Part shown: one piece after another, positions 1 through 55,723 of the stretch | Layout: each line of letters begins with the position of its first letter | Numbering within the stretch: position 1 is the first letter of the stretch | Origin: an uncultured virus (IMG/VR IMGVR_UViG_3300042868_007713) | Lineage: Duplodnaviria; Heunggongvirae; Uroviricota; Caudoviricetes | Direction: 5' to 3' (one strand) | DNA: 55,723 bases | IMG/VR virus record: IMGVR_UViG_3300042868_007713 | Notes under the pieces: generated by a model | What the model was told of the DNA's origin: nothing | The model's database searches: none | What the model saw: only the letters and a program-made list of their open reading frames with translations | Program-made: the position numbers and the translations under genes

Positions 1-1
1 A

Positions 2-1051
2 CTTACTGAAAGATTAAATCCTGAAATAGGTAAAGGTGGTTTAGAAAATAGACATGGTATGTTTGGTATCATACGTAATAATTTTATAGAAATTGCTAAA
101 GGTTATAAAATAGATGCTAATAAAATAGCTCCTATTAAATCATTTAATGATGATAATATTTCTCAATATGAAGGATATTCTATAATGTTAATTCCTACTC
201 CAACAGGTCAGTTTTTCCCTACTTTTATTAAGCTACCTAATGTTGCTAGAGAACAATCTGAATTTATATTAAAAGCTTGGAAAGCATTTACAAATAAAGA
301 AACAAACCCTGATTTAATAAAAGAAGTATATGAAGCAGTTGGTACTGATTATGTAAAAGGTGCTTCTGTATCAATAAATGTTTTAAAAAGTTATATTGAT
401 CATTATATTACTAACTTAAATAGCAAATCATTATCTCAAATAGGAAATGGTATAGATGCTCCAGATAATACATCTAGAATTGATATATTTAATGATGGTA
501 ATATTAAACTTCAAGGTAAATTAAATGGTAAATGGATAGATATAACTATTAGAAAAGAAGATGATATACCTTTAAACATATTGGATTATATGGATAATCT
601 TATAACTACTGTTAGATTTACTAATGCTAAAAATAAATCTTTATCAGGTATTAACTCAACAAATAAAATAACTGTATTTGGTGTAAAAGATAATAAACTT
701 TATAGTAAAAAAATGACTTATAATCAGTATATTATGGAAGGGGCTAAAACTTATCTTGAAAAAGGAATAGAATCTAAAAATGAAAATAATGATTGGGTGT
801 ATTTTGCAAATCCAGTAATTAAATTTGAATATGCTGAACCATTAAGTACTTCATTTGAAGATATAATAGAAAATAAGGAAACTGAAGTTTCTTTAGCAGA
901 AGTTAATATTCCTGAAGAAGAAAAAGATTTAGGTGCTTTGCTTTTAGCAGCTTTAAAAGCAGAAGACCTTGTTGATAACAATATAGAAGAACAAAAAAAG
1001 AAATGTGCAGGTGGTACATCTTTAGCAGATGAATTAAATCAATTTATTTAA
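2..1051 (+). CDS. C-terminal part of a large virion cargo/ejection protein (5' truncated by the window edge)
   Basis: The frame is open from base 2 (LTERLNPEIGKGGLENRHGM...), so the ATG at 59 is probably internal. It lies directly upstream of the giant RNAP gene, as in crAss-like cargo blocks. Confidence 0.65.
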   Translation, partial: LTERLNPEIGKGGLENRHGMFGIIRNNFIEIAKGYKIDANKIAPIKSFNDDNISQYEGYSIMLIPTPTGQFFPTFIKLPNVAREQSEFILKAWKAFTNKETNPDLIKEVYEAVGTDYVKGASVSINVLKSYIDHYITNLNSKSLSQIGNGIDAPDNTSRIDIFNDGNIKLQGKLNGKWIDITIRKEDDIPLNILDYMDNLITTVRFTNAKNKSLSGINSTNKITVFGVKDNKLYSKKMTYNQYIMEGAKTYLEKGIESKNENNDWVYFANPVIKFEYAEPLSTSFEDIIENKETEVSLAEVNIPEEEKDLGALLLAALKAEDLVDNNIEEQKKKCAGGTSLADELNQFI

Positions 1052-1061
1052 AATTAATAAT

Positions 1062-2273
1062 ATGCGTTGTCCAAATATAAATAGTCCGGAATGGAAATCT
1101 TTAGTAAATAAAATTGGTGAAAATAATGCTTGGAAAGAATTCCTTGCTAATAATGATATACCATCTGCTGATAATTATGATGTTATAGATACTATTAATA
1201 ATAAATCAGATATTGATAAAGAATTTATTATAAATATAAATTCTAATTTAAAAGATTTTATTCAAAATGATAAAGAGCTAACTAAAGATACTTTAGAATT
1301 TATTTATAATAATTTAGATAATGATATAAAAGAATTATTAGCAGATGAAAAAATAGATTTCATTAATGATTTTAATAGTTTAAATAAAAAAACATCTCTT
1401 TATGAAAAGATAATAAAGTTTATTAAAAATTTATTTTTTAAAACTTCTTTAGAAAGATTATATAGTGATTTAAAAAAAGATAAAACATTAAGTTATTTAA
1501 CTGACAATGCTAATTTTACTTTATTTGGAATAACAGAAAATCAAAAATTAAATAAGACTATTATAAACAATGTATTAAATTATACAATAAGTCCTATTAA
1601 TTATGATTATAAAAAAATTGTTAAGAAAGCAATAAATAATATTTTTAATAAACAAGACTATGCTTCTTTTAAAAAATTTTTAATAGATGAGTATAAAAAA
1701 GAAAATGATAATTTTTTAACTGAAAATATAAAATTACCATCTTGGGTTTTAGATATTACTGAAGAAGCATATAATAAACGTCATGATGCTTGGAGATTAT
1801 CTAATGGCCTACCTCAAAAACATAATACTTTTTATTATGTAGGTCAAAATGATAAAGGAGAAGATGTTTATAATTTTATAAACCCTTTATTTAGAGAAAG
1901 TTCATTAGAAAAAGGTATTGATAAATACAATTTTGTAATGGGTAAATATGGAGTTAGAAAAGGTAAAGATGATACTGGTTTTTATATAGAATATTTTGAT
2001 AGATGGGATTTAGATATTTCTCATAAATTAATAAAATATATAATAGATAAAACACAAAAACCTTTTAATGTAGAAGGTAAATTGTATAATGCTACAATGA
2101 TGAATGATGATCAAACATTTACTAACTATTTAACCTTTGATAAAAATAATCCTGATATTAAAACATTTAATGATTTTTCTGAATCTATTGACGAATTAAA
2201 TTTCATTAATGAAGAACCTTTTGATTTTAAATTAAATACTAACCTTAAGCAAGAAGATATTTCTTGTGAATAA
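1062..2273 (+). CDS. Hypothetical protein, probable small virion cargo protein (403 aa)
   Basis: Long ORF inside the cargo block; starts MRCPNINSPEWK and ends DISCE, the same terminal-Cys pattern as its neighbours. Confidence 0.6.
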   Translation: MRCPNINSPEWKSLVNKIGENNAWKEFLANNDIPSADNYDVIDTINNKSDIDKEFIININSNLKDFIQNDKELTKDTLEFIYNNLDNDIKELLADEKIDFINDFNSLNKKTSLYEKIIKFIKNLFFKTSLERLYSDLKKDKTLSYLTDNANFTLFGITENQKLNKTIINNVLNYTISPINYDYKKIVKKAINNIFNKQDYASFKKFLIDEYKKENDNFLTENIKLPSWVLDITEEAYNKRHDAWRLSNGLPQKHNTFYYVGQNDKGEDVYNFINPLFRESSLEKGIDKYNFVMGKYGVRKGKDDTGFYIEYFDRWDLDISHKLIKYIIDKTQKPFNVEGKLYNATMMNDDQTFTNYLTFDKNNPDIKTFNDFSESIDELNFINEEPFDFKLNTNLKQEDISCE

Positions 2274-2287
2274 AAATAAATAATAAT

Positions 2288-5200
2288 ATGTCTTGTAGAA
2301 TAGGAATAAATAATCTTGTAAAAAGTGTAATAAAAGATAAACCTTGGTTTTATTTTAATGAAAGAGAAAATTATGTAGAAATATTAGATAGTCCTACTAA
2401 TAGAATTAGTAGATATACTGCTTTTGGTGTAGCTAAATCATTAGCTAAAGATTTAAATAAGGTTATTAATAATGGTTATAAACAAATAGGAGATGTTTTT
2501 TATCCTAATTACATGAACCGAAAAAGAATTGTAGAAATTAATCCTTCTAAAAAACAATTAGATTTAATAAAAGCAACTGATGAAAAAGAAGTGCTTGAAA
2601 TAGAAGCAGAAATAAAAAAAGAACAGTTACAAAAAGAGTTTGATTTTTTAAATAATGAAGCTAATATAAGTATTAATTATGAAGGTGATGTAATTCCAAA
2701 TATTGATAATACAGTAGATGATAAAAAGAATATTACAAAACAAAAAAATATACTGTATTCTATAAGAACAAAATCTGTTGAAGAAATTGCTAAAGGGTTA
2801 AATACTGATTTAGTTAGATCTGAACAACAAATTAAATATTCTAGTTACATTAAAACCATGATCCTCACTTTTATGGGTGATATTGGACCAGGTAAAAAAT
2901 TAAAAATGTCTCCAGATGAAGCATTTCAAAAGTCTAAAGAAATGTTTATTAAAATTAATAATAATATTGCCACTGCACTTAACACACATATTAAATCAGA
3001 AGAAGATTTTTTAAAAGTTAAAGAAAGTACATCATATGAAGAAATAATAAAAATATTTCCTGTTTTAAAATATGCTAAAACTTATGAAGATTTACAAAAA
3101 GCAGCTAAAACTTATAGTGATGTTATTGCTAAATTTGATAGTTATGTAACTTTTGTTAAAATTGATTTAGCTCATAATGGAATAAGAATAGTAAAAAATA
3201 AAATAAAAAATGTTGATGTTGAAGAATTAGCTGTTAAAAATGAAGATGAAAGTAATGACAGTTCAGAAATTTCTCAAAATGAAATAGGTGAAAGATATGG
3301 AATGGATAATTTTCAAACTAATCCTAGAGATACAGCAAGTATAAGAGTTAAATCATTAATACAAACTATTGCTATTCCTGATGAATATGAATTTGGTGTA
3401 CCTATATATGCAAATCCAAATGATGTATTTGCTGATATATTAGAAATTGGTGCAGACATAGAATTAAGTGGATTTGATTCTGATAAAACAAAACTTACTG
3501 AATTTAAAAAACAATTATCTGATAGAGCACAAAGCAGAACCTATCTTAGTAATTTATTAAATAAAATAGAAAGCTTTGAAAAAAATAATGAATGGGAAAG
3601 AATTAATGATATACTTACAGTAGCTAGTAAAGCATATGCTATAGAAACTTTATTATTGTATAAAACTCGTAAAACTGGAAGTCAGATTAATGGTATATAT
3701 GATGCTAAAATAATTTCTACTAATAGAGATAGTATTGATTTACAAATATCAAAAGAATGGTTATTTAATCATTTACAATCTGATTTTTATACAAAAAATT
3801 CTCAAAAAGATTTATTCCCTAAACAATCTAAAATTGATTTATTAAATCAAATTATTGAAGAAGGTGCTAATAAAGAAAACAGTATTCAAGTTAAAAAGTT
3901 TCAAGAATTTTTTAATGTTTTAGGAATTGATTTTACTGAAAATGAAGTTAATATAATTTCTAAAAAATTACCTAAAGTTTTGAAAAAAGCAACATTTAAT
4001 GCATTTTTTCAAAAAAATAATTTATTAAAAAATATAGTTGAATCTTTTGAGTTAAATATTAAACAACCTTTTGAAGGACAGTACGGATTTAAAAATGAAA
4101 GTACATCTATGAAGGAGCTTGCTAAAATATATTATGAACTAAATCCTGGTAGATATAAAATTGCATCAACTAAAACAGCTGATAACAAAAGTAAATATGC
4201 TTATATATTACCAACTTATTTAGAACAAGTAAAAAGGGAATGGGATAATGGTAATACTTCTTCTGTTATGAATGGTGTTTTATCTAAGCCTAATTCTCAA
4301 GATCAAGAATCTTTTTGGAATAAAGTTCTTAGAAATCAAGCTAAATTTAAAATTGATTATTTTAATGGTATAAGAGAACAAAAAGCAGGTGAAAATGGAA
4401 AAGTAAGAAAATTCTTAACACCTAAAGAACAAATTGCTACTATGTTTTTATTACACCAACAAAATTTAAATGTTGGTAGTTATATTGCTTTTACACTTTC
4501 TGATAAAACAGCAAATATGGAAACTGTTATGACAAAAGAATTTTTTGTCAATACAAGTAACAGTGCTGTTGGAGTAAATATTGATTATGCTTTAGCAGAT
4601 AATAAAATAGTTTATACAAATGCATTAAAAAACAAAATATACAATTCTTTTGTTGAACCAGAAATATCAAGAATATTAGCATCTATTAAAAATAAAGAAT
4701 CTGTTAATATTGAAAATTATGACATTGCTTCTAAACTATTTTATTTTTTACCTAACTTAAATAGAAATAGTAATTTAGTTAATTTTAGAAATGATTTATA
4801 CAGTGGGTCATTTACTATAGAAGAACTATCAACTAAATATAGTGATATTGTAGGGCAAGCTGTATTAAATGAAATACAAACAGATACAGAATTAGAAATA
4901 GATAAACTTATTTCTATAGGTGTAATTAATGTAGATAAAAATAATAATTATACATATCCTTTATTTATAAATGGTAACAGTGAATCTGATTATGTTAATG
5001 CTTTTAGAAAAACTAATGCTACTGGTAGAAACATGGCTAGATTAATGGTTATGGATATGAAACTTAACTATTTAAATTCTCAAATAAAAACTATTCAGTA
5101 TTTAAAATTTGATCCTGCTCTTGCATTTAAAACATCTATTGATGTAAAAGATAAAACAATATCTAATATTGCAGATGAAGATAAAGTAACTATTGCAAAT

Positions 5201-8200
5201 ACTACATGGGATGAATTTTCAAAAAGAGCTGCTGCACTTGTAGCACCTGGGTCACAAGGTAGTTGGTCATGGAATATTGGTGAAGATCTTTATAAAGAAG
5301 CAAGTGAAGATTATATTACTGTTACTGCAAAAGATGTTAAAGTAGAAGTAAAAAATGCAGATGGTACTTTGCTTAATAAAAGTGAAATTACAGATGCTGA
5401 AGAATTTGTTACCATGCAAGAACATATAGATTACCTTATGAGCCAAGGTAAAATACCTTATGAAACATGGTTATCTATTTATAATAAAATTAAAAAAGCA
5501 GGTCCTGGTGGATATTACAAATTGACATCAGAAGAATTAACTTTAACTATATCACCTACAAAACCTGTATATGTAAATTATACTAAAGTAGGAGATGAAG
5601 AGTTAGGATTAAACAGAATTGATTATGTTAAATCATCTAGATACCCATTAATTCCACAACAAGAAGCTGGTAGTGAAAGGGATAAGCTTAGAGTTTGGAT
5701 GGAAAAAAATAATGTAAGATCTGTTAATTTTGCTTCTGCTAAAAAATTAGGAAGACCTACAAAATCTTTAGAATTATTTGATAAAGATAATAATTTTGTT
5801 GAACCTTCTGATGATGATTTTAAATCATCAATGCAATTATTAAGCAGAGATGGTATAAGAAATCAACAAGAAATTCCTGAACAAAAAGATAAAGTGTCTA
5901 CAGTAACCCAAATGAACCGTACAATATTTGATGGTTTATTAGGAGTTAAGAATTTTAACTTTGGAAACATGAAAAATGTTACTGGTTCTAAAGGTAAAGA
6001 ACTTAAAGAAGCTGTTAGAGCAAGATTATTTGAAATTGAATCAGAAAATTTAAAAGAAAAAATAGGTAATCTTAATGTAAGTCATGAAAAATTATATGAA
6101 CTTTTAAAAGATATTATTGAAAATGATACAACAGGTTCTTATACACAAAATGATTTGTTAGCTTTAGAAATAGATCCTCAAACTAAAAAGTTTAAAATAC
6201 CTTTAGAAGCACAATATAAATTAAAGAAATTTCAAAGTCTTATTAATAGTCTTATTGATAAAAATGTAATGCTTAAAGTTGATGGTAGTTCTTTTGTTCA
6301 AGTAAGTGGTGTAGGTAATAAATATACATTTAGTAATATAAGTAAAGGTATTAAATCAGATATTATCTGGATTGATAAATATGCTGATGATTTTGCTAAA
6401 GATGGTGCAACACTTAAATATATTAGACAAGAAGATAATAAAACTAAAGCTGCACAAGTAATTGTATCACAATATTTAAGAGATGATGAAGGTAATTTAA
6501 TAGACTTAACTGATTATATTACAGAAGATGATTTTGGTCGTAATATATTAGATACATCTAAAATGGATGAAAAAATGTTTCAATTAGTTGGAACACGTAT
6601 TCCTAATCAATCTCATCCATCAACCCTTCCAATTGAAGTGGTAGGATTTTTACCATCATATATGGAAAATTCTATTATTGTTCCAGACGGTATTACAGGA
6701 CAAATGGGTTCTGACTTTGATGTGGATAAACTTTATGCTTATTTTAGTAAATTTAAATACACTAAAAAATCTACAATTGAAAGACTTGGTGCAGATGAAA
6801 ATGAATTTGAAGAATTAGTTAAAGCTGGTAAAAAAATTGCTAAAAAAGCTGGAGAAAAAGCAGATAGAAAAGGAAGATATAATAATTTTAATAAATATCT
6901 TACACAAGCAGTTAAAGAAAAATATGGTGATAAAGAAGTTCCTAAATTTAAAATTGAAACACCGGCTTCTATTAAACAAATAACATATGAGTTAAATTCA
7001 ATAAATGATGTAAAAAATTTAGATAAAGATCAGCTTAACCAATTATATAGAGATATTCATTGGGAAGTATTAATGAATTCTGCTACTTTTGATAAAATAA
7101 CTAAGGCTGTAGATATGCCTGAAGTTAAAGAAAAAGTAAATTTAAGAAATGAACAATTAAAAAAATATAATTTAATCAGTGATGTAAAAGTAAATCTTCC
7201 TTTAGATTATATGACATCTATCACTAGATATATTGATAACAGATCTGGTAAAACAGGTGTTAGTATATTTGCTACATTAATTTCTGCACAAGCTGATTTT
7301 CAAGATAAAGTTATACAATTAAAAAGAGATGAGGAAACAAATACTCCAAATCCTATTGAAATAAAACTTTCAAAAAATAGTGAAACAATATATCTTGAAT
7401 TTATTGGTAAATTAGGAGAATCAACATCTTTTTTAAATGAAAAAAGAAGTATTTCTGAAAACTTAAATATGATGTTTTCTGAATCTGTTGATAATGCTAA
7501 AAATCAATTTTTAAAAGAATTTAACTGGACAGAAAAAGCTATGTCACCTATTGGTGTATTAGCAATGCTTACAGATAATAAAGGTAATGCTGCTCCAATT
7601 GATTTTATGATGGATCTTACTTCACAATCAAGTATTATTACTTTATTTGAAATGATTGAACAAAAGCAAGATTCATTTGGTCAATATGATGTTGATGCTT
7701 TAAGTAAATCAATAGTTGAGTTACAAAATAAAATTATTAAAAAAATAGATTTAAAAGGTTATTTACCTGGAGATCAAACAGCTGAATCTTATTTTAATAG
7801 AAAAAATCAAAATAGAAATAGTATATTAGATGCTGAAACTTTATCAGAAACATGGATGATAGGTAAAGCAATTCAACAAAAAGCAAGTAATGAAACTTTA
7901 GAAAAAATAGCAAAAGATTTAAAATATGGTTCTGTAAATGAAATGATGTTAACTTATTATAATGTACAATTTAATGCATTAGATATGTTTGCAAGACTTG
8001 AAAATACAGGTAGAGAATTAATGACTATATTAGGTGCTGTATATCCATATACTAAAGGTATTGGTTCTAATGTATTTTCTACTAAACAAAAATTAAATCA
8101 ACTTAATAAATTATCAAGTTCATTAGTTTTTGATAACTTAGATAATATAGCAGGAGAAGTTAATAAATTAAGCAATGGAGATATACAAATAATGCCTATT

Positions 8201-11200
8201 GGTGAAATTGGTTCTGCTATTGAAAATTCTTTAATTTTTGCACAAAACAATATATATAAAAGTTTATTTCCAATAAGTTCTGGTAATGAATTAGAATCTA
8301 CTGTAGATATAATTCTTGACTTTTTGGGGTTAGATAAATTAAATTTATCTAAAGATAAATATCAAAGTATTTATAATACAGTATTTGAATCTATTATATC
8401 TTATATATATACTAACCCATCATTTGAATTATTTGAAGATGTTGTTGCAGAAAGAAATAAATTAATTAATGGTACAACATCAATAGGATATAGAATTGGT
8501 GAACTTAATAAAAATCCTGAATTTGCTAAAAACGGATTTTTAAAAAATATTGAAGTAGATAAAGATTATAAAACAAATACTTACAGCATATCATTTAAAA
8601 ATCCTTTTGGAACAGAATCAGATGATAAAGAAGTAACATTAGGTTTTTATAATTTAGCATTAAATGAAAATAATGATATTAAACAATTAGCAAAAGATTT
8701 AGCATTATATCCTTTTGCTACAGGAGATGCAGGAAACTTAGGAAGATTTATTCCTGTAACTTATCTTAATAGTGATGCTGATTTTAATAAAGCAATGAGT
8801 AATTTTGAAAATGCTTTTGTTAAACATTTAATTAATCCAAAATCACAAGATATATTAATTGATCAAATTGTTCAAAACAATCCTGAAATATTTAGTAAAT
8901 CTTTTTCATTTACTACTACTAAAACTTCATATACTGATTACCAAAGTCCTTTTAAAACAGCATTGAAAAAAAATATTAATGTTGATAGATTAAAAGATGT
9001 TAATAAATTTACTTTTAAAATAGGAGATTTTCCTAATGATGATAAACATAAAGGAATTATACAATCACTTAAAATTCCATTAACTGATAATGAACAACAA
9101 GCAATTAGCAAAATACCTTCTTTAGCAATTTTAAAAATTGATTTTAAATATCCTCAATATATTTTAATTGAAGATGAAATTAAATCTGATATAGATTTTA
9201 TATACAATGAAAAAGTTTCTTATTTATATAAACGTACATCTCCTATTGTAACTGAAAATGGAGATGCTACATATGAAAGAATTGAAATATTAGGATATAA
9301 AAACATTTCTGAATTTGATTTTAATAATCCAAATTTAGTTTCTGCAATAGAAATGAATAATGTTAGTAGAGATGAAAATGAATTAAATTCTCAAGAAGGT
9401 ATATTACAAGAAGAAGTTGTTAAACCTGCAATGCTTGCACCTACTACATCTGCACAAGAAAGTACATCTAATTTTGTTGTTAAAAATAATATTTTAGAAA
9501 TTTTAAATAAATCTAAATATTCATTTTTAGCATCATTATTAAAAGAAAACAATACTACATTAAATTGGACTAAAGATAATAATGTTGCAGGTACTTATTA
9601 TTTAGGAAAAAATAAAATAGAAATTGGAGAACATATTAAATTTTCTGATAATTTAGAAGAAGTAATAGCTCATGAAGCTATTCATGCTATAATTGATTGG
9701 GAAACAACAGGTACAGAAAAAAGAAAAGAAATGGAGGAAAAAATTGCTCCGTTTATTAAAGAAATAAAAGAATATTTTTTTAATTCTAAAGAAGGACAAA
9801 ATGAATATATTAAAAACATATTAACAACATTCAATCAATCTTTAATTAATAAAAATGGAACATTTGAAGAAGTTATAACTTATGCTTTTACTGATAAAAT
9901 TTTTGCAGAATGGTTAAATTCCATACCATCTAAAGGTGTTAAAAATAAATCAAAAACATTATGGGGAAAACTTAAAGATATAATACTTGAAATATTAAGT
10001 TCTGTTACAGAAAAAACAAAATTGGATGAGTTAAATGATATATTAGATTTTATTTTTAAAGAAGAAGTAAAACCAGGTGTAGAAACAACAGAACCTGTAA
10101 AAACATATCAAGGTAAAATTGAATCATTGCAACCTAATCAAATATTTGTATTTGGTTCTAATCCACAAGGAAGACATGGTGCCGGTGCTGCTCAACAAGC
10201 TAAAAATAAATTTGGTGCAGTACAACTTGTAGGAAGAGGATTAAAAAATCAAACATATGCTTTAGTTACAAAAAATCTTACAGCAGGATTTGTAGAAAAA
10301 GAAACAGGTATTAAATATGAAAAAGCTGGAGAAAAAAGTTTAACACCAGAACAAATTGAAAGTAATATTAAAGAGCTGTATAATGTTGCTTTACAAAATC
10401 CTGATAAAGAATTTTTAGTAGCATATAGTGTAGATGATAAGAAAAATCTTAACGGTTATACAGATCAGGATATGGCTAATATGTTTAGTGCATTTCCTAT
10501 TCCTAATAACATGGTGTTTGAAGAAGGATTTAGTAAATTATTGCAAGCTGAATCTATTATTTATAAAAATGGTAAAAATTATTTAGCCGTTAATGGTAAA
10601 ATTGTAGGTGTACAAGAAATAGATGAAAATGGTAATACTTATATATCACCAAATGTAGAAGAATCAATAGAACAACCAGAAATTAAAGTAAGTACTGTTG
10701 ATTATAAAGGTAAAACATTTATTATAGAAGGTAGTGAAGAAGAAGGTGATTTAAAAATATTTTATCAAGCTCAAGGTGGTAAAGGTGAAGAAGTTAAAGA
10801 TGTTAATTTATTTAATAAAGTATTTGTAGCTCATACAGCTGATATTCATCCAGAATGGGTTGTTACATTAACAGGTATACAAAACCAACCTAAATATTTA
10901 GTAGGAAATAATAGTGAGGTTATTTCATTACAAAATACAGATTATGGTAAAGTAATACAATCTAAAGATGTTATTCAAAAAGTAATGTCATTATATTATG
11001 ATAAATCTCAAATAGAAAATTTAAAAATAAAACCTGAAGAAATTTCAATGTCTACAGAAAATGTTTTTGATATAACTAAAGAAGATTTACCTGTAGAACA
11101 AAAACCTGTTAAAAAAGAAAAAAGAATAAATGTTCCTAAAGGATCTAATCCTAATAACAATGTTATTATGGAAACAGAAGATACTGTATTTTTAATGAAT

Positions 11201-13981
11201 GATGGTCAACAAGAAGCATTTAATTTTATTAAAGGTAAAGTTGAAGAATTATTAAACAATAAAAAAAGAATTGATGTAAATGATTTAGATAATACAGTTA
11301 TATTTAATGATCCTTTAACAAATAAATTTAACGGATTATTTCCAGTTGAAATGTGGAATAATATGATTGGTTTAGCTGGTAGAGGTGGTGTTGGTAAAAC
11401 TACAGTAATTAAAGCAATTATTGCAGCAATAGAAGTTAAAAATAAATATGCACAACCTAGTGTAATGTATTTAGCACCAGGTCATACAGCAGCTACAGTA
11501 TTACAAGAAGCAATAGGTCTTGATTCAGAAAAAGCAAATGATGGAATGGTAAATACTATACAGTCACATTTACGTATGAGACCTGATAGTAATAACATTT
11601 TTAATTTAATATCAGAATATAATTATTTAAAAAGTGCAAAATTTAAACCTTCTTTTGGACAACCAAATATTATAATTATAGATGAAGCATCAATGGTAAG
11701 TGCTACTATGATAAAAGATATGATTACTAGATTAAAAACAGATTTAAGAAATGGATTAATTAGTAACATGCCTGTATTTATATTTATGGGTGATTATAGA
11801 CAACTTGGACCTATTAATGAAAAACAAAATCAATTTGTAAATAAAGGTCCTATATCATCTACTTTATTTTTAGATAATTCTAAAACTAAAGAACTTACAG
11901 AAGTTATGAGATCAGATAATGAATTATTACATAAAATTTATGATTCAATAGGTGATCAAATTGTTAGTAATATGACAAAAACAAAAAATAAAGAAGAACT
12001 TAAAAATCCAAGTTTTTCTAAATATGATCAATTAACAAAAAAATCTACTGAAAATATGTTAATTGTAAGTAATCAAGAAGGTGTTATAGATGATTATGTT
12101 ACATATTTAGCTAATAATAATAATCCTTATGGAATGTTCTGGATTCATTATAATAAAACAGATAATTCAATAACAAAAAATTTAGCAGCTAAAATAAGAA
12201 AAGCTTATTTTGATAAAATAGAACAGCCAATATTAGAAGAAAAATATAGATTATTTTCAAAACATGATTATATTGAATTTACAGGAGGTGTAGAAATTAG
12301 TACTGATGATAATTTTAATTATACAATTACTGATGATAAAATTAAAAATTTAATAGAAAAACAAAAATATAATAAAATTGAAGATAATGTTTATAAAATA
12401 GGATTAGGTGTAATAAAACCAAATGCAAGATTTAAAGTTTTAGATATTGTAAATAGAAAAGATAATTTATCAGCACTTTTACATCCAAATTTAAAAAGTT
12501 ATTTACCAAAAAATATAATTGTTGATGTTGAAACTTCTATTTTATATAATAGACAAGATAAAATAAGAGCTTTATCAAAAGCTTTAGATATAAGTGTAGG
12601 ACCTATAATTGATGGAAAGTTTGGTAGATATAGTGAAGGTACAAAAAGTCAAGAAGGTATTACAATAAAAAATAATAAAACAGGTGAAATATTAGCTAAA
12701 TTTGATCTTCCTTATGGTACTTTTATTGATGTTGAAGAAAATTTAAAAATGTTAAATAGTACTAATGCAACAATGCCGTTTGTACCTTCATATATAGGTT
12801 CTTCTCACACTGCTCAAGGAAATAGTATTAAAAATGTAATTGTTGGTGATTATAATATTAAACAAGCTGCTGCAAATGGTAGAACACATATAGATGATGT
12901 ATTTAGTTCTATGTATGTTGCACTTACTAGAACAAGTGGTACTGTTATTATTATAAAACCTGCCGGTGCAGATATAGTAAATAATCAAGAAGTATTTTTA
13001 GGAGCTATTACAGATGATAATCAAGCACAAAGAATGACAAGTGCATCTGAAATGCCAAATAAATTTGAAGAAATAGAAATACAAGAAGCTGAAGAAACTA
13101 TAGATTTTATGGATAATGTTATACAGCAAATTATAATGGATTCTCAAAAAGAAGTTATTGAAGATACATTTGGTAAAGATAAAAATGCTAGTTCTATTTT
13201 AAATACAGTATATAAAAATACAACACCTTTTTACAAAGAAATACTTAAATTAGTAAGTAAAACAGGAGGAATTGGTAACTTAAAAATTGTTGTAGATGAA
13301 AATATGACAGACCCAGGTTCATATGATTTATATAATGAAACTATAACAATTAACCCTAATTTAGCTTTTGAATTAAATCCTGGTAATGCAAATGCATTAT
13401 ATGATGTATTAATACATGAATTATTACATCACGTAACTGCAAAAATAGTTAATGCAGATAAATCTACACTTACTTTAGAACAACGTAAATGGGTTATTTC
13501 TTTAGAAAATTTATTTAAATTTACTCAAGATAAAATATTAAATGATCCTATTCATAGTGAAAATTTAAGAAAAACAATTGAACAAGTTAATAAAGAAGGT
13601 GGATTTTTATCTGTTAAAGATAAATCAATGTACTATGGATTAACTAATATAAATGAATTTATAAGCATGTTAATGTCAGATGCTGATTTTAGAAGCTTTA
13701 TGAACAATGTATCTTATAGTGGAGAAAAAAGTTTATTTGAAAGATTTATTGATATATTTGTAAATATTCTTAAATCATTAGGAGTTACAGTTAAAGATGA
13801 TACAGTATTAAAAGAAGGGATTGGAAATATAATTGGTATTATAGAATCAAGAAATGAAGAAAATGCAGCAACAAATCAAACATTAAAATCAATTAAAACA
13901 CAAACCTTTGTAGATGGAATTGTAGAATCAGAATTTGAAAAAATAATTAAATATCTTGATATTAAAACTAAATGTAAATAA
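2288..13981 (+). CDS. Giant virion-packaged two-barrel RNA polymerase fused to zincin-like, A1S_2505/macro-like and SF1 (RecD/Dda-like) helicase domains (3897 aa)
   Basis: RIPNQ...GSDFDVDKLY catalytic DxDxD (6713-6727), as in crAss-like RNAPs such as phi14:2 gp66. HEAIH (9671-9685) and HELLH (13415-13429). FVFGSNPQGRHGAGAA (~10145). GRGGVGKT (11378-11401), IIIDEASM, GDYRQL, HTAQG, YVALTR. Confidence 0.88.
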   Translation: MSCRIGINNLVKSVIKDKPWFYFNERENYVEILDSPTNRISRYTAFGVAKSLAKDLNKVINNGYKQIGDVFYPNYMNRKRIVEINPSKKQLDLIKATDEKEVLEIEAEIKKEQLQKEFDFLNNEANISINYEGDVIPNIDNTVDDKKNITKQKNILYSIRTKSVEEIAKGLNTDLVRSEQQIKYSSYIKTMILTFMGDIGPGKKLKMSPDEAFQKSKEMFIKINNNIATALNTHIKSEEDFLKVKESTSYEEIIKIFPVLKYAKTYEDLQKAAKTYSDVIAKFDSYVTFVKIDLAHNGIRIVKNKIKNVDVEELAVKNEDESNDSSEISQNEIGERYGMDNFQTNPRDTASIRVKSLIQTIAIPDEYEFGVPIYANPNDVFADILEIGADIELSGFDSDKTKLTEFKKQLSDRAQSRTYLSNLLNKIESFEKNNEWERINDILTVASKAYAIETLLLYKTRKTGSQINGIYDAKIISTNRDSIDLQISKEWLFNHLQSDFYTKNSQKDLFPKQSKIDLLNQIIEEGANKENSIQVKKFQEFFNVLGIDFTENEVNIISKKLPKVLKKATFNAFFQKNNLLKNIVESFELNIKQPFEGQYGFKNESTSMKELAKIYYELNPGRYKIASTKTADNKSKYAYILPTYLEQVKREWDNGNTSSVMNGVLSKPNSQDQESFWNKVLRNQAKFKIDYFNGIREQKAGENGKVRKFLTPKEQIATMFLLHQQNLNVGSYIAFTLSDKTANMETVMTKEFFVNTSNSAVGVNIDYALADNKIVYTNALKNKIYNSFVEPEISRILASIKNKESVNIENYDIASKLFYFLPNLNRNSNLVNFRNDLYSGSFTIEELSTKYSDIVGQAVLNEIQTDTELEIDKLISIGVINVDKNNNYTYPLFINGNSESDYVNAFRKTNATGRNMARLMVMDMKLNYLNSQIKTIQYLKFDPALAFKTSIDVKDKTISNIADEDKVTIANTTWDEFSKRAAALVAPGSQGSWSWNIGEDLYKEASEDYITVTAKDVKVEVKNADGTLLNKSEITDAEEFVTMQEHIDYLMSQGKIPYETWLSIYNKIKKAGPGGYYKLTSEELTLTISPTKPVYVNYTKVGDEELGLNRIDYVKSSRYPLIPQQEAGSERDKLRVWMEKNNVRSVNFASAKKLGRPTKSLELFDKDNNFVEPSDDDFKSSMQLLSRDGIRNQQEIPEQKDKVSTVTQMNRTIFDGLLGVKNFNFGNMKNVTGSKGKELKEAVRARLFEIESENLKEKIGNLNVSHEKLYELLKDIIENDTTGSYTQNDLLALEIDPQTKKFKIPLEAQYKLKKFQSLINSLIDKNVMLKVDGSSFVQVSGVGNKYTFSNISKGIKSDIIWIDKYADDFAKDGATLKYIRQEDNKTKAAQVIVSQYLRDDEGNLIDLTDYITEDDFGRNILDTSKMDEKMFQLVGTRIPNQSHPSTLPIEVVGFLPSYMENSIIVPDGITGQMGSDFDVDKLYAYFSKFKYTKKSTIERLGADENEFEELVKAGKKIAKKAGEKADRKGRYNNFNKYLTQAVKEKYGDKEVPKFKIETPASIKQITYELNSINDVKNLDKDQLNQLYRDIHWEVLMNSATFDKITKAVDMPEVKEKVNLRNEQLKKYNLISDVKVNLPLDYMTSITRYIDNRSGKTGVSIFATLISAQADFQDKVIQLKRDEETNTPNPIEIKLSKNSETIYLEFIGKLGESTSFLNEKRSISENLNMMFSESVDNAKNQFLKEFNWTEKAMSPIGVLAMLTDNKGNAAPIDFMMDLTSQSSIITLFEMIEQKQDSFGQYDVDALSKSIVELQNKIIKKIDLKGYLPGDQTAESYFNRKNQNRNSILDAETLSETWMIGKAIQQKASNETLEKIAKDLKYGSVNEMMLTYYNVQFNALDMFARLENTGRELMTILGAVYPYTKGIGSNVFSTKQKLNQLNKLSSSLVFDNLDNIAGEVNKLSNGDIQIMPIGEIGSAIENSLIFAQNNIYKSLFPISSGNELESTVDIILDFLGLDKLNLSKDKYQSIYNTVFESIISYIYTNPSFELFEDVVAERNKLINGTTSIGYRIGELNKNPEFAKNGFLKNIEVDKDYKTNTYSISFKNPFGTESDDKEVTLGFYNLALNENNDIKQLAKDLALYPFATGDAGNLGRFIPVTYLNSDADFNKAMSNFENAFVKHLINPKSQDILIDQIVQNNPEIFSKSFSFTTTKTSYTDYQSPFKTALKKNINVDRLKDVNKFTFKIGDFPNDDKHKGIIQSLKIPLTDNEQQAISKIPSLAILKIDFKYPQYILIEDEIKSDIDFIYNEKVSYLYKRTSPIVTENGDATYERIEILGYKNISEFDFNNPNLVSAIEMNNVSRDENELNSQEGILQEEVVKPAMLAPTTSAQESTSNFVVKNNILEILNKSKYSFLASLLKENNTTLNWTKDNNVAGTYYLGKNKIEIGEHIKFSDNLEEVIAHEAIHAIIDWETTGTEKRKEMEEKIAPFIKEIKEYFFNSKEGQNEYIKNILTTFNQSLINKNGTFEEVITYAFTDKIFAEWLNSIPSKGVKNKSKTLWGKLKDIILEILSSVTEKTKLDELNDILDFIFKEEVKPGVETTEPVKTYQGKIESLQPNQIFVFGSNPQGRHGAGAAQQAKNKFGAVQLVGRGLKNQTYALVTKNLTAGFVEKETGIKYEKAGEKSLTPEQIESNIKELYNVALQNPDKEFLVAYSVDDKKNLNGYTDQDMANMFSAFPIPNNMVFEEGFSKLLQAESIIYKNGKNYLAVNGKIVGVQEIDENGNTYISPNVEESIEQPEIKVSTVDYKGKTFIIEGSEEEGDLKIFYQAQGGKGEEVKDVNLFNKVFVAHTADIHPEWVVTLTGIQNQPKYLVGNNSEVISLQNTDYGKVIQSKDVIQKVMSLYYDKSQIENLKIKPEEISMSTENVFDITKEDLPVEQKPVKKEKRINVPKGSNPNNNVIMETEDTVFLMNDGQQEAFNFIKGKVEELLNNKKRIDVNDLDNTVIFNDPLTNKFNGLFPVEMWNNMIGLAGRGGVGKTTVIKAIIAAIEVKNKYAQPSVMYLAPGHTAATVLQEAIGLDSEKANDGMVNTIQSHLRMRPDSNNIFNLISEYNYLKSAKFKPSFGQPNIIIIDEASMVSATMIKDMITRLKTDLRNGLISNMPVFIFMGDYRQLGPINEKQNQFVNKGPISSTLFLDNSKTKELTEVMRSDNELLHKIYDSIGDQIVSNMTKTKNKEELKNPSFSKYDQLTKKSTENMLIVSNQEGVIDDYVTYLANNNNPYGMFWIHYNKTDNSITKNLAAKIRKAYFDKIEQPILEEKYRLFSKHDYIEFTGGVEISTDDNFNYTITDDKIKNLIEKQKYNKIEDNVYKIGLGVIKPNARFKVLDIVNRKDNLSALLHPNLKSYLPKNIIVDVETSILYNRQDKIRALSKALDISVGPIIDGKFGRYSEGTKSQEGITIKNNKTGEILAKFDLPYGTFIDVEENLKMLNSTNATMPFVPSYIGSSHTAQGNSIKNVIVGDYNIKQAAANGRTHIDDVFSSMYVALTRTSGTVIIIKPAGADIVNNQEVFLGAITDDNQAQRMTSASEMPNKFEEIEIQEAEETIDFMDNVIQQIIMDSQKEVIEDTFGKDKNASSILNTVYKNTTPFYKEILKLVSKTGGIGNLKIVVDENMTDPGSYDLYNETITINPNLAFELNPGNANALYDVLIHELLHHVTAKIVNADKSTLTLEQRKWVISLENLFKFTQDKILNDPIHSENLRKTIEQVNKEGGFLSVKDKSMYYGLTNINEFISMLMSDADFRSFMNNVSYSGEKSLFERFIDIFVNILKSLGVTVKDDTVLKEGIGNIIGIIESRNEENAATNQTLKSIKTQTFVDGIVESEFEKIIKYLDIKTKCK

Positions 13982-13983
13982 AT

Positions 13984-16900
13984 ATGGCTTGTAAATATAT
14001 ATATAAAGAAAAAGAATATACTAAAGAAGAACTAATAGGTATTTTAAAAAATGACGGTACGCTTAATAACTTATCTGTTCAAACTTTTAGATCAATTGTT
14101 ACTAAATCACCTACTTTAGATATAACTGAAAAATCAATTAAATTAATGCAACAAAGAAAAACAGATGCAATTAATTTAAAAAAATCTGTTATGAACAGTG
14201 ATTTATCTAAAAAAGAAAAAATTAAAAAAGTTATAGAATATGAAGATATAATAAATGATGCTAATGAATCTATTAAAAGTCTTCAAACTATTAGTCCTAC
14301 TAAAAAATTAAATTTTATATTATCAATGGCTGAAAATGATTCTAAAATTGTAGATGCAGCTTTTGAAAGTAATGATTTAAATTTAGATCAACATAAATTT
14401 GTACAAGAAATTGTTACTACTTGGAATAATATTAATTCATTATTAGAAATTGGAGATCTTAGAGAAATAAAAGATGCAGAATTAAAAGATAGATTAAAAG
14501 AAATTAAACAAAAATATACTGGATATGCAGAAATAAGTAGATCTGAAGCTAAAAGGTTAATTGCAAATTCTATAAAAGGTCCAAAAGTAAGTGCAGAAAA
14601 TTTAGATAAAATTATTGATACACATATTACTACTGAATATTTAAGAGAATTATCTACAGCAGGTATTCCTATAACTAATAAACTAGCTTATATTATTAAT
14701 GAAATTAATTTAATTATTAATAAAGAACATAATAAAAATTATTCTGAAATTGATAGGTATAATGATTTAATAAAAGATAATCCTACATTTAAAAAAACAG
14801 GATGGGATTTATTTGTTAAAACTCAAAAAAATAGTTTAGGTGAAGAAACATTAGGTATTGTAACAAGATATAGTCAAAAATTTTGGGATAAATACCGTAA
14901 TGTAAATCAAACTCTTAAAATAAGTTTAAAAAATGCTGGTGATAATAAAGATAAAATAAAAGAAGCATATAATAATTTTAATACTTGGAAAAATAAAAAT
15001 ACTATTGTTTTTAATGCTATATATTTTTTAGAACCTTCTAAATTTTCAGATGCAAATAGAGAAAGTGAAATATCAAGAATTAAAGCTATGGGTTATGCTG
15101 AATCAGAAATTAATAATATGATTGCTGAATCACAAAGATTATATGACAGATTTTTGTTTAATAAAGATGTATATGAATACCGTATTGAATTAAATGCTAT
15201 TGAAGATCCTTCACTTATTCCTACAGGTAAAACATTAGAAGAATATGTTAAAGAAAAAGTTGATGAATATAATGAAATTAATAATCCTTTAAAATATTAT
15301 GATCAAAAGTTTTTTGGAGCACAAAAATTTACAGCATATGGTGCAAGTAAATATTTATATTTAATACCTGTTAAAACACTTGATGGTGAAAATACAGGAT
15401 TTTATGATGAAAATTTTATAAAAATTAGTCAAGATCCTAAATTGTTAGAATATTATTCATGGTTTACAGGTTTTATGAGAGAAAAAATGTCCTGGTTACC
15501 AGAAGAAGAAACTAATAGTTTAGGTTCAAACTTTTTACCAGTAGTAGCTGAAAGAGTTGTAAAAGAATATGGTTTTACAGAATTAAAAGAATCTGTTGCT
15601 GGCTTAGGTGATTGGTTTTTAAAAGCATTAACTGCTTATAATTATGATAATAAAGTTGATGTTAATCCTATAACAAAAAAAGAAAGAAGAACCATTAAAA
15701 CAAAATTTTTAGATAATAATGTTAGTATAAGTGATAGATCTAAAAATTTAACAATTGTTGCTAAAATGTTTAGTGATATGGCAACAATCTATAAGCATAA
15801 AAGTATGGTTAGATCAGAAATAGATACTATTAATGATATTCTACAAGAAACAAAAGGTTCATATAAATTTAATAAAAAATTAGGAGAATTAGAAGAACAA
15901 GCTAAAGATGCTACAAGAATTAAATCATTAGCTGATTCTACTGTATCTGCATTATTTTACGGTATTGTTCCTGAAGATACATTACCTAGAACTGAAGGAC
16001 AATTTTATGATTGGAAAGAATTAGTTACTCTTGGATTTTGGAAATCAGAAAAAGGTAAAAAAGCAAAAGAATTAGAAGATAATATAAAAAAATTAAATGA
16101 AGAATTAGATAAAAATAAATTAACTGATGCTGAACGTGAAAAAATACAAAATGAAATATATAGTTTAAAAGGAGAATATTTAAAATTAGGTGGTAGAAGT
16201 TTATCTACTACATCTACAATTGATTCATTAATTAAAGGAACAAGGTTAACAGCATTAGCAATTAAACCATTTTCAGCAGCTAAAAACTTACTTGTAGGTA
16301 AATTAAATAATAGATTTCATGCAGCAGGAGGATTAGATTTTAATGAAAGAAATTTAATAATGGCTAATAAAACTATTATAGATTCTTTTTTAAATTATGT
16401 TTCATTAAATAATTATCAAACAAAAAATGTTAAAAAAATATCTGGTTTATTAATTGATGCTGGTATTGCAGAAGGTGGAGATAATTATGTTTTAAATTCA
16501 TTAATAGATAAAAGAACAACTTTAGATGCATTTAGAAAATTAATACCATCAGCATATACATTATTATCTTCTGGCGATTATCATTTTAAATCTGAAATGT
16601 TAGTTGCCTGTACTTTTCATGATAAAATAAAAGGAACAAGTAAAGGTGAGGTTTCTTTTTGGGATGTTTTAACAGAAAATAGAGAATATAATGAAGCAGA
16701 ATATGGTCCTTGGGATAAAGATGCTAATGATGGACTTACTTTTGATGAGTATTATAATAAAAAAATGCTTAAATATAAACAGTTAGCTAATAAATTACAT
16801 GGTTTATCTGGTAAAAATACTTATATAAAAGGAAAAGATACTGCTATAGGAAGATTGCTTATTTTATTTAAAGCATGGCTGCCAGAAACTGTAGGTGTTA

Positions 16901-17460
16901 GATGGGATCCTAAACATAAAGATGATATGCTTGGTAGATATGAAGAAGGTTACTATAGAACTTTTTTAAAAAAAGTGGCAGAAAAAAAACTTTCTGTATT
17001 AGGAATGATTGTTAATGCAATACTTAAAAGAGAAATAACAGGAATAAATGATGAAGTTGAATTAGCTAATTTTAAAAAAGCAGTTAAAGAATTACAAATA
17101 ATTATTACTTTAAAAATTGCTTATATGTTATTAAAATCTATGGCTCCTGATGATGATAGATATAAAAAACTATATAACATGTTAGTTTTAAGACAATTAA
17201 AAGATTTAAATACAGATTTAACTTATTATTCTAGTCTTTCATCATTTTCTAAATTACAAGAAAATGTTGTTCCAATTATCAGAACTATAGAAAATTGGAA
17301 AGAAGCTGGTAAAGCAGTAGAATATTATTCTTTAGAAATAGAAAAAGAAAATGGTGAGTTAGAATATGATGCTGAACGTACAGCATTAAAAGTAACTAAA
17401 GTATTTCCTGTAATTAATAATTATAATAATATTATATATTACGAAAAACAAATAGATTAA
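13984..17460 (+). CDS. Large helical virion cargo/ejection protein (1158 aa)
   Basis: Follows the RNAP gene with 2-nt spacing; starts MACKY; no enzymatic motif recognised; last gene of the + strand block. Confidence 0.65.
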   Translation: MACKYIYKEKEYTKEELIGILKNDGTLNNLSVQTFRSIVTKSPTLDITEKSIKLMQQRKTDAINLKKSVMNSDLSKKEKIKKVIEYEDIINDANESIKSLQTISPTKKLNFILSMAENDSKIVDAAFESNDLNLDQHKFVQEIVTTWNNINSLLEIGDLREIKDAELKDRLKEIKQKYTGYAEISRSEAKRLIANSIKGPKVSAENLDKIIDTHITTEYLRELSTAGIPITNKLAYIINEINLIINKEHNKNYSEIDRYNDLIKDNPTFKKTGWDLFVKTQKNSLGEETLGIVTRYSQKFWDKYRNVNQTLKISLKNAGDNKDKIKEAYNNFNTWKNKNTIVFNAIYFLEPSKFSDANRESEISRIKAMGYAESEINNMIAESQRLYDRFLFNKDVYEYRIELNAIEDPSLIPTGKTLEEYVKEKVDEYNEINNPLKYYDQKFFGAQKFTAYGASKYLYLIPVKTLDGENTGFYDENFIKISQDPKLLEYYSWFTGFMREKMSWLPEEETNSLGSNFLPVVAERVVKEYGFTELKESVAGLGDWFLKALTAYNYDNKVDVNPITKKERRTIKTKFLDNNVSISDRSKNLTIVAKMFSDMATIYKHKSMVRSEIDTINDILQETKGSYKFNKKLGELEEQAKDATRIKSLADSTVSALFYGIVPEDTLPRTEGQFYDWKELVTLGFWKSEKGKKAKELEDNIKKLNEELDKNKLTDAEREKIQNEIYSLKGEYLKLGGRSLSTTSTIDSLIKGTRLTALAIKPFSAAKNLLVGKLNNRFHAAGGLDFNERNLIMANKTIIDSFLNYVSLNNYQTKNVKKISGLLIDAGIAEGGDNYVLNSLIDKRTTLDAFRKLIPSAYTLLSSGDYHFKSEMLVACTFHDKIKGTSKGEVSFWDVLTENREYNEAEYGPWDKDANDGLTFDEYYNKKMLKYKQLANKLHGLSGKNTYIKGKDTAIGRLLILFKAWLPETVGVRWDPKHKDDMLGRYEEGYYRTFLKKVAEKKLSVLGMIVNAILKREITGINDEVELANFKKAVKELQIIITLKIAYMLLKSMAPDDDRYKKLYNMLVLRQLKDLNTDLTYYSSLSSFSKLQENVVPIIRTIENWKEAGKAVEYYSLEIEKENGELEYDAERTALKVTKVFPVINNYNNIIYYEKQID

Positions 17461-17461
17461 A

Positions 17462-17491
17462 AAATAGGAGAAGTTTATTCTTCTCCTATTT
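17462..17491. terminator. Bidirectional intrinsic terminator at the convergence of the two gene blocks
   Basis: aaataggagaag-tttatt-cttctcctattt, a 12-bp perfect stem. Confidence 0.8.
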
Positions 17492-17654
17492 CTTTATAAT
17501 GTGTAACAACTAAGGTTAAAAATATTAACCCTATTGAAAATTCATGAAGCAAATAATTTTTATTATTTTCATGATCAAAATATTGACCAAGCATAAAGTT
17601 CATGCCTAATAAACATCTTAATTGAGATACAATTTCTACTTTAAATTCTAACAT
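17475..17654 (-). CDS. Small hypothetical protein (59 aa, MLEFKVEIVSQ...)
   Basis: Translated by hand; below the ORF-track cutoff; fits the tight gene packing. Confidence 0.55.
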   Translation of the reverse strand: MLEFKVEIVSQLRCLLGMNFMLGQYFDHENNKNYLLHEFSIGLIFLTLVVTHYKEIGEE

Positions 17655-17659
17655 ATTTT

Positions 17660-17803
17660 TTATTTTAATTGTTTAATTCTTTTTACTAATGTTTGTTTAT
17701 CTAAAAGTAAACCTAAACTTTTTAGTTTTCTTCTAATTTTATAGAAATTATATTTCTTATATCTTATATATGTTTCTATTGTTTGTGTTATATAATCTTT
17801 CAT
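17660..17803 (-). CDS. Small basic hypothetical protein (47 aa, MKDYITQTIETY...)
   Basis: Translated by hand; abuts the dcd stop codon. Confidence 0.55.
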   Translation of the reverse strand: MKDYITQTIETYIRYKKYNFYKIRRKLKSLGLLLDKQTLVKRIKQLK

Positions 17804-17804
17804 T

Positions 17805-18482
17805 TTATTTAAAATTTTTGTTCATTAAACTTTCTTGAGCACCGGTTTGATTCATGTACTTACTTTCAGTTTTTTGATCATAAGTTTCATTAAATTCACC
17901 TTCAACTCTTTCAAATTTTATTTGACATATTTTTTGATTAGGATAAACCTTTAAAGGATGTATTACTCTCATTTCTAATACTAAAGAACCAACAAATCCT
18001 GTGTCTACAAAACCAGCACAAATATGTATGTCCAGTCCTAATCTACCTAATGATGATTTACCCATAACTGTAGAACATATATTATTTTTATTACCTATTT
18101 TTTCATTACAGGAATAAATATATAATTCTCCAGGCATAAGAATTAATCCTTCTTCAGGCATTTCTTTTTCTATAAAATCATTTTTTTGTTTACAGTCAAG
18201 ATAATATCTTGGAATAGCTGCTAAGTCTAATACACTATGCATTTCATAATCAGAATAATGAAAAAACATTTCATCTATCTGCTGCTTTGTGTATCCCATT
18301 TTTAATGCATACATATCTGTACGTTCATGTACAGTTAATAAATTATCCTTAACAACAGTTTTATAAAATTTATTTAATGTTAAATCAACTGAATTAGGAT
18401 TCAAATGGTTTATATTAAATGGTTCTATTATAATGTTGCCATTTTCTATTTCTTTTAAAATGGTCTTATCACTTAAATTCAT
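17805..18482 (-). CDS. dcd: dCTP deaminase
   Basis: MNLSDKTI...PNSVDLTL, GKSSLGRLGL, AGFVDTGFVGSLVLE, KICQIKF, KYMNQ motifs. Confidence 0.92.
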   Translation of the reverse strand: MNLSDKTILKEIENGNIIIEPFNINHLNPNSVDLTLNKFYKTVVKDNLLTVHERTDMYALKMGYTKQQIDEMFFHYSDYEMHSVLDLAAIPRYYLDCKQKNDFIEKEMPEEGLILMPGELYIYSCNEKIGNKNNICSTVMGKSSLGRLGLDIHICAGFVDTGFVGSLVLEMRVIHPLKVYPNQKICQIKFERVEGEFNETYDQKTESKYMNQTGAQESLMNKNFK

Positions 18483-18485
18483 ATT

Positions 18486-18689
18486 TTATTTTTCTTGTTT
18501 TTTAATATTAAAAGTTGCGTTATGAAATATTTTAATTTGATCAGATGTGTAATGTCTTACATGACCACCGTCACATAAGACAACACACCAAACATCATTT
18601 TCTAGCATTCCTGAATCAGATACATATAAAGCATAACCATCTTTATTATTTTCTACTACAACAGGTATTGGTTTTGAAAATTCTAACAT
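18486..18689 (-). CDS. Hypothetical protein
   Basis: ORF within a tightly packed operon. Confidence 0.6.
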   Translation of the reverse strand: MLEFSKPIPVVVENNKDGYALYVSDSGMLENDVWCVVLCDGGHVRHYTSDQIKIFHNATFNIKKQEK

Positions 18690-18690
18690 T

Positions 18691-19413
18691 TTATTTATTT
18701 AAATTAATATGAAGTATTACTCCTTCTACTTTATCTTTTAAATCTTCTATTGTACCATCATTTACTATTTCATAATCAAATTCTGCATCATCTAAAGCTG
18801 TTTCACTTGGATGTAAATCTAAAGATATTTCTTTATCAGATGGTCTAACTACTCTAATAGTAATTCCTCCATTGGCTTTTACAGCTTGCATTTCATTAGG
18901 AAACCTAAGATCTGTAATAATCCAGTTAGGGTAATTACCAATGTATGGTTCAGGATTAGATTTAATTTTCATTTGTTGATCTCCACTCATATCTAAACTT
19001 AAAAGCTCAACATTATATTTATAACCTGTTTCTTTAATATAATCACACATTAAAGCATTTACCCATGTATCAGGATGTAAGGTATTTCTCATAGCTTCTG
19101 TACCAATTATTTGTAACATTTCCCTTACAGTCATTGGTTTAATAATACTTTTGTTATAAGCATTGTTATTTTTATCTAATGATGTTTTATTTTCAAATAT
19201 TTCTTTATTCCAATGAGCATCTAAAAAAGTTTTTTTAAATTCTTGATCTTCAAATTTTTCTGTAGGTATACCTGTTAATAAAGTGGCTACTTCTTTAACT
19301 TTTGTAGCAAACTTTTTAATTTCCCAATTATTTTCACAATTTATATCTTTTATTAAATTTCCTACAGAATCTTTTCCTGATCCTATACGACCATTTATTG
19401 CCAACAGTGCCAT
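18691..19413 (-). CDS. Deoxynucleoside monophosphate kinase
   Basis: GRIGSGKD P-loop, REMLQIIGTE, ITDLRFPNE and HPSETALD, typical of the T4 gp1-like dNMP kinase family. Confidence 0.88.
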   Translation of the reverse strand: MALLAINGRIGSGKDSVGNLIKDINCENNWEIKKFATKVKEVATLLTGIPTEKFEDQEFKKTFLDAHWNKEIFENKTSLDKNNNAYNKSIIKPMTVREMLQIIGTEAMRNTLHPDTWVNALMCDYIKETGYKYNVELLSLDMSGDQQMKIKSNPEPYIGNYPNWIITDLRFPNEMQAVKANGGITIRVVRPSDKEISLDLHPSETALDDAEFDYEIVNDGTIEDLKDKVEGVILHINLNK

Positions 19414-19414
19414 A

Positions 19415-19744
19415 TTATATATTTTGTTTAGTTAATAAATTTTCTGCAACTTTTTCAAGTTCTAATCTTTCTTTATCTTTCATCATAACCATCATTTGTA
19501 ATACATTATTTACTGCTAAGGTATCCCAATTATTTAATATTTCATCATTAATTATTTTAGAATTTTTTGGACCTGCTACAATATTAATATCTTTTGTTAT
19601 AGATTGTATCTTTTTTAATTCAAAATTTAAAAATTTCTTATTGTCCATTATAGGTTTTGTTTCTATAATAAATTGATCTAAATATTTTTCAGCTATTGAT
19701 AATGATGTTAATACAGTTTTTATACAAAGTGTTGCGTTATCCAT
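19415..19744 (-). CDS. Hypothetical protein
   Basis: ORF within the operon. Confidence 0.6.
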   Translation of the reverse strand: MDNATLCIKTVLTSLSIAEKYLDQFIIETKPIMDNKKFLNFELKKIQSITKDINIVAGPKNSKIINDEILNNWDTLAVNNVLQMMVMMKDKERLELEKVAENLLTKQNI

Positions 19745-19746
19745 TT

Positions 19747-20097
19747 TTATTTTTTATTTTTTGGTGGTGGAATATGTCCTGATTCAAATGATAATGAATC
19801 AGATTTCCATTTTTTAATATCAAAATTTTTTAAAAAATTCTTTCTATCTATATCTTTTTGTGTTTCCCGTTTTTGTTTATAATTATTTTCACTAGTCATA
19901 GAAGTTAAATGGTATCCTTTACAGTGGATACAAAAATAACTTCTAGACTGTGAAATTTTGTCTTTAGTCTTTTTATTATTTCTAAATAATTTGTTATTTT
20001 GATTTTTAATTGACTTTAAAACTTCTATTGCAATATCTGCATTTTTCTTATCAACAAATATAACTTTCCCTGTGGATGAACATTTGTCTTTTTTCAT
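19747..20097 (-). CDS. Basic protein with putative zinc-binding site
   Basis: C..GKVIF...RSYFCIHCKGYHLTS. Confidence 0.6.
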   Translation of the reverse strand: MKKDKCSSTGKVIFVDKKNADIAIEVLKSIKNQNNKLFRNNKKTKDKISQSRSYFCIHCKGYHLTSMTSENNYKQKRETQKDIDRKNFLKNFDIKKWKSDSLSFESGHIPPPKNKK

Positions 20098-20108
20098 TTT
20101 TATTTTAT

Positions 20109-22040
20109 TTAAAATAGTGTTCCTTGTACATAACCATGTTTATTAATTGAACTAATAGTTTCTATTTCTTTATATATTCTTTCTAAATAATAATCATAAT
20201 TAATATCTAAATTGTTAATATCTAAATCTATTGTACTCATGTTATTACAAAGAGTTTGTCTCCATTTACCTGCTTCAGTTTGTATTTCTCTACCATCTGG
20301 ATTGTATTTTATAATTTTATGACCAGTTTTTGATATGTAATACCTATTTAATTTTTGAAGCTTTGTGTCTTTAATTACACTTTCATTATTATCATTCTGA
20401 ACTATTTCTGTAAGTTTAAAATTCCAATCACCTTTAGCTTTTACAGCCCCACAATAATCATAAATATTAGTGTTTTTACTAAGATAATCTTCGGGTTTAA
20501 TTCCATTTACATAAAATTCATATATAGCTTTTGGTATAACAAGAAAACTTTTGTTTTTATGAAGAGCTAAATTGTCAAACTCAAACAAACCTTTACATTT
20601 AGTCTTACCATTTTTATATACAGCTATGTAATTATTTACGTCTTTTAAAATCATTTTAGAATATTCATCATGTTCTAGTTGTAAATTAGTCATTGATTCC
20701 CATTCTTTACAAACTTCTAAGTATAATTCTTTTTTACTTTCTGGAATAATCATTTCTAAACCATCTGTATTTTGCATTAAAGGTACAGCTTCTGGTATAG
20801 CTAAACATAACATTTCATAAAGTTTAGATAACCATAATTGTCCATTAACAGTAATACACATAGTAAAGAAACTATCATACAGAAAACTATTAGAATCATT
20901 ACTTAAACCATAAGTTGAATTTAAAATAATCTTATATACATAATTTTTAGGATCAGACTTTGGAATCAACTTTCTTTCCTCAAAAAACCACTCATATTGT
21001 TCTAAGAATTCTTTGGCCGGCAAATGTGCAGGAGAAAATCCATTTTTAATAGCTAGGTTTGGATAATAACTGGTTACATCAGAAGTCATAATTGTATATC
21101 CTGGTTCTGCTTTATATACACCTGGATCTTTTGCACCATGTAAACCACCTAAACCATAATATGTATCAACACCTTTATAAGATAGTTTATAATCTAATGA
21201 ACCTTTAGTTTCAACAATAACCTTACTATTAAAATAATCTAATACACTTTTAAATGTATCTGTTTTAAATTGTATTTGAGGAAGTATACAGTCTTTAATA
21301 ACTATTTCATTTCTAAAAGTTCTTAATTCCCTAAGTTCTTTCTTATCTATGTTTAACTTTTTAGTTAAGAAATAAGAAAATAATTCTTTAGAAATTCTAG
21401 GTTCTGATGCACTATATAAATCTATGTCATATTCTTTAGTAAGATTTTGTCTAAGAGCTATTTGTTCTTTTGAAAGCTTCATTATTTCTTTAGTAGATTC
21501 AACATCATTTAGACAATATTCTATTATCATTACTATTTCTTCTAAAGTGGTAATTTCTGTATTATGATGTATAGGCATCTCTAATACATTCTTCCAATCC
21601 ATACTATACTGAATCCATTTTAATGAACTTAGTTTTGCCATATTATCCCAATGGTTTAATTTAAACAAATCAATTTGTTTAATTTTCATTTTCCAGGATG
21701 GATAATCTGAAAATACTTTTTTGTTTTGATTATTGATTAATTTTTGAGCATAGGCATATATTAATTTTGCAATTTCATCACCTGTTAAATTTAAAAACTT
21801 TGCTTTATTATCAATAATGTAATGTGTAATTTGAGAATCAAAAGATAATCCATTAAAAGATATGTGCCATTCATTATTATTAATGTTATCATCTAAGAAC
21901 ATTAATAATGATTTTATATCATTCTTTAATGTATGTACTACAAATATTTTTGTTTCATCTGTTTTATAATGTATAAAACAAGCTACAAAACAATTAGACA
22001 GGGTCTCAAAATCCATAACCCAGTGGTTCTTTTCTACCAT
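20109..22040 (-). CDS. polB: Family B DNA polymerase
   Basis: ExoI DFE, FNGLSFD, YCLND; polymerase motifs DVTSYYPN, KIILNSTYG, NTDG, KCKG. Confidence 0.93.
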   Translation of the reverse strand: MVEKNHWVMDFETLSNCFVACFIHYKTDETKIFVVHTLKNDIKSLLMFLDDNINNNEWHISFNGLSFDSQITHYIIDNKAKFLNLTGDEIAKLIYAYAQKLINNQNKKVFSDYPSWKMKIKQIDLFKLNHWDNMAKLSSLKWIQYSMDWKNVLEMPIHHNTEITTLEEIVMIIEYCLNDVESTKEIMKLSKEQIALRQNLTKEYDIDLYSASEPRISKELFSYFLTKKLNIDKKELRELRTFRNEIVIKDCILPQIQFKTDTFKSVLDYFNSKVIVETKGSLDYKLSYKGVDTYYGLGGLHGAKDPGVYKAEPGYTIMTSDVTSYYPNLAIKNGFSPAHLPAKEFLEQYEWFFEERKLIPKSDPKNYVYKIILNSTYGLSNDSNSFLYDSFFTMCITVNGQLWLSKLYEMLCLAIPEAVPLMQNTDGLEMIIPESKKELYLEVCKEWESMTNLQLEHDEYSKMILKDVNNYIAVYKNGKTKCKGLFEFDNLALHKNKSFLVIPKAIYEFYVNGIKPEDYLSKNTNIYDYCGAVKAKGDWNFKLTEIVQNDNNESVIKDTKLQKLNRYYISKTGHKIIKYNPDGREIQTEAGKWRQTLCNNMSTIDLDINNLDINYDYYLERIYKEIETISSINKHGYVQGTLF

Positions 22041-22055
22041 ATTTTTAATATTCAG

Positions 22056-22388
22056 TTAAGCTGTTTCCCCTTCTATAATTTCAAGTTCTGATTCTTCTAT
22101 AAGTTTAGTTATATCCAAATCATTTAATTCCGTGCAGTTTTTTATAAGTTCTATTAATTTATTTAAATCATTAATATTAATTGCAAATCTAGATAGTCTA
22201 AATGTTTCATATGGACTACAAGATTCATCTAAAAATATTTCATATAAGGAAACACCTTGTATACCATTTTCTTGGTTTTTATGAAAGTAAACATGTGTTA
22301 TTATATACTCTTTATCTTTTACTATCCATTTAGATTTAGGTATTACACTAGGTTTATTTTCATCATTTATACATATACATTTAACCAT
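22056..22388 (-). CDS. Hypothetical protein
   Basis: ORF upstream of polB. Confidence 0.6.
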   Translation of the reverse strand: MVKCICINDENKPSVIPKSKWIVKDKEYIITHVYFHKNQENGIQGVSLYEIFLDESCSPYETFRLSRFAININDLNKLIELIKNCTELNDLDITKLIEESELEIIEGETA

Positions 22389-22414
22389 AATATTATTTTT
22401 TAAAATTTAGAAAT

Positions 22415-22447
22415 AAAAAAAGATGTGTAAAATACACACCTTTTTTT
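22415..22447 (-). terminator. Probable intrinsic terminator
   Basis: A-run, agatgtgta-aaa-tacacacct imperfect stem, T-run. Confidence 0.5.
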
Positions 22448-22468
22448 AAATCATAAGTAAAAAATTGG

Positions 22469-22816
22469 TTATTTTTTTACTTTATCTACTAAATCTTTCC
22501 AATCAAAAGAATCTGCATTTATTGCAAAATTATTTATAAAATTATAAATATCTTCTTTTGATTCTAAATAATATTCATAGAAATTTTCCATAAGTTTTCT
22601 TTCTTGTGTTTCTGTAGCTCTACCGGTATCATCTAATTTTGGAATCAATCTATAAGATTGTTTCTTTTCTTTACCTACAATTGCTAATACTTTATTTTCT
22701 GGGTCAAATAAGACCTCATTAAAAGGGCAATCAGTGGTTGTAGGTAACATTTTAATTGTTGGTATAAATTCGGACCCAACTGTCCAACCGCTTTTATATA
22801 AAATCATTGATTTCAT
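22469..22816 (-). CDS. Hypothetical protein
   Basis: ORF with phage-like codon bias. Confidence 0.6.
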   Translation of the reverse strand: MKSMILYKSGWTVGSEFIPTIKMLPTTTDCPFNEVLFDPENKVLAIVGKEKKQSYRLIPKLDDTGRATETQERKLMENFYEYYLESKEDIYNFINNFAINADSFDWKDLVDKVKK

Positions 22817-22844
22817 GTTCTATTTTTTTTACAAAGTAAATACA

Positions 22845-23402
22845 TTATAGTAAAATTTCAAAATTTATTTCACTATCTTTTAAAGTTTCTTTATTTAAAT
22901 CATATTTGTCACATAATTCTCCCACTTCTTTTAAAACATCCATATCAACATTTAATAAATTAGTATATAGATTTAAAAAGTCAGATGGGTTTAAATAACT
23001 ATTAAAATGATCAAGTTCATTTTTATATAGTGTATAATATTTTTTAATTATGCTTTTGCTGTCTTTACTAAATTTAGAATATTTTCCATTTAAAAATTTA
23101 GTATAATCTTCTCTGTAGTCTTCTAAAGAAAATATGTAAATTGTTTCTTTTAATTCTTTATTTTCAAATTTATCTACTAAATATCTTGATTTATCAATAT
23201 ATTTTTTTTCATATATAAAAAAATCTTCTAAATCATTATGTTTTATTTTACATACAATATTAACATCTTCAAGACTAACTATATCGTCTAAAACTAAATA
23301 TGTTTCAATTTCAAAAGTTAATGCAAACTTAGGAAGCTCTAATAATGGAAATAAAAAGGCTTTTGATTTTTGAAAATATTTGCTGTATGCTTTAGTTATC
23401 AT
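22845..23402 (-). CDS. Hypothetical protein
   Basis: ORF immediately following the nuclease gene. Confidence 0.6.
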   Translation of the reverse strand: MITKAYSKYFQKSKAFLFPLLELPKFALTFEIETYLVLDDIVSLEDVNIVCKIKHNDLEDFFIYEKKYIDKSRYLVDKFENKELKETIYIFSLEDYREDYTKFLNGKYSKFSKDSKSIIKKYYTLYKNELDHFNSYLNPSDFLNLYTNLLNVDMDVLKEVGELCDKYDLNKETLKDSEINFEILL

Positions 23403-24434
23403 CTATATAATTACTTGTTTTGTACAAAATTTATAAGGTAAATAGTACTTTTTATTTGTATAATGATAAACAGTAGGATCTAAAGCTTCTTCTTTAAATT
23501 TATCAAACCATAGTTTTAATGTTTCTTCTGATACTGGGAATGAATATGCTAATAAATTTTTATCTAGCACTATAAAATTAAACTTTAATTTATATCCTTG
23601 TTTTTCTATTAAATCACCATGTTTTAAAGATACTAATATACAATACATAACTGCCTGTAACCAGTAAGAATAATATTGGATACTTTCAGGAAAGTCTTTT
23701 AATTCTTTACTTGTTGTTTTTAAATCATTTATGCATATGGTTTTATTGTCATGGTTAATAACTAAGTTATCAAGAATTCCTTTTAAACCAAACGGATGAT
23801 TAATTAATTTTTCTCTTATTTCTATTTCATTAAATACTTCAATGTTATCGAATTCGGTAACATTTAACCCTATTAATTCAGAAATTTCTGATGTATTTCT
23901 AATAATATTTACTGCTTTTAAACAATAATCATATGTTTCTTGATCAATTATTGTTTTATTTAATGAGTTAACTAAGAATGTCCAATAATTAATAGTTTCT
24001 TTATTAATTATTTTTTCAATTCTTTGTACATCAGTTTTAAGAGATTGATGAAGATTCATATCTACTAATATATCTAATATAGCATTTTCAAAATCTTCTA
24101 ATTTATTTCTTTGATCACCTGTATTTAATAATTCTTTGTAATGAATATATAGTCTATCAATAACTGTTTTAGTATTACCTACCGGTAAGGTATCAGGTGA
24201 TATTTCATATTGATCTTTAAAATCATGTTCATTTAATAATAGTAAATGTATAAGTTTACCATTAGTCAAAGCAGGTGATGTTTTTTCATCTTTTACTTTC
24301 ATTACATACATTTGATAAAATACTACGGGATTCCATAGTAATTTATTCATGCTGCTGTATGAAAAATAAAAGTACTCACTATAAAACTTATCTTCTGCAT
24401 TTTGTATGCTTTCATTTAATTCTTCTGTTGTCAT
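23403..24434 (-). CDS. PD-(D/E)XK exonuclease
   Basis: FSYSS, GKLIH, E...KGILD...INDLKT, YWLQAVMY. Confidence 0.85.
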   Translation of the reverse strand: MTTEELNESIQNAEDKFYSEYFYFSYSSMNKLLWNPVVFYQMYVMKVKDEKTSPALTNGKLIHLLLLNEHDFKDQYEISPDTLPVGNTKTVIDRLYIHYKELLNTGDQRNKLEDFENAILDILVDMNLHQSLKTDVQRIEKIINKETINYWTFLVNSLNKTIIDQETYDYCLKAVNIIRNTSEISELIGLNVTEFDNIEVFNEIEIREKLINHPFGLKGILDNLVINHDNKTICINDLKTTSKELKDFPESIQYYSYWLQAVMYCILVSLKHGDLIEKQGYKLKFNFIVLDKNLLAYSFPVSEETLKLWFDKFKEEALDPTVYHYTNKKYYLPYKFCTKQVII

Positions 24435-24446
24435 TTTTTTATATTT

Positions 24447-24665
24447 TTAAAGTAAATTTTTAAAAGCTTCATGTATATCAAAATCTTTTTCTTGATAATC
24501 ATCAGCAATCATATTATCAATACTAAAACTATCATCTATGTAATTGTCATCAGTTTCTTTAAGAAATATAGATAAAGCTTTAGTTACTGCTTCTTGAAGA
24601 TTTTCAGCTTCAACATTAAATCTTTTGTATGATTCCCAAACTATTGGAATTGAATAATTTTTCAT
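24447..24665 (-). CDS. Hypothetical protein
   Basis: Small ORF overlapping the thioredoxin stop. Confidence 0.55.
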   Translation of the reverse strand: MKNYSIPIVWESYKRFNVEAENLQEAVTKALSIFLKETDDNYIDDSFSIDNMIADDYQEKDFDIHEAFKNLL

Positions 24666-24931
24666 TTATTATATTTTTCTATTAATAATGTTAACTTTAT
24701 TTTAGGAAATACTCCTGTAACTTTTTCTAATTCTTTATCATCTTTATCTAAAATAACAAGTGTTGGTACACCTGTTATTTTATATTTGCTAAACATATCT
24801 GGATCTGCTGAATGATCATATGTAATATATTCTATATCATCATGTTCTTTCTTTATCATATCCATAATAGAATCTACCACTTTACATGGTTGACACCATG
24901 TTGCACTAAATTTAACTATTTTTAATCCCAT
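24662..24931 (-). CDS. Thioredoxin
   Basis: FSATWCQPCK active site and GVPTL cis-Pro motif. Confidence 0.9.
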   Translation of the reverse strand: MGLKIVKFSATWCQPCKVVDSIMDMIKKEHDDIEYITYDHSADPDMFSKYKITGVPTLVILDKDDKELEKVTGVFPKIKLTLLIEKYNK

Positions 24932-25209
24932 ATATTGTTTTCTTTTAAAAATTTTACAATTTTATCTACTGTATTTTTATCTGTACAAGTAGCTTCCAGG
25001 CTTTCTATAAACTGAATTAATTGACTATTTGTTAATTCTTTCATTTTGATTAGTTTTAAATTCTAATAATATGTCATACATATCTTCTAAAGTAACATTT
25101 ATTTTTTCTAAAACAACTCCTAATTTTTCAATATTAGTTATTAGTTTAGGTATATCTGATGTAATGAGTTTTTTACCCATCATTGTTTCATGTAATTCTG
25201 CCATAAATT

Positions 25210-25419
25210 TTATTCTTTTAGTTTAAAATTTTCATTATAAAATTTATCACTAACTATATCTTTTATATGTGACAAAGCTATTGCATTTCCTACTAATTTA
25301 TTATTTTCTTTTGTATAAGTTTGCATAGCTTTAGGAAACCCATATGAACCTCCTTCAACTAATATATTCAGTACATTAGTAAAAAATTTTTCATTTTCTT
25401 TTATTTTATAATCTTCCAT
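25210..25419 (-). CDS. Hypothetical protein
   Basis: Small ORF in a cluster of short genes. Confidence 0.55.
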   Translation of the reverse strand: MEDYKIKENEKFFTNVLNILVEGGSYGFPKAMQTYTKENNKLVGNAIALSHIKDIVSDKFYNENFKLKE

Positions 25420-25594
25420 GTTAATCTATGTTAAGTGTTAACTTATTTACAACCATCCACTGACAATTTGTTTCATTAAATCCTGTTTCAGATAAAAACT
25501 GTTCTGGATTACTCCACATATTTTCATCATAGTTTTTAATGTATATTTCATTGTCTGAAAAATCTAAAATTATTATTTTTTTCATATTTATATT

Positions 25595-25954
25595 TTAAAG
25601 TTCTGCTTCAAATGAACAACTACTTGTTTTTACAATACAATCTCTGATTTGTTTTCCTAAACCTAAATCAGCATAATCACGTAATTCATCTTTAGTAATT
25701 CCAATTTTTTCTATCATTTCATCATTATATCCATTATTTTCTTCAAAAAATTTATCAAGTGTTGCTATTTTATCACCTAATGTTTCTTCAATATTTTTAA
25801 TTTCTGCTTCAACATCTTCTAAATTATCTTCATCAAAATAATAAGTGATGTAGTTTGGTTGATCACCTTCTACACCAAATCTGTCTGCTGCATCACTTGA
25901 TTGTAATGCAAACCAAAATTTACCTTCTATGTCTCCGTTATAATATCTTCCCAT
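25595..25954 (-). CDS. Acidic hypothetical protein
   Basis: MGRYYNGDIEGKFWF...CSFEAEL. Confidence 0.65.
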   Translation of the reverse strand: MGRYYNGDIEGKFWFALQSSDAADRFGVEGDQPNYITYYFDEDNLEDVEAEIKNIEETLGDKIATLDKFFEENNGYNDEMIEKIGITKDELRDYADLGLGKQIRDCIVKTSSCSFEAEL

Positions 25955-25965
25955 GTTTTTTAATT

Positions 25966-26391
25966 TTAATTGTTTTTATTTTTTCTTTCATTTTGTGTTT
26001 TAATATGGTGACATGAATTTTCACCATTAGCACATAATACTTGTAATCCTCCAGCTTCACAAAATAGTCTTTCAACAAATTCTGGAAGATCATTAGCACA
26101 GTTAAGTGCACCCGCAGGTATTATGTGATCAATTGCTATATCTTTATCTTTAAACCATTTTTTACAATAGTTACATTGAAATTCCCATTTTTGTCTTTTT
26201 AATGGTCCTACATATATTCTTCTAGCATTTTGTTTACATTCTGTAACAGGTTTCCACCATCTAGATTTTTGTCTTAATGCTGATCTTATAAATGACCAGA
26301 ATGCTGATTCAGTTAATGTACCAGAATTTCTAGTTTTAGGTGCAGCACCTTTTCTTGTTTTTATAACTTTTGATTTTTTAGCTTTTGCCAT
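25966..26391 (-). CDS. HNH-type endonuclease
   Basis: CNYC...IDHIIP...LQVLC...CHHIKT; probable start at MAKAKK. Confidence 0.8.
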   Translation of the reverse strand: MAKAKKSKVIKTRKGAAPKTRNSGTLTESAFWSFIRSALRQKSRWWKPVTECKQNARRIYVGPLKRQKWEFQCNYCKKWFKDKDIAIDHIIPAGALNCANDLPEFVERLFCEAGGLQVLCANGENSCHHIKTQNERKNKNN

Positions 26392-27361
26392 TGTCAAATG
26401 ATTTATTTATTAGAGGAACAAAAGTATAAAATACTTTTTTAAAACCATAATCTTTTATACTATCACTTATATCTTTGCTTAAAGGTAATAAGAATATATT
26501 AAAATTATATAGCTCTTTATATTTTTTCATAGCTTTTATACCAGCTTCATCATTATCAAACATAACAGATATGTTTTTATATTTTTCCATTAGCTCTGTT
26601 ATAATTTCTTTAGAAATCATTGTGTTCTCACTGTCAGGAGCTATACAATCAAAATTTAATTTTAAACTTTTAATAGACATAACATCTTTTAAACTGCTGG
26701 TAATCAACAAGTTATGATGATTTTCTAATTGGTCTAAACCTTGTATATAAGAATCCATTTTTAAAAATTTCTTATTACTTCTTGGTTGATATATTTTATA
26801 TAAACTACCATCTTCTCTAAAATAACCATAAGTGTATTCATTAGATATTGTAATACTTTCTAATACACCTTCATTATCTTTTTCTAGTGTATAATTTTCT
26901 AAAGGTTTTACATTATACTTATTTAAGATGCTTGTACCAATATTATATCTTAACCAAAAATCAGCATCTAATTTATTCCAAGATCTAATTTTATAATTTC
27001 CTACTTTAAACTTAGGACATTCTTTAACTTCAAGTTGTTTGTATTCTTTATTGTTCTTTAAATAGTTTTTATAATCTTCTATAATTTTATTAGCTGCCGG
27101 TACATAAGGAAGTTTAAATAATTCCATTACCAAATTAATAGCACTACCAGATTTACCAGTGGAAAAATCTTTATATTTATATAATTTTTGAGTATTATCA
27201 AAATATATACACATGCTTGGTGTCTTATCATTAGGATTAAACAAACTTTTTATTTTTTCAGTTTGTCCAATTAAAGAATTATTTAAATTACAATAATTTT
27301 CAAAAATCCATGTTACAGGTACTTCTTTATAATCAATAATTACATTTTTTGTAGTAAGCAT
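26378..27361 (-). CDS. DNA primase (DnaG-like, TOPRIM)
   Basis: N-terminal FNPNDKTPSM...YKDFSTG (degenerate CHC2 region), SSLKDVM, MFDNDEAG, KDISD. Start moved to the ATG at 27361 because the TTG at 27394 falls inside a terminator stem region. Confidence 0.85.
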   Translation of the reverse strand: MLTTKNVIIDYKEVPVTWIFENYCNLNNSLIGQTEKIKSLFNPNDKTPSMCIYFDNTQKLYKYKDFSTGKSGSAINLVMELFKLPYVPAANKIIEDYKNYLKNNKEYKQLEVKECPKFKVGNYKIRSWNKLDADFWLRYNIGTSILNKYNVKPLENYTLEKDNEGVLESITISNEYTYGYFREDGSLYKIYQPRSNKKFLKMDSYIQGLDQLENHHNLLITSSLKDVMSIKSLKLNFDCIAPDSENTMISKEIITELMEKYKNISVMFDNDEAGIKAMKKYKELYNFNIFLLPLSKDISDSIKDYGFKKVFYTFVPLINKSFDNGKS

Positions 27362-27378
27362 ATTAGTATATAGGTATA

Positions 27379-27602
27379 AAATAAAAAGGAGCAATTTAGC
27401 CCATATTGAGGCCTTTTAAAAATTTGCAAACCATTGACAAACAATAGTTTTACCTCTTTTGGCAAGTGTTATTTGTTTTATTTGAGCCCTTGCTGAGCCC
27501 TTTAAAAAAATACACCGTTCCAACGCCTGTTAAACCTAATTTATCAATCCATTCTGCTTTTAATTTGCCAAAATACCTTGTAGCAGTAGCTCCTTTTTAT
27601 TT
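27379..27602 (-). terminator. Intrinsic terminator split by an insertion
   Basis: 14-bp perfect inverted repeat aaataaaaaggagc (27379-27392) / gctcctttttattt (27589-27602), 196 nt apart. Confidence 0.65.
27401..27590. mobile_element. 190-bp foreign insertion flanked by TAGC direct repeats (non-autonomous element or att-like remnant)
   Basis: About 35% GC (66/190 by hand count). TAGC at 27397-27400 and 27587-27590. Removing it restores ggagc-aattta-gctcc. Carries internal direct and inverted repeats. Confidence 0.55.
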
Positions 27603-27620
27603 ATAAGTAAAATTTAAATA

Positions 27621-28277
27621 TTAAAACATATCAAAATCACTACCACTTGATTGTGGTTCAAATGATTCTACTGATTCTGCTTGTTTTTTAACTTCTCCAA
27701 CAATATGTTTGCTTTCATTAAATGTTAACACTGTATCTTGAGAATTAGAAATTGCATATTTTTTGTTATCCATTTTTGGTAAAAAACAGTCATATGCTAC
27801 ATAACCTTCTTTATTTGTATATGCTTTACCACCAACACAGAAGTTTAAGTATGTATCATTACAAACTACTCTTTTTGCATTTTCTACAAATTCTTCAATA
27901 GTATCTGCATTAACTTCATCTAAAGCATCTATTGTATTTTGACAAATAGCAATAGTTTTTAAGAATTTTAAGATATTATCATCTCTATCTACTTTATTAC
28001 CGCTAGGTAATACTTTTGTTTCATATGCATATTGAGAACTTCTAATTCTTCCTACTTGACCTTGGTGTCTACCTTTTGATTGGTTTGATGGATCAATAAA
28101 GAAACCTTCAAAATTTTCTATAGGTTCTGTTTCAACCATAAGAACTAAATAATAACTTTCTGGATTATAACCTGGTTTTAAAGCTAAGTCATAAATCTTA
28201 CCTACTGTGTTTCCTGGAGTAATTGCTTTGTTTAATTTTGATTCTCCTGTTTTGATGTTTTTTGTGCTTAATGCCAT
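27621..28277 (-). CDS. Putative single-stranded DNA-binding protein
   Basis: Lies between an AAA recombinase-like gene and the primase; acidic/aromatic C-terminus SGSDFDMF. Confidence 0.5.
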   Translation of the reverse strand: MALSTKNIKTGESKLNKAITPGNTVGKIYDLALKPGYNPESYYLVLMVETEPIENFEGFFIDPSNQSKGRHQGQVGRIRSSQYAYETKVLPSGNKVDRDDNILKFLKTIAICQNTIDALDEVNADTIEEFVENAKRVVCNDTYLNFCVGGKAYTNKEGYVAYDCFLPKMDNKKYAISNSQDTVLTFNESKHIVGEVKKQAESVESFEPQSSGSDFDMF

Positions 28278-28302
28278 TTTTTTAAATTTTTGTTGTTAAT
28301 AA

Positions 28303-28986
28303 TTAATTTTCGTAGTTTATTATTGCTTCTTTTACAAAGTTTAAATCATTTGGAATTGTTGGAGTTTCAAACATACCTTTAGGGGATTTGCATGTATTGT
28401 CTCCTGAATTCTGTGTTTCAAATATATACGTTATGTTACCGTCTTTATCTTTTTTTACTTTTGAAAATAATACTATAGTAAATAAACCTTCTAAAGTTAA
28501 TTTATCATCTACTAATTTTCCAATTGTTTTTGCTTTAAATCTTTTTCTGTTTTCAATATCTACACCTTCTTCCATATGATTCATAAAGAATATTAATAAA
28601 TCATCTCTTAAAATCATAGGTAACTTAGATAACCTAGTTAATGTAGCTCCTATTTGTGTAAATTTTTCATATCCTTTTTCATCAGATCTTTCAAAAAATT
28701 CAAAAGATGAAATATATTGAAAGTCATCAATGATAATATTCTTTATTTCTGGTCTTTTTTCAGAAACATATTTTAAACATGCTTCTATACTTTTAGAATT
28801 AGCTGACTTAAACATATTACCTGTTGGATTATCTTTAGTCCATTCCACATAATTTTTTTTCCATCCTTTAAATGATAAAGGTTTTGATGCAACATTTATT
28901 ACAAATGTTTCTTTTGGATTTAATAATTCAATACTAGTTGATTTACCTGAACCTGATTCCCCTACAATTAATACTCCTTGTGCCAT
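28303..28986 (-). CDS. P-loop ATPase (AAA_24 / Sak4-like)
   Basis: GESGSGKS, IIIDDFQY, KTIGKLVD, KSPKGMF...IPNDL. Confidence 0.82.
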   Translation of the reverse strand: MAQGVLIVGESGSGKSTSIELLNPKETFVINVASKPLSFKGWKKNYVEWTKDNPTGNMFKSANSKSIEACLKYVSEKRPEIKNIIIDDFQYISSFEFFERSDEKGYEKFTQIGATLTRLSKLPMILRDDLLIFFMNHMEEGVDIENRKRFKAKTIGKLVDDKLTLEGLFTIVLFSKVKKDKDGNITYIFETQNSGDNTCKSPKGMFETPTIPNDLNFVKEAIINYEN

Positions 28987-28987
28987 T

Positions 28988-29611
28988 TTATATTTTATTT
29001 ACTTGTTTAATTAAATTGTTAAGCCATTTTTTATTAGAAACTGGCAATTTCCATTGTATAGCTGCATGATCTCTAATTGTTAATTTAGCCATCAATGCAT
29101 CTGTTTCTTCTTGGTCGTCATAAGTTTCTTCAAAAACCAAAGGTTCTGAAATAACCGGTTGCTGTTTAACCTGTAAAGAATTTATAGTTTTGGTATTTGT
29201 TTGTAATAGATTATTTAAATCTATTTTTTCAAAGTCTTGTAAAGGTACAAAATATCTGAAGTATTCCCCAAAATTTCCTACTTCTTTTTTTCCAAAATAT
29301 TCGTTAATACATTCTGGACTACCTCTAAATCTGTACAAACTTCTATTAGAATCTTTTGGTGTATAATCTTCATTAACTAATTCTATATAAAAATAAGGTT
29401 CAGATATTTCTTTTTTAAACAAAGAAATATGAGGTTCATCACTCCACATAAAACTTACTTTAGGATAAAACTGTGTTGCTTGTTCTATGTCAAGTAATTC
29501 AAAAGCTGGTTCATGATAATTAATAATATCATCTATTAATTTTTTTCTATCAATTGCTGTTAATTTTTTTGTTGTAATCATTTCTGTATTTTTTGTTGTT
29601 AATTTTGCCAT
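28988..29611 (-). CDS. Hypothetical protein in the replication cluster
   Basis: 207-aa ORF translationally coupled to DnaB. Confidence 0.65.
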   Translation of the reverse strand: MAKLTTKNTEMITTKKLTAIDRKKLIDDIINYHEPAFELLDIEQATQFYPKVSFMWSDEPHISLFKKEISEPYFYIELVNEDYTPKDSNRSLYRFRGSPECINEYFGKKEVGNFGEYFRYFVPLQDFEKIDLNNLLQTNTKTINSLQVKQQPVISEPLVFEETYDDQEETDALMAKLTIRDHAAIQWKLPVSNKKWLNNLIKQVNKI

Positions 29612-30594
29612 TATGGTATCTTTTTAAATTGTATTTTATTTTTAATTGGTGTTACCGCTTCTTTAATTTCAAAATATTTCAAATCTTGTTCAAAGAATAA
29701 CATACATTGTTCTCCAAACCTATTTTTAATAAGATGAAATACTATCATACCATCTTCAACTTTAATTTTTTCAGGACCATATTCTGTAATTCCCATTAAA
29801 TCTGGTCTATTGATTAGTACAACAGCATCAGCATTTTGCATTAAAGCATCTGCTGCAAATAAATCTGATGATGTAGGATAGTTACCAACTGTACCTGAAA
29901 TTCTTCTAGTATGGTCTTCTATGGTTCTATTCATTTGTGATAAAACTATATACATACTGTCTGGTATTTTTTTCTTTAAATAAACCATTTCTGAAGATAG
30001 ATTATATAACGTCTCCATTTGACTTGTTTCATCCATACCTTTTTTTACTAACACAGAATGATCTATTGTTATTATTATAGGCTTTTTTACATGTGCATAA
30101 AACTTTAAAACTTCTTTAGTAAAGTCTTTAGCTGTCAATGGTTCTGTTACATAATATATCTGATCATTTATTTTTTTAGTATAAAATTGTTCTATTTTAC
30201 TTAAATCAGCATTATTTAACTTATCTGTAGGATGGGCACTAAATAACTTTTTCATATCCATATCTAATGGTTTAGTAAGTTCCCTAGCACCTATTACCCT
30301 GTCACCCATCTCAAATTGAAAATTTAATACACAAAAGTCTTGTCCTGGATTATTTAAATGGGCCTGGTTAATTATTTGAGATACAACACTTGTCTTACCA
30401 GAACCCGGTCTACCACCTATAATATATACACTACCCCATTCTAAACCATCCATTAATACATTATTTAATTTAGCCCATGGACTTCTTATTGATTTGATAA
30501 GTCCTAACCTTCTTTTCTTAATGTAACTTAGGGTTTCATTTCTAATATCAGATATATGTCTCCATTTTTTAGCATTTTGTTCTATACTCATCAT
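29611..30594 (-). CDS. dnaB: Replicative DnaB-like (SF4) helicase, lacking the N-terminal domain
   Basis: GGRPGSGKT, FQFEM, ITIDH, LSQMNR, QNADAVV, KNRFG. Confidence 0.88.
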   Translation of the reverse strand: MMSIEQNAKKWRHISDIRNETLSYIKKRRLGLIKSIRSPWAKLNNVLMDGLEWGSVYIIGGRPGSGKTSVVSQIINQAHLNNPGQDFCVLNFQFEMGDRVIGARELTKPLDMDMKKLFSAHPTDKLNNADLSKIEQFYTKKINDQIYYVTEPLTAKDFTKEVLKFYAHVKKPIIITIDHSVLVKKGMDETSQMETLYNLSSEMVYLKKKIPDSMYIVLSQMNRTIEDHTRRISGTVGNYPTSSDLFAADALMQNADAVVLINRPDLMGITEYGPEKIKVEDGMIVFHLIKNRFGEQCMLFFEQDLKYFEIKEAVTPIKNKIQFKKIP

Positions 30595-31163
30595 TAATAT
30601 ATTTTATACATATTTACATCTGCTTTTTCTTGTATATCTTCTCCTTCTTCAATTCTTTCATAATATTCTAGTATAGGGTAGGTGTTTATACCATTTCTTT
30701 GAACCATTATAAAATTAGAAGCTTTGTATATATATTTCTCATCCCTTTCTTCAGAAAAATATAACTGGGTGCCTTTTAGTAAAATATCCCATGTAATTTG
30801 AGGATTTTCATAAAATAGTTTAGCAAACTTAACTTTTACTTCAGCAGGTGTAGACTTTTTATTTTTAGGAAATAAACTTCTATACTGTGTTATTTTTGTC
30901 AAATAATCAACCCCCATCAAATCTATTACATTCTTGCCTTGTGTTTTTTTAAATAATGTAGCTACACTATCTAACATAATCTCACTTTTTTCAGTAAGTT
31001 TTAAATCATTTGTTAAAAAACCTGCTGCTTTTAGCATAGACATATCTAAATCTATATTATTTATTAGCACTGTTCTAATATTATTCTTAAAACAATGCAA
31101 TATATAATGTTGATTTGGAGACAACTGGTTTTTTAATAAAAAGTTATAATAATTAATTTCCAT
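30594..31163 (-). CDS. Hypothetical protein, possible replication initiator / helicase loader
   Basis: Coupled to dnaB; YRSLFPK...YIYKASNFI resembles phage replication proteins. Confidence 0.45.
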   Translation of the reverse strand: MEINYYNFLLKNQLSPNQHYILHCFKNNIRTVLINNIDLDMSMLKAAGFLTNDLKLTEKSEIMLDSVATLFKKTQGKNVIDLMGVDYLTKITQYRSLFPKNKKSTPAEVKVKFAKLFYENPQITWDILLKGTQLYFSEERDEKYIYKASNFIMVQRNGINTYPILEYYERIEEGEDIQEKADVNMYKIY

Positions 31164-31623
31164 TTATATAGCTTTTTTTAATCATTTTCTTAACTTTTTC
31201 ATTATTTGCAATAAATACATCATCATAAGATATTAATTTATCATACATTTTTAATGCATTATAAATATTTGTTCTATCAAATTTTAAATAAGTAGCAATT
31301 TCACCATGATTATATTCATTTAAATTTGCATGATAACAAAATATAGCTCTTAAATCTATTAATTCTCTTCTTCTTAACCTTGCTGTAATAGATTTTACTT
31401 CAGGGTAATCTCTTGTTAAACTTGTAGGAATAAGAGTATTAATCATACTTTCTAAATCTTCTAGCTTTAATTTAGTATAAGCTACTTTTTTACTAAATTT
31501 AATTGATGGAATGTCATTTGTTAGTTCTACAAATTTTTGTTTAAAATTGTTAATCAATTTAATTAATTGGCTTTCTTTTTCTTTTGTCATGTTGTTTTTA
31601 TTTAAAGTAATTGTAATAATCAT
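31153..31623 (-). CDS. DnaA domain IV-like HTH protein
   Basis: RRRELIDLRAIFCY...EIATYLKFDRTNIYNA resembles the DnaA C-terminal signature. True start is probably MTKEKES. Confidence 0.55.
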   Translation of the reverse strand: MIITITLNKNNMTKEKESQLIKLINNFKQKFVELTNDIPSIKFSKKVAYTKLKLEDLESMINTLIPTSLTRDYPEVKSITARLRRRELIDLRAIFCYHANLNEYNHGEIATYLKFDRTNIYNALKMYDKLISYDDVFIANNEKVKKMIKKSYINGN

Positions 31624-32140
31624 GTATATCTTCTTCTATGTCATCAGGTAATTCTTCACCTATAAAAATTTCATAAAATTCTATAGCTAAATATTTAGCC
31701 CTTCCTACAGTCATTTCATCTTTGAATATAATATCATAACGGGATGTAAAAAAATCAGATACTTCATTTTCAGATATTGGTACATCATGTCTTTTAAAAA
31801 ATTCAATACAAGCCATTTTAGCTTCTATATTGCTAATCATTTCATTATCATTAACTTGTATATCTTCATTTTCCCATGGTTTTTCTGTAATTAAATAACC
31901 ATATCTGTTAACATAATGATAACCAGGTATAATCCAAGTTTCTTCATTTTCACCATCAACAATAGTCCATACAAATTTTTTGCTTTCTTCATTGTTGGAT
32001 AAATTTACTATATATTCTAATTCTTTTCCATATGTTTCAAACATGCAACCATTATATGAAGCATCATCATCTATATGATTTTTTACTAAACCATAATTAT
32101 CTACAAATTCTTCCCAATCTATTGTTTTTATTTTATCCAT
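31598..32140 (-). CDS. Acidic hypothetical protein
   Basis: MFETYGKE...VWTIVD...GYHYVNRYGYLITEKPW. Confidence 0.65.
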   Translation of the reverse strand: MDKIKTIDWEEFVDNYGLVKNHIDDDASYNGCMFETYGKELEYIVNLSNNEESKKFVWTIVDGENEETWIIPGYHYVNRYGYLITEKPWENEDIQVNDNEMISNIEAKMACIEFFKRHDVPISENEVSDFFTSRYDIIFKDEMTVGRAKYLAIEFYEIFIGEELPDDIEEDIHDYYNYFK

Positions 32141-32499
32141 TCTAATATTTTTTTTAGTTCATTTTTTGATTTACATGCACCATAATATACAGTTTCTCCT
32201 TCATTTTGAATTAATATTTTATTATCAGAATAAAGTACAATATAAAGGTCACCTTTTTTATACTCTGATAAAGTAGTCTCTTCAAACCCTAAAGATACAA
32301 TATCATCAGAATCTAAATATTTAGTTTTTGCACTTTCTGGATATTCAATTATTCTTTTTAAAAATTCTGAATTATCTATAGTAAACAATCTCCATAAATT
32401 AGGATTAGATTTAGGTTGTGGATTACATTCACATTCATATCCAACGTATAATTCAGATATATCTGGTTGGTAATATTTATTTTTAACTTCTTGCAACAT
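32128..32499 (-). CDS. Hypothetical protein
   Basis: YYQPDISELYVGYECE...KYLDSDDIVSLGF. Confidence 0.6.
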   Translation of the reverse strand: MLQEVKNKYYQPDISELYVGYECECNPQPKSNPNLWRLFTIDNSEFLKRIIEYPESAKTKYLDSDDIVSLGFEETTLSEYKKGDLYIVLYSDNKILIQNEGETVYYGACKSKNELKKILEWIK

Positions 32500-32686
32500 A
32501 TAATCCTTTTTCTTTTAAATATTGTACAATCATATCTATACATTCCCCATCACTTAAATTATCCCCATCTTGATTAATAATATCAGACAGGTCTCTACCT
32601 ATATCATCTAACATTTTTTCAATAACTACAGAAGCTGTATTATCAGCCATTAAATCTATTTGTTCTTTTTTAAATTCTTTATTCAT
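32483..32686 (-). CDS. Hypothetical protein
   Basis: Small ORF overlapping the next gene. Confidence 0.55.
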   Translation of the reverse strand: MNKEFKKEQIDLMADNTASVVIEKMLDDIGRDLSDIINQDGDNLSDGECIDMIVQYLKEKGLYVARS

Positions 32687-32700
32687 GTTATATTATTTTT

Positions 32701-33912
32701 TTAAAAGTATAAAAATTCTTTTTTTTCTATATTTCTGTTAATAAAATTAGAAAATCTATAATCCCATTGGTCTTTTTTACGTTGAAACATTCTTTCATTT
32801 ATACTATTTGGTGATTGTATTAGTTTACCAAAATACATATCTTGTATAGATGAAAAAATACCTACAGGTTGTTCATCTGATTTTACAGTATATATATAAA
32901 AATCAACAGGTATGTTATATTGAGAAAGATTATCTATTTCTTCTTCAGTTAAATTAGAACCATCTTCTTTAGTATAAACAGATTCTGTTGCAGAATTATG
33001 TTGAATAGTTGCAACAAATTCACCTTTAGGATTAATTAAAGTGTATTCTTTTAACCAATTTTTATTATCTCTAATTAAATTTTTAAAAGTATATCCTAAA
33101 CCAGGTACTAGATAAGAATAAAATTTAGTTTTTTTTTGAAAATTAGTTAAACCATCATGTATTTGTACAGCATTCATACTTAACATGGTAGCATTTATTC
33201 TTTCATATTCTTCAATATTATCAACAATAAAATCTAAATCATTAACAGGTGCTTTAGAATATCTGTAAACAGTTTCACCTTGACCTGCAATAGCTAAACT
33301 ACCAGTAAGTTTATAGTTATAATCTTTACCTGTAAATTTATTTATTATATCTTCAGCTAATTTATTTTTTGAAACAGCTTCTTCATAATTTAACCTTCTT
33401 ATTTTATAAATATTAGGATCAATAAAATTTTGATTTTCATTTAATATATTAATTGCAATTACATTAGCAACATCTTTAATAATATTATTTTCTTTTTTTA
33501 TTCTATGTTCCCAGTTTTCAATTAAACATTCTGCAATAAGCTTACCTATAGCTTCTATTTTAACTTGTTTTTCATTATTATAAATTGGCATATACTCATC
33601 ATAAACAGATTTATATCCTGACCAATCTTTAATATTGTTTATTAAATCATTTATTAATGTATTTTCTTGACCCATTAACATTACAACTATATGAGAAACT
33701 TCTTCTGATATTGTATCCAGTTTTTTGTTTGTAGAATAGTATATGATTTTATTAAGAACATCTGTAACAGCTAAAGCATTAATTCCAAATCTTTCTTTAA
33801 AATTATCTATTTCTTTTACCTGAACACCATAAAGAGATACAAACTTTAAAAGTTTAGTATCTAATTTATTATCAGCTTCTTTTATTTCTTGAGATGTAAT
33901 TTGATATTTCAT
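32701..33912 (-). CDS. Zincin-like domain plus Pol-beta-like nucleotidyltransferase
   Basis: TISEEVSH...EAIGKLIAE in the N-terminal half; LTGSLA...NDLDF...VDFY in the C-terminal half. Confidence 0.55.
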   Translation of the reverse strand: MKYQITSQEIKEADNKLDTKLLKFVSLYGVQVKEIDNFKERFGINALAVTDVLNKIIYYSTNKKLDTISEEVSHIVVMLMGQENTLINDLINNIKDWSGYKSVYDEYMPIYNNEKQVKIEAIGKLIAECLIENWEHRIKKENNIIKDVANVIAINILNENQNFIDPNIYKIRRLNYEEAVSKNKLAEDIINKFTGKDYNYKLTGSLAIAGQGETVYRYSKAPVNDLDFIVDNIEEYERINATMLSMNAVQIHDGLTNFQKKTKFYSYLVPGLGYTFKNLIRDNKNWLKEYTLINPKGEFVATIQHNSATESVYTKEDGSNLTEEEIDNLSQYNIPVDFYIYTVKSDEQPVGIFSSIQDMYFGKLIQSPNSINERMFQRKKDQWDYRFSNFINRNIEKKEFLYF

Positions 33913-33921
33913 TTTAAATTT

Positions 33922-34086
33922 TTATATTTCATTATCATCATATATTTCAACCATTTCTTCACAATCTGCACACCAGTTTTGGTCACTATCATCATCAACC
34001 ATATCTTGTATTTTAAATGTATTAAGGTTAACCCAATATTTACTTTCTACATTTTTAGAATTGCATTTTGTACATTTATATGCCAT
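33922..34086 (-). CDS. Small zinc-ribbon protein (54 aa)
   Basis: Translated by hand: MAYKCTKC...WCADCEE, two CxxC motifs. Confidence 0.65.
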   Translation of the reverse strand: MAYKCTKCNSKNVESKYWVNLNTFKIQDMVDDDSDQNWCADCEEMVEIYDDNEI

Positions 34087-34090
34087 AATT

Positions 34091-34285
34091 TTATTTTTTA
34101 ACTATATTTTTTAATTGATTTAATATTTCTTTTTGAGTTTCACCCCAAAACATATCACATTTACCATCTTTTATAGGAGGATTTACAAAATAAGATTGAT
34201 GAAGGTCATTAGATTTAGCTGTAAATCTATAACAATTTTCTTTTAAAGGGCAATCTGTACCCTTACATTTACATATATCGGTCAT
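34091..34285 (-). CDS. Small Cys-rich hypothetical protein
   Basis: DICKCKGTDCPLKENCYRFTA...QSYF...CDMFW. Confidence 0.65.
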   Translation of the reverse strand: MTDICKCKGTDCPLKENCYRFTAKSNDLHQSYFVNPPIKDGKCDMFWGETQKEILNQLKNIVKK

Positions 34286-34305
34286 ATTTATTTTATTTTG
34301 TCTTT

Positions 34306-34356
34306 ATGTGTCATATAATATACTTTTTAGTTGTTTTTGTGTTTTATATAACACAT
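34306..34356. repeat. Intergenic inverted repeat
   Basis: atgtgtcatataa-N25-ttatataacacat, 12/13 match. Confidence 0.6.
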
Positions 34357-34553
34357 TATAATTTTTTTATTTCTCCTGTTTGAGTTTTTTTATTAAAAAA
34401 TACATTTTCACTTGGTATTATTTTTACTTCACTTTTTAATATTTTACATGGTTCGTACATATACCATATATGTTCTTTATCTGTTTCGTGAATCATTCCT
34501 ACTTCACAATATTTAGGATTTATTCCTTTTGGTTGAAAATATACTACGTTCAT
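34356..34553 (-). CDS. Hypothetical protein
   Basis: Small ORF. Confidence 0.55.
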   Translation of the reverse strand: MNVVYFQPKGINPKYCEVGMIHETDKEHIWYMYEPCKILKSEVKIIPSENVFFNKKTQTGEIKKL

Positions 34554-34555
34554 AA

Positions 34556-34774
34556 TTAATTTTTTTTATAAGTTTCATTATAGTATTGTTCAGCTGTCAT
34601 ATCATTTTTAGCTGTAACCCCTTTAGTCCAGGTGTTTAATATTTGTTGTTTTTCCATATCTAATGCTTTTTTTTGTAAATGTTCTAAATTTTTGTGCATC
34701 ATTGAACTGCTGTTAAAATATTTTTGTTTAAATAATTCATCAACTATCCATTGAACGGCTGTTTTTTCTTTCAT
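34556..34774 (-). CDS. Hypothetical protein (TAVxW...MEKQQ family; paralog of 52342-52554)
   Basis: KTAVQWIVDEL...ALDMEKQQI...AEQYYNETY. Confidence 0.65.
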   Translation of the reverse strand: MKEKTAVQWIVDELFKQKYFNSSSMMHKNLEHLQKKALDMEKQQILNTWTKGVTAKNDMTAEQYYNETYKKN

Positions 34775-34831
34775 TTTTTTATTTAAGTTTTTTAGTGTAT
34801 ATTATATGTATATATTTATAAATCTTTTGTT

Positions 34832-35158
34832 ATGGCAATATCTACTGAAAAATCAGTTATAAATTCTATAAAATCATGGTTGTTCCCATCTATGGTTACT
34901 ATTTTAAGTTATGTTTTATATGAAGACATTAAAGAAATTAAAGCAGATGTTAAGCAATTGTTAGCACAATCAGCTTCTGACCATACAGAAATAATTAATT
35001 TAAAAAGTCAAGTAAATACTTTAAATGCTAAAGTATTTGTTTATTCAGATAATAAGTCTAAAGATAGTAAATATCCATTATATAACCAAAATAATAAGCT
35101 TTTATTTATTAATCAAAATGATAAAAATAAAAATAACTATAAAAAAATAAAAATCTAA
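34832..35158 (+). CDS. Membrane protein with coiled coil, putative holin/antiholin-like
   Basis: Single hydrophobic segment WLFPSMVTILSYVLY; first gene of the lysis island. Confidence 0.5.
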   Translation: MAISTEKSVINSIKSWLFPSMVTILSYVLYEDIKEIKADVKQLLAQSASDHTEIINLKSQVNTLNAKVFVYSDNKSKDSKYPLYNQNNKLLFINQNDKNKNNYKKIKI

Positions 35159-35700
35159 TGAAAATTTTAATTAATTCTTTACATATTGCATTGTTTGTAC
35201 TAGTATTTTTATTAATGGGTTCTTGTAATCCAGTAAAAATTGTATTAAATAACAATCAAAAGTTTGAAAAAGTTGCCAAAGAAGTTGTAAAACGTGGATA
35301 TTGTATCAATGATACAGTAATTGTTGATGTAGTAAAAATAGATACATTAATCCAAAACAACTATATTACAGATACTATATCTATTACTACAAAAGATACT
35401 GTTTTAGCATCAGGAACTAGTATTTCTGTTAAAAATGACAAAGTTTATGTAAAATGTCCTCCTACTAAAAGTATTGTTCAAACACTTACTAAAAATAATT
35501 ACATTAGAGACGTTAAGTTAGAATCTATATTAAAGAAAGAAAATACTGAAAAAACAGATAGTATTAAAAATTTAAAAATAGATATTAAAGATAAAAATGT
35601 AAAAATTGTTAAAGAAACAGCAAAATTTTATATATTGTTAGCTATAGTTGCAATAGCTGTTGTTCTTTACACATTAAATAAATTTAAAAAATTATACTAA
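35158..35700 (+). CDS. Putative unimolecular spanin
   Basis: N-terminal lipoprotein signal (VFLLMGS-C), beta-rich middle, C-terminal TM helix FYILLAIVAIAVVLYTL followed by a basic tail. Confidence 0.6.
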   Translation: MKILINSLHIALFVLVFLLMGSCNPVKIVLNNNQKFEKVAKEVVKRGYCINDTVIVDVVKIDTLIQNNYITDTISITTKDTVLASGTSISVKNDKVYVKCPPTKSIVQTLTKNNYIRDVKLESILKKENTEKTDSIKNLKIDIKDKNVKIVKETAKFYILLAIVAIAVVLYTLNKFKKLY

Positions 35701-35701
35701 T

Positions 35702-35962
35702 ATGAACTTTAAACAATGGATAATTGATTTATTTAAAGATGAAAGAGGATCTACATCAGTTAAACCCGTAGTAGCATTTACTGGAACATTATTTTTATGT
35801 GTAACTATGACATTAAATAGTTATTCACATAAAGATTTTGAACCAGCAGAATCATTAGTTAATGCTGTTTTAGTTATCACTGCTATTGGCATGGGTGCTG
35901 ATACAATAGATAAATTTACTAAAAAATCAAACAATACAACTGAAGATAATGGCAACATCTAG
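35702..35962 (+). CDS. Putative holin (2 TM helices)
   Basis: 86 aa; two hydrophobic helices and a charged C-terminus; in the lysis cluster. Confidence 0.6.
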   Translation: MNFKQWIIDLFKDERGSTSVKPVVAFTGTLFLCVTMTLNSYSHKDFEPAESLVNAVLVITAIGMGADTIDKFTKKSNNTTEDNGNI

Positions 35963-36260
35963 AAAAACACCGGTTAAACCTAAAACTAAAAGTACTGTTA
36001 AAGAAACAGTTGAAACTGCAACAGAAGCTGTAAAACTTCCTGTTAGTTTTAATCAATTTAGAAAATACCCTGTAGCTGCTGTGGCTTTTTTATGTATTAT
36101 TGGTATAGTTTATTTATACAAAGACAAGCAAAAATCAGAAGTTAAAGGAATTGATAACTGTTTAGAACAAACTATGAAATTAGAGAAGAAAATTGATTTC
36201 AAAGATTCTATAATATTAAATTTAATAACTCAACAAGCTATAATCAATGCCACAAATTAA
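35949..36260 (+). CDS. Single-TM membrane protein of the lysis cluster
   Basis: PVAAVAFLCIIGIVYLY followed by a coiled coil. Confidence 0.55.
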   Translation: MATSRKTPVKPKTKSTVKETVETATEAVKLPVSFNQFRKYPVAAVAFLCIIGIVYLYKDKQKSEVKGIDNCLEQTMKLEKKIDFKDSIILNLITQQAIINATN

Positions 36261-36576
36261 AATAACATTAATTATTGGTATAGTAATTTTACTAATTGCT
36301 ATTACAACAATAGGTCAAAAATCAATATCTAATAAAAATAAAAATTCTAACCATATTAATATGGATAGTTTAATAAAAGTGACGATAGAAAAAAATGAAA
36401 AAACAATTACAAAACGAATTGGTGAACTTAAAAATGCTGAAAAAGCTGCTGACAGCCTTTCCAGTGTTGTTACCGTTCTTAAAAAAGAAAATCAACAATT
36501 ACATGAAAGCATTTCTAACAGTACTTTTTCTGATAGTGCTGACAAATTTGAGTTATTGCCAATATCCGAAGACTAA
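36247..36576 (+). CDS. Putative i-spanin-like protein
   Basis: N-terminal TM helix and periplasmic coiled coil; its 3' end is overlapped by the next gene. Confidence 0.5.
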   Translation: MPQIKITLIIGIVILLIAITTIGQKSISNKNKNSNHINMDSLIKVTIEKNEKTITKRIGELKNAEKAADSLSSVVTVLKKENQQLHESISNSTFSDSADKFELLPISED

Positions 36577-36919
36577 GGTTATTGATGGTGAAAAAATTGT
36601 AATGCTTACTAAAGTACAAGCTGATGATATTAATTTAAAGTTTGTTAAATTTAAAAGCATAATTGATTCTCAAAAAATTGAATTATCAAAACCTGTTAAA
36701 ATAGATACAGTTGTTATCATTAAAGATGATACAGCTGTAACTAAATGGAAAACTTATTATAAAGGTAAGTTAAAAGAATGTTATGATGCTAACATTGGTT
36801 TAACTAAATGGTATGAAGAAACTCAAAAAACTGCTATGTTTTTAGATACCTGCAATTATAGAAGGTTTAGAAAAAAATACAAAGAGTTAGAAAAAATTAG
36901 AAAAAATAGATATAATTAA
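36503..36919 (+). CDS. Exported protein, putative o-spanin-like partner
   Basis: Start moved to MKAFLTVLFLIVLTNLSYCQ (signal peptide); overlaps the upstream gene by 74 nt. Confidence 0.45.
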   Translation: MKAFLTVLFLIVLTNLSYCQYPKTKVIDGEKIVMLTKVQADDINLKFVKFKSIIDSQKIELSKPVKIDTVVIIKDDTAVTKWKTYYKGKLKECYDANIGLTKWYEETQKTAMFLDTCNYRRFRKKYKELEKIRKNRYN

Positions 36920-36921
36920 TT

Positions 36922-37743
36922 ATGTTATTAAAAAATGGATCTTCTGGAGCAGAAGTAAAACAACTTCAAACAAAATTAGGCTTAGCTGCTGATGGAATAT
37001 TTGGTAATGGTACAGAAGCTAAAGTAAAAGAATGGCAAGCTGCTAATGGATTAACTGCTGATGGTATAGTAGGGGATGCTACATGGTCTAAAATGTTTGG
37101 ATCAACACCAACACCTGTAGTTGCTACTACAATACCAGCATCTGATTTTAAATTAGCTAACCTAAAAGGACATCTTCCTGATGCAGTAATTGCACAAATT
37201 CCTGATACAGCAAAGAAATTTAACATAACTAATCCTTTAAGATTAGCTCATTTCTTAGCACAATGTGGTCATGAATCTGCCGGTTTTAAAGCTGTATCTG
37301 AAAATTTAAACTATTCAGCTGATGGTTTAGTTAAAATATTTGGTAAATACTTTAATTCTGCTACAGCTGCTGCATATGCACGTCAACCAGAAAAAATTGC
37401 ATCTAAAGTTTATGCTAATAGAATGAGTAATGGTGATGAAGCTTCTAAAGATGGTTGGAAATTCCGTGGAAGAGGTTACATTCAATTAACTGGTAAAGCT
37501 AATTATACTGGATTTACTAAATTTATTGGAGAAGACTGTGTTGCTAACCCTGATTTAGTTGCTACTAAATATCCTTTAGCTTCAGCAGCATTCTTCTTTG
37601 ATTCTAATAAACTTTGGTCTATTTGTGATTTAGGTGCATCAGATGATGTTGTTACTAAAGTTACTAAAAGAGTAAATGGAGGTACTATTGGTTTAGCTGA
37701 TAGAATTAAACACTTTAAAGAATATTATTCATTATTAAAATAA
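36922..37743 (+). CDS. Endolysin: N-terminal peptidoglycan-binding domain plus GH19 catalytic domain
   Basis: LKNGSSG..V..LQ..L...DGIFG..T and DGIVG..TW (PG_binding_1); LAHFLAQCGHES, GRGYIQLTGKANY, VTKRVNGG. Confidence 0.92.
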   Translation: MLLKNGSSGAEVKQLQTKLGLAADGIFGNGTEAKVKEWQAANGLTADGIVGDATWSKMFGSTPTPVVATTIPASDFKLANLKGHLPDAVIAQIPDTAKKFNITNPLRLAHFLAQCGHESAGFKAVSENLNYSADGLVKIFGKYFNSATAAAYARQPEKIASKVYANRMSNGDEASKDGWKFRGRGYIQLTGKANYTGFTKFIGEDCVANPDLVATKYPLASAAFFFDSNKLWSICDLGASDDVVTKVTKRVNGGTIGLADRIKHFKEYYSLLK

Positions 37744-37750
37744 AAAAATT

Positions 37751-38437
37751 ATGTCAATACTAAATCCTATAAATCAAAAATCTTTCTATGTAAGTAGTCC
37801 AGATGTTAATAAACTTATTGCACAAATTAATGCTGCTTTACAAAACGGTTGGGGTAATACTACTAACGGTTTGTATTCAGTTATATCAGGTGGTGTAAAT
37901 AACATTACAACTGCTCCTTATTCATTTATAGGAAGTGCTACTGGTGCAGCTGCTACATTAACAGGGCAAGTAGTTAACTCATCTTATACACAAACACCTT
38001 TTATTAGTCAAGCATCTAGATTTACATTAACTAAAGAAATTACAGGAAATACTGCTACAATATTAACTGTAACTAATAGTGAATTACCTGTTATGACATT
38101 ACAACAAGGTGTTTCTACTAAAGTTTGGAATGCTTTTATACAAGTTGTTGCTGTATGTAAAGAATCAGGAACTAGCGGAACTACAGTTAATGATGTATAT
38201 TCTGCAAATTTTATAGCTACTATTAAAAATAATGGAGCACATGCAGTTATGGTAGGTAGTCAAGAACAAATTGGTGTAGAACAAACAGATGCTTCAATGA
38301 GTAATTGTACAGTTACAATTAGAGCAGATGATCCTAATTTAGCAATGGAAATAGAATTTGGTCCTCCTTCAAGTGCTGATGCTACTACTGTTATAAATGT
38401 TATGGCTTCTGTAACATTAGCTGAAATAGGATGGTAA
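37751..38437 (+). CDS. Putative tail fibre / structural protein
   Basis: T/S/G-rich, beta-strand character; SVISGGVNN...YSFIG repeat unit. Confidence 0.45.
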   Translation: MSILNPINQKSFYVSSPDVNKLIAQINAALQNGWGNTTNGLYSVISGGVNNITTAPYSFIGSATGAAATLTGQVVNSSYTQTPFISQASRFTLTKEITGNTATILTVTNSELPVMTLQQGVSTKVWNAFIQVVAVCKESGTSGTTVNDVYSANFIATIKNNGAHAVMVGSQEQIGVEQTDASMSNCTVTIRADDPNLAMEIEFGPPSSADATTVINVMASVTLAEIGW

Positions 38438-38468
38438 ATAAGGCTATTAATTAAAATAGCCTTATTTA
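38435..38468. terminator. Bidirectional terminator at the end of the lysis island
   Basis: taaataaggctatt-aattaa-aatagccttattta, a 14-bp perfect stem between convergent genes. Confidence 0.78.
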
Positions 38469-38478
38469 ACATTACTAT

Positions 38479-40218
38479 TTAGCCTATAGTATATCCTCTT
38501 TCATTTACTTTTTTAACATCATCACCATTAAATACTATCAATTGATTATTTGCACGGTATTGATCTAAAGCATGTCTTGCTACCCTATTAAATGATGCCC
38601 CTGCAACTCCTAGTATAAATGCTTTTTCAGAATAATATTTTATACTATCATCTGCATCTGTTATAACAATTGAAGGTTTATCTTTATTAATAATATCACT
38701 AATAACTAAATCTAAAGATGTTCCACCAGAAGTATCTATAGTTAATACACTACTTAAATCTACATCATTTAGTTTTTTAATTTTTGTATTAAATGTATAA
38801 ATTTCATTTATAACATCCATTTTTTTAAGTTTTAGTAATAAAGCTTTAGAAAATGTTAATTTATCCATTGGTGTATCTTTAATACCTGCACTAGATGACA
38901 TAGAACCAGATACATCTAGATAAACATTAACCTTTCCAACTTTTTGTGGTTCTCTAATTTGTATATCTTCTAACATTAAATTTTTAAATTTAGGGTGAAA
39001 ATATTCAAATCCAAGAATTTCACTTATTTCTGGATTGTTTAAGAATTCATCATATACATCTGTAGTTTTACTTTCAAAATATGAAAAACTTTTATCTACT
39101 ATTTTTTTAATGTATGGTTTTAAAGAATCTGAATTTAATTCAATTGTTTTTAAAGTGGTACTTACTTTTCTTAAATTTTCAGCATTAAATTTTTTAAAAT
39201 CTTTTGTATCCCAATGTTTTTTAATTTCATCTTCAGACATTACTTTTTCAATATAATCAATGTTTTCTTTAGCTTGTTCAACTACATCATCAAAAAGTTT
39301 TTTATTTTCTTTACTTGAACCTAAAATTTTATTTAACATTTCTTCAGGTGATAATTGTTTTTGAGTACCACTGTTTTTTCCTGCCCCACTAGTATTATTT
39401 TGTTTAGGAGAATTATCTTCATCTACATCATGTTGGTTTAATTCTTGACTATCATTAGGAACAATACTAACATTTTGATTTGTTGTATTATCTTGTTGAT
39501 TATCAACGGGTTGTGAAATTATATCTGTTTTATCAACATTATCATTACCACTATCAGTACTATCATCAGCATCATTTTTTTGATTACTACTAGAAGGTTG
39601 AGCTTGACTTTTGTCATCAGAATCAGCATTATTATTTTTAAGACTATCCATTAAATTTTCATAATCTTCTGGATTATCTATTTTTAATTGAACCAATAAA
39701 CTTAAATAATACTGTAATATGTTCTGTGTAAATATTAAACTTCTAATATTAGAATTATTTGTAATAATTTTTAAAACAGAATCATTTGCTTTATCAATAA
39801 ATTTAAATCTATTCTTATTACCTAAAGTTCTGTCTTTATACTTTAATTTATAAGAATTAGTATTAAACTGATTAAAAACATCAAAAATAATTTCTTTAGG
39901 AAAATCAAAATATATTTCCCTCATTTCACCCCATAATTTAGTTTTAGAAATATCAAGTCCTGTTGTAGCTATACTTTTTTTATTTACTACATTATGAATT
40001 TTATCAAATACTTTATTATCTTCCATTTGATAGTTTACAAAATGAAACAAACTATTTCTTAAAATTTCTGTATCAATACTATGTAAATAAGGTTCAATAA
40101 TTTCATTTCTTTTAAAATATGTAATATTTGAAAACTTATTTGTTTTTACTACATTATCTATTTTGCCAGTTTTTACTTTTTCAAGTATAGTTGACATACT
40201 TTTATATGCTTTTGCCAT
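38479..40218 (-). CDS. von Willebrand factor A domain protein (ViaA-like partner of the MoxR ATPase)
   Basis: MIDAS motif YLDVSGSM, GGT, ITDA; low-complexity D/N/Q/S linker in the middle. Confidence 0.82.
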   Translation of the reverse strand: MAKAYKSMSTILEKVKTGKIDNVVKTNKFSNITYFKRNEIIEPYLHSIDTEILRNSLFHFVNYQMEDNKVFDKIHNVVNKKSIATTGLDISKTKLWGEMREIYFDFPKEIIFDVFNQFNTNSYKLKYKDRTLGNKNRFKFIDKANDSVLKIITNNSNIRSLIFTQNILQYYLSLLVQLKIDNPEDYENLMDSLKNNNADSDDKSQAQPSSSNQKNDADDSTDSGNDNVDKTDIISQPVDNQQDNTTNQNVSIVPNDSQELNQHDVDEDNSPKQNNTSGAGKNSGTQKQLSPEEMLNKILGSSKENKKLFDDVVEQAKENIDYIEKVMSEDEIKKHWDTKDFKKFNAENLRKVSTTLKTIELNSDSLKPYIKKIVDKSFSYFESKTTDVYDEFLNNPEISEILGFEYFHPKFKNLMLEDIQIREPQKVGKVNVYLDVSGSMSSSAGIKDTPMDKLTFSKALLLKLKKMDVINEIYTFNTKIKKLNDVDLSSVLTIDTSGGTSLDLVISDIINKDKPSIVITDADDSIKYYSEKAFILGVAGASFNRVARHALDQYRANNQLIVFNGDDVKKVNERGYTIG

Positions 40219-40219
40219 A

Positions 40220-40591
40220 TTATATTTGTTTTGTTTTTACAATCTCAATTAATTTTTTAAGACATTCAAGTTCTGCATCTTCGTATGATTTATTTTTCTG
40301 AAGAACAAATGTTGTTGTATAATTGTTGATTGGTATATGTATGACCACATCGTTGGTTCTACCGATTGAATAACTACATTCATACTTTTCTCTAAAAAAT
40401 CTAAATGCTTGTTGGTAAAGTGGTGCTTGTAAACAATTATTAGTGTTAAAAGACAAATTTCTATAAATCTTCCATTTTAATTCTAAATCATCAACATCTA
40501 AATAATGTGCTGCACATTCTTCATTAAATCCTAATTCTTTTAATTCCAATGCTTGTTCATATGCAATAAACTCATTTTTTATATTATTCAT
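40220..40591 (-). CDS. Hypothetical protein
   Basis: EFIAYEQALELKELGFNEEC...APLYQQAFRFFREKY...YEDAELECLKKLIEI. Confidence 0.7.
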   Translation of the reverse strand: MNNIKNEFIAYEQALELKELGFNEECAAHYLDVDDLELKWKIYRNLSFNTNNCLQAPLYQQAFRFFREKYECSYSIGRTNDVVIHIPINNYTTTFVLQKNKSYEDAELECLKKLIEIVKTKQI

Positions 40592-40611
40592 ATTATATTA
40601 TGTTTTTAAAA

Positions 40612-40647
40612 ATAATAAGAAAGGAAAATTAATTCCCTTCTTATTAT
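40612..40647 (-). terminator. Probable intrinsic terminator
   Basis: ataataagaaaggaa / ttcccttcttattat imperfect stem. Confidence 0.55.
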
Positions 40648-40664
40648 AATTATGTTTAAAATGT

Positions 40665-41804
40665 TTAGAATGGTAATGCTTCAGTTAAAGAAGATTCTGA
40701 TAGAATTTCTACTGTATTTTCTAATACTTCTTCAGCATTATGTAAAGGATGTTGCTCTAATACATAAGATAAAGTTGTTTCAATTTCATTTACATCTTCT
40801 TGATTAATTGTACCATTAGCAGCATAAGATGAAGTTAAGTTTTCTATTTCTACTAAAGCTTGTTGCAATGCATCTTGAGAATTATAACTTTGTAATGTTT
40901 CAATCTTATTTAAGATGTGTTTGATTTCAGTTGAATACAATTTATTTTGTAAATCAGAAGCAGAAGTATTATTGATCATAATAGAAGCCACTTTAACCAA
41001 TGCTTTATCTACACTGATATTCCAGATTAAACTAACTGCTTTAGTTAATAAAGGAACATATGTTAAAGTTCTATCAGATAAATTACTATAACCAACTTCT
41101 AAGAATTTTTCTAATTTAGAAATTGGAACAATTACATTAGCCAATTCATCTTTATTTGGAATTCCTAATTCTATGATTTCTTGATAATTTTTATTATCAG
41201 CACCATAATATTTAGTCATTTGACCAGCAGAAATTCTAGAAACATTCATTTTTAAAATAAATCTATCCCAAAATGGACTTGATACCTCATCTTTTGGTAT
41301 TTCATTACAAGTTGCAACAAATAATTTCCATTTACAAGGTAATTTATGTTTACCGTTAAATAAGAATTTCTCATTCATTACACCTAATAAGGAATTACGT
41401 ATGTTAGAACTAGCTTTATCCACCTCATTAATTACTGCAATATCAGCTGTAGTTATAGGTGCAATAGTTTCATATTTATTTTCAGTAAACAATTTTTCTA
41501 AATCAGGTAAACCTTTTACTTCACTGCTTTTAGTACCCTCATCTGTTTCTAGAATATATAATTTATTCATAAAATCAGTATTAGTAACTTTAGTATTATC
41601 TTTTTGTAACCATGCTTTAGAATATTCAATAACAGTTTTAGTTTTAGCTGTACCCGGTTTTCCTACAAGTAAGATTGGTAAAGAAGTAGCTTCTGCTAAT
41701 GCTAACATTTTAAATACATCTTCTTTATCTATAAGAGAACTATTAATAGTTCTTGTTTCTAACAATTTACTTTTGTTGTTCTTTTTAATTTTTACTGGTG
41801 TCAT
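40665..41804 (-). CDS. MoxR/RavA-like AAA+ ATPase
   Basis: LLVGKPGTAKT, VINEVDKA...NSLLGVMNE, ATCNEIP, FWDRF, SDR. Confidence 0.85.
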   Translation of the reverse strand: MTPVKIKKNNKSKLLETRTINSSLIDKEDVFKMLALAEATSLPILLVGKPGTAKTKTVIEYSKAWLQKDNTKVTNTDFMNKLYILETDEGTKSSEVKGLPDLEKLFTENKYETIAPITTADIAVINEVDKASSNIRNSLLGVMNEKFLFNGKHKLPCKWKLFVATCNEIPKDEVSSPFWDRFILKMNVSRISAGQMTKYYGADNKNYQEIIELGIPNKDELANVIVPISKLEKFLEVGYSNLSDRTLTYVPLLTKAVSLIWNISVDKALVKVASIMINNTSASDLQNKLYSTEIKHILNKIETLQSYNSQDALQQALVEIENLTSSYAANGTINQEDVNEIETTLSYVLEQHPLHNAEEVLENTVEILSESSLTEALPF

Positions 41805-41848
41805 TTTTTTAATTTTTTAAGTTTTTACTTTTAGGCTAAATTTATTTA

Positions 41849-42205
41849 TTAGATGTTTAAGAATAATGCTGATTCATTACCCTCTTCTTTTTTAATAGTT
41901 ACATTTTCTACAGCAAGAGCTTCTTCTGGAAAGTTTGCAAATAAGTTTATTGATTCAGTTGATTTTTTAGCATTTTTTACATTTACATCATCAATAATAT
42001 TAAATATTACAATATTAGGTTCTACATCTTTTAATTGAGGATGCTTTTTAATATGCTCAATTTGATAATCTGTTGCATTATATTTTTCTTGGATATTACC
42101 ATATCCTACATCTTCTTTTTTAAACCATGTATATCCATTGTTTAAATCTTCTAATAAAATTGATAATTTTAAGTCTACTTTTTTTGCGTTCATAATTTTA
42201 ACCAT
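41849..42205 (-). CDS. Hypothetical protein
   Basis: ORF overlapping the UDG 3' end. Confidence 0.6.
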   Translation of the reverse strand: MVKIMNAKKVDLKLSILLEDLNNGYTWFKKEDVGYGNIQEKYNATDYQIEHIKKHPQLKDVEPNIVIFNIIDDVNVKNAKKSTESINLFANFPEEALAVENVTIKKEEGNESALFLNI

Positions 42206-42921
42206 TTAATTGTTTTAATATTTAAATCTTTTAGTTTGTTATTGCATTTATTAAAGCAATCATTGCAATCCCAATATTCAATATTTTTACCAATTACTGA
42301 ATCTGGATGGGATGCTTTAATTACATAATGTTTGTCTTCATTTATTAAATCTTCATACGTATGTGCATTAGGACCTAATAAAATAAAAACTATATTTTCT
42401 TTTTTGGTGTTTATTGAATCTATAAAATAACTTATAAATTCCTTCCATATATCATAATGGCTTGTTTTTTTATCAATTTCACAAGTTAAAGATGTATTTA
42501 ATAATAATACACCTTGTTCAGTTAAATAACTTAAACTTGGATTTATTGCTTCAGGTTGCTCTAATTCTGGGTGTACTGTTTTATATATACTTTTAACAAA
42601 ATTTTTTAAATCTAATTTTATTTTTTGAGTATTATTACAGCAAAATGCCAATCCATTAGCTACACCCAGATGTTCATATGGGTTTTCTGCTAAAATGATA
42701 ACTTTTAAATTATCATAAGTACATTCTTCAAATGTTTTAAATACATCTTTAATAGGAGGGGTAAATCTTTTATTTTCTTGTTTTAATGAATATAATTGAA
42801 ATAAAATCTTATCAAAATCACTGCTATTTATAAAAAACTTTAAGTTATTCCATCCTGATTTTAATAAAGAATCAAATAATTTTAATTTTATTTCATTTAT
42901 ATTTGGTATTTTATAATCCAT
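42190..42921 (-). CDS. ung: Uracil-DNA glycosylase family 1 homolog with altered catalytic motifs
   Basis: FTPPIKDVF, LKVIILAENPY, ANGLAF, QGVLLLNTSLT, SH...W..F, VFILLG..A, ASHP, CFNKCN. Confidence 0.8.
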   Translation of the reverse strand: MDYKIPNINEIKLKLFDSLLKSGWNNLKFFINSSDFDKILFQLYSLKQENKRFTPPIKDVFKTFEECTYDNLKVIILAENPYEHLGVANGLAFCCNNTQKIKLDLKNFVKSIYKTVHPELEQPEAINPSLSYLTEQGVLLLNTSLTCEIDKKTSHYDIWKEFISYFIDSINTKKENIVFILLGPNAHTYEDLINEDKHYVIKASHPDSVIGKNIEYWDCNDCFNKCNNKLKDLNIKTIKWLKL

Positions 42922-42933
42922 TGTTTATTTTTG
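42902..42933 (+). promoter_or_regulatory. Bacteroidota-type primary sigma promoter (-33 TTTG / -7 TAnnTTTG)
   Basis: TTTG at 42902-42905, 20-nt spacer, TATTTTTG at 42926-42933, 16 nt before the ATG at 42950. Confidence 0.55.
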
Positions 42934-42949
42934 TTTAAAATATATTAAA

Positions 42950-43318
42950 ATGTCAAATTCATTTAGTTCAAAATTACAAGACGAAACATTAGCACCATTT
43001 TTAAAGAAGGATGCTATTGTTACCATTAAAATTGGTACTGGTTATTTACAACAAATTGCTAGTATTATCACCCTTTTAGTTGAAGGTAAAACTCAAGAAG
43101 ATTTAAAAAACATTGAGGAAAAAATTAAAAACAAAGAAGAATTAGAACCTTGGATGGCTGCTATTGCAACTTTACAGGTATTAATCCGTACTGTTTTTGA
43201 AGAAGCTGACAAAGAAGGTTTAGTTGAATACAAAAATTTAGAAGAAAGTCTAAAAGAAGATTTAGACATTCCTTCTTCTACAATTGATAGTTCACCTTCA
43301 GAGCAATCTCCTGAATAG
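42950..43318 (+). CDS. Hypothetical acidic protein, lone plus-strand gene
   Basis: 122 aa with phage-like codon usage; fills the gap between minus-strand genes; has its own promoter motif. Confidence 0.7.
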   Translation: MSNSFSSKLQDETLAPFLKKDAIVTIKIGTGYLQQIASIITLLVEGKTQEDLKNIEEKIKNKEELEPWMAAIATLQVLIRTVFEEADKEGLVEYKNLEESLKEDLDIPSSTIDSSPSEQSPE

Positions 43319-43655
43319 TTTGTATAACTAAACTTAAATCATCTTTGGAGCATTCTCCAAATGATTTACATATTAAAGTATTGGAGCTGGTATAACACAT
43401 ACCAGCTTCTTTTTTTACATATAATTTCATTTCTTCAAAAGTATATCCAGTATGATTGGATAATTCTTTAATCATTGCATGAACTTTTGCTAATTGTGCC
43501 AATGTTCCATTACTTTCTTGAATGTCAATAAAAAATTCTAATGTTGTACCTTCTGGTAAGCTATTAATATAATTATCATACAGCTTTTTATTAGAAGGTA
43601 TAAAATGTTCTAACTTACCATTTTTCTTTATTAGTTTATTAAAATATCCACTCAT
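43278..43655 (-). CDS. Hypothetical protein, NinB-like
   Basis: GTLAQLAKVHAMIKELSNHTGYT...KSFGECSKDDLS resembles NinB/YbcN. Confidence 0.45.
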   Translation of the reverse strand: MSGYFNKLIKKNGKLEHFIPSNKKLYDNYINSLPEGTTLEFFIDIQESNGTLAQLAKVHAMIKELSNHTGYTFEEMKLYVKKEAGMCYTSSNTLICKSFGECSKDDLSLVIQTIQEIALKVNYQL

Positions 43656-43665
43656 GTCTTATATT

Positions 43666-44052
43666 TTAAAATCCTACAATATAAGGCTTTATATTTTTTA
43701 ATTGTTCTAATATTTCTTTACCTTCTACATCATCTAAAAATGTAACAGCCCTTTCTATATCTTGTACAGAAGATAGAATATCAGCTGTCTCACCTTCATC
43801 TGTAGTACCTGTTACTAAACCATGTCCATAATAAGGTTGTGGGCTATTATTAAAAATAAAGCATCCTTTATAAGATTCTCCATCATTATTATATAAACCT
43901 TCATCATCTACATATAAAACATCTAGGTTTTTTAACATAGTTGGACATGTAAATAACTCACAGTCTAAATTAGAATAAATACTTTCTAATGTATCATCTA
44001 TATCTACTAAATAAACAGATCTATCTATTACATCAATTTTTATTGCTTTCAT
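43666..44052 (-). CDS. DUF3846-like protein
   Basis: LESIY..LDC...LYVDDEGL...GHGLVTG. Confidence 0.55.
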   Translation of the reverse strand: MKAIKIDVIDRSVYLVDIDDTLESIYSNLDCELFTCPTMLKNLDVLYVDDEGLYNNDGESYKGCFIFNNSPQPYYGHGLVTGTTDEGETADILSSVQDIERAVTFLDDVEGKEILEQLKNIKPYIVGF

Positions 44053-44330
44053 ATATTTTTTATTTTATTTTTTATTTTATAAACTATAAATTTAAAACAA
44101 GAATTAATTATTAAAAATTTATAATAACTACAATTATTTTTTTTATTAATTGTATAAATCTGTGTACTGTTTTCTAAAAAGAAATCATCCATTTTATAAA
44201 ATTTAACAAGTGTCCATTTATAATTAGTAAAAAATGTAAAATAATAGTTAAAGAAATGACCATCTGTTTCTATTGAATTTACATATATATTTTCTTTTTG
44301 TTTAAAAGGATAAATTTTAAATATATTCAT
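44049..44330 (-). CDS. Hypothetical protein
   Basis: Very AT-rich ORF filling a gap in the operon. Confidence 0.4.
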   Translation of the reverse strand: MNIFKIYPFKQKENIYVNSIETDGHFFNYYFTFFTNYKWTLVKFYKMDDFFLENSTQIYTINKKNNCSYYKFLIINSCFKFIVYKIKNKIKNI

Positions 44331-44341
44331 AATAATTTATT

Positions 44342-44785
44342 TTACCAACTTGAACTATAATAAATAGCATCATCACAATTTAACAATGGTTCTAATATAC
44401 CTATTGTGTGTTGTAAATCTTTTATATAATGTTCATCATATTCATATGAACCAAAAAAGAATCCTGCATGTGTAGGTAATAATTCTTCTGCTTTTTGTGG
44501 ATTATTAATTATTTCTATACATAAATCATATAATTCTTTAATTTGTTCATCTGAAACATAATATTCTTTACAATCATCATTACCTTCTTGAACATTATTT
44601 ACAAACCATTTATGTATTTGATTTGCTTTTCTCCAATATCCTACTTCATATACTAAATATTCTAAATCTTTTAAAGGATATTCTTTATCAAAAATTTCTA
44701 CTGTTTTATCTACTACTTGATATGTATTGTTTTTACGGTTATTATTAACCCATGTTTTTTTATATAAATACTGATCTAATCCCAT
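44342..44785 (-). CDS. Conserved-looking phage hypothetical protein
   Basis: MGLDQYL...YWRKANQIHKWF...LLPT..GFFFGS.EYDE.Y...YYSSSW. Confidence 0.7.
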   Translation of the reverse strand: MGLDQYLYKKTWVNNNRKNNTYQVVDKTVEIFDKEYPLKDLEYLVYEVGYWRKANQIHKWFVNNVQEGNDDCKEYYVSDEQIKELYDLCIEIINNPQKAEELLPTHAGFFFGSYEYDEHYIKDLQHTIGILEPLLNCDDAIYYSSSW

Positions 44786-44791
44786 TTTTTT

Positions 44792-45922
44792 TTAATTTAA
44801 ATAATTTATTTTACTTTGATCAAAATCTTCTAATGCACTGGCAACCCATTTTTCATCAACTGTATTTTTATAACATAATACATGTATTACAGCTGTATCT
44901 TTTGGGTTAAGTCTTAGCATCCTAGCTAATCTTTGAGAACTTTTTCTTTCATTACCATATGCATGCATAATTATACCTGATTTTAAATTTGGTATGTTTA
45001 CACCTTCACTAAGTTGTAATACACAACTAAGTTTAGTAATGTTTCCATCTTTAAAGTTTAAAAGGTTTTCTTCACTGTCTGGATTGTTACTATGATAAGA
45101 ATGCTTACATAATTTGTCAGCTTGTTTTTGTGTATTACAAAATAAGATACATTTATCTGTTTCTTTATTTAACAAATCATTAGCATAAGCTTCTTTAGAT
45201 GGAAATTCCATCATAGCTTTCATTCTCATAATAGATGCTATTTGTTTAGACTTTTGTGAAGTTGCTTCTTCTAATCTTTTTGTCCAATACATGTAATTGT
45301 TAACTTCAGCAGTATAAAATGTAGCATTTTTTGTTTTAACTTCTATATTTTTATCATTGCTTAAAGAAATCATGTGTACATTAATAATATAATTGTTTAA
45401 TATATTATCATCTACAGCATCATTTATAACATATTCATATTTAATAGGACAATACTTATTAAACAACTGTCCTCTTATAGAATCTTTATGTCTTGGAGGT
45501 GTACCTGTTAAACCTAAAATTTTAGAATTTACATTTTTTAAATAATCATCATGTGATTCTAGTAAAGAATGTGCTTCATCTAAAATAATAACATCATAAT
45601 CTGAAGTTTGCTTTTTTAGTGATAAATAAGTACAAAAAGTTGCATCCTTTAAAGTTTCATTTAAACTAAACTTTTCAGCTTCAGTTTTCCAGTTATCTAT
45701 AATGCTAAGTTTAGGTGCTACAATTAATACCTTCAAATCCTTATCTTTACTGAAATATTGTAATGATTGTATATATTTTAAACCAATATAAGTTTTACCT
45801 ACACCCATTCCTACAGCAGCACATGCTCTTGGAAATTTAAGTATTGTACTAATGCATTCTTTTTGAATATCATCTCTTGTTTTCTTCATATTATTCTTCT
45901 TTAATATCATATATAACGGCAC
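44792..45922 (-). CDS. SF2 (DEAH) helicase
   Basis: GMGVGKT, ILDEAH, GLTGT, LSEGVNIP, QRLARMLR. True start is probably MKKTRDD. Confidence 0.88.
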   Translation of the reverse strand: MPLYMILKKNNMKKTRDDIQKECISTILKFPRACAAVGMGVGKTYIGLKYIQSLQYFSKDKDLKVLIVAPKLSIIDNWKTEAEKFSLNETLKDATFCTYLSLKKQTSDYDVIILDEAHSLLESHDDYLKNVNSKILGLTGTPPRHKDSIRGQLFNKYCPIKYEYVINDAVDDNILNNYIINVHMISLSNDKNIEVKTKNATFYTAEVNNYMYWTKRLEEATSQKSKQIASIMRMKAMMEFPSKEAYANDLLNKETDKCILFCNTQKQADKLCKHSYHSNNPDSEENLLNFKDGNITKLSCVLQLSEGVNIPNLKSGIIMHAYGNERKSSQRLARMLRLNPKDTAVIHVLCYKNTVDEKWVASALEDFDQSKINYLN

Positions 45923-46298
45923 GTTGTTCTTTACCTACCATCCAATGAACTGAAAAAGTTCTTTTTTTAGTTATTGTATTTTTATTTAAAATAATTAATA
46001 CACTTTTTTTATTCTTATCAAACCCTTTAATTATAAAATATAAATTATCTCCTTCAGTACGTTCTTCAACTTCATTATCTATAACATATCTTGAATTATT
46101 TGCATCATCTATGTATACAGTTAATTCATTTAAAATAATTGACAACTCAACTTTAGTTTCAGGATCATTAATCCATTTTTTTAATTTAGGATTGTATGTA
46201 GATGTTATAACAGAATTTGTATGATATACTGCTAATTGTTGTGCTTTTACAAACGTTGTTGTTAATACTATGATTAACATTAATAATAATTTTTTCAT
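45891..46298 (-). CDS. Exported protein with signal peptide
   Basis: MKKLLLMLIIVLTTTFVKA-Q, a Bacteroidota Q-rule-type cleavage site. Confidence 0.65.
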   Translation of the reverse strand: MKKLLLMLIIVLTTTFVKAQQLAVYHTNSVITSTYNPKLKKWINDPETKVELSIILNELTVYIDDANNSRYVIDNEVEERTEGDNLYFIIKGFDKNKKSVLIILNKNTITKKRTFSVHWMVGKEQRAVIYDIKEE

Positions 46299-46316
46299 TT
46301 TTTATTTTTTTTTTTA

Positions 46317-46559
46317 TTACCAAACTTGATCAATACAGATATTATCTCCTACAGGATTATCCATCCAAGTACTTTGGCTCATATAGAATTTTTGACGGTT
46401 ATTTGAACAATCATTTTGTATAGTTAATGTAAAACGTGGATTAAAGTTTGCATCAATTTCTACATCATCATCAGTTACAACACCACACTTACAATCTGTT
46501 TTTTTAGTACAACTTCCTAATGCTATTATAGTCAGCAGGACTAATATTATTTTTTTCAT
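46317..46559 (-). CDS. Small lipoprotein
   Basis: MKKIILVLLTIIALGS-C lipobox; additional paired Cys residues. Confidence 0.7.
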   Translation of the reverse strand: MKKIILVLLTIIALGSCTKKTDCKCGVVTDDDVEIDANFNPRFTLTIQNDCSNNRQKFYMSQSTWMDNPVGDNICIDQVW

Positions 46560-46561
46560 AT

Positions 46562-47203
46562 TTAATCAATTATTTCATTTATATCATAGTAAAAAGAATT
46601 TGTATTATTACTAACCCATCTATCACTTTCTGCTTCAACACATTGAAGTTCAGTGTCTACTTTAAATTCTTTTGGGTCAACAGGAAAATCATTGGTTATA
46701 AAGTTTGAATCTTTCCAATATATTCTATTGTTAGGTTGACACATTAAATAACCATCATCAGCTAATAATATGTGACCACATTTATAATCAGAAGGTTCAT
46801 CTGAATAAGGATTGCTAAACCAATCTACTGTAAATAAATAAGTAGCCCAAACAGATGTTTTATCTTTTAAAATAACTTTGCATCTTTTTTCTGCTAAATA
46901 TAAATATTCAATTACACTAACATTTTCTGAAAAACAGTCCCATAGTTGTTTAAAATCAGCCGGTATATTTTGAGTAGGTTCATTATAAAATAATTCTGAT
47001 ATAGGAACTCTACTTCTTAACATACCATAATCTGTCATAATATGAAATGTTAATATTTTACCTGCTACACTTTGTATTGCAAAAGCATAACAATTATCAA
47101 ATATAAGATTATCTTCTTCTTTTTTAGTTAACCAACTTCTTCTTACTTTTAATTTAAGATTTGGTATGTTTGTGTTCAACACATTTGATTCACTTGTTGT
47201 CAT
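46562..47203 (-). CDS. Hypothetical protein
   Basis: QLWDCFS...YLFTVDW...QPNNRIYW. Confidence 0.7.
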   Translation of the reverse strand: MTTSESNVLNTNIPNLKLKVRRSWLTKKEEDNLIFDNCYAFAIQSVAGKILTFHIMTDYGMLRSRVPISELFYNEPTQNIPADFKQLWDCFSENVSVIEYLYLAEKRCKVILKDKTSVWATYLFTVDWFSNPYSDEPSDYKCGHILLADDGYLMCQPNNRIYWKDSNFITNDFPVDPKEFKVDTELQCVEAESDRWVSNNTNSFYYDINEIID

Positions 47204-47210
47204 ATTTTTA

Positions 47211-47612
47211 TTATATTTTAATTTTTAAATTCAAAGCTATTGCATCTTCTGATGACATCTTATCATGGATGTAAGAATGACAACTATGGCAAGTTGATTT
47301 CCAAGTGTTTGTATCTAAGTAATGCTTACCCCTGTTACTACCTGAATACATATGATGTATTTCAGTAGCACTACCTTTACAAACACCTGGTAAATTAACT
47401 TCACAAAATAAATGAGATTCTAAATAAAGTTTCCTTAATTTAGAATACTCATCATCTTGCTTTTGTTTTTTAATGCTAACTTTTTTTATATTTTTTTTAG
47501 CATTTGGTAACATTTTATAAGTACATCCTTTACAATATTTTTTACCTTCTATACACTTGTATATGTAAGAAAGATTTTTACATAAATGACATATTTTTTT
47601 ATTTATTACCAT
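47211..47612 (-). CDS. Zinc-binding HNH-like protein
   Basis: CHLC, CKGC, CEV...C...EIHH...CHSCHSYIH. Confidence 0.65.
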   Translation of the reverse strand: MVINKKICHLCKNLSYIYKCIEGKKYCKGCTYKMLPNAKKNIKKVSIKKQKQDDEYSKLRKLYLESHLFCEVNLPGVCKGSATEIHHMYSGSNRGKHYLDTNTWKSTCHSCHSYIHDKMSSEDAIALNLKIKI

Positions 47613-47622
47613 AATTTAAGTT

Positions 47623-48147
47623 TTAAGAAATTTTATAAAAGTTTAAAGGAAGCTTTTTTGTTTCAATTAACTTGTCTATTATCATTTTGTGAGATATTTG
47701 TAAATCTTTAAATGTACTATAATTTACTAATGCATCCACATAATAATCATTATTATTTAAATTTAATTCTTGTACAATTTTAGAATTAGGAAATAATTTA
47801 CTTAATAAATTGTTAATTTGAATGTCAGTTATTTGTTGTTTCCATCTATTAAGTACTATTTGAGTTTGTTTTTGATTCTCAATTAGTTTAGATTTTTCCA
47901 TAACTGTAAGCTTTTTTAATTCTTTTTCACTTAATATTTCAATACCATATATAGCTAATCTGTAAATCCTAATTTGTTTTGGATTTAAATTAACTGTTTC
48001 TTGATAATTTTTAAAATTATTACTGATATGTTTTTCCAGTAATGTTTCATTTTCTTTACCATATTTAATAAAGAAATTTTTTCGTTTATCTATATAATTT
48101 ATAGATATGCCGTTAGTAGTTGCTGTAACAACTTTATTTTGTTTCAT
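47623..48147 (-). CDS. Hypothetical protein
   Basis: 174-aa ORF. Confidence 0.6.
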   Translation of the reverse strand: MKQNKVVTATTNGISINYIDKRKNFFIKYGKENETLLEKHISNNFKNYQETVNLNPKQIRIYRLAIYGIEILSEKELKKLTVMEKSKLIENQKQTQIVLNRWKQQITDIQINNLLSKLFPNSKIVQELNLNNNDYYVDALVNYSTFKDLQISHKMIIDKLIETKKLPLNFYKIS

Positions 48148-48188
48148 GTTAAAATAATTTAGTTTTTTAAAAATTAGTCAAGTTTTTG

Positions 48189-48632
48189 TTATTCTAATAT
48201 AAGATTCAATTCTTTATTAGCTTCAATAGCTTCTTTAATTTGAGCTGTATTGTTATGTTGAATTAATAAATCTTGCTCATTCATATTAGTTGTATAACGT
48301 TGTCTTCTATAAATAGGTTGACCATCTAATAAACAAGGAATACCTGAATTACCTGCCATTTTCATTTCTTTTTCAGCATTGTTTTCATTAAATGGAATAA
48401 AAGATTCTTCAATAATAATTTGACCATCTAATTCTTGATCTTTTGTAAAATTAAAATCTTTTAATTCATCAAATTTACCAAAAATTAAACATGTTTTCCT
48501 TTGATTTTTAACCCAGTTTCCATTAATAATATTAGATTTTTGTTCTAATTTGATGTATCCTATTTCAGGATTAGCTGTAGGAATAATTACATTACCTAAA
48601 TCATCTGCTTGTACTTTTACTTTTGTTGTCAT
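48189..48632 (-). CDS. Hypothetical protein
   Basis: 147-aa ORF containing GQPIYR. Confidence 0.65.
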   Translation of the reverse strand: MTTKVKVQADDLGNVIIPTANPEIGYIKLEQKSNIINGNWVKNQRKTCLIFGKFDELKDFNFTKDQELDGQIIIEESFIPFNENNAEKEMKMAGNSGIPCLLDGQPIYRRQRYTTNMNEQDLLIQHNNTAQIKEAIEANKELNLILE

Positions 48633-48670
48633 TTTTTTACGTTTTTAATTGTTAATAATTGTTTTGAAAT

Positions 48671-48701
48671 AAAAAAAGCAAGACTGTTATGTCTTGCTTT
48701 T
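48671..48701 (-). terminator. Intrinsic terminator
   Basis: aaaagcaagac-tgttat-gtcttgctttt, with a U-tract on the minus strand. Confidence 0.75.
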
Positions 48702-48723
48702 AATTGTTGTTTATAAATAAATC

Positions 48724-48960
48724 TTATTCTTCTAATAAATCATCATCTATATCAAGTGATTTATCATTGTATACTTGATCTATAGGATCATATATATCAT
48801 CTATTACATTTTTGTCATTTAGGGCTGAATTTGAAAAAGGATTTTCATAAAATTCACCCACTTCATAAGCAATAAAGTATTCAATATCTTCATCTGTCAT
48901 TTGAAGATATTGTTCTATTGAAATTTCAATAACTTTACCACTGGTGAGTTGATATATCAT
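48724..48960 (-). CDS. Small, highly acidic hypothetical protein
   Basis: 78 aa, D/E-rich. Confidence 0.65.
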   Translation of the reverse strand: MIYQLTSGKVIEISIEQYLQMTDEDIEYFIAYEVGEFYENPFSNSALNDKNVIDDIYDPIDQVYNDKSLDIDDDLLEE

Positions 48961-49156
48961 ATAATGTAAATATATATTAAATATATTAATAACATATATG
49001 TCATATATTTAATATAATGGATAATAGAGCTATGAATTATATATCTTTTTTTTCCAATATGCATTTGTCTTGTTAATGCATTGTTGTTTTTCTTTTAACT
49101 TTTGTTTAAGTAACATGTTTTCTTGCTTTAAGTTACTTAATAATGTGCTTGTTGTG

Positions 49157-49438
49157 TTAGTAACTGCTGTCATTATCATCATTTTTTGCATTAATCCAAT
49201 CAGAAATATCTAAATTATTTGCAAATTCATTATCAAAATATTCAAATATTTCTAATCTTAAATCTTTAATTTTTGGACCTTTACCATTTTTAGACCATTC
49301 TGATATTATATCACCATATTGTGTTTGTAATTCAATAGAAGTAATTTCAAAATCAAGTTCTGAATTAACATCAGCTTCAATAATGGTAGTTACAATACTA
49401 TCAGAAAATTCTTTTATAACTTTTCTTGTATTCTTCAT
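49157..49438 (-). CDS. Hypothetical protein
   Basis: ORF within the operon. Confidence 0.55.
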   Translation of the reverse strand: MKNTRKVIKEFSDSIVTTIIEADVNSELDFEITSIELQTQYGDIISEWSKNGKGPKIKDLRLEIFEYFDNEFANNLDISDWINAKNDDNDSSY

Positions 49439-49441
49439 AAT

Positions 49442-49822
49442 TTACTTAGAATATTGTTTTACCAAATTATCAATAAAATCATTCATACTATCTTTAGTTT
49501 CAAAAATAGTTTCTAATGTAATTTTTTGAATTACTTCTTCTAAAGTTGGTTTTTTTGTATTTTTTAATCTATTTTCTAATTTATTAATATCTGTAATATC
49601 ATCATTATACACATATTGAAATAAATTTAAATCTTTTAAATTATTTTTAATAGAAAGCATTTTTTTTTCTAATGCAGTATTTTCTTTATCTAATTTATTA
49701 TATTCAGCAACTATTTTACTAAATTTAATTGTTTGTTCTTTAGTAAATTTAGGTTCTGTTTTAGGTATTTTATTTAATACTTCTTGGGCTAATGCTTTAA
49801 TTTGTGTGTTGTTAAGTTTCAT
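49442..49822 (-). CDS. Hypothetical coiled-coil protein
   Basis: ORF within the operon. Confidence 0.55.
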   Translation of the reverse strand: MKLNNTQIKALAQEVLNKIPKTEPKFTKEQTIKFSKIVAEYNKLDKENTALEKKMLSIKNNLKDLNLFQYVYNDDITDINKLENRLKNTKKPTLEEVIQKITLETIFETKDSMNDFIDNLVKQYSK

Positions 49823-49833
49823 AATTTTTATTT

Positions 49834-50631
49834 TTATTTTTTAATTGGTACTAATAATTGAGCGTTACCTTCTTTAATTAATTTCCATTCTACTTCATCA
49901 TTGTTTAAATAAAATCCTTTATTTTTATATTCACCACAACTTCTAATTTCAATTGGTGATTCATTAAAACCTAACAATTTAAATTGTTCAGTTGTAAATA
50001 TATCAGAATTATATTTTTTAATATAATCACTAAAATCAAATTCAGGTTTTGGAAAATATTTTGGATGATTTAATCTTATTACAGGTTTTAAAGAATTAGA
50101 AGCAATTCTTTCTAATTCTATTAGTGCACTTATTGTAGTAGTACCATCTACTTTAAAATTATCATTAATAAAATCTTGTACTTCAATGTCTGAATATTCA
50201 TAATATGCATTTAAATCATCTCTTGAAATTTGTATTGTATTTGATGGATTAATTTCATTTACTAATTCTGCTTTTTTATCATATGAAGTAAATAATTCAA
50301 CCATATCTTTAAGTTTAATAGAATAACTTTTTTTATCTATGTCAAAATCTGAACCTGATTCTACTTTTTGTAATGCATATTCAGACATAATATAATCTTT
50401 ACCATCTTTTGTTTTAATCCCATATATTGTTTTTTCTGTAAAACAAGGATGTTGTTGTACATTTACTATAAGAGCAATTGATTTATTTTTTGGTCTTTCA
50501 TTTTCATTCCAATTTTTTAAATCCATTATTTGTGCCATTTCTTGATAAGTAGAGAATACTCCACCTACATTTGTTACTTTTACTTTGTCTCCAATTTTAA
50601 ATTTGCTTTCTGCCATGATTTTTATTTTCAT
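49834..50631 (-). CDS. Hypothetical protein with N-terminal SH3-like segment
   Basis: KFKIGDKVKV; true start is probably MAESK. Confidence 0.6.
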   Translation of the reverse strand: MKIKIMAESKFKIGDKVKVTNVGGVFSTYQEMAQIMDLKNWNENERPKNKSIALIVNVQQHPCFTEKTIYGIKTKDGKDYIMSEYALQKVESGSDFDIDKKSYSIKLKDMVELFTSYDKKAELVNEINPSNTIQISRDDLNAYYEYSDIEVQDFINDNFKVDGTTTISALIELERIASNSLKPVIRLNHPKYFPKPEFDFSDYIKKYNSDIFTTEQFKLLGFNESPIEIRSCGEYKNKGFYLNNDEVEWKLIKEGNAQLLVPIKK

Positions 50632-50747
50632 TTTTTATTTAATTATTTTGTAAATAAACATTGCTAAATGTCCTAAAATACTTATTATAGCTAACATTAT
50701 TACTATAAAGTATATAACCTCATCTAAACGATATTTTTTATTCATTT

Positions 50748-51017
50748 TTATTGTTTTATATCATTATTATTTGTTTCTTCTACAGGTTCTAAATTAGATT
50801 TAATGTATTTAAATGTACCACGTTTAGGAACATATACTTTAATTGATTCATTATTAATTTCTAAAATAGTACCTACTTCTTGTGTGTTTTTAATTTTAAT
50901 TTTTTCTCCTGTTTTCATTTTATTTTGTTTTAAAATGTTAATATAAGTATTTAAAGTAAAGAATAATAAGACTGATTTTAATAAATAATAGCAAATAAAT
51001 AAACCAATCTTTATCAT
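50748..51017 (-). CDS. Small hypothetical protein (true start probably MKTGEK)
   Basis: KOW/SH3-like GEKIKI...VGTILEI. Confidence 0.45.
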   Translation of the reverse strand: MIKIGLFICYYLLKSVLLFFTLNTYINILKQNKMKTGEKIKIKNTQEVGTILEINNESIKVYVPKRGTFKYIKSNLEPVEETNNNDIKQ

Positions 51018-51049
51018 ATATGTTTTTTATATGTTTCATGTTGTTTGTT

Positions 51050-51883
51050 TTAAAAAATGTATCTAATATTTGCTAAATTAAAGAATTCAGAATAAATTTT
51101 CTTAAATTCTTCTATAAATTTTGTTTTATGTATTAAAGGATACCTCATTATACCTGAAGAATTTTTAATTTCAGAACTATATTTCATAATTTCTTTAGAT
51201 TCTTCTGTAGCTTTTTCCATTTGTCTAGCATGATTAGTAAGAGCTATAACTTCACATTTATGTTCTCCTACTACTTCTTTAACTTCTTTAAACAGATTAT
51301 AATAGTATTCTTTCCAATTTAAATAAAATATTAAAGGACTAAAATTAATATGAACTTCCCAACCTAAATCTTTAAGTCTATTAATATCTTGTATTCTACT
51401 AGATATTTTTTGCATCTTAGGTTCTAGTACATCTGAATACTCCTGTGGCATTAAACTAACCCTTACTCTGGGTTTTTTATTAAAATGTGTAACATCTAAT
51501 TCTAATAGACTTGGATATTTAGTTGCCATAGTACTATTTAATTTAGGATGATCATCATATCTTTTAAGGTAGTCTAATAAAGGTTCAGGCATATGCTTCT
51601 GCATTAATACTAAATCTGAATTACAACTAACATCTACCATTGTATATACAGGATCTTGTTGGTCTGGTATTTTTGTATAGGATTTTTCCCATTCTACAAC
51701 AGAATTAAATATATCATCTACATTAGTATTTACATACACCCTAGTATTATTATTTCTAGACATATAGCAATATGTATTAACACATCCTCCAAAACAACCA
51801 TAAATAACATTAGGTGCAATACAGTTAGCACTATTATCATTAGGTTTTGTTATAAGAGTTTTAGTTTTTTGTAGTTTAATCAT
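51050..51883 (-). CDS. Spore photoproduct lyase-like radical SAM protein
   Basis: YGCFGGCVNTYCYM cluster motif, SCNSDL (counterpart of SplB Cys141 SCTSD), ATKY, RVRVSLMP, RIQDIN, MRY, IRYIF. Confidence 0.8.
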   Translation of the reverse strand: MIKLQKTKTLITKPNDNSANCIAPNVIYGCFGGCVNTYCYMSRNNNTRVYVNTNVDDIFNSVVEWEKSYTKIPDQQDPVYTMVDVSCNSDLVLMQKHMPEPLLDYLKRYDDHPKLNSTMATKYPSLLELDVTHFNKKPRVRVSLMPQEYSDVLEPKMQKISSRIQDINRLKDLGWEVHINFSPLIFYLNWKEYYYNLFKEVKEVVGEHKCEVIALTNHARQMEKATEESKEIMKYSSEIKNSSGIMRYPLIHKTKFIEEFKKIYSEFFNLANIRYIF

Positions 51884-51899
51884 ATTTTTTAATTTTTAG

Positions 51900-52035
51900 T
51901 AGTCAGGACAGGATTTGAACCTGTAAATAAGCAAGCATTTGTGGAATTTACCATACGGCTATATCCTTGCTTCACCTTTCATATCCATAAAGGACACCTT
52001 CAACGTGTGCGTCTTTCCAATTCCGCCACCTGACT
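51900..52035 (-). ncRNA. Expanded tRNA-like RNA (136 nt; possible Ser-TGA anticodon loop)
   Basis: Acceptor stem AGTCAGG/CCTGACT+A; D arm GCG-GAATTGGAAAGA-CGC; T arm ACAGG-TTCAAAT-CCTGT; enlarged central region; no encoded CCA. Confidence 0.75.
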
Positions 52036-52043
52036 ATTATTAT

Positions 52044-52256
52044 TTATCCTATATCATCAGGAGCTGGTTGTTTTGATGGTTCTGATACTAATATTTTACC
52101 ATCTTCAAATGTAAGATTAATCTGCCCTTCAAAATTATGTACAATACAATGTTGTATTAATTCTTTAATTTCTGTTACAGATGTAACAATTGTTGTGTTT
52201 ACTATTTGCATGATTTTATTTTTTAAATTGTTAAAGTAAAAATATATGTTATCCAT
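52044..52256 (-). CDS. Hypothetical protein (true start probably MQIVNT)
   Basis: Small ORF ending just before the tRNA-like gene. Confidence 0.5.
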   Translation of the reverse strand: MDNIYFYFNNLKNKIMQIVNTTIVTSVTEIKELIQHCIVHNFEGQINLTFEDGKILVSEPSKQPAPDDIG

Positions 52257-52341
52257 CCAAAATCAATTTGTATTTTACCATTTGAAAGTTTACTAAATGC
52301 AATCATTGGAAGAATTAACCATGTTTTATTTTCTTTCATAT

Positions 52342-52554
52342 TTATTTTTTAAAAGTTTCGTTGTATAATTCTAATAAATCAGCAACATTATATGCTTTTA
52401 ATGTGTTATAATTATTATCACACCATTTAGCAAATTCTATTTGTTGTTGCTTTTCCATTACTTTGGCTTGTAATAATTTTTTATCAAATTTAGAAATTGT
52501 TTCATAATCTAATTCATTTATTAGCCAATCTACTGCTGTAATTTGCTTTTCCAT
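52342..52554 (-). CDS. Hypothetical protein (TAVxW...MEKQQ family)
   Basis: ITAVDWLINEL...AKVMEKQQ...LYNETFKK. Confidence 0.65.
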   Translation of the reverse strand: MEKQITAVDWLINELDYETISKFDKKLLQAKVMEKQQQIEFAKWCDNNYNTLKAYNVADLLELYNETFKK

Positions 52555-52928
52555 TATAATTTTCTGTATTTTAATGATGTAAAATCTGTTGTAGATGTCA
52601 TAACATCAATGTTATCTATCATATTTTTAAAATATGGTTCACATTCATAATGATCATGTGCTTTTTTATTAAGATGGATAACACTGGTATGATCTTTAGG
52701 AATTATACTAATAACTTCACCAGCAGTTTCTAATTTATAACCTTTTTTTAATAAGAAATACACAGCCATTTTACGTGCATTTACAAATTCAGGCTTTCTA
52801 ATCTGACTTACTAAGTTATTAATACTTACCTTTGTTTGATCACATATATTACTAAGTAGGCTATATTCATAACCATTTAATTTTTTAAGATGTTTTTTTA
52901 CTTCTTGGTCTGTTGCTGTTTTATTCAT
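52554..52928 (-). CDS. DnaA domain IV-like HTH protein
   Basis: RKPEFVNARKMAVYFL...LETAGEVI...KDHTSVIH, matching the DnaA R...ARQIAMYL...IG...RDHTTV.H signature. Confidence 0.75.
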   Translation of the reverse strand: MNKTATDQEVKKHLKKLNGYEYSLLSNICDQTKVSINNLVSQIRKPEFVNARKMAVYFLLKKGYKLETAGEVISIIPKDHTSVIHLNKKAHDHYECEPYFKNMIDNIDVMTSTTDFTSLKYRKL

Positions 52929-53065
52929 TTTATTTATTTTTAAGTTCTTCTATTAGTTTTTTATATTCAATTTCAGATAATATATATAATAAACAAAAAA
53001 TTAAACTTATTATTGCTACTGCTGTTATAATTAATGCATTCATAAACTTATATTATTTAATTTAT

Positions 53066-53296
53066 TTAAAAAGCAACTTTAGAATATTTACTTATATCAA
53101 AAAATCCATTACCATCATCAAAATTATATAAATCTTTTACAACAATGTTTGGTTTAATGTTTAATTTTTTAATACTTTTAGTTAATACATGTGGAGTTGT
53201 ATTTGCTATATTACATAATTGATTATTACTCATTAATCCATAATTATGTTTTATAACTTCTATTTGTTCGTCTGTTAAAATAACTTTTGCCGGCAT
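53066..53296 (-). CDS. Small putative HTH protein
   Basis: LTDEQIEVIKHNY..MSNNQLC. Confidence 0.5.
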   Translation of the reverse strand: MPAKVILTDEQIEVIKHNYGLMSNNQLCNIANTTPHVLTKSIKKLNIKPNIVVKDLYNFDDGNGFFDISKYSKVAF

Positions 53297-53301
53297 ATTT
53301 T

Positions 53302-53550
53302 TTAATTATTAGTTAATATATTTAAAACTTGTTCTGGTGTAATTTTTATAGAACAAAATGTATTGCTATCATTATTTTTTTTAATAAATAATTTAGGACT
53401 ATCTAATTTATCCCAATATATTTCTATTAATGCTTTTTCATTTAATTCATAAGTTAAATAATAACCTTTATAACCTGTACGTTCCATTACAACATTATCA
53501 TTTAAATCATGTCTTTTAAATCCTAAGTCAATGTATTTTTTGTATCTCAT
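53302..53550 (-). CDS. Hypothetical protein
   Basis: Small ORF. Confidence 0.55.
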   Translation of the reverse strand: MRYKKYIDLGFKRHDLNDNVVMERTGYKGYYLTYELNEKALIEIYWDKLDSPKLFIKKNNDSNTFCSIKITPEQVLNILTNN

Positions 53551-53574
53551 TTTTATTTGTTTTTAATTAATAAT

Positions 53575-53608
53575 AAAAAAAACCTACTATATTCTAGTAG
53601 GTTTTTTT
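53575..53608. terminator. Intrinsic terminator
   Basis: aaaaaaacctacta-tattc-tagtaggttttttt. Confidence 0.78.
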
Positions 53609-53615
53609 AGTTGCT

Positions 53616-53840
53616 TTATTCAAAAGATTCATCTTTTAATAGTACATATGTTGCAACAAGTGAACCAAATAGTAATAAATTTACAGATATAATTACATTG
53701 TAAGTACAAGGCAAACCTATTACATAAGATTCAGGTTTATCATTTATAACTCCTTTTAATATGTCTACTAATGATATAAATAAGGTTACATCTAATAAAA
53801 TGCAATAAAGAAATAAAATTTGTTTTATTATTTTTTTCAT
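53616..53840 (-). CDS. Small membrane protein (2 TM)
   Basis: Two hydrophobic segments. Confidence 0.55.
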   Translation of the reverse strand: MKKIIKQILFLYCILLDVTLFISLVDILKGVINDKPESYVIGLPCTYNVIISVNLLLFGSLVATYVLLKDESFE

Positions 53841-53842
53841 GT

Positions 53843-54094
53843 TTAAAGATTTTTAATTTTTTCTAATGTTTGATTTACTTCTTCTTCTGATAAATAATCC
53901 ATTACATCACCTGTAATAAATGTATCATAAGTTATTTGTCCATTACTATCTAATACAGCCAGTTCCCATAAACCTTGTTTTTCGCCATATGAACCTGTAG
54001 TTTGAATTATAGATGCACCATAACCATTTTCAGCTTGATAATAATATTGAATACCATCTTCCGTATCAGTTTTTTTTAATGTTTTAAAATCCAT
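53843..54094 (-). CDS. Conserved-looking phage hypothetical protein
   Basis: ENGYGASII...SYG...GLWELAVL...YDT.IT.DV..YLS.EEV. Confidence 0.7.
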   Translation of the reverse strand: MDFKTLKKTDTEDGIQYYYQAENGYGASIIQTTGSYGEKQGLWELAVLDSNGQITYDTFITGDVMDYLSEEEVNQTLEKIKNL

Positions 54095-54108
54095 TATTTA
54101 AGTTTTAG

Positions 54109-54345
54109 TTAATTAATTGTTGTGTCTTTGCAATCTACAAAAAGAATATACTCACATTCTTCATATGTTTTTTTAGGATCACCTATATGTATTTCTTTAA
54201 TACACCAAGCATCAGTAAATGCTTCATATTCTGTATTAGCAGGACATTCTTCCCAATTACATTTATGTTTGCTTTGATTGTTGAATATTAAGTATCCAAC
54301 TACAGTTACAACTATAACTGCTATAATAATTTGTAGTTTTTTCAT
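54109..54345 (-). CDS. Small membrane-anchored Cys-rich protein
   Basis: N-terminal TM helix; five Cys. Confidence 0.55.
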   Translation of the reverse strand: MKKLQIIIAVIVVTVVGYLIFNNQSKHKCNWEECPANTEYEAFTDAWCIKEIHIGDPKKTYEECEYILFVDCKDTTIN

Positions 54346-54419
54346 TTGTTTTGTTTTTAAATTGTTAATGATAAGTTAAAGGGTTTGATGTAATCTCCCC
54401 CCTTAACTCAAAAAAGTGT

Positions 54420-54650
54420 TTAATATCTTTCAGGACAACTGTTATTGTGGTCTTGCATATCAGACATTCTGAATATTGGTATCCACCAGTACAATAACAT
54501 AAGTGCATACATTTGTCCAGGAGAACATAATATTTCCCTGTATGATATATTACCTATAAAAGCAACAATACCTGATGCTAATAAGTAAGTAAGTAACAAT
54601 ATACTGATGTATTCTAAAAGAAATCTTGTGCTTGAATATTTTGTTTTCAT
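54420..54650 (-). CDS. Small membrane protein
   Basis: Two hydrophobic segments. Confidence 0.55.
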   Translation of the reverse strand: MKTKYSSTRFLLEYISILLLTYLLASGIVAFIGNISYREILCSPGQMYALMLLYWWIPIFRMSDMQDHNNSCPERY

Positions 54651-54660
54651 AATATAATTT

Positions 54661-55419
54661 TTATTTAACGTTACGTTTTAAGAAATCAGCCAATGTATTT
54701 TTATCAGCAGTAACAAATTGTAATTTTTTATTATTTTTTTTAAGAAATTGTAAAAATTTATGATGATCATACTTTTTAGTAGAATTATAATAATCTACAT
54801 ATGCAGAAACAAATGTTTTGTTGCTTATTCTGTCCATACGTGGAATTATTTTAAGAGTATCAGTAATACAATCAAATAATTTAATACATTTTTCCTCATT
54901 AGTTACATTAAATTGTCCGTTTTTAATTACTTTTGATGTACTACTATCTAAAACAGGTACTCTATTAGAATGTAAAATAGAAGCAATTTGAAGTATTTCA
55001 AGATCATAAGTATTAAAATGTTTCATTAATGTTTTATAATAAGGATTAACATAACTCCATGCTTGAATATAATCTATTAAACTCCATGATTTACTTGTAT
55101 TATTTATTAAAGCCATTGTTTCTACAAGATCTAAATCATTTTCTATTTTAATTTGCACGTATGGAAAATCCATATTATTACGTAACAAAGCATGATAAAG
55201 ATGTTGACCATCAATAATGTATAAACCTTTTTTACCTAAATAAGTAAATTCAGCTGCAATAATAGGTCTAATTACACCCATTCTTTCAACAGATTTTGCA
55301 ATAGTAGTAACTCTTGCTGGTCTAAGAATTCTGTTTAAAGCAACAAGAAAATCAAAACCTTTACCATCTTTAGGCATTATTTTAATATCCATTAAATTTG
55401 TTTTTGTTATTTTTTTCAT
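54661..55419 (-). CDS. ParB/Srx-like N-terminal domain protein
   Basis: LNRIL...RPII...YIIDGQHLYHAL...INNTSKSWSLIDY. Confidence 0.7.
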   Translation of the reverse strand: MKKITKTNLMDIKIMPKDGKGFDFLVALNRILRPARVTTIAKSVERMGVIRPIIAAEFTYLGKKGLYIIDGQHLYHALLRNNMDFPYVQIKIENDLDLVETMALINNTSKSWSLIDYIQAWSYVNPYYKTLMKHFNTYDLEILQIASILHSNRVPVLDSSTSKVIKNGQFNVTNEEKCIKLFDCITDTLKIIPRMDRISNKTFVSAYVDYYNSTKKYDHHKFLQFLKKNNKKLQFVTADKNTLADFLKRNVK

Positions 55420-55723
55420 TTTTTTTTTTTTGAGTTTTTAAGTTTAAAAATTAGTTTGAGAAATAAAGTAAACCTACTAAGCTATATAGCTGTTCAGTTT
55501 ACTAGTTTTATTTTTTGATATTGAAAGTAGATTCTATTAATCTTACAGAATATACCGACCATTTGATTTTTGTAAGATTCAAATAACACCATAGTATATA
55601 AGATGGATGTTTTTTGATAGCTTCTTCTAATGTTAAGGAAATGATGTGCGGCTTATTACTAAACCAACAGTTATCCCACGGTCTAGTACATACTCTTGTA
55701 GCATCATATCTTTCATGTGGTTT

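Follow-up and report, generated by a model that had tools for sequence, protein, structure and literature searches.

An uncultured crAss-like phage was found to carry, inside a terminator-like hairpin, a short piece of bacterial DNA, and the origin of that piece from the end of a bacterial gene, one of Schlafen-ATPase-wHTH type, is almost certain. Judged from sequence, the repeats within it are likely binding sites of the wHTH protein encoded by that same gene. The full reading favored here, in which a bacterial gene end was joined at microhomologies, its repeats are bound by that protein and the phage keeps the DNA as a decoy against a nuclease predicted to act on phages, falls just short of an even chance; given the binding, a decoy benefit to the phage would be somewhat probable. 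Neutral capture is the main rival of the decoy reading.

The window (the whole stretch of DNA that was analyzed, 55,723 nt) is included in a 117.7-kb phage record that is 98% complete, and its primase is kin to those of crAss-like phages. The hairpin and its insert have a 218-aa gene on one side and the primase gene on the other. They lie in a cluster of replication genes on the minus strand, which also encodes a DnaB helicase, an HNH nuclease, a polymerase and a Sak4-like annealing protein (Table 1). The 218-aa gene had been called SSB; Pfam and PHROGs searches returned no match for it, so the assignment stands on its position beside the Sak4-like gene and its acidic tail and has no family match behind it.

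Table 1. Features at the hairpin site and in its neighborhood, with positions in the window.
Feature	Position	Strand	Basis or remark
5' arm of terminator-like hairpin, phage DNA	27589..27602	-	Empty allele forms a 14-bp hairpin, -17.3 kcal/mol
3' arm of hairpin with U-tract, phage DNA	27379..27392	-	Inverted repeat and relatives
Bacterial DNA captured by the phage (186 unique bases), from a Schlafen-ATPase-wHTH gene (3' end) and its downstream spacer	27401..27586	-	176/186 columns identical to L016
Dead remnant of donor frame (wHTH recognition helix and wing)	27477..27593	-	Profile match E 3e-13, family positions 411-449
Repeat site 1, AAGGGCTCA, likely wHTH binding site	27494..27502	-	Sequence, family comparison
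Repeat site 2, AAGGGCTCA, 11 bases after site 1	27483..27491	-	35-nt deletion relative to donor within the site 1-2 pair
Repeat site 3, AAGGCCTCA, 76 bases after site 2	27407..27415	-	Sequence, family comparison
Repeat site 4, altered by one letter at the junction; weak 4-bp hairpin before U-tract restored	27396..27404	-	
Imperfect palindrome in 76-base spacer	27428..27450	.	One change in each full phage allele
Upstream junction, 5-base microhomology AGCTA, donor and phage target	27587..27591	-	Alignment
Downstream junction, 3-base microhomology GCT, inside fourth repeat	27398..27400	-	7/10 letters alike around it
Upstream gene, 218 aa, SSB-like by position only	27621..28277	-	No family match
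DNA primase gene, downstream	26378..27361	-	Related to crAss-like phage primases
Sak4-like single-strand annealing protein	28303..28986	-	phrog_2872, E 1e-63

The original prediction was of a foreign insertion in a terminator-like hairpin with an empty allele elsewhere, and it was borne out by comparison and by the bacterial donor described below. The perfect 14-bp inverted repeat (27379-27392 and 27589-27602, arms 196 nt apart) was verified, as were the letters of the TAGC copies at 27397-27400 and 27587-27590 and the G+C contrast (34.7% in the insert, 24.5% in the window). Seven of the 32 inverted repeats of at least 12 bp with arms within 400 nt reach 14 bp; such a repeat alone is thus not rare here, and the proof of insertion is comparative. 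Thirteen IMG/VR loci were found via the upstream protein, and six have this same hairpin. Five of these, all close relatives (L001-L005), are empty and match the predicted empty-site allele exactly; the sixth (L012) is filled at junctions identical to those of the window allele, from which it has 12 differences. The other seven loci comprise six with a different short hairpin and no insert and one that ends at the gene. A scan with the hairpin-arm pattern matched at least 120 loci; among the matches listed, four came from this phage group and no new allele type appeared.

Both junctions were bridged in independent contigs. The junction at 27590 was bridged by contigs of all four independent lake runs examined, in one of which a contig (X9) covers the whole stretch; the junction at 27400 was bridged, with at least 31 letters on each side, by X9 alone among the four. 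The insertion is a natural polymorphism, not an assembly error. Runs holding the insert (24 listed, from 22 studies) are lake and freshwater metagenomes dating from 2016 to 2024, and the contigs examined came from 2019, 2022 and 2024. Five of the 24 are a possible source of the record, and none of these five was among the four runs examined. There was no RNA run among the listed holders, which has no bearing on expression.

Several further differences were recorded in the same genomes. L012 has a 21-base in-frame deletion near the start of the 218-aa gene (window ~28230-28255), and L003 and L012 are without the 72-aa gene found at 24447-24665 of the window. In L002, 134 extra bases with a small open frame follow the HNH gene (L002:5115-5249, window ~25975). 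A second non-coding gap of the phage genome with raised G+C (37%, 160 bases) lies at G000:C1:113884-114043 (window 51884-52043).

A metagenome scan showed that one contig (L016) natively contains the entire insert at 95% identity; 10 of 186 columns differ, and 35 nt between two of the repeats are deleted in the phage copy. In L016 a gene end with HATPase_c_4 and HTH_24 is followed by a spacer and then by a type IIG restriction-modification gene. HATPase_c_4 and HTH_24 are the only domains in the fetched part of that contig, and a full-length relative (L019/L024, 89% identical) has SLFN_AlbA_2, HATPase_c_4 and a C-terminal HTH all present. The domains of the donor family (PF04326, PF13749 and PF13412) are often encoded beside restriction genes, and the Ex4ExK nuclease motif is kept in nine of nine full-length relatives inspected. 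The closest relatives belong to Bacteroidota and Chlorobiota, in keeping with a crAss-like phage. The exact donor may be other than L016, and the shorter layout, without the 35 bases, is also natural in hosts (L197, L203). In the allele of L012 the remnant of the donor frame is interrupted by a stop codon. The only solved structural relative of the donor protein is 3LMM, itself uncharacterized. An AlphaFold model made from a five-row alignment was poor (mean pLDDT 45.5) except in the winged helix, where the eight variable residues fall in the third helix.

BLAST searches with the insert (GenBank phages, PLSDB plasmids) and with the donor gene end (GenBank phages) gave no match, and the central 20-mer of the insert had 0 matches in GTDB. 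The repeat-pair pattern had 10 matches in IMG/VR, namely the L012 contig, an intact donor-type gene (L065) and eight without visible link. L017 and L020 were rejected as short chance matches.

With a donor in hand, the possibility of a non-autonomous transposon (IS110/IS1111-like or MITE) targeting hairpins becomes nearly negligible. It would agree with the precise insertion, the 4-base repeat and the stem-loop target, and a tiny element moved in trans to hairpins had been the starting proposal. The insert is instead native coding and intergenic DNA of a bacterium, with no second site; in L016 and the GTDB relatives the segment is part of an open, conserved reading frame and not an insertion. 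Terminal inverted repeats are absent, as had been stated, with only weak A+T-rich internal pairs seen, and both alleles have one shared deletion and one pair of junctions. The same two ends were found nowhere else in the phage's own genome, GenBank phages, plasmids, GTDB or metagenomes; the sole other copy, in IMG/VR, is that of L012, at the same site. The reported absence of a transposase or integrase was upheld for the tyrosine integrase and IS110 transposase, neither of which was found in the 98%-complete genome. A 6S/SRP-like RNA, a group I/II intron, an IS200/IS605 or IS607 end and a bridge RNA (for which no guide-like match was seen by eye) had also been considered and were moot once the donor was found.

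The junctions point to microhomology. AGCTA at one junction and GCT at the other occur both in the donor and in the empty target. What looks like a 4-base duplication (TAGC) therefore has counterparts in bases already present at both ends of the donor segment, which favors microhomology over a target duplication made by a transposase. The left boundary of the insert cuts through the helix-turn-helix reading frame, within the recognition helix; an end inside the recognition helix of a conserved frame means that the segment is not an element in its host. Both full alleles have the same junctions and the same deletion, so one capture explains them. In the route proposed, a phage of this lineage, while infecting a Bacteroidota host, would have made a single capture through annealing at these microhomologies, perhaps with the neighboring Sak4-like protein as the agent.

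Within the insert, four AAGGGCTCA-type repeats have starts 11, 76 and 11 bases apart, which is the natural layout in L197 and L203. To place them in the family, 112 loci were examined and 71 kept; those dropped had no donor-like C-terminal helix (32), too little downstream DNA (3), were duplicates (5) or were unaligned (1). A 7-mer with at least three copies around the stop codon was present in 67 of the 71 genes, as against 3 of 68 control windows inside genes. The commonest spacings are 11, 9 and 76, and most arrays are bare trios at the stop codon. A second subfamily (L040-L049, L054) was noted that has tandem peptide-coding repeats before the HTH and none at the stop codon.

The repeated word goes with the recognition helix, in the sets SKATA-GGCTCA, SRNTA-TTGCAC, SRETA-TTGCG, TDRTA-TGTCGG and QTLSS-TTGTTC, with few exceptions. 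The same word was shared in 359 of 722 comparisons between near-identical helices and in 142 of 3700 other pairs. On a tree of 65 N-terminal parts (quick IQ-TREE) the minimum number of changes is 9 for the GGCTCA word and 5 for TTGCAC. Near-identical sisters on this tree carry different helix-word sets, which indicates that helix and repeats move as one module. As the two lie within about 100 bases of each other, linkage alone could give the covariation. Binding is the likely reading, given that all copies change together and that their spacing is helical.

The phage copy has decayed, and the repeats have been spared. Relative to L016, 16 variable sites were counted in the two full alleles and the contigs examined, and 15 of the 16 are changes from G/C to A/T. 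The 32 repeat columns contain none of these sites (P 0.042; for G/C sites alone, P 0.012), in a post hoc test on two full alleles and one contig variant. Between the window allele and that of L012, 12 of 186 insert sites differ; for four-fold sites of the primase gene the count is 2 of 67 (L004 was left out of the latter comparison). The pattern is one of neutral decay around spared repeats, from few data.

These figures bear on the view that a stretch of host DNA entered through microhomology by accident and is simply tolerated, which we consider somewhat unlikely. The excess of G/C to A/T changes is in its favor, as are an insert divergence at or above that of silent primase sites, the stop in the remnant frame of L012 and the emptiness of most relatives. 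Against it stand the sparing of the repeats, the fact that no other G+C-rich repeat with 11-bp spacing was found in the 117.7-kb genome, and the persistence of the filled allele in runs of 2016-2024 despite its disruption of the 14-bp hairpin; a second phage, described below, whose array is trimmed to the first and last repeat, also counts against it. For such recurrence, a neutral account would suppose that bound protein shields the stretch from degradation or that the repeats recombine easily.

The insert also changes the hairpin in which it sits. The predicted energy of the local hairpin before the U-tract goes from -17.3 to -4.5 kcal/mol, so read-through into the primase gene may rise, much as had been suggested for transcription from the upstream gene called SSB. 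That the insert serves as a regulatory change, either by weakening termination before primase or through a host protein that binds there and tunes read-through, is nevertheless unlikely. The site does lie between co-oriented replication genes, but any insertion would have this effect, and the choice of DNA and the non-coding array of the second phage (G001, below) would be left unexplained. The insert has no Bacteroidota-type -7 promoter word.

Because the outer arms can pair around the insert, a functional structured RNA had been suggested as well; in such a case the transcribed strand would form a rod that joins the terminator arms or acts alone. The phage alleles do fold as rods, with z -4.4 when the arms are included and -2.5 and -3.4 for the two inserts by themselves, and the donor letters already form 57 of 60 and 59 of 62 of its pairs with no change that breaks a shared pair, a count that is circular since the structure came from the alleles. 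The fold is not conserved in the donor family: z was -0.06 for the donor region and -0.4 to -2.5 for ten relatives, and pairing follows anyway from the palindrome and from the self-complementarity of the repeat word. Rfam gave no match over the insert up to E 10, and tRNA and tmRNA scans found none. An RNA function is accordingly rated very improbable, and since the donor region is without the rod, the fold is taken as a by-product that possibly makes the insert tolerable.

A second phage (G001) bears directly on the choice between the decoy reading and neutral capture. Its record has portal and virion genes, with a portal 21% identical to that of the window phage, and a long non-coding gap in which a GGGCTCA array extends over 98 nt from the first repeat to the last. 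The array is identical at 91 of 98 positions to one in a Flavobacteriales MAG and is absent in relatives L299, L320 and L281. It was captured independently of that in the window phage, and the presence of the same repeat type in a second, distant phage makes it probable that the repeats act as a DNA decoy. No Schlafen-ATPase gene was found in the 24-kb G001 record, which is 35% complete, so that a gene is possible in the rest. In a further phage (G002, 94% complete), in which no Schlafen-ATPase gene was found either, a TTGCAC series is joined to four GGCTCA copies; each of these arrays matches a bacterial gene-end type over about 30 bases, and the two types differ. Five phage records, three of them incomplete, were searched for a Schlafen-ATPase-wHTH gene, and it was found in none; G000 and G003 have the captured gene fragment only.

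A broader scan of IMG/VR for TTGCAC-type pairs gave 44 loci, which fall into 12 groups; no family gene end lies beside any of them. Seven groups (32 loci) are non-coding, and all seven have further copies within 200 bases; the other five (12 loci) are inside genes and may be chance. Words of the other types occurred 21 times in 2940 nt near the 44 viral matches and 63 times in 13993 nt for comparison; they are not clearly enriched, so the simpler arrays could not be assigned to this family with confidence. The long-array pattern was found in two IMG/VR contigs only, those of G001 and L012.

Two side observations were made among these loci. At L279:449-478 a three-copy TTGCAC-type array lies in frame inside a small phage gene and agrees with a bacterial gene-end trio at 29 of 30 letters. 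A series of short non-coding modules, made of palindromes and repeats such as TACCCGAA and TACCGCTCGGTA, is common to three phage groups whose flanks are unrelated (L278, L281, L299, L320, the L280 group and the L284 group); these modules are present, absent or swapped between relatives and look like a collection of protein-binding sites.

In GTDB, four of five matches to the G001-type array are without an intact gene and have kept the array and gene scraps. In one such gene-less bacterial copy (L325) the left boundary is that of the phage insert, within a 5-base ambiguity. This point lies some 130 bases ahead of the array, and in a genome that is nearly identical (L329) the gene is intact. 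This shared boundary may reflect a hot spot, coincidence or assembly error. In L326, L327 and L328 the arrays were kept after internal deletion of the Schlafen-ATPase gene and adjoin an apparent AbiE-type operon.

The boundary of L325 suits an account in which host mobile DNA has an attachment-like end or a hot spot of breakage at the array, so that a host enzyme would excise pieces with this left end and these would insert at other places. So do the three further gene-less copies beside the apparent AbiE-like operon and replication-type genes, and the flanking of a palindrome by repeats, a layout like that of the arm and core sites of integrases. Against this account, the boundary falls within a conserved helix, the right ends differ and the G001 array ends elsewhere; many arrays lie inside restriction operons, and the prevalence of bare trios at the stop codon also weighs against it. 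We regard this account as quite improbable.

Under the decoy reading, the winged helix would bind the gene-end repeats, and in the host, docking on its own gene-end array would keep the nuclease quiet. Degradation of host DNA by a phage, or loss of the locus, would remove the array and release the nuclease; the array copies of the phage, whose number would rise as it replicates, would titrate the protein once more. Since arrays are kept by phages, and by hosts after loss of the gene, an inhibitory role of the array appears to fit better than an activating one; an array that activated the nuclease would make a decoy harmful. Several findings were counted against the decoy: five of the six hairpin-sharing relatives do without the insert, its non-repeat part decays like neutral DNA, the fourth repeat was altered by the junction, and beyond the two contigs with a long array the other words show no clear enrichment. 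The wider generalization, that one of the most common Schlafen architectures of bacteria has a gene-guarding winged helix, for which the repeats are a DNA antitoxin and helix plus repeats a specificity module exchanged as a unit, and that phages collect such arrays as decoys, is put forward tentatively and is doubtful as a whole.

If that generalization were true, non-coding decoys with several specificities side by side would amount to gene-free anti-defense that is missed by gene-centered screens, and a decoy function in itself would mean that phages can counter defense with captured non-coding DNA. Gene-end repeats taken by phages point to the HTH ligand and the control logic of HisKinase-HTH Schlafen proteins, and a concrete partner is offered for some of the operator-like arrays found in the non-coding DNA of phages. 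Should the capture be neutral, it still marks the host of this uncultured crAss-like phage as one of the Bacteroidota.

Among known systems, IS1111/IS110 elements and MITEs insert exactly into stem-loops with a short shared core. The insert resembles them in its exact placement in a hairpin with such a core and differs in having no element-like ends, no second site and a donor of ordinary coding DNA.

In the literature covered (titles and the starts of abstracts, with few subscription journals), there was no description of this family's gene-end repeats or of their capture by phages. The donor family shares domains and motif with the Schlafen HisKinase-HTH proteins of PMC13056530, which correspond to the Schlatpase with C-terminal HTH of bioRxiv 10.64898/2026.05.29.728809; the phage has the gene end only and no intact gene. 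According to the parts of PMC13056530 covered, HisKinase-HTH fusions make up 19.2% of prokaryotic Schlafen proteins, the Ex4ExK nuclease motif is defined there, and histidine-kinase-type fusions were among the architectures tested in E. coli, of which only two others gave defense; this too counts against the decoy reading, and neither tRNA cleavage nor phage defense is shown there for the HisKinase-HTH class. In the related SLFN-pAgo, as described in the covered part of bioRxiv 10.64898/2026.05.29.728809, the same Schlafen-ATPase unit cuts tRNA and is held inactive until its sensor changes state; for the HTH class the proposal is that such a sensor would read the end of its own gene. The same parts of these two sources contain nothing on gene-end repeats, the HTH ligand or phage capture.

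Capture of a host antidote has a precedent in phiTE-F, whose genome took up toxI repeats of its host through recombination (PMC3475682, in the part covered). As in that case, a phage would have acquired the repeated nucleic-acid antidote of a host defense by recombination. There the antidote is an RNA, ToxI, which counters ToxN, and its capture took place by way of long homology under selection in the laboratory; the present evidence points to double-stranded DNA sites, to capture in nature and to microhomology of 3-5 bases. The other parallel is aba, which the covered part of bioRxiv 10.1101/2020.07.13.199331 describes as 63 bp of DNA that overlaps the 5' end of bstA, has direct repeats and confers prophage self-immunity. 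The array is likewise a short DNA that overlaps a predicted defense gene and has direct repeats. In the account given there, aba is cognate for one protein, protects the phage that carries it and acts in trans when multicopy; the word follows the recognition helix here, which may reflect a similar pairing, although helix and repeats are tightly linked. Unlike aba, the array lies at the 3' end of a Schlafen-ATPase-wHTH gene, encoding an unrelated protein, and has been taken by phage records that are without the gene. The partner is thus not BstA, and the likeness is one of how the array may work, by analogy, rather than of membership.
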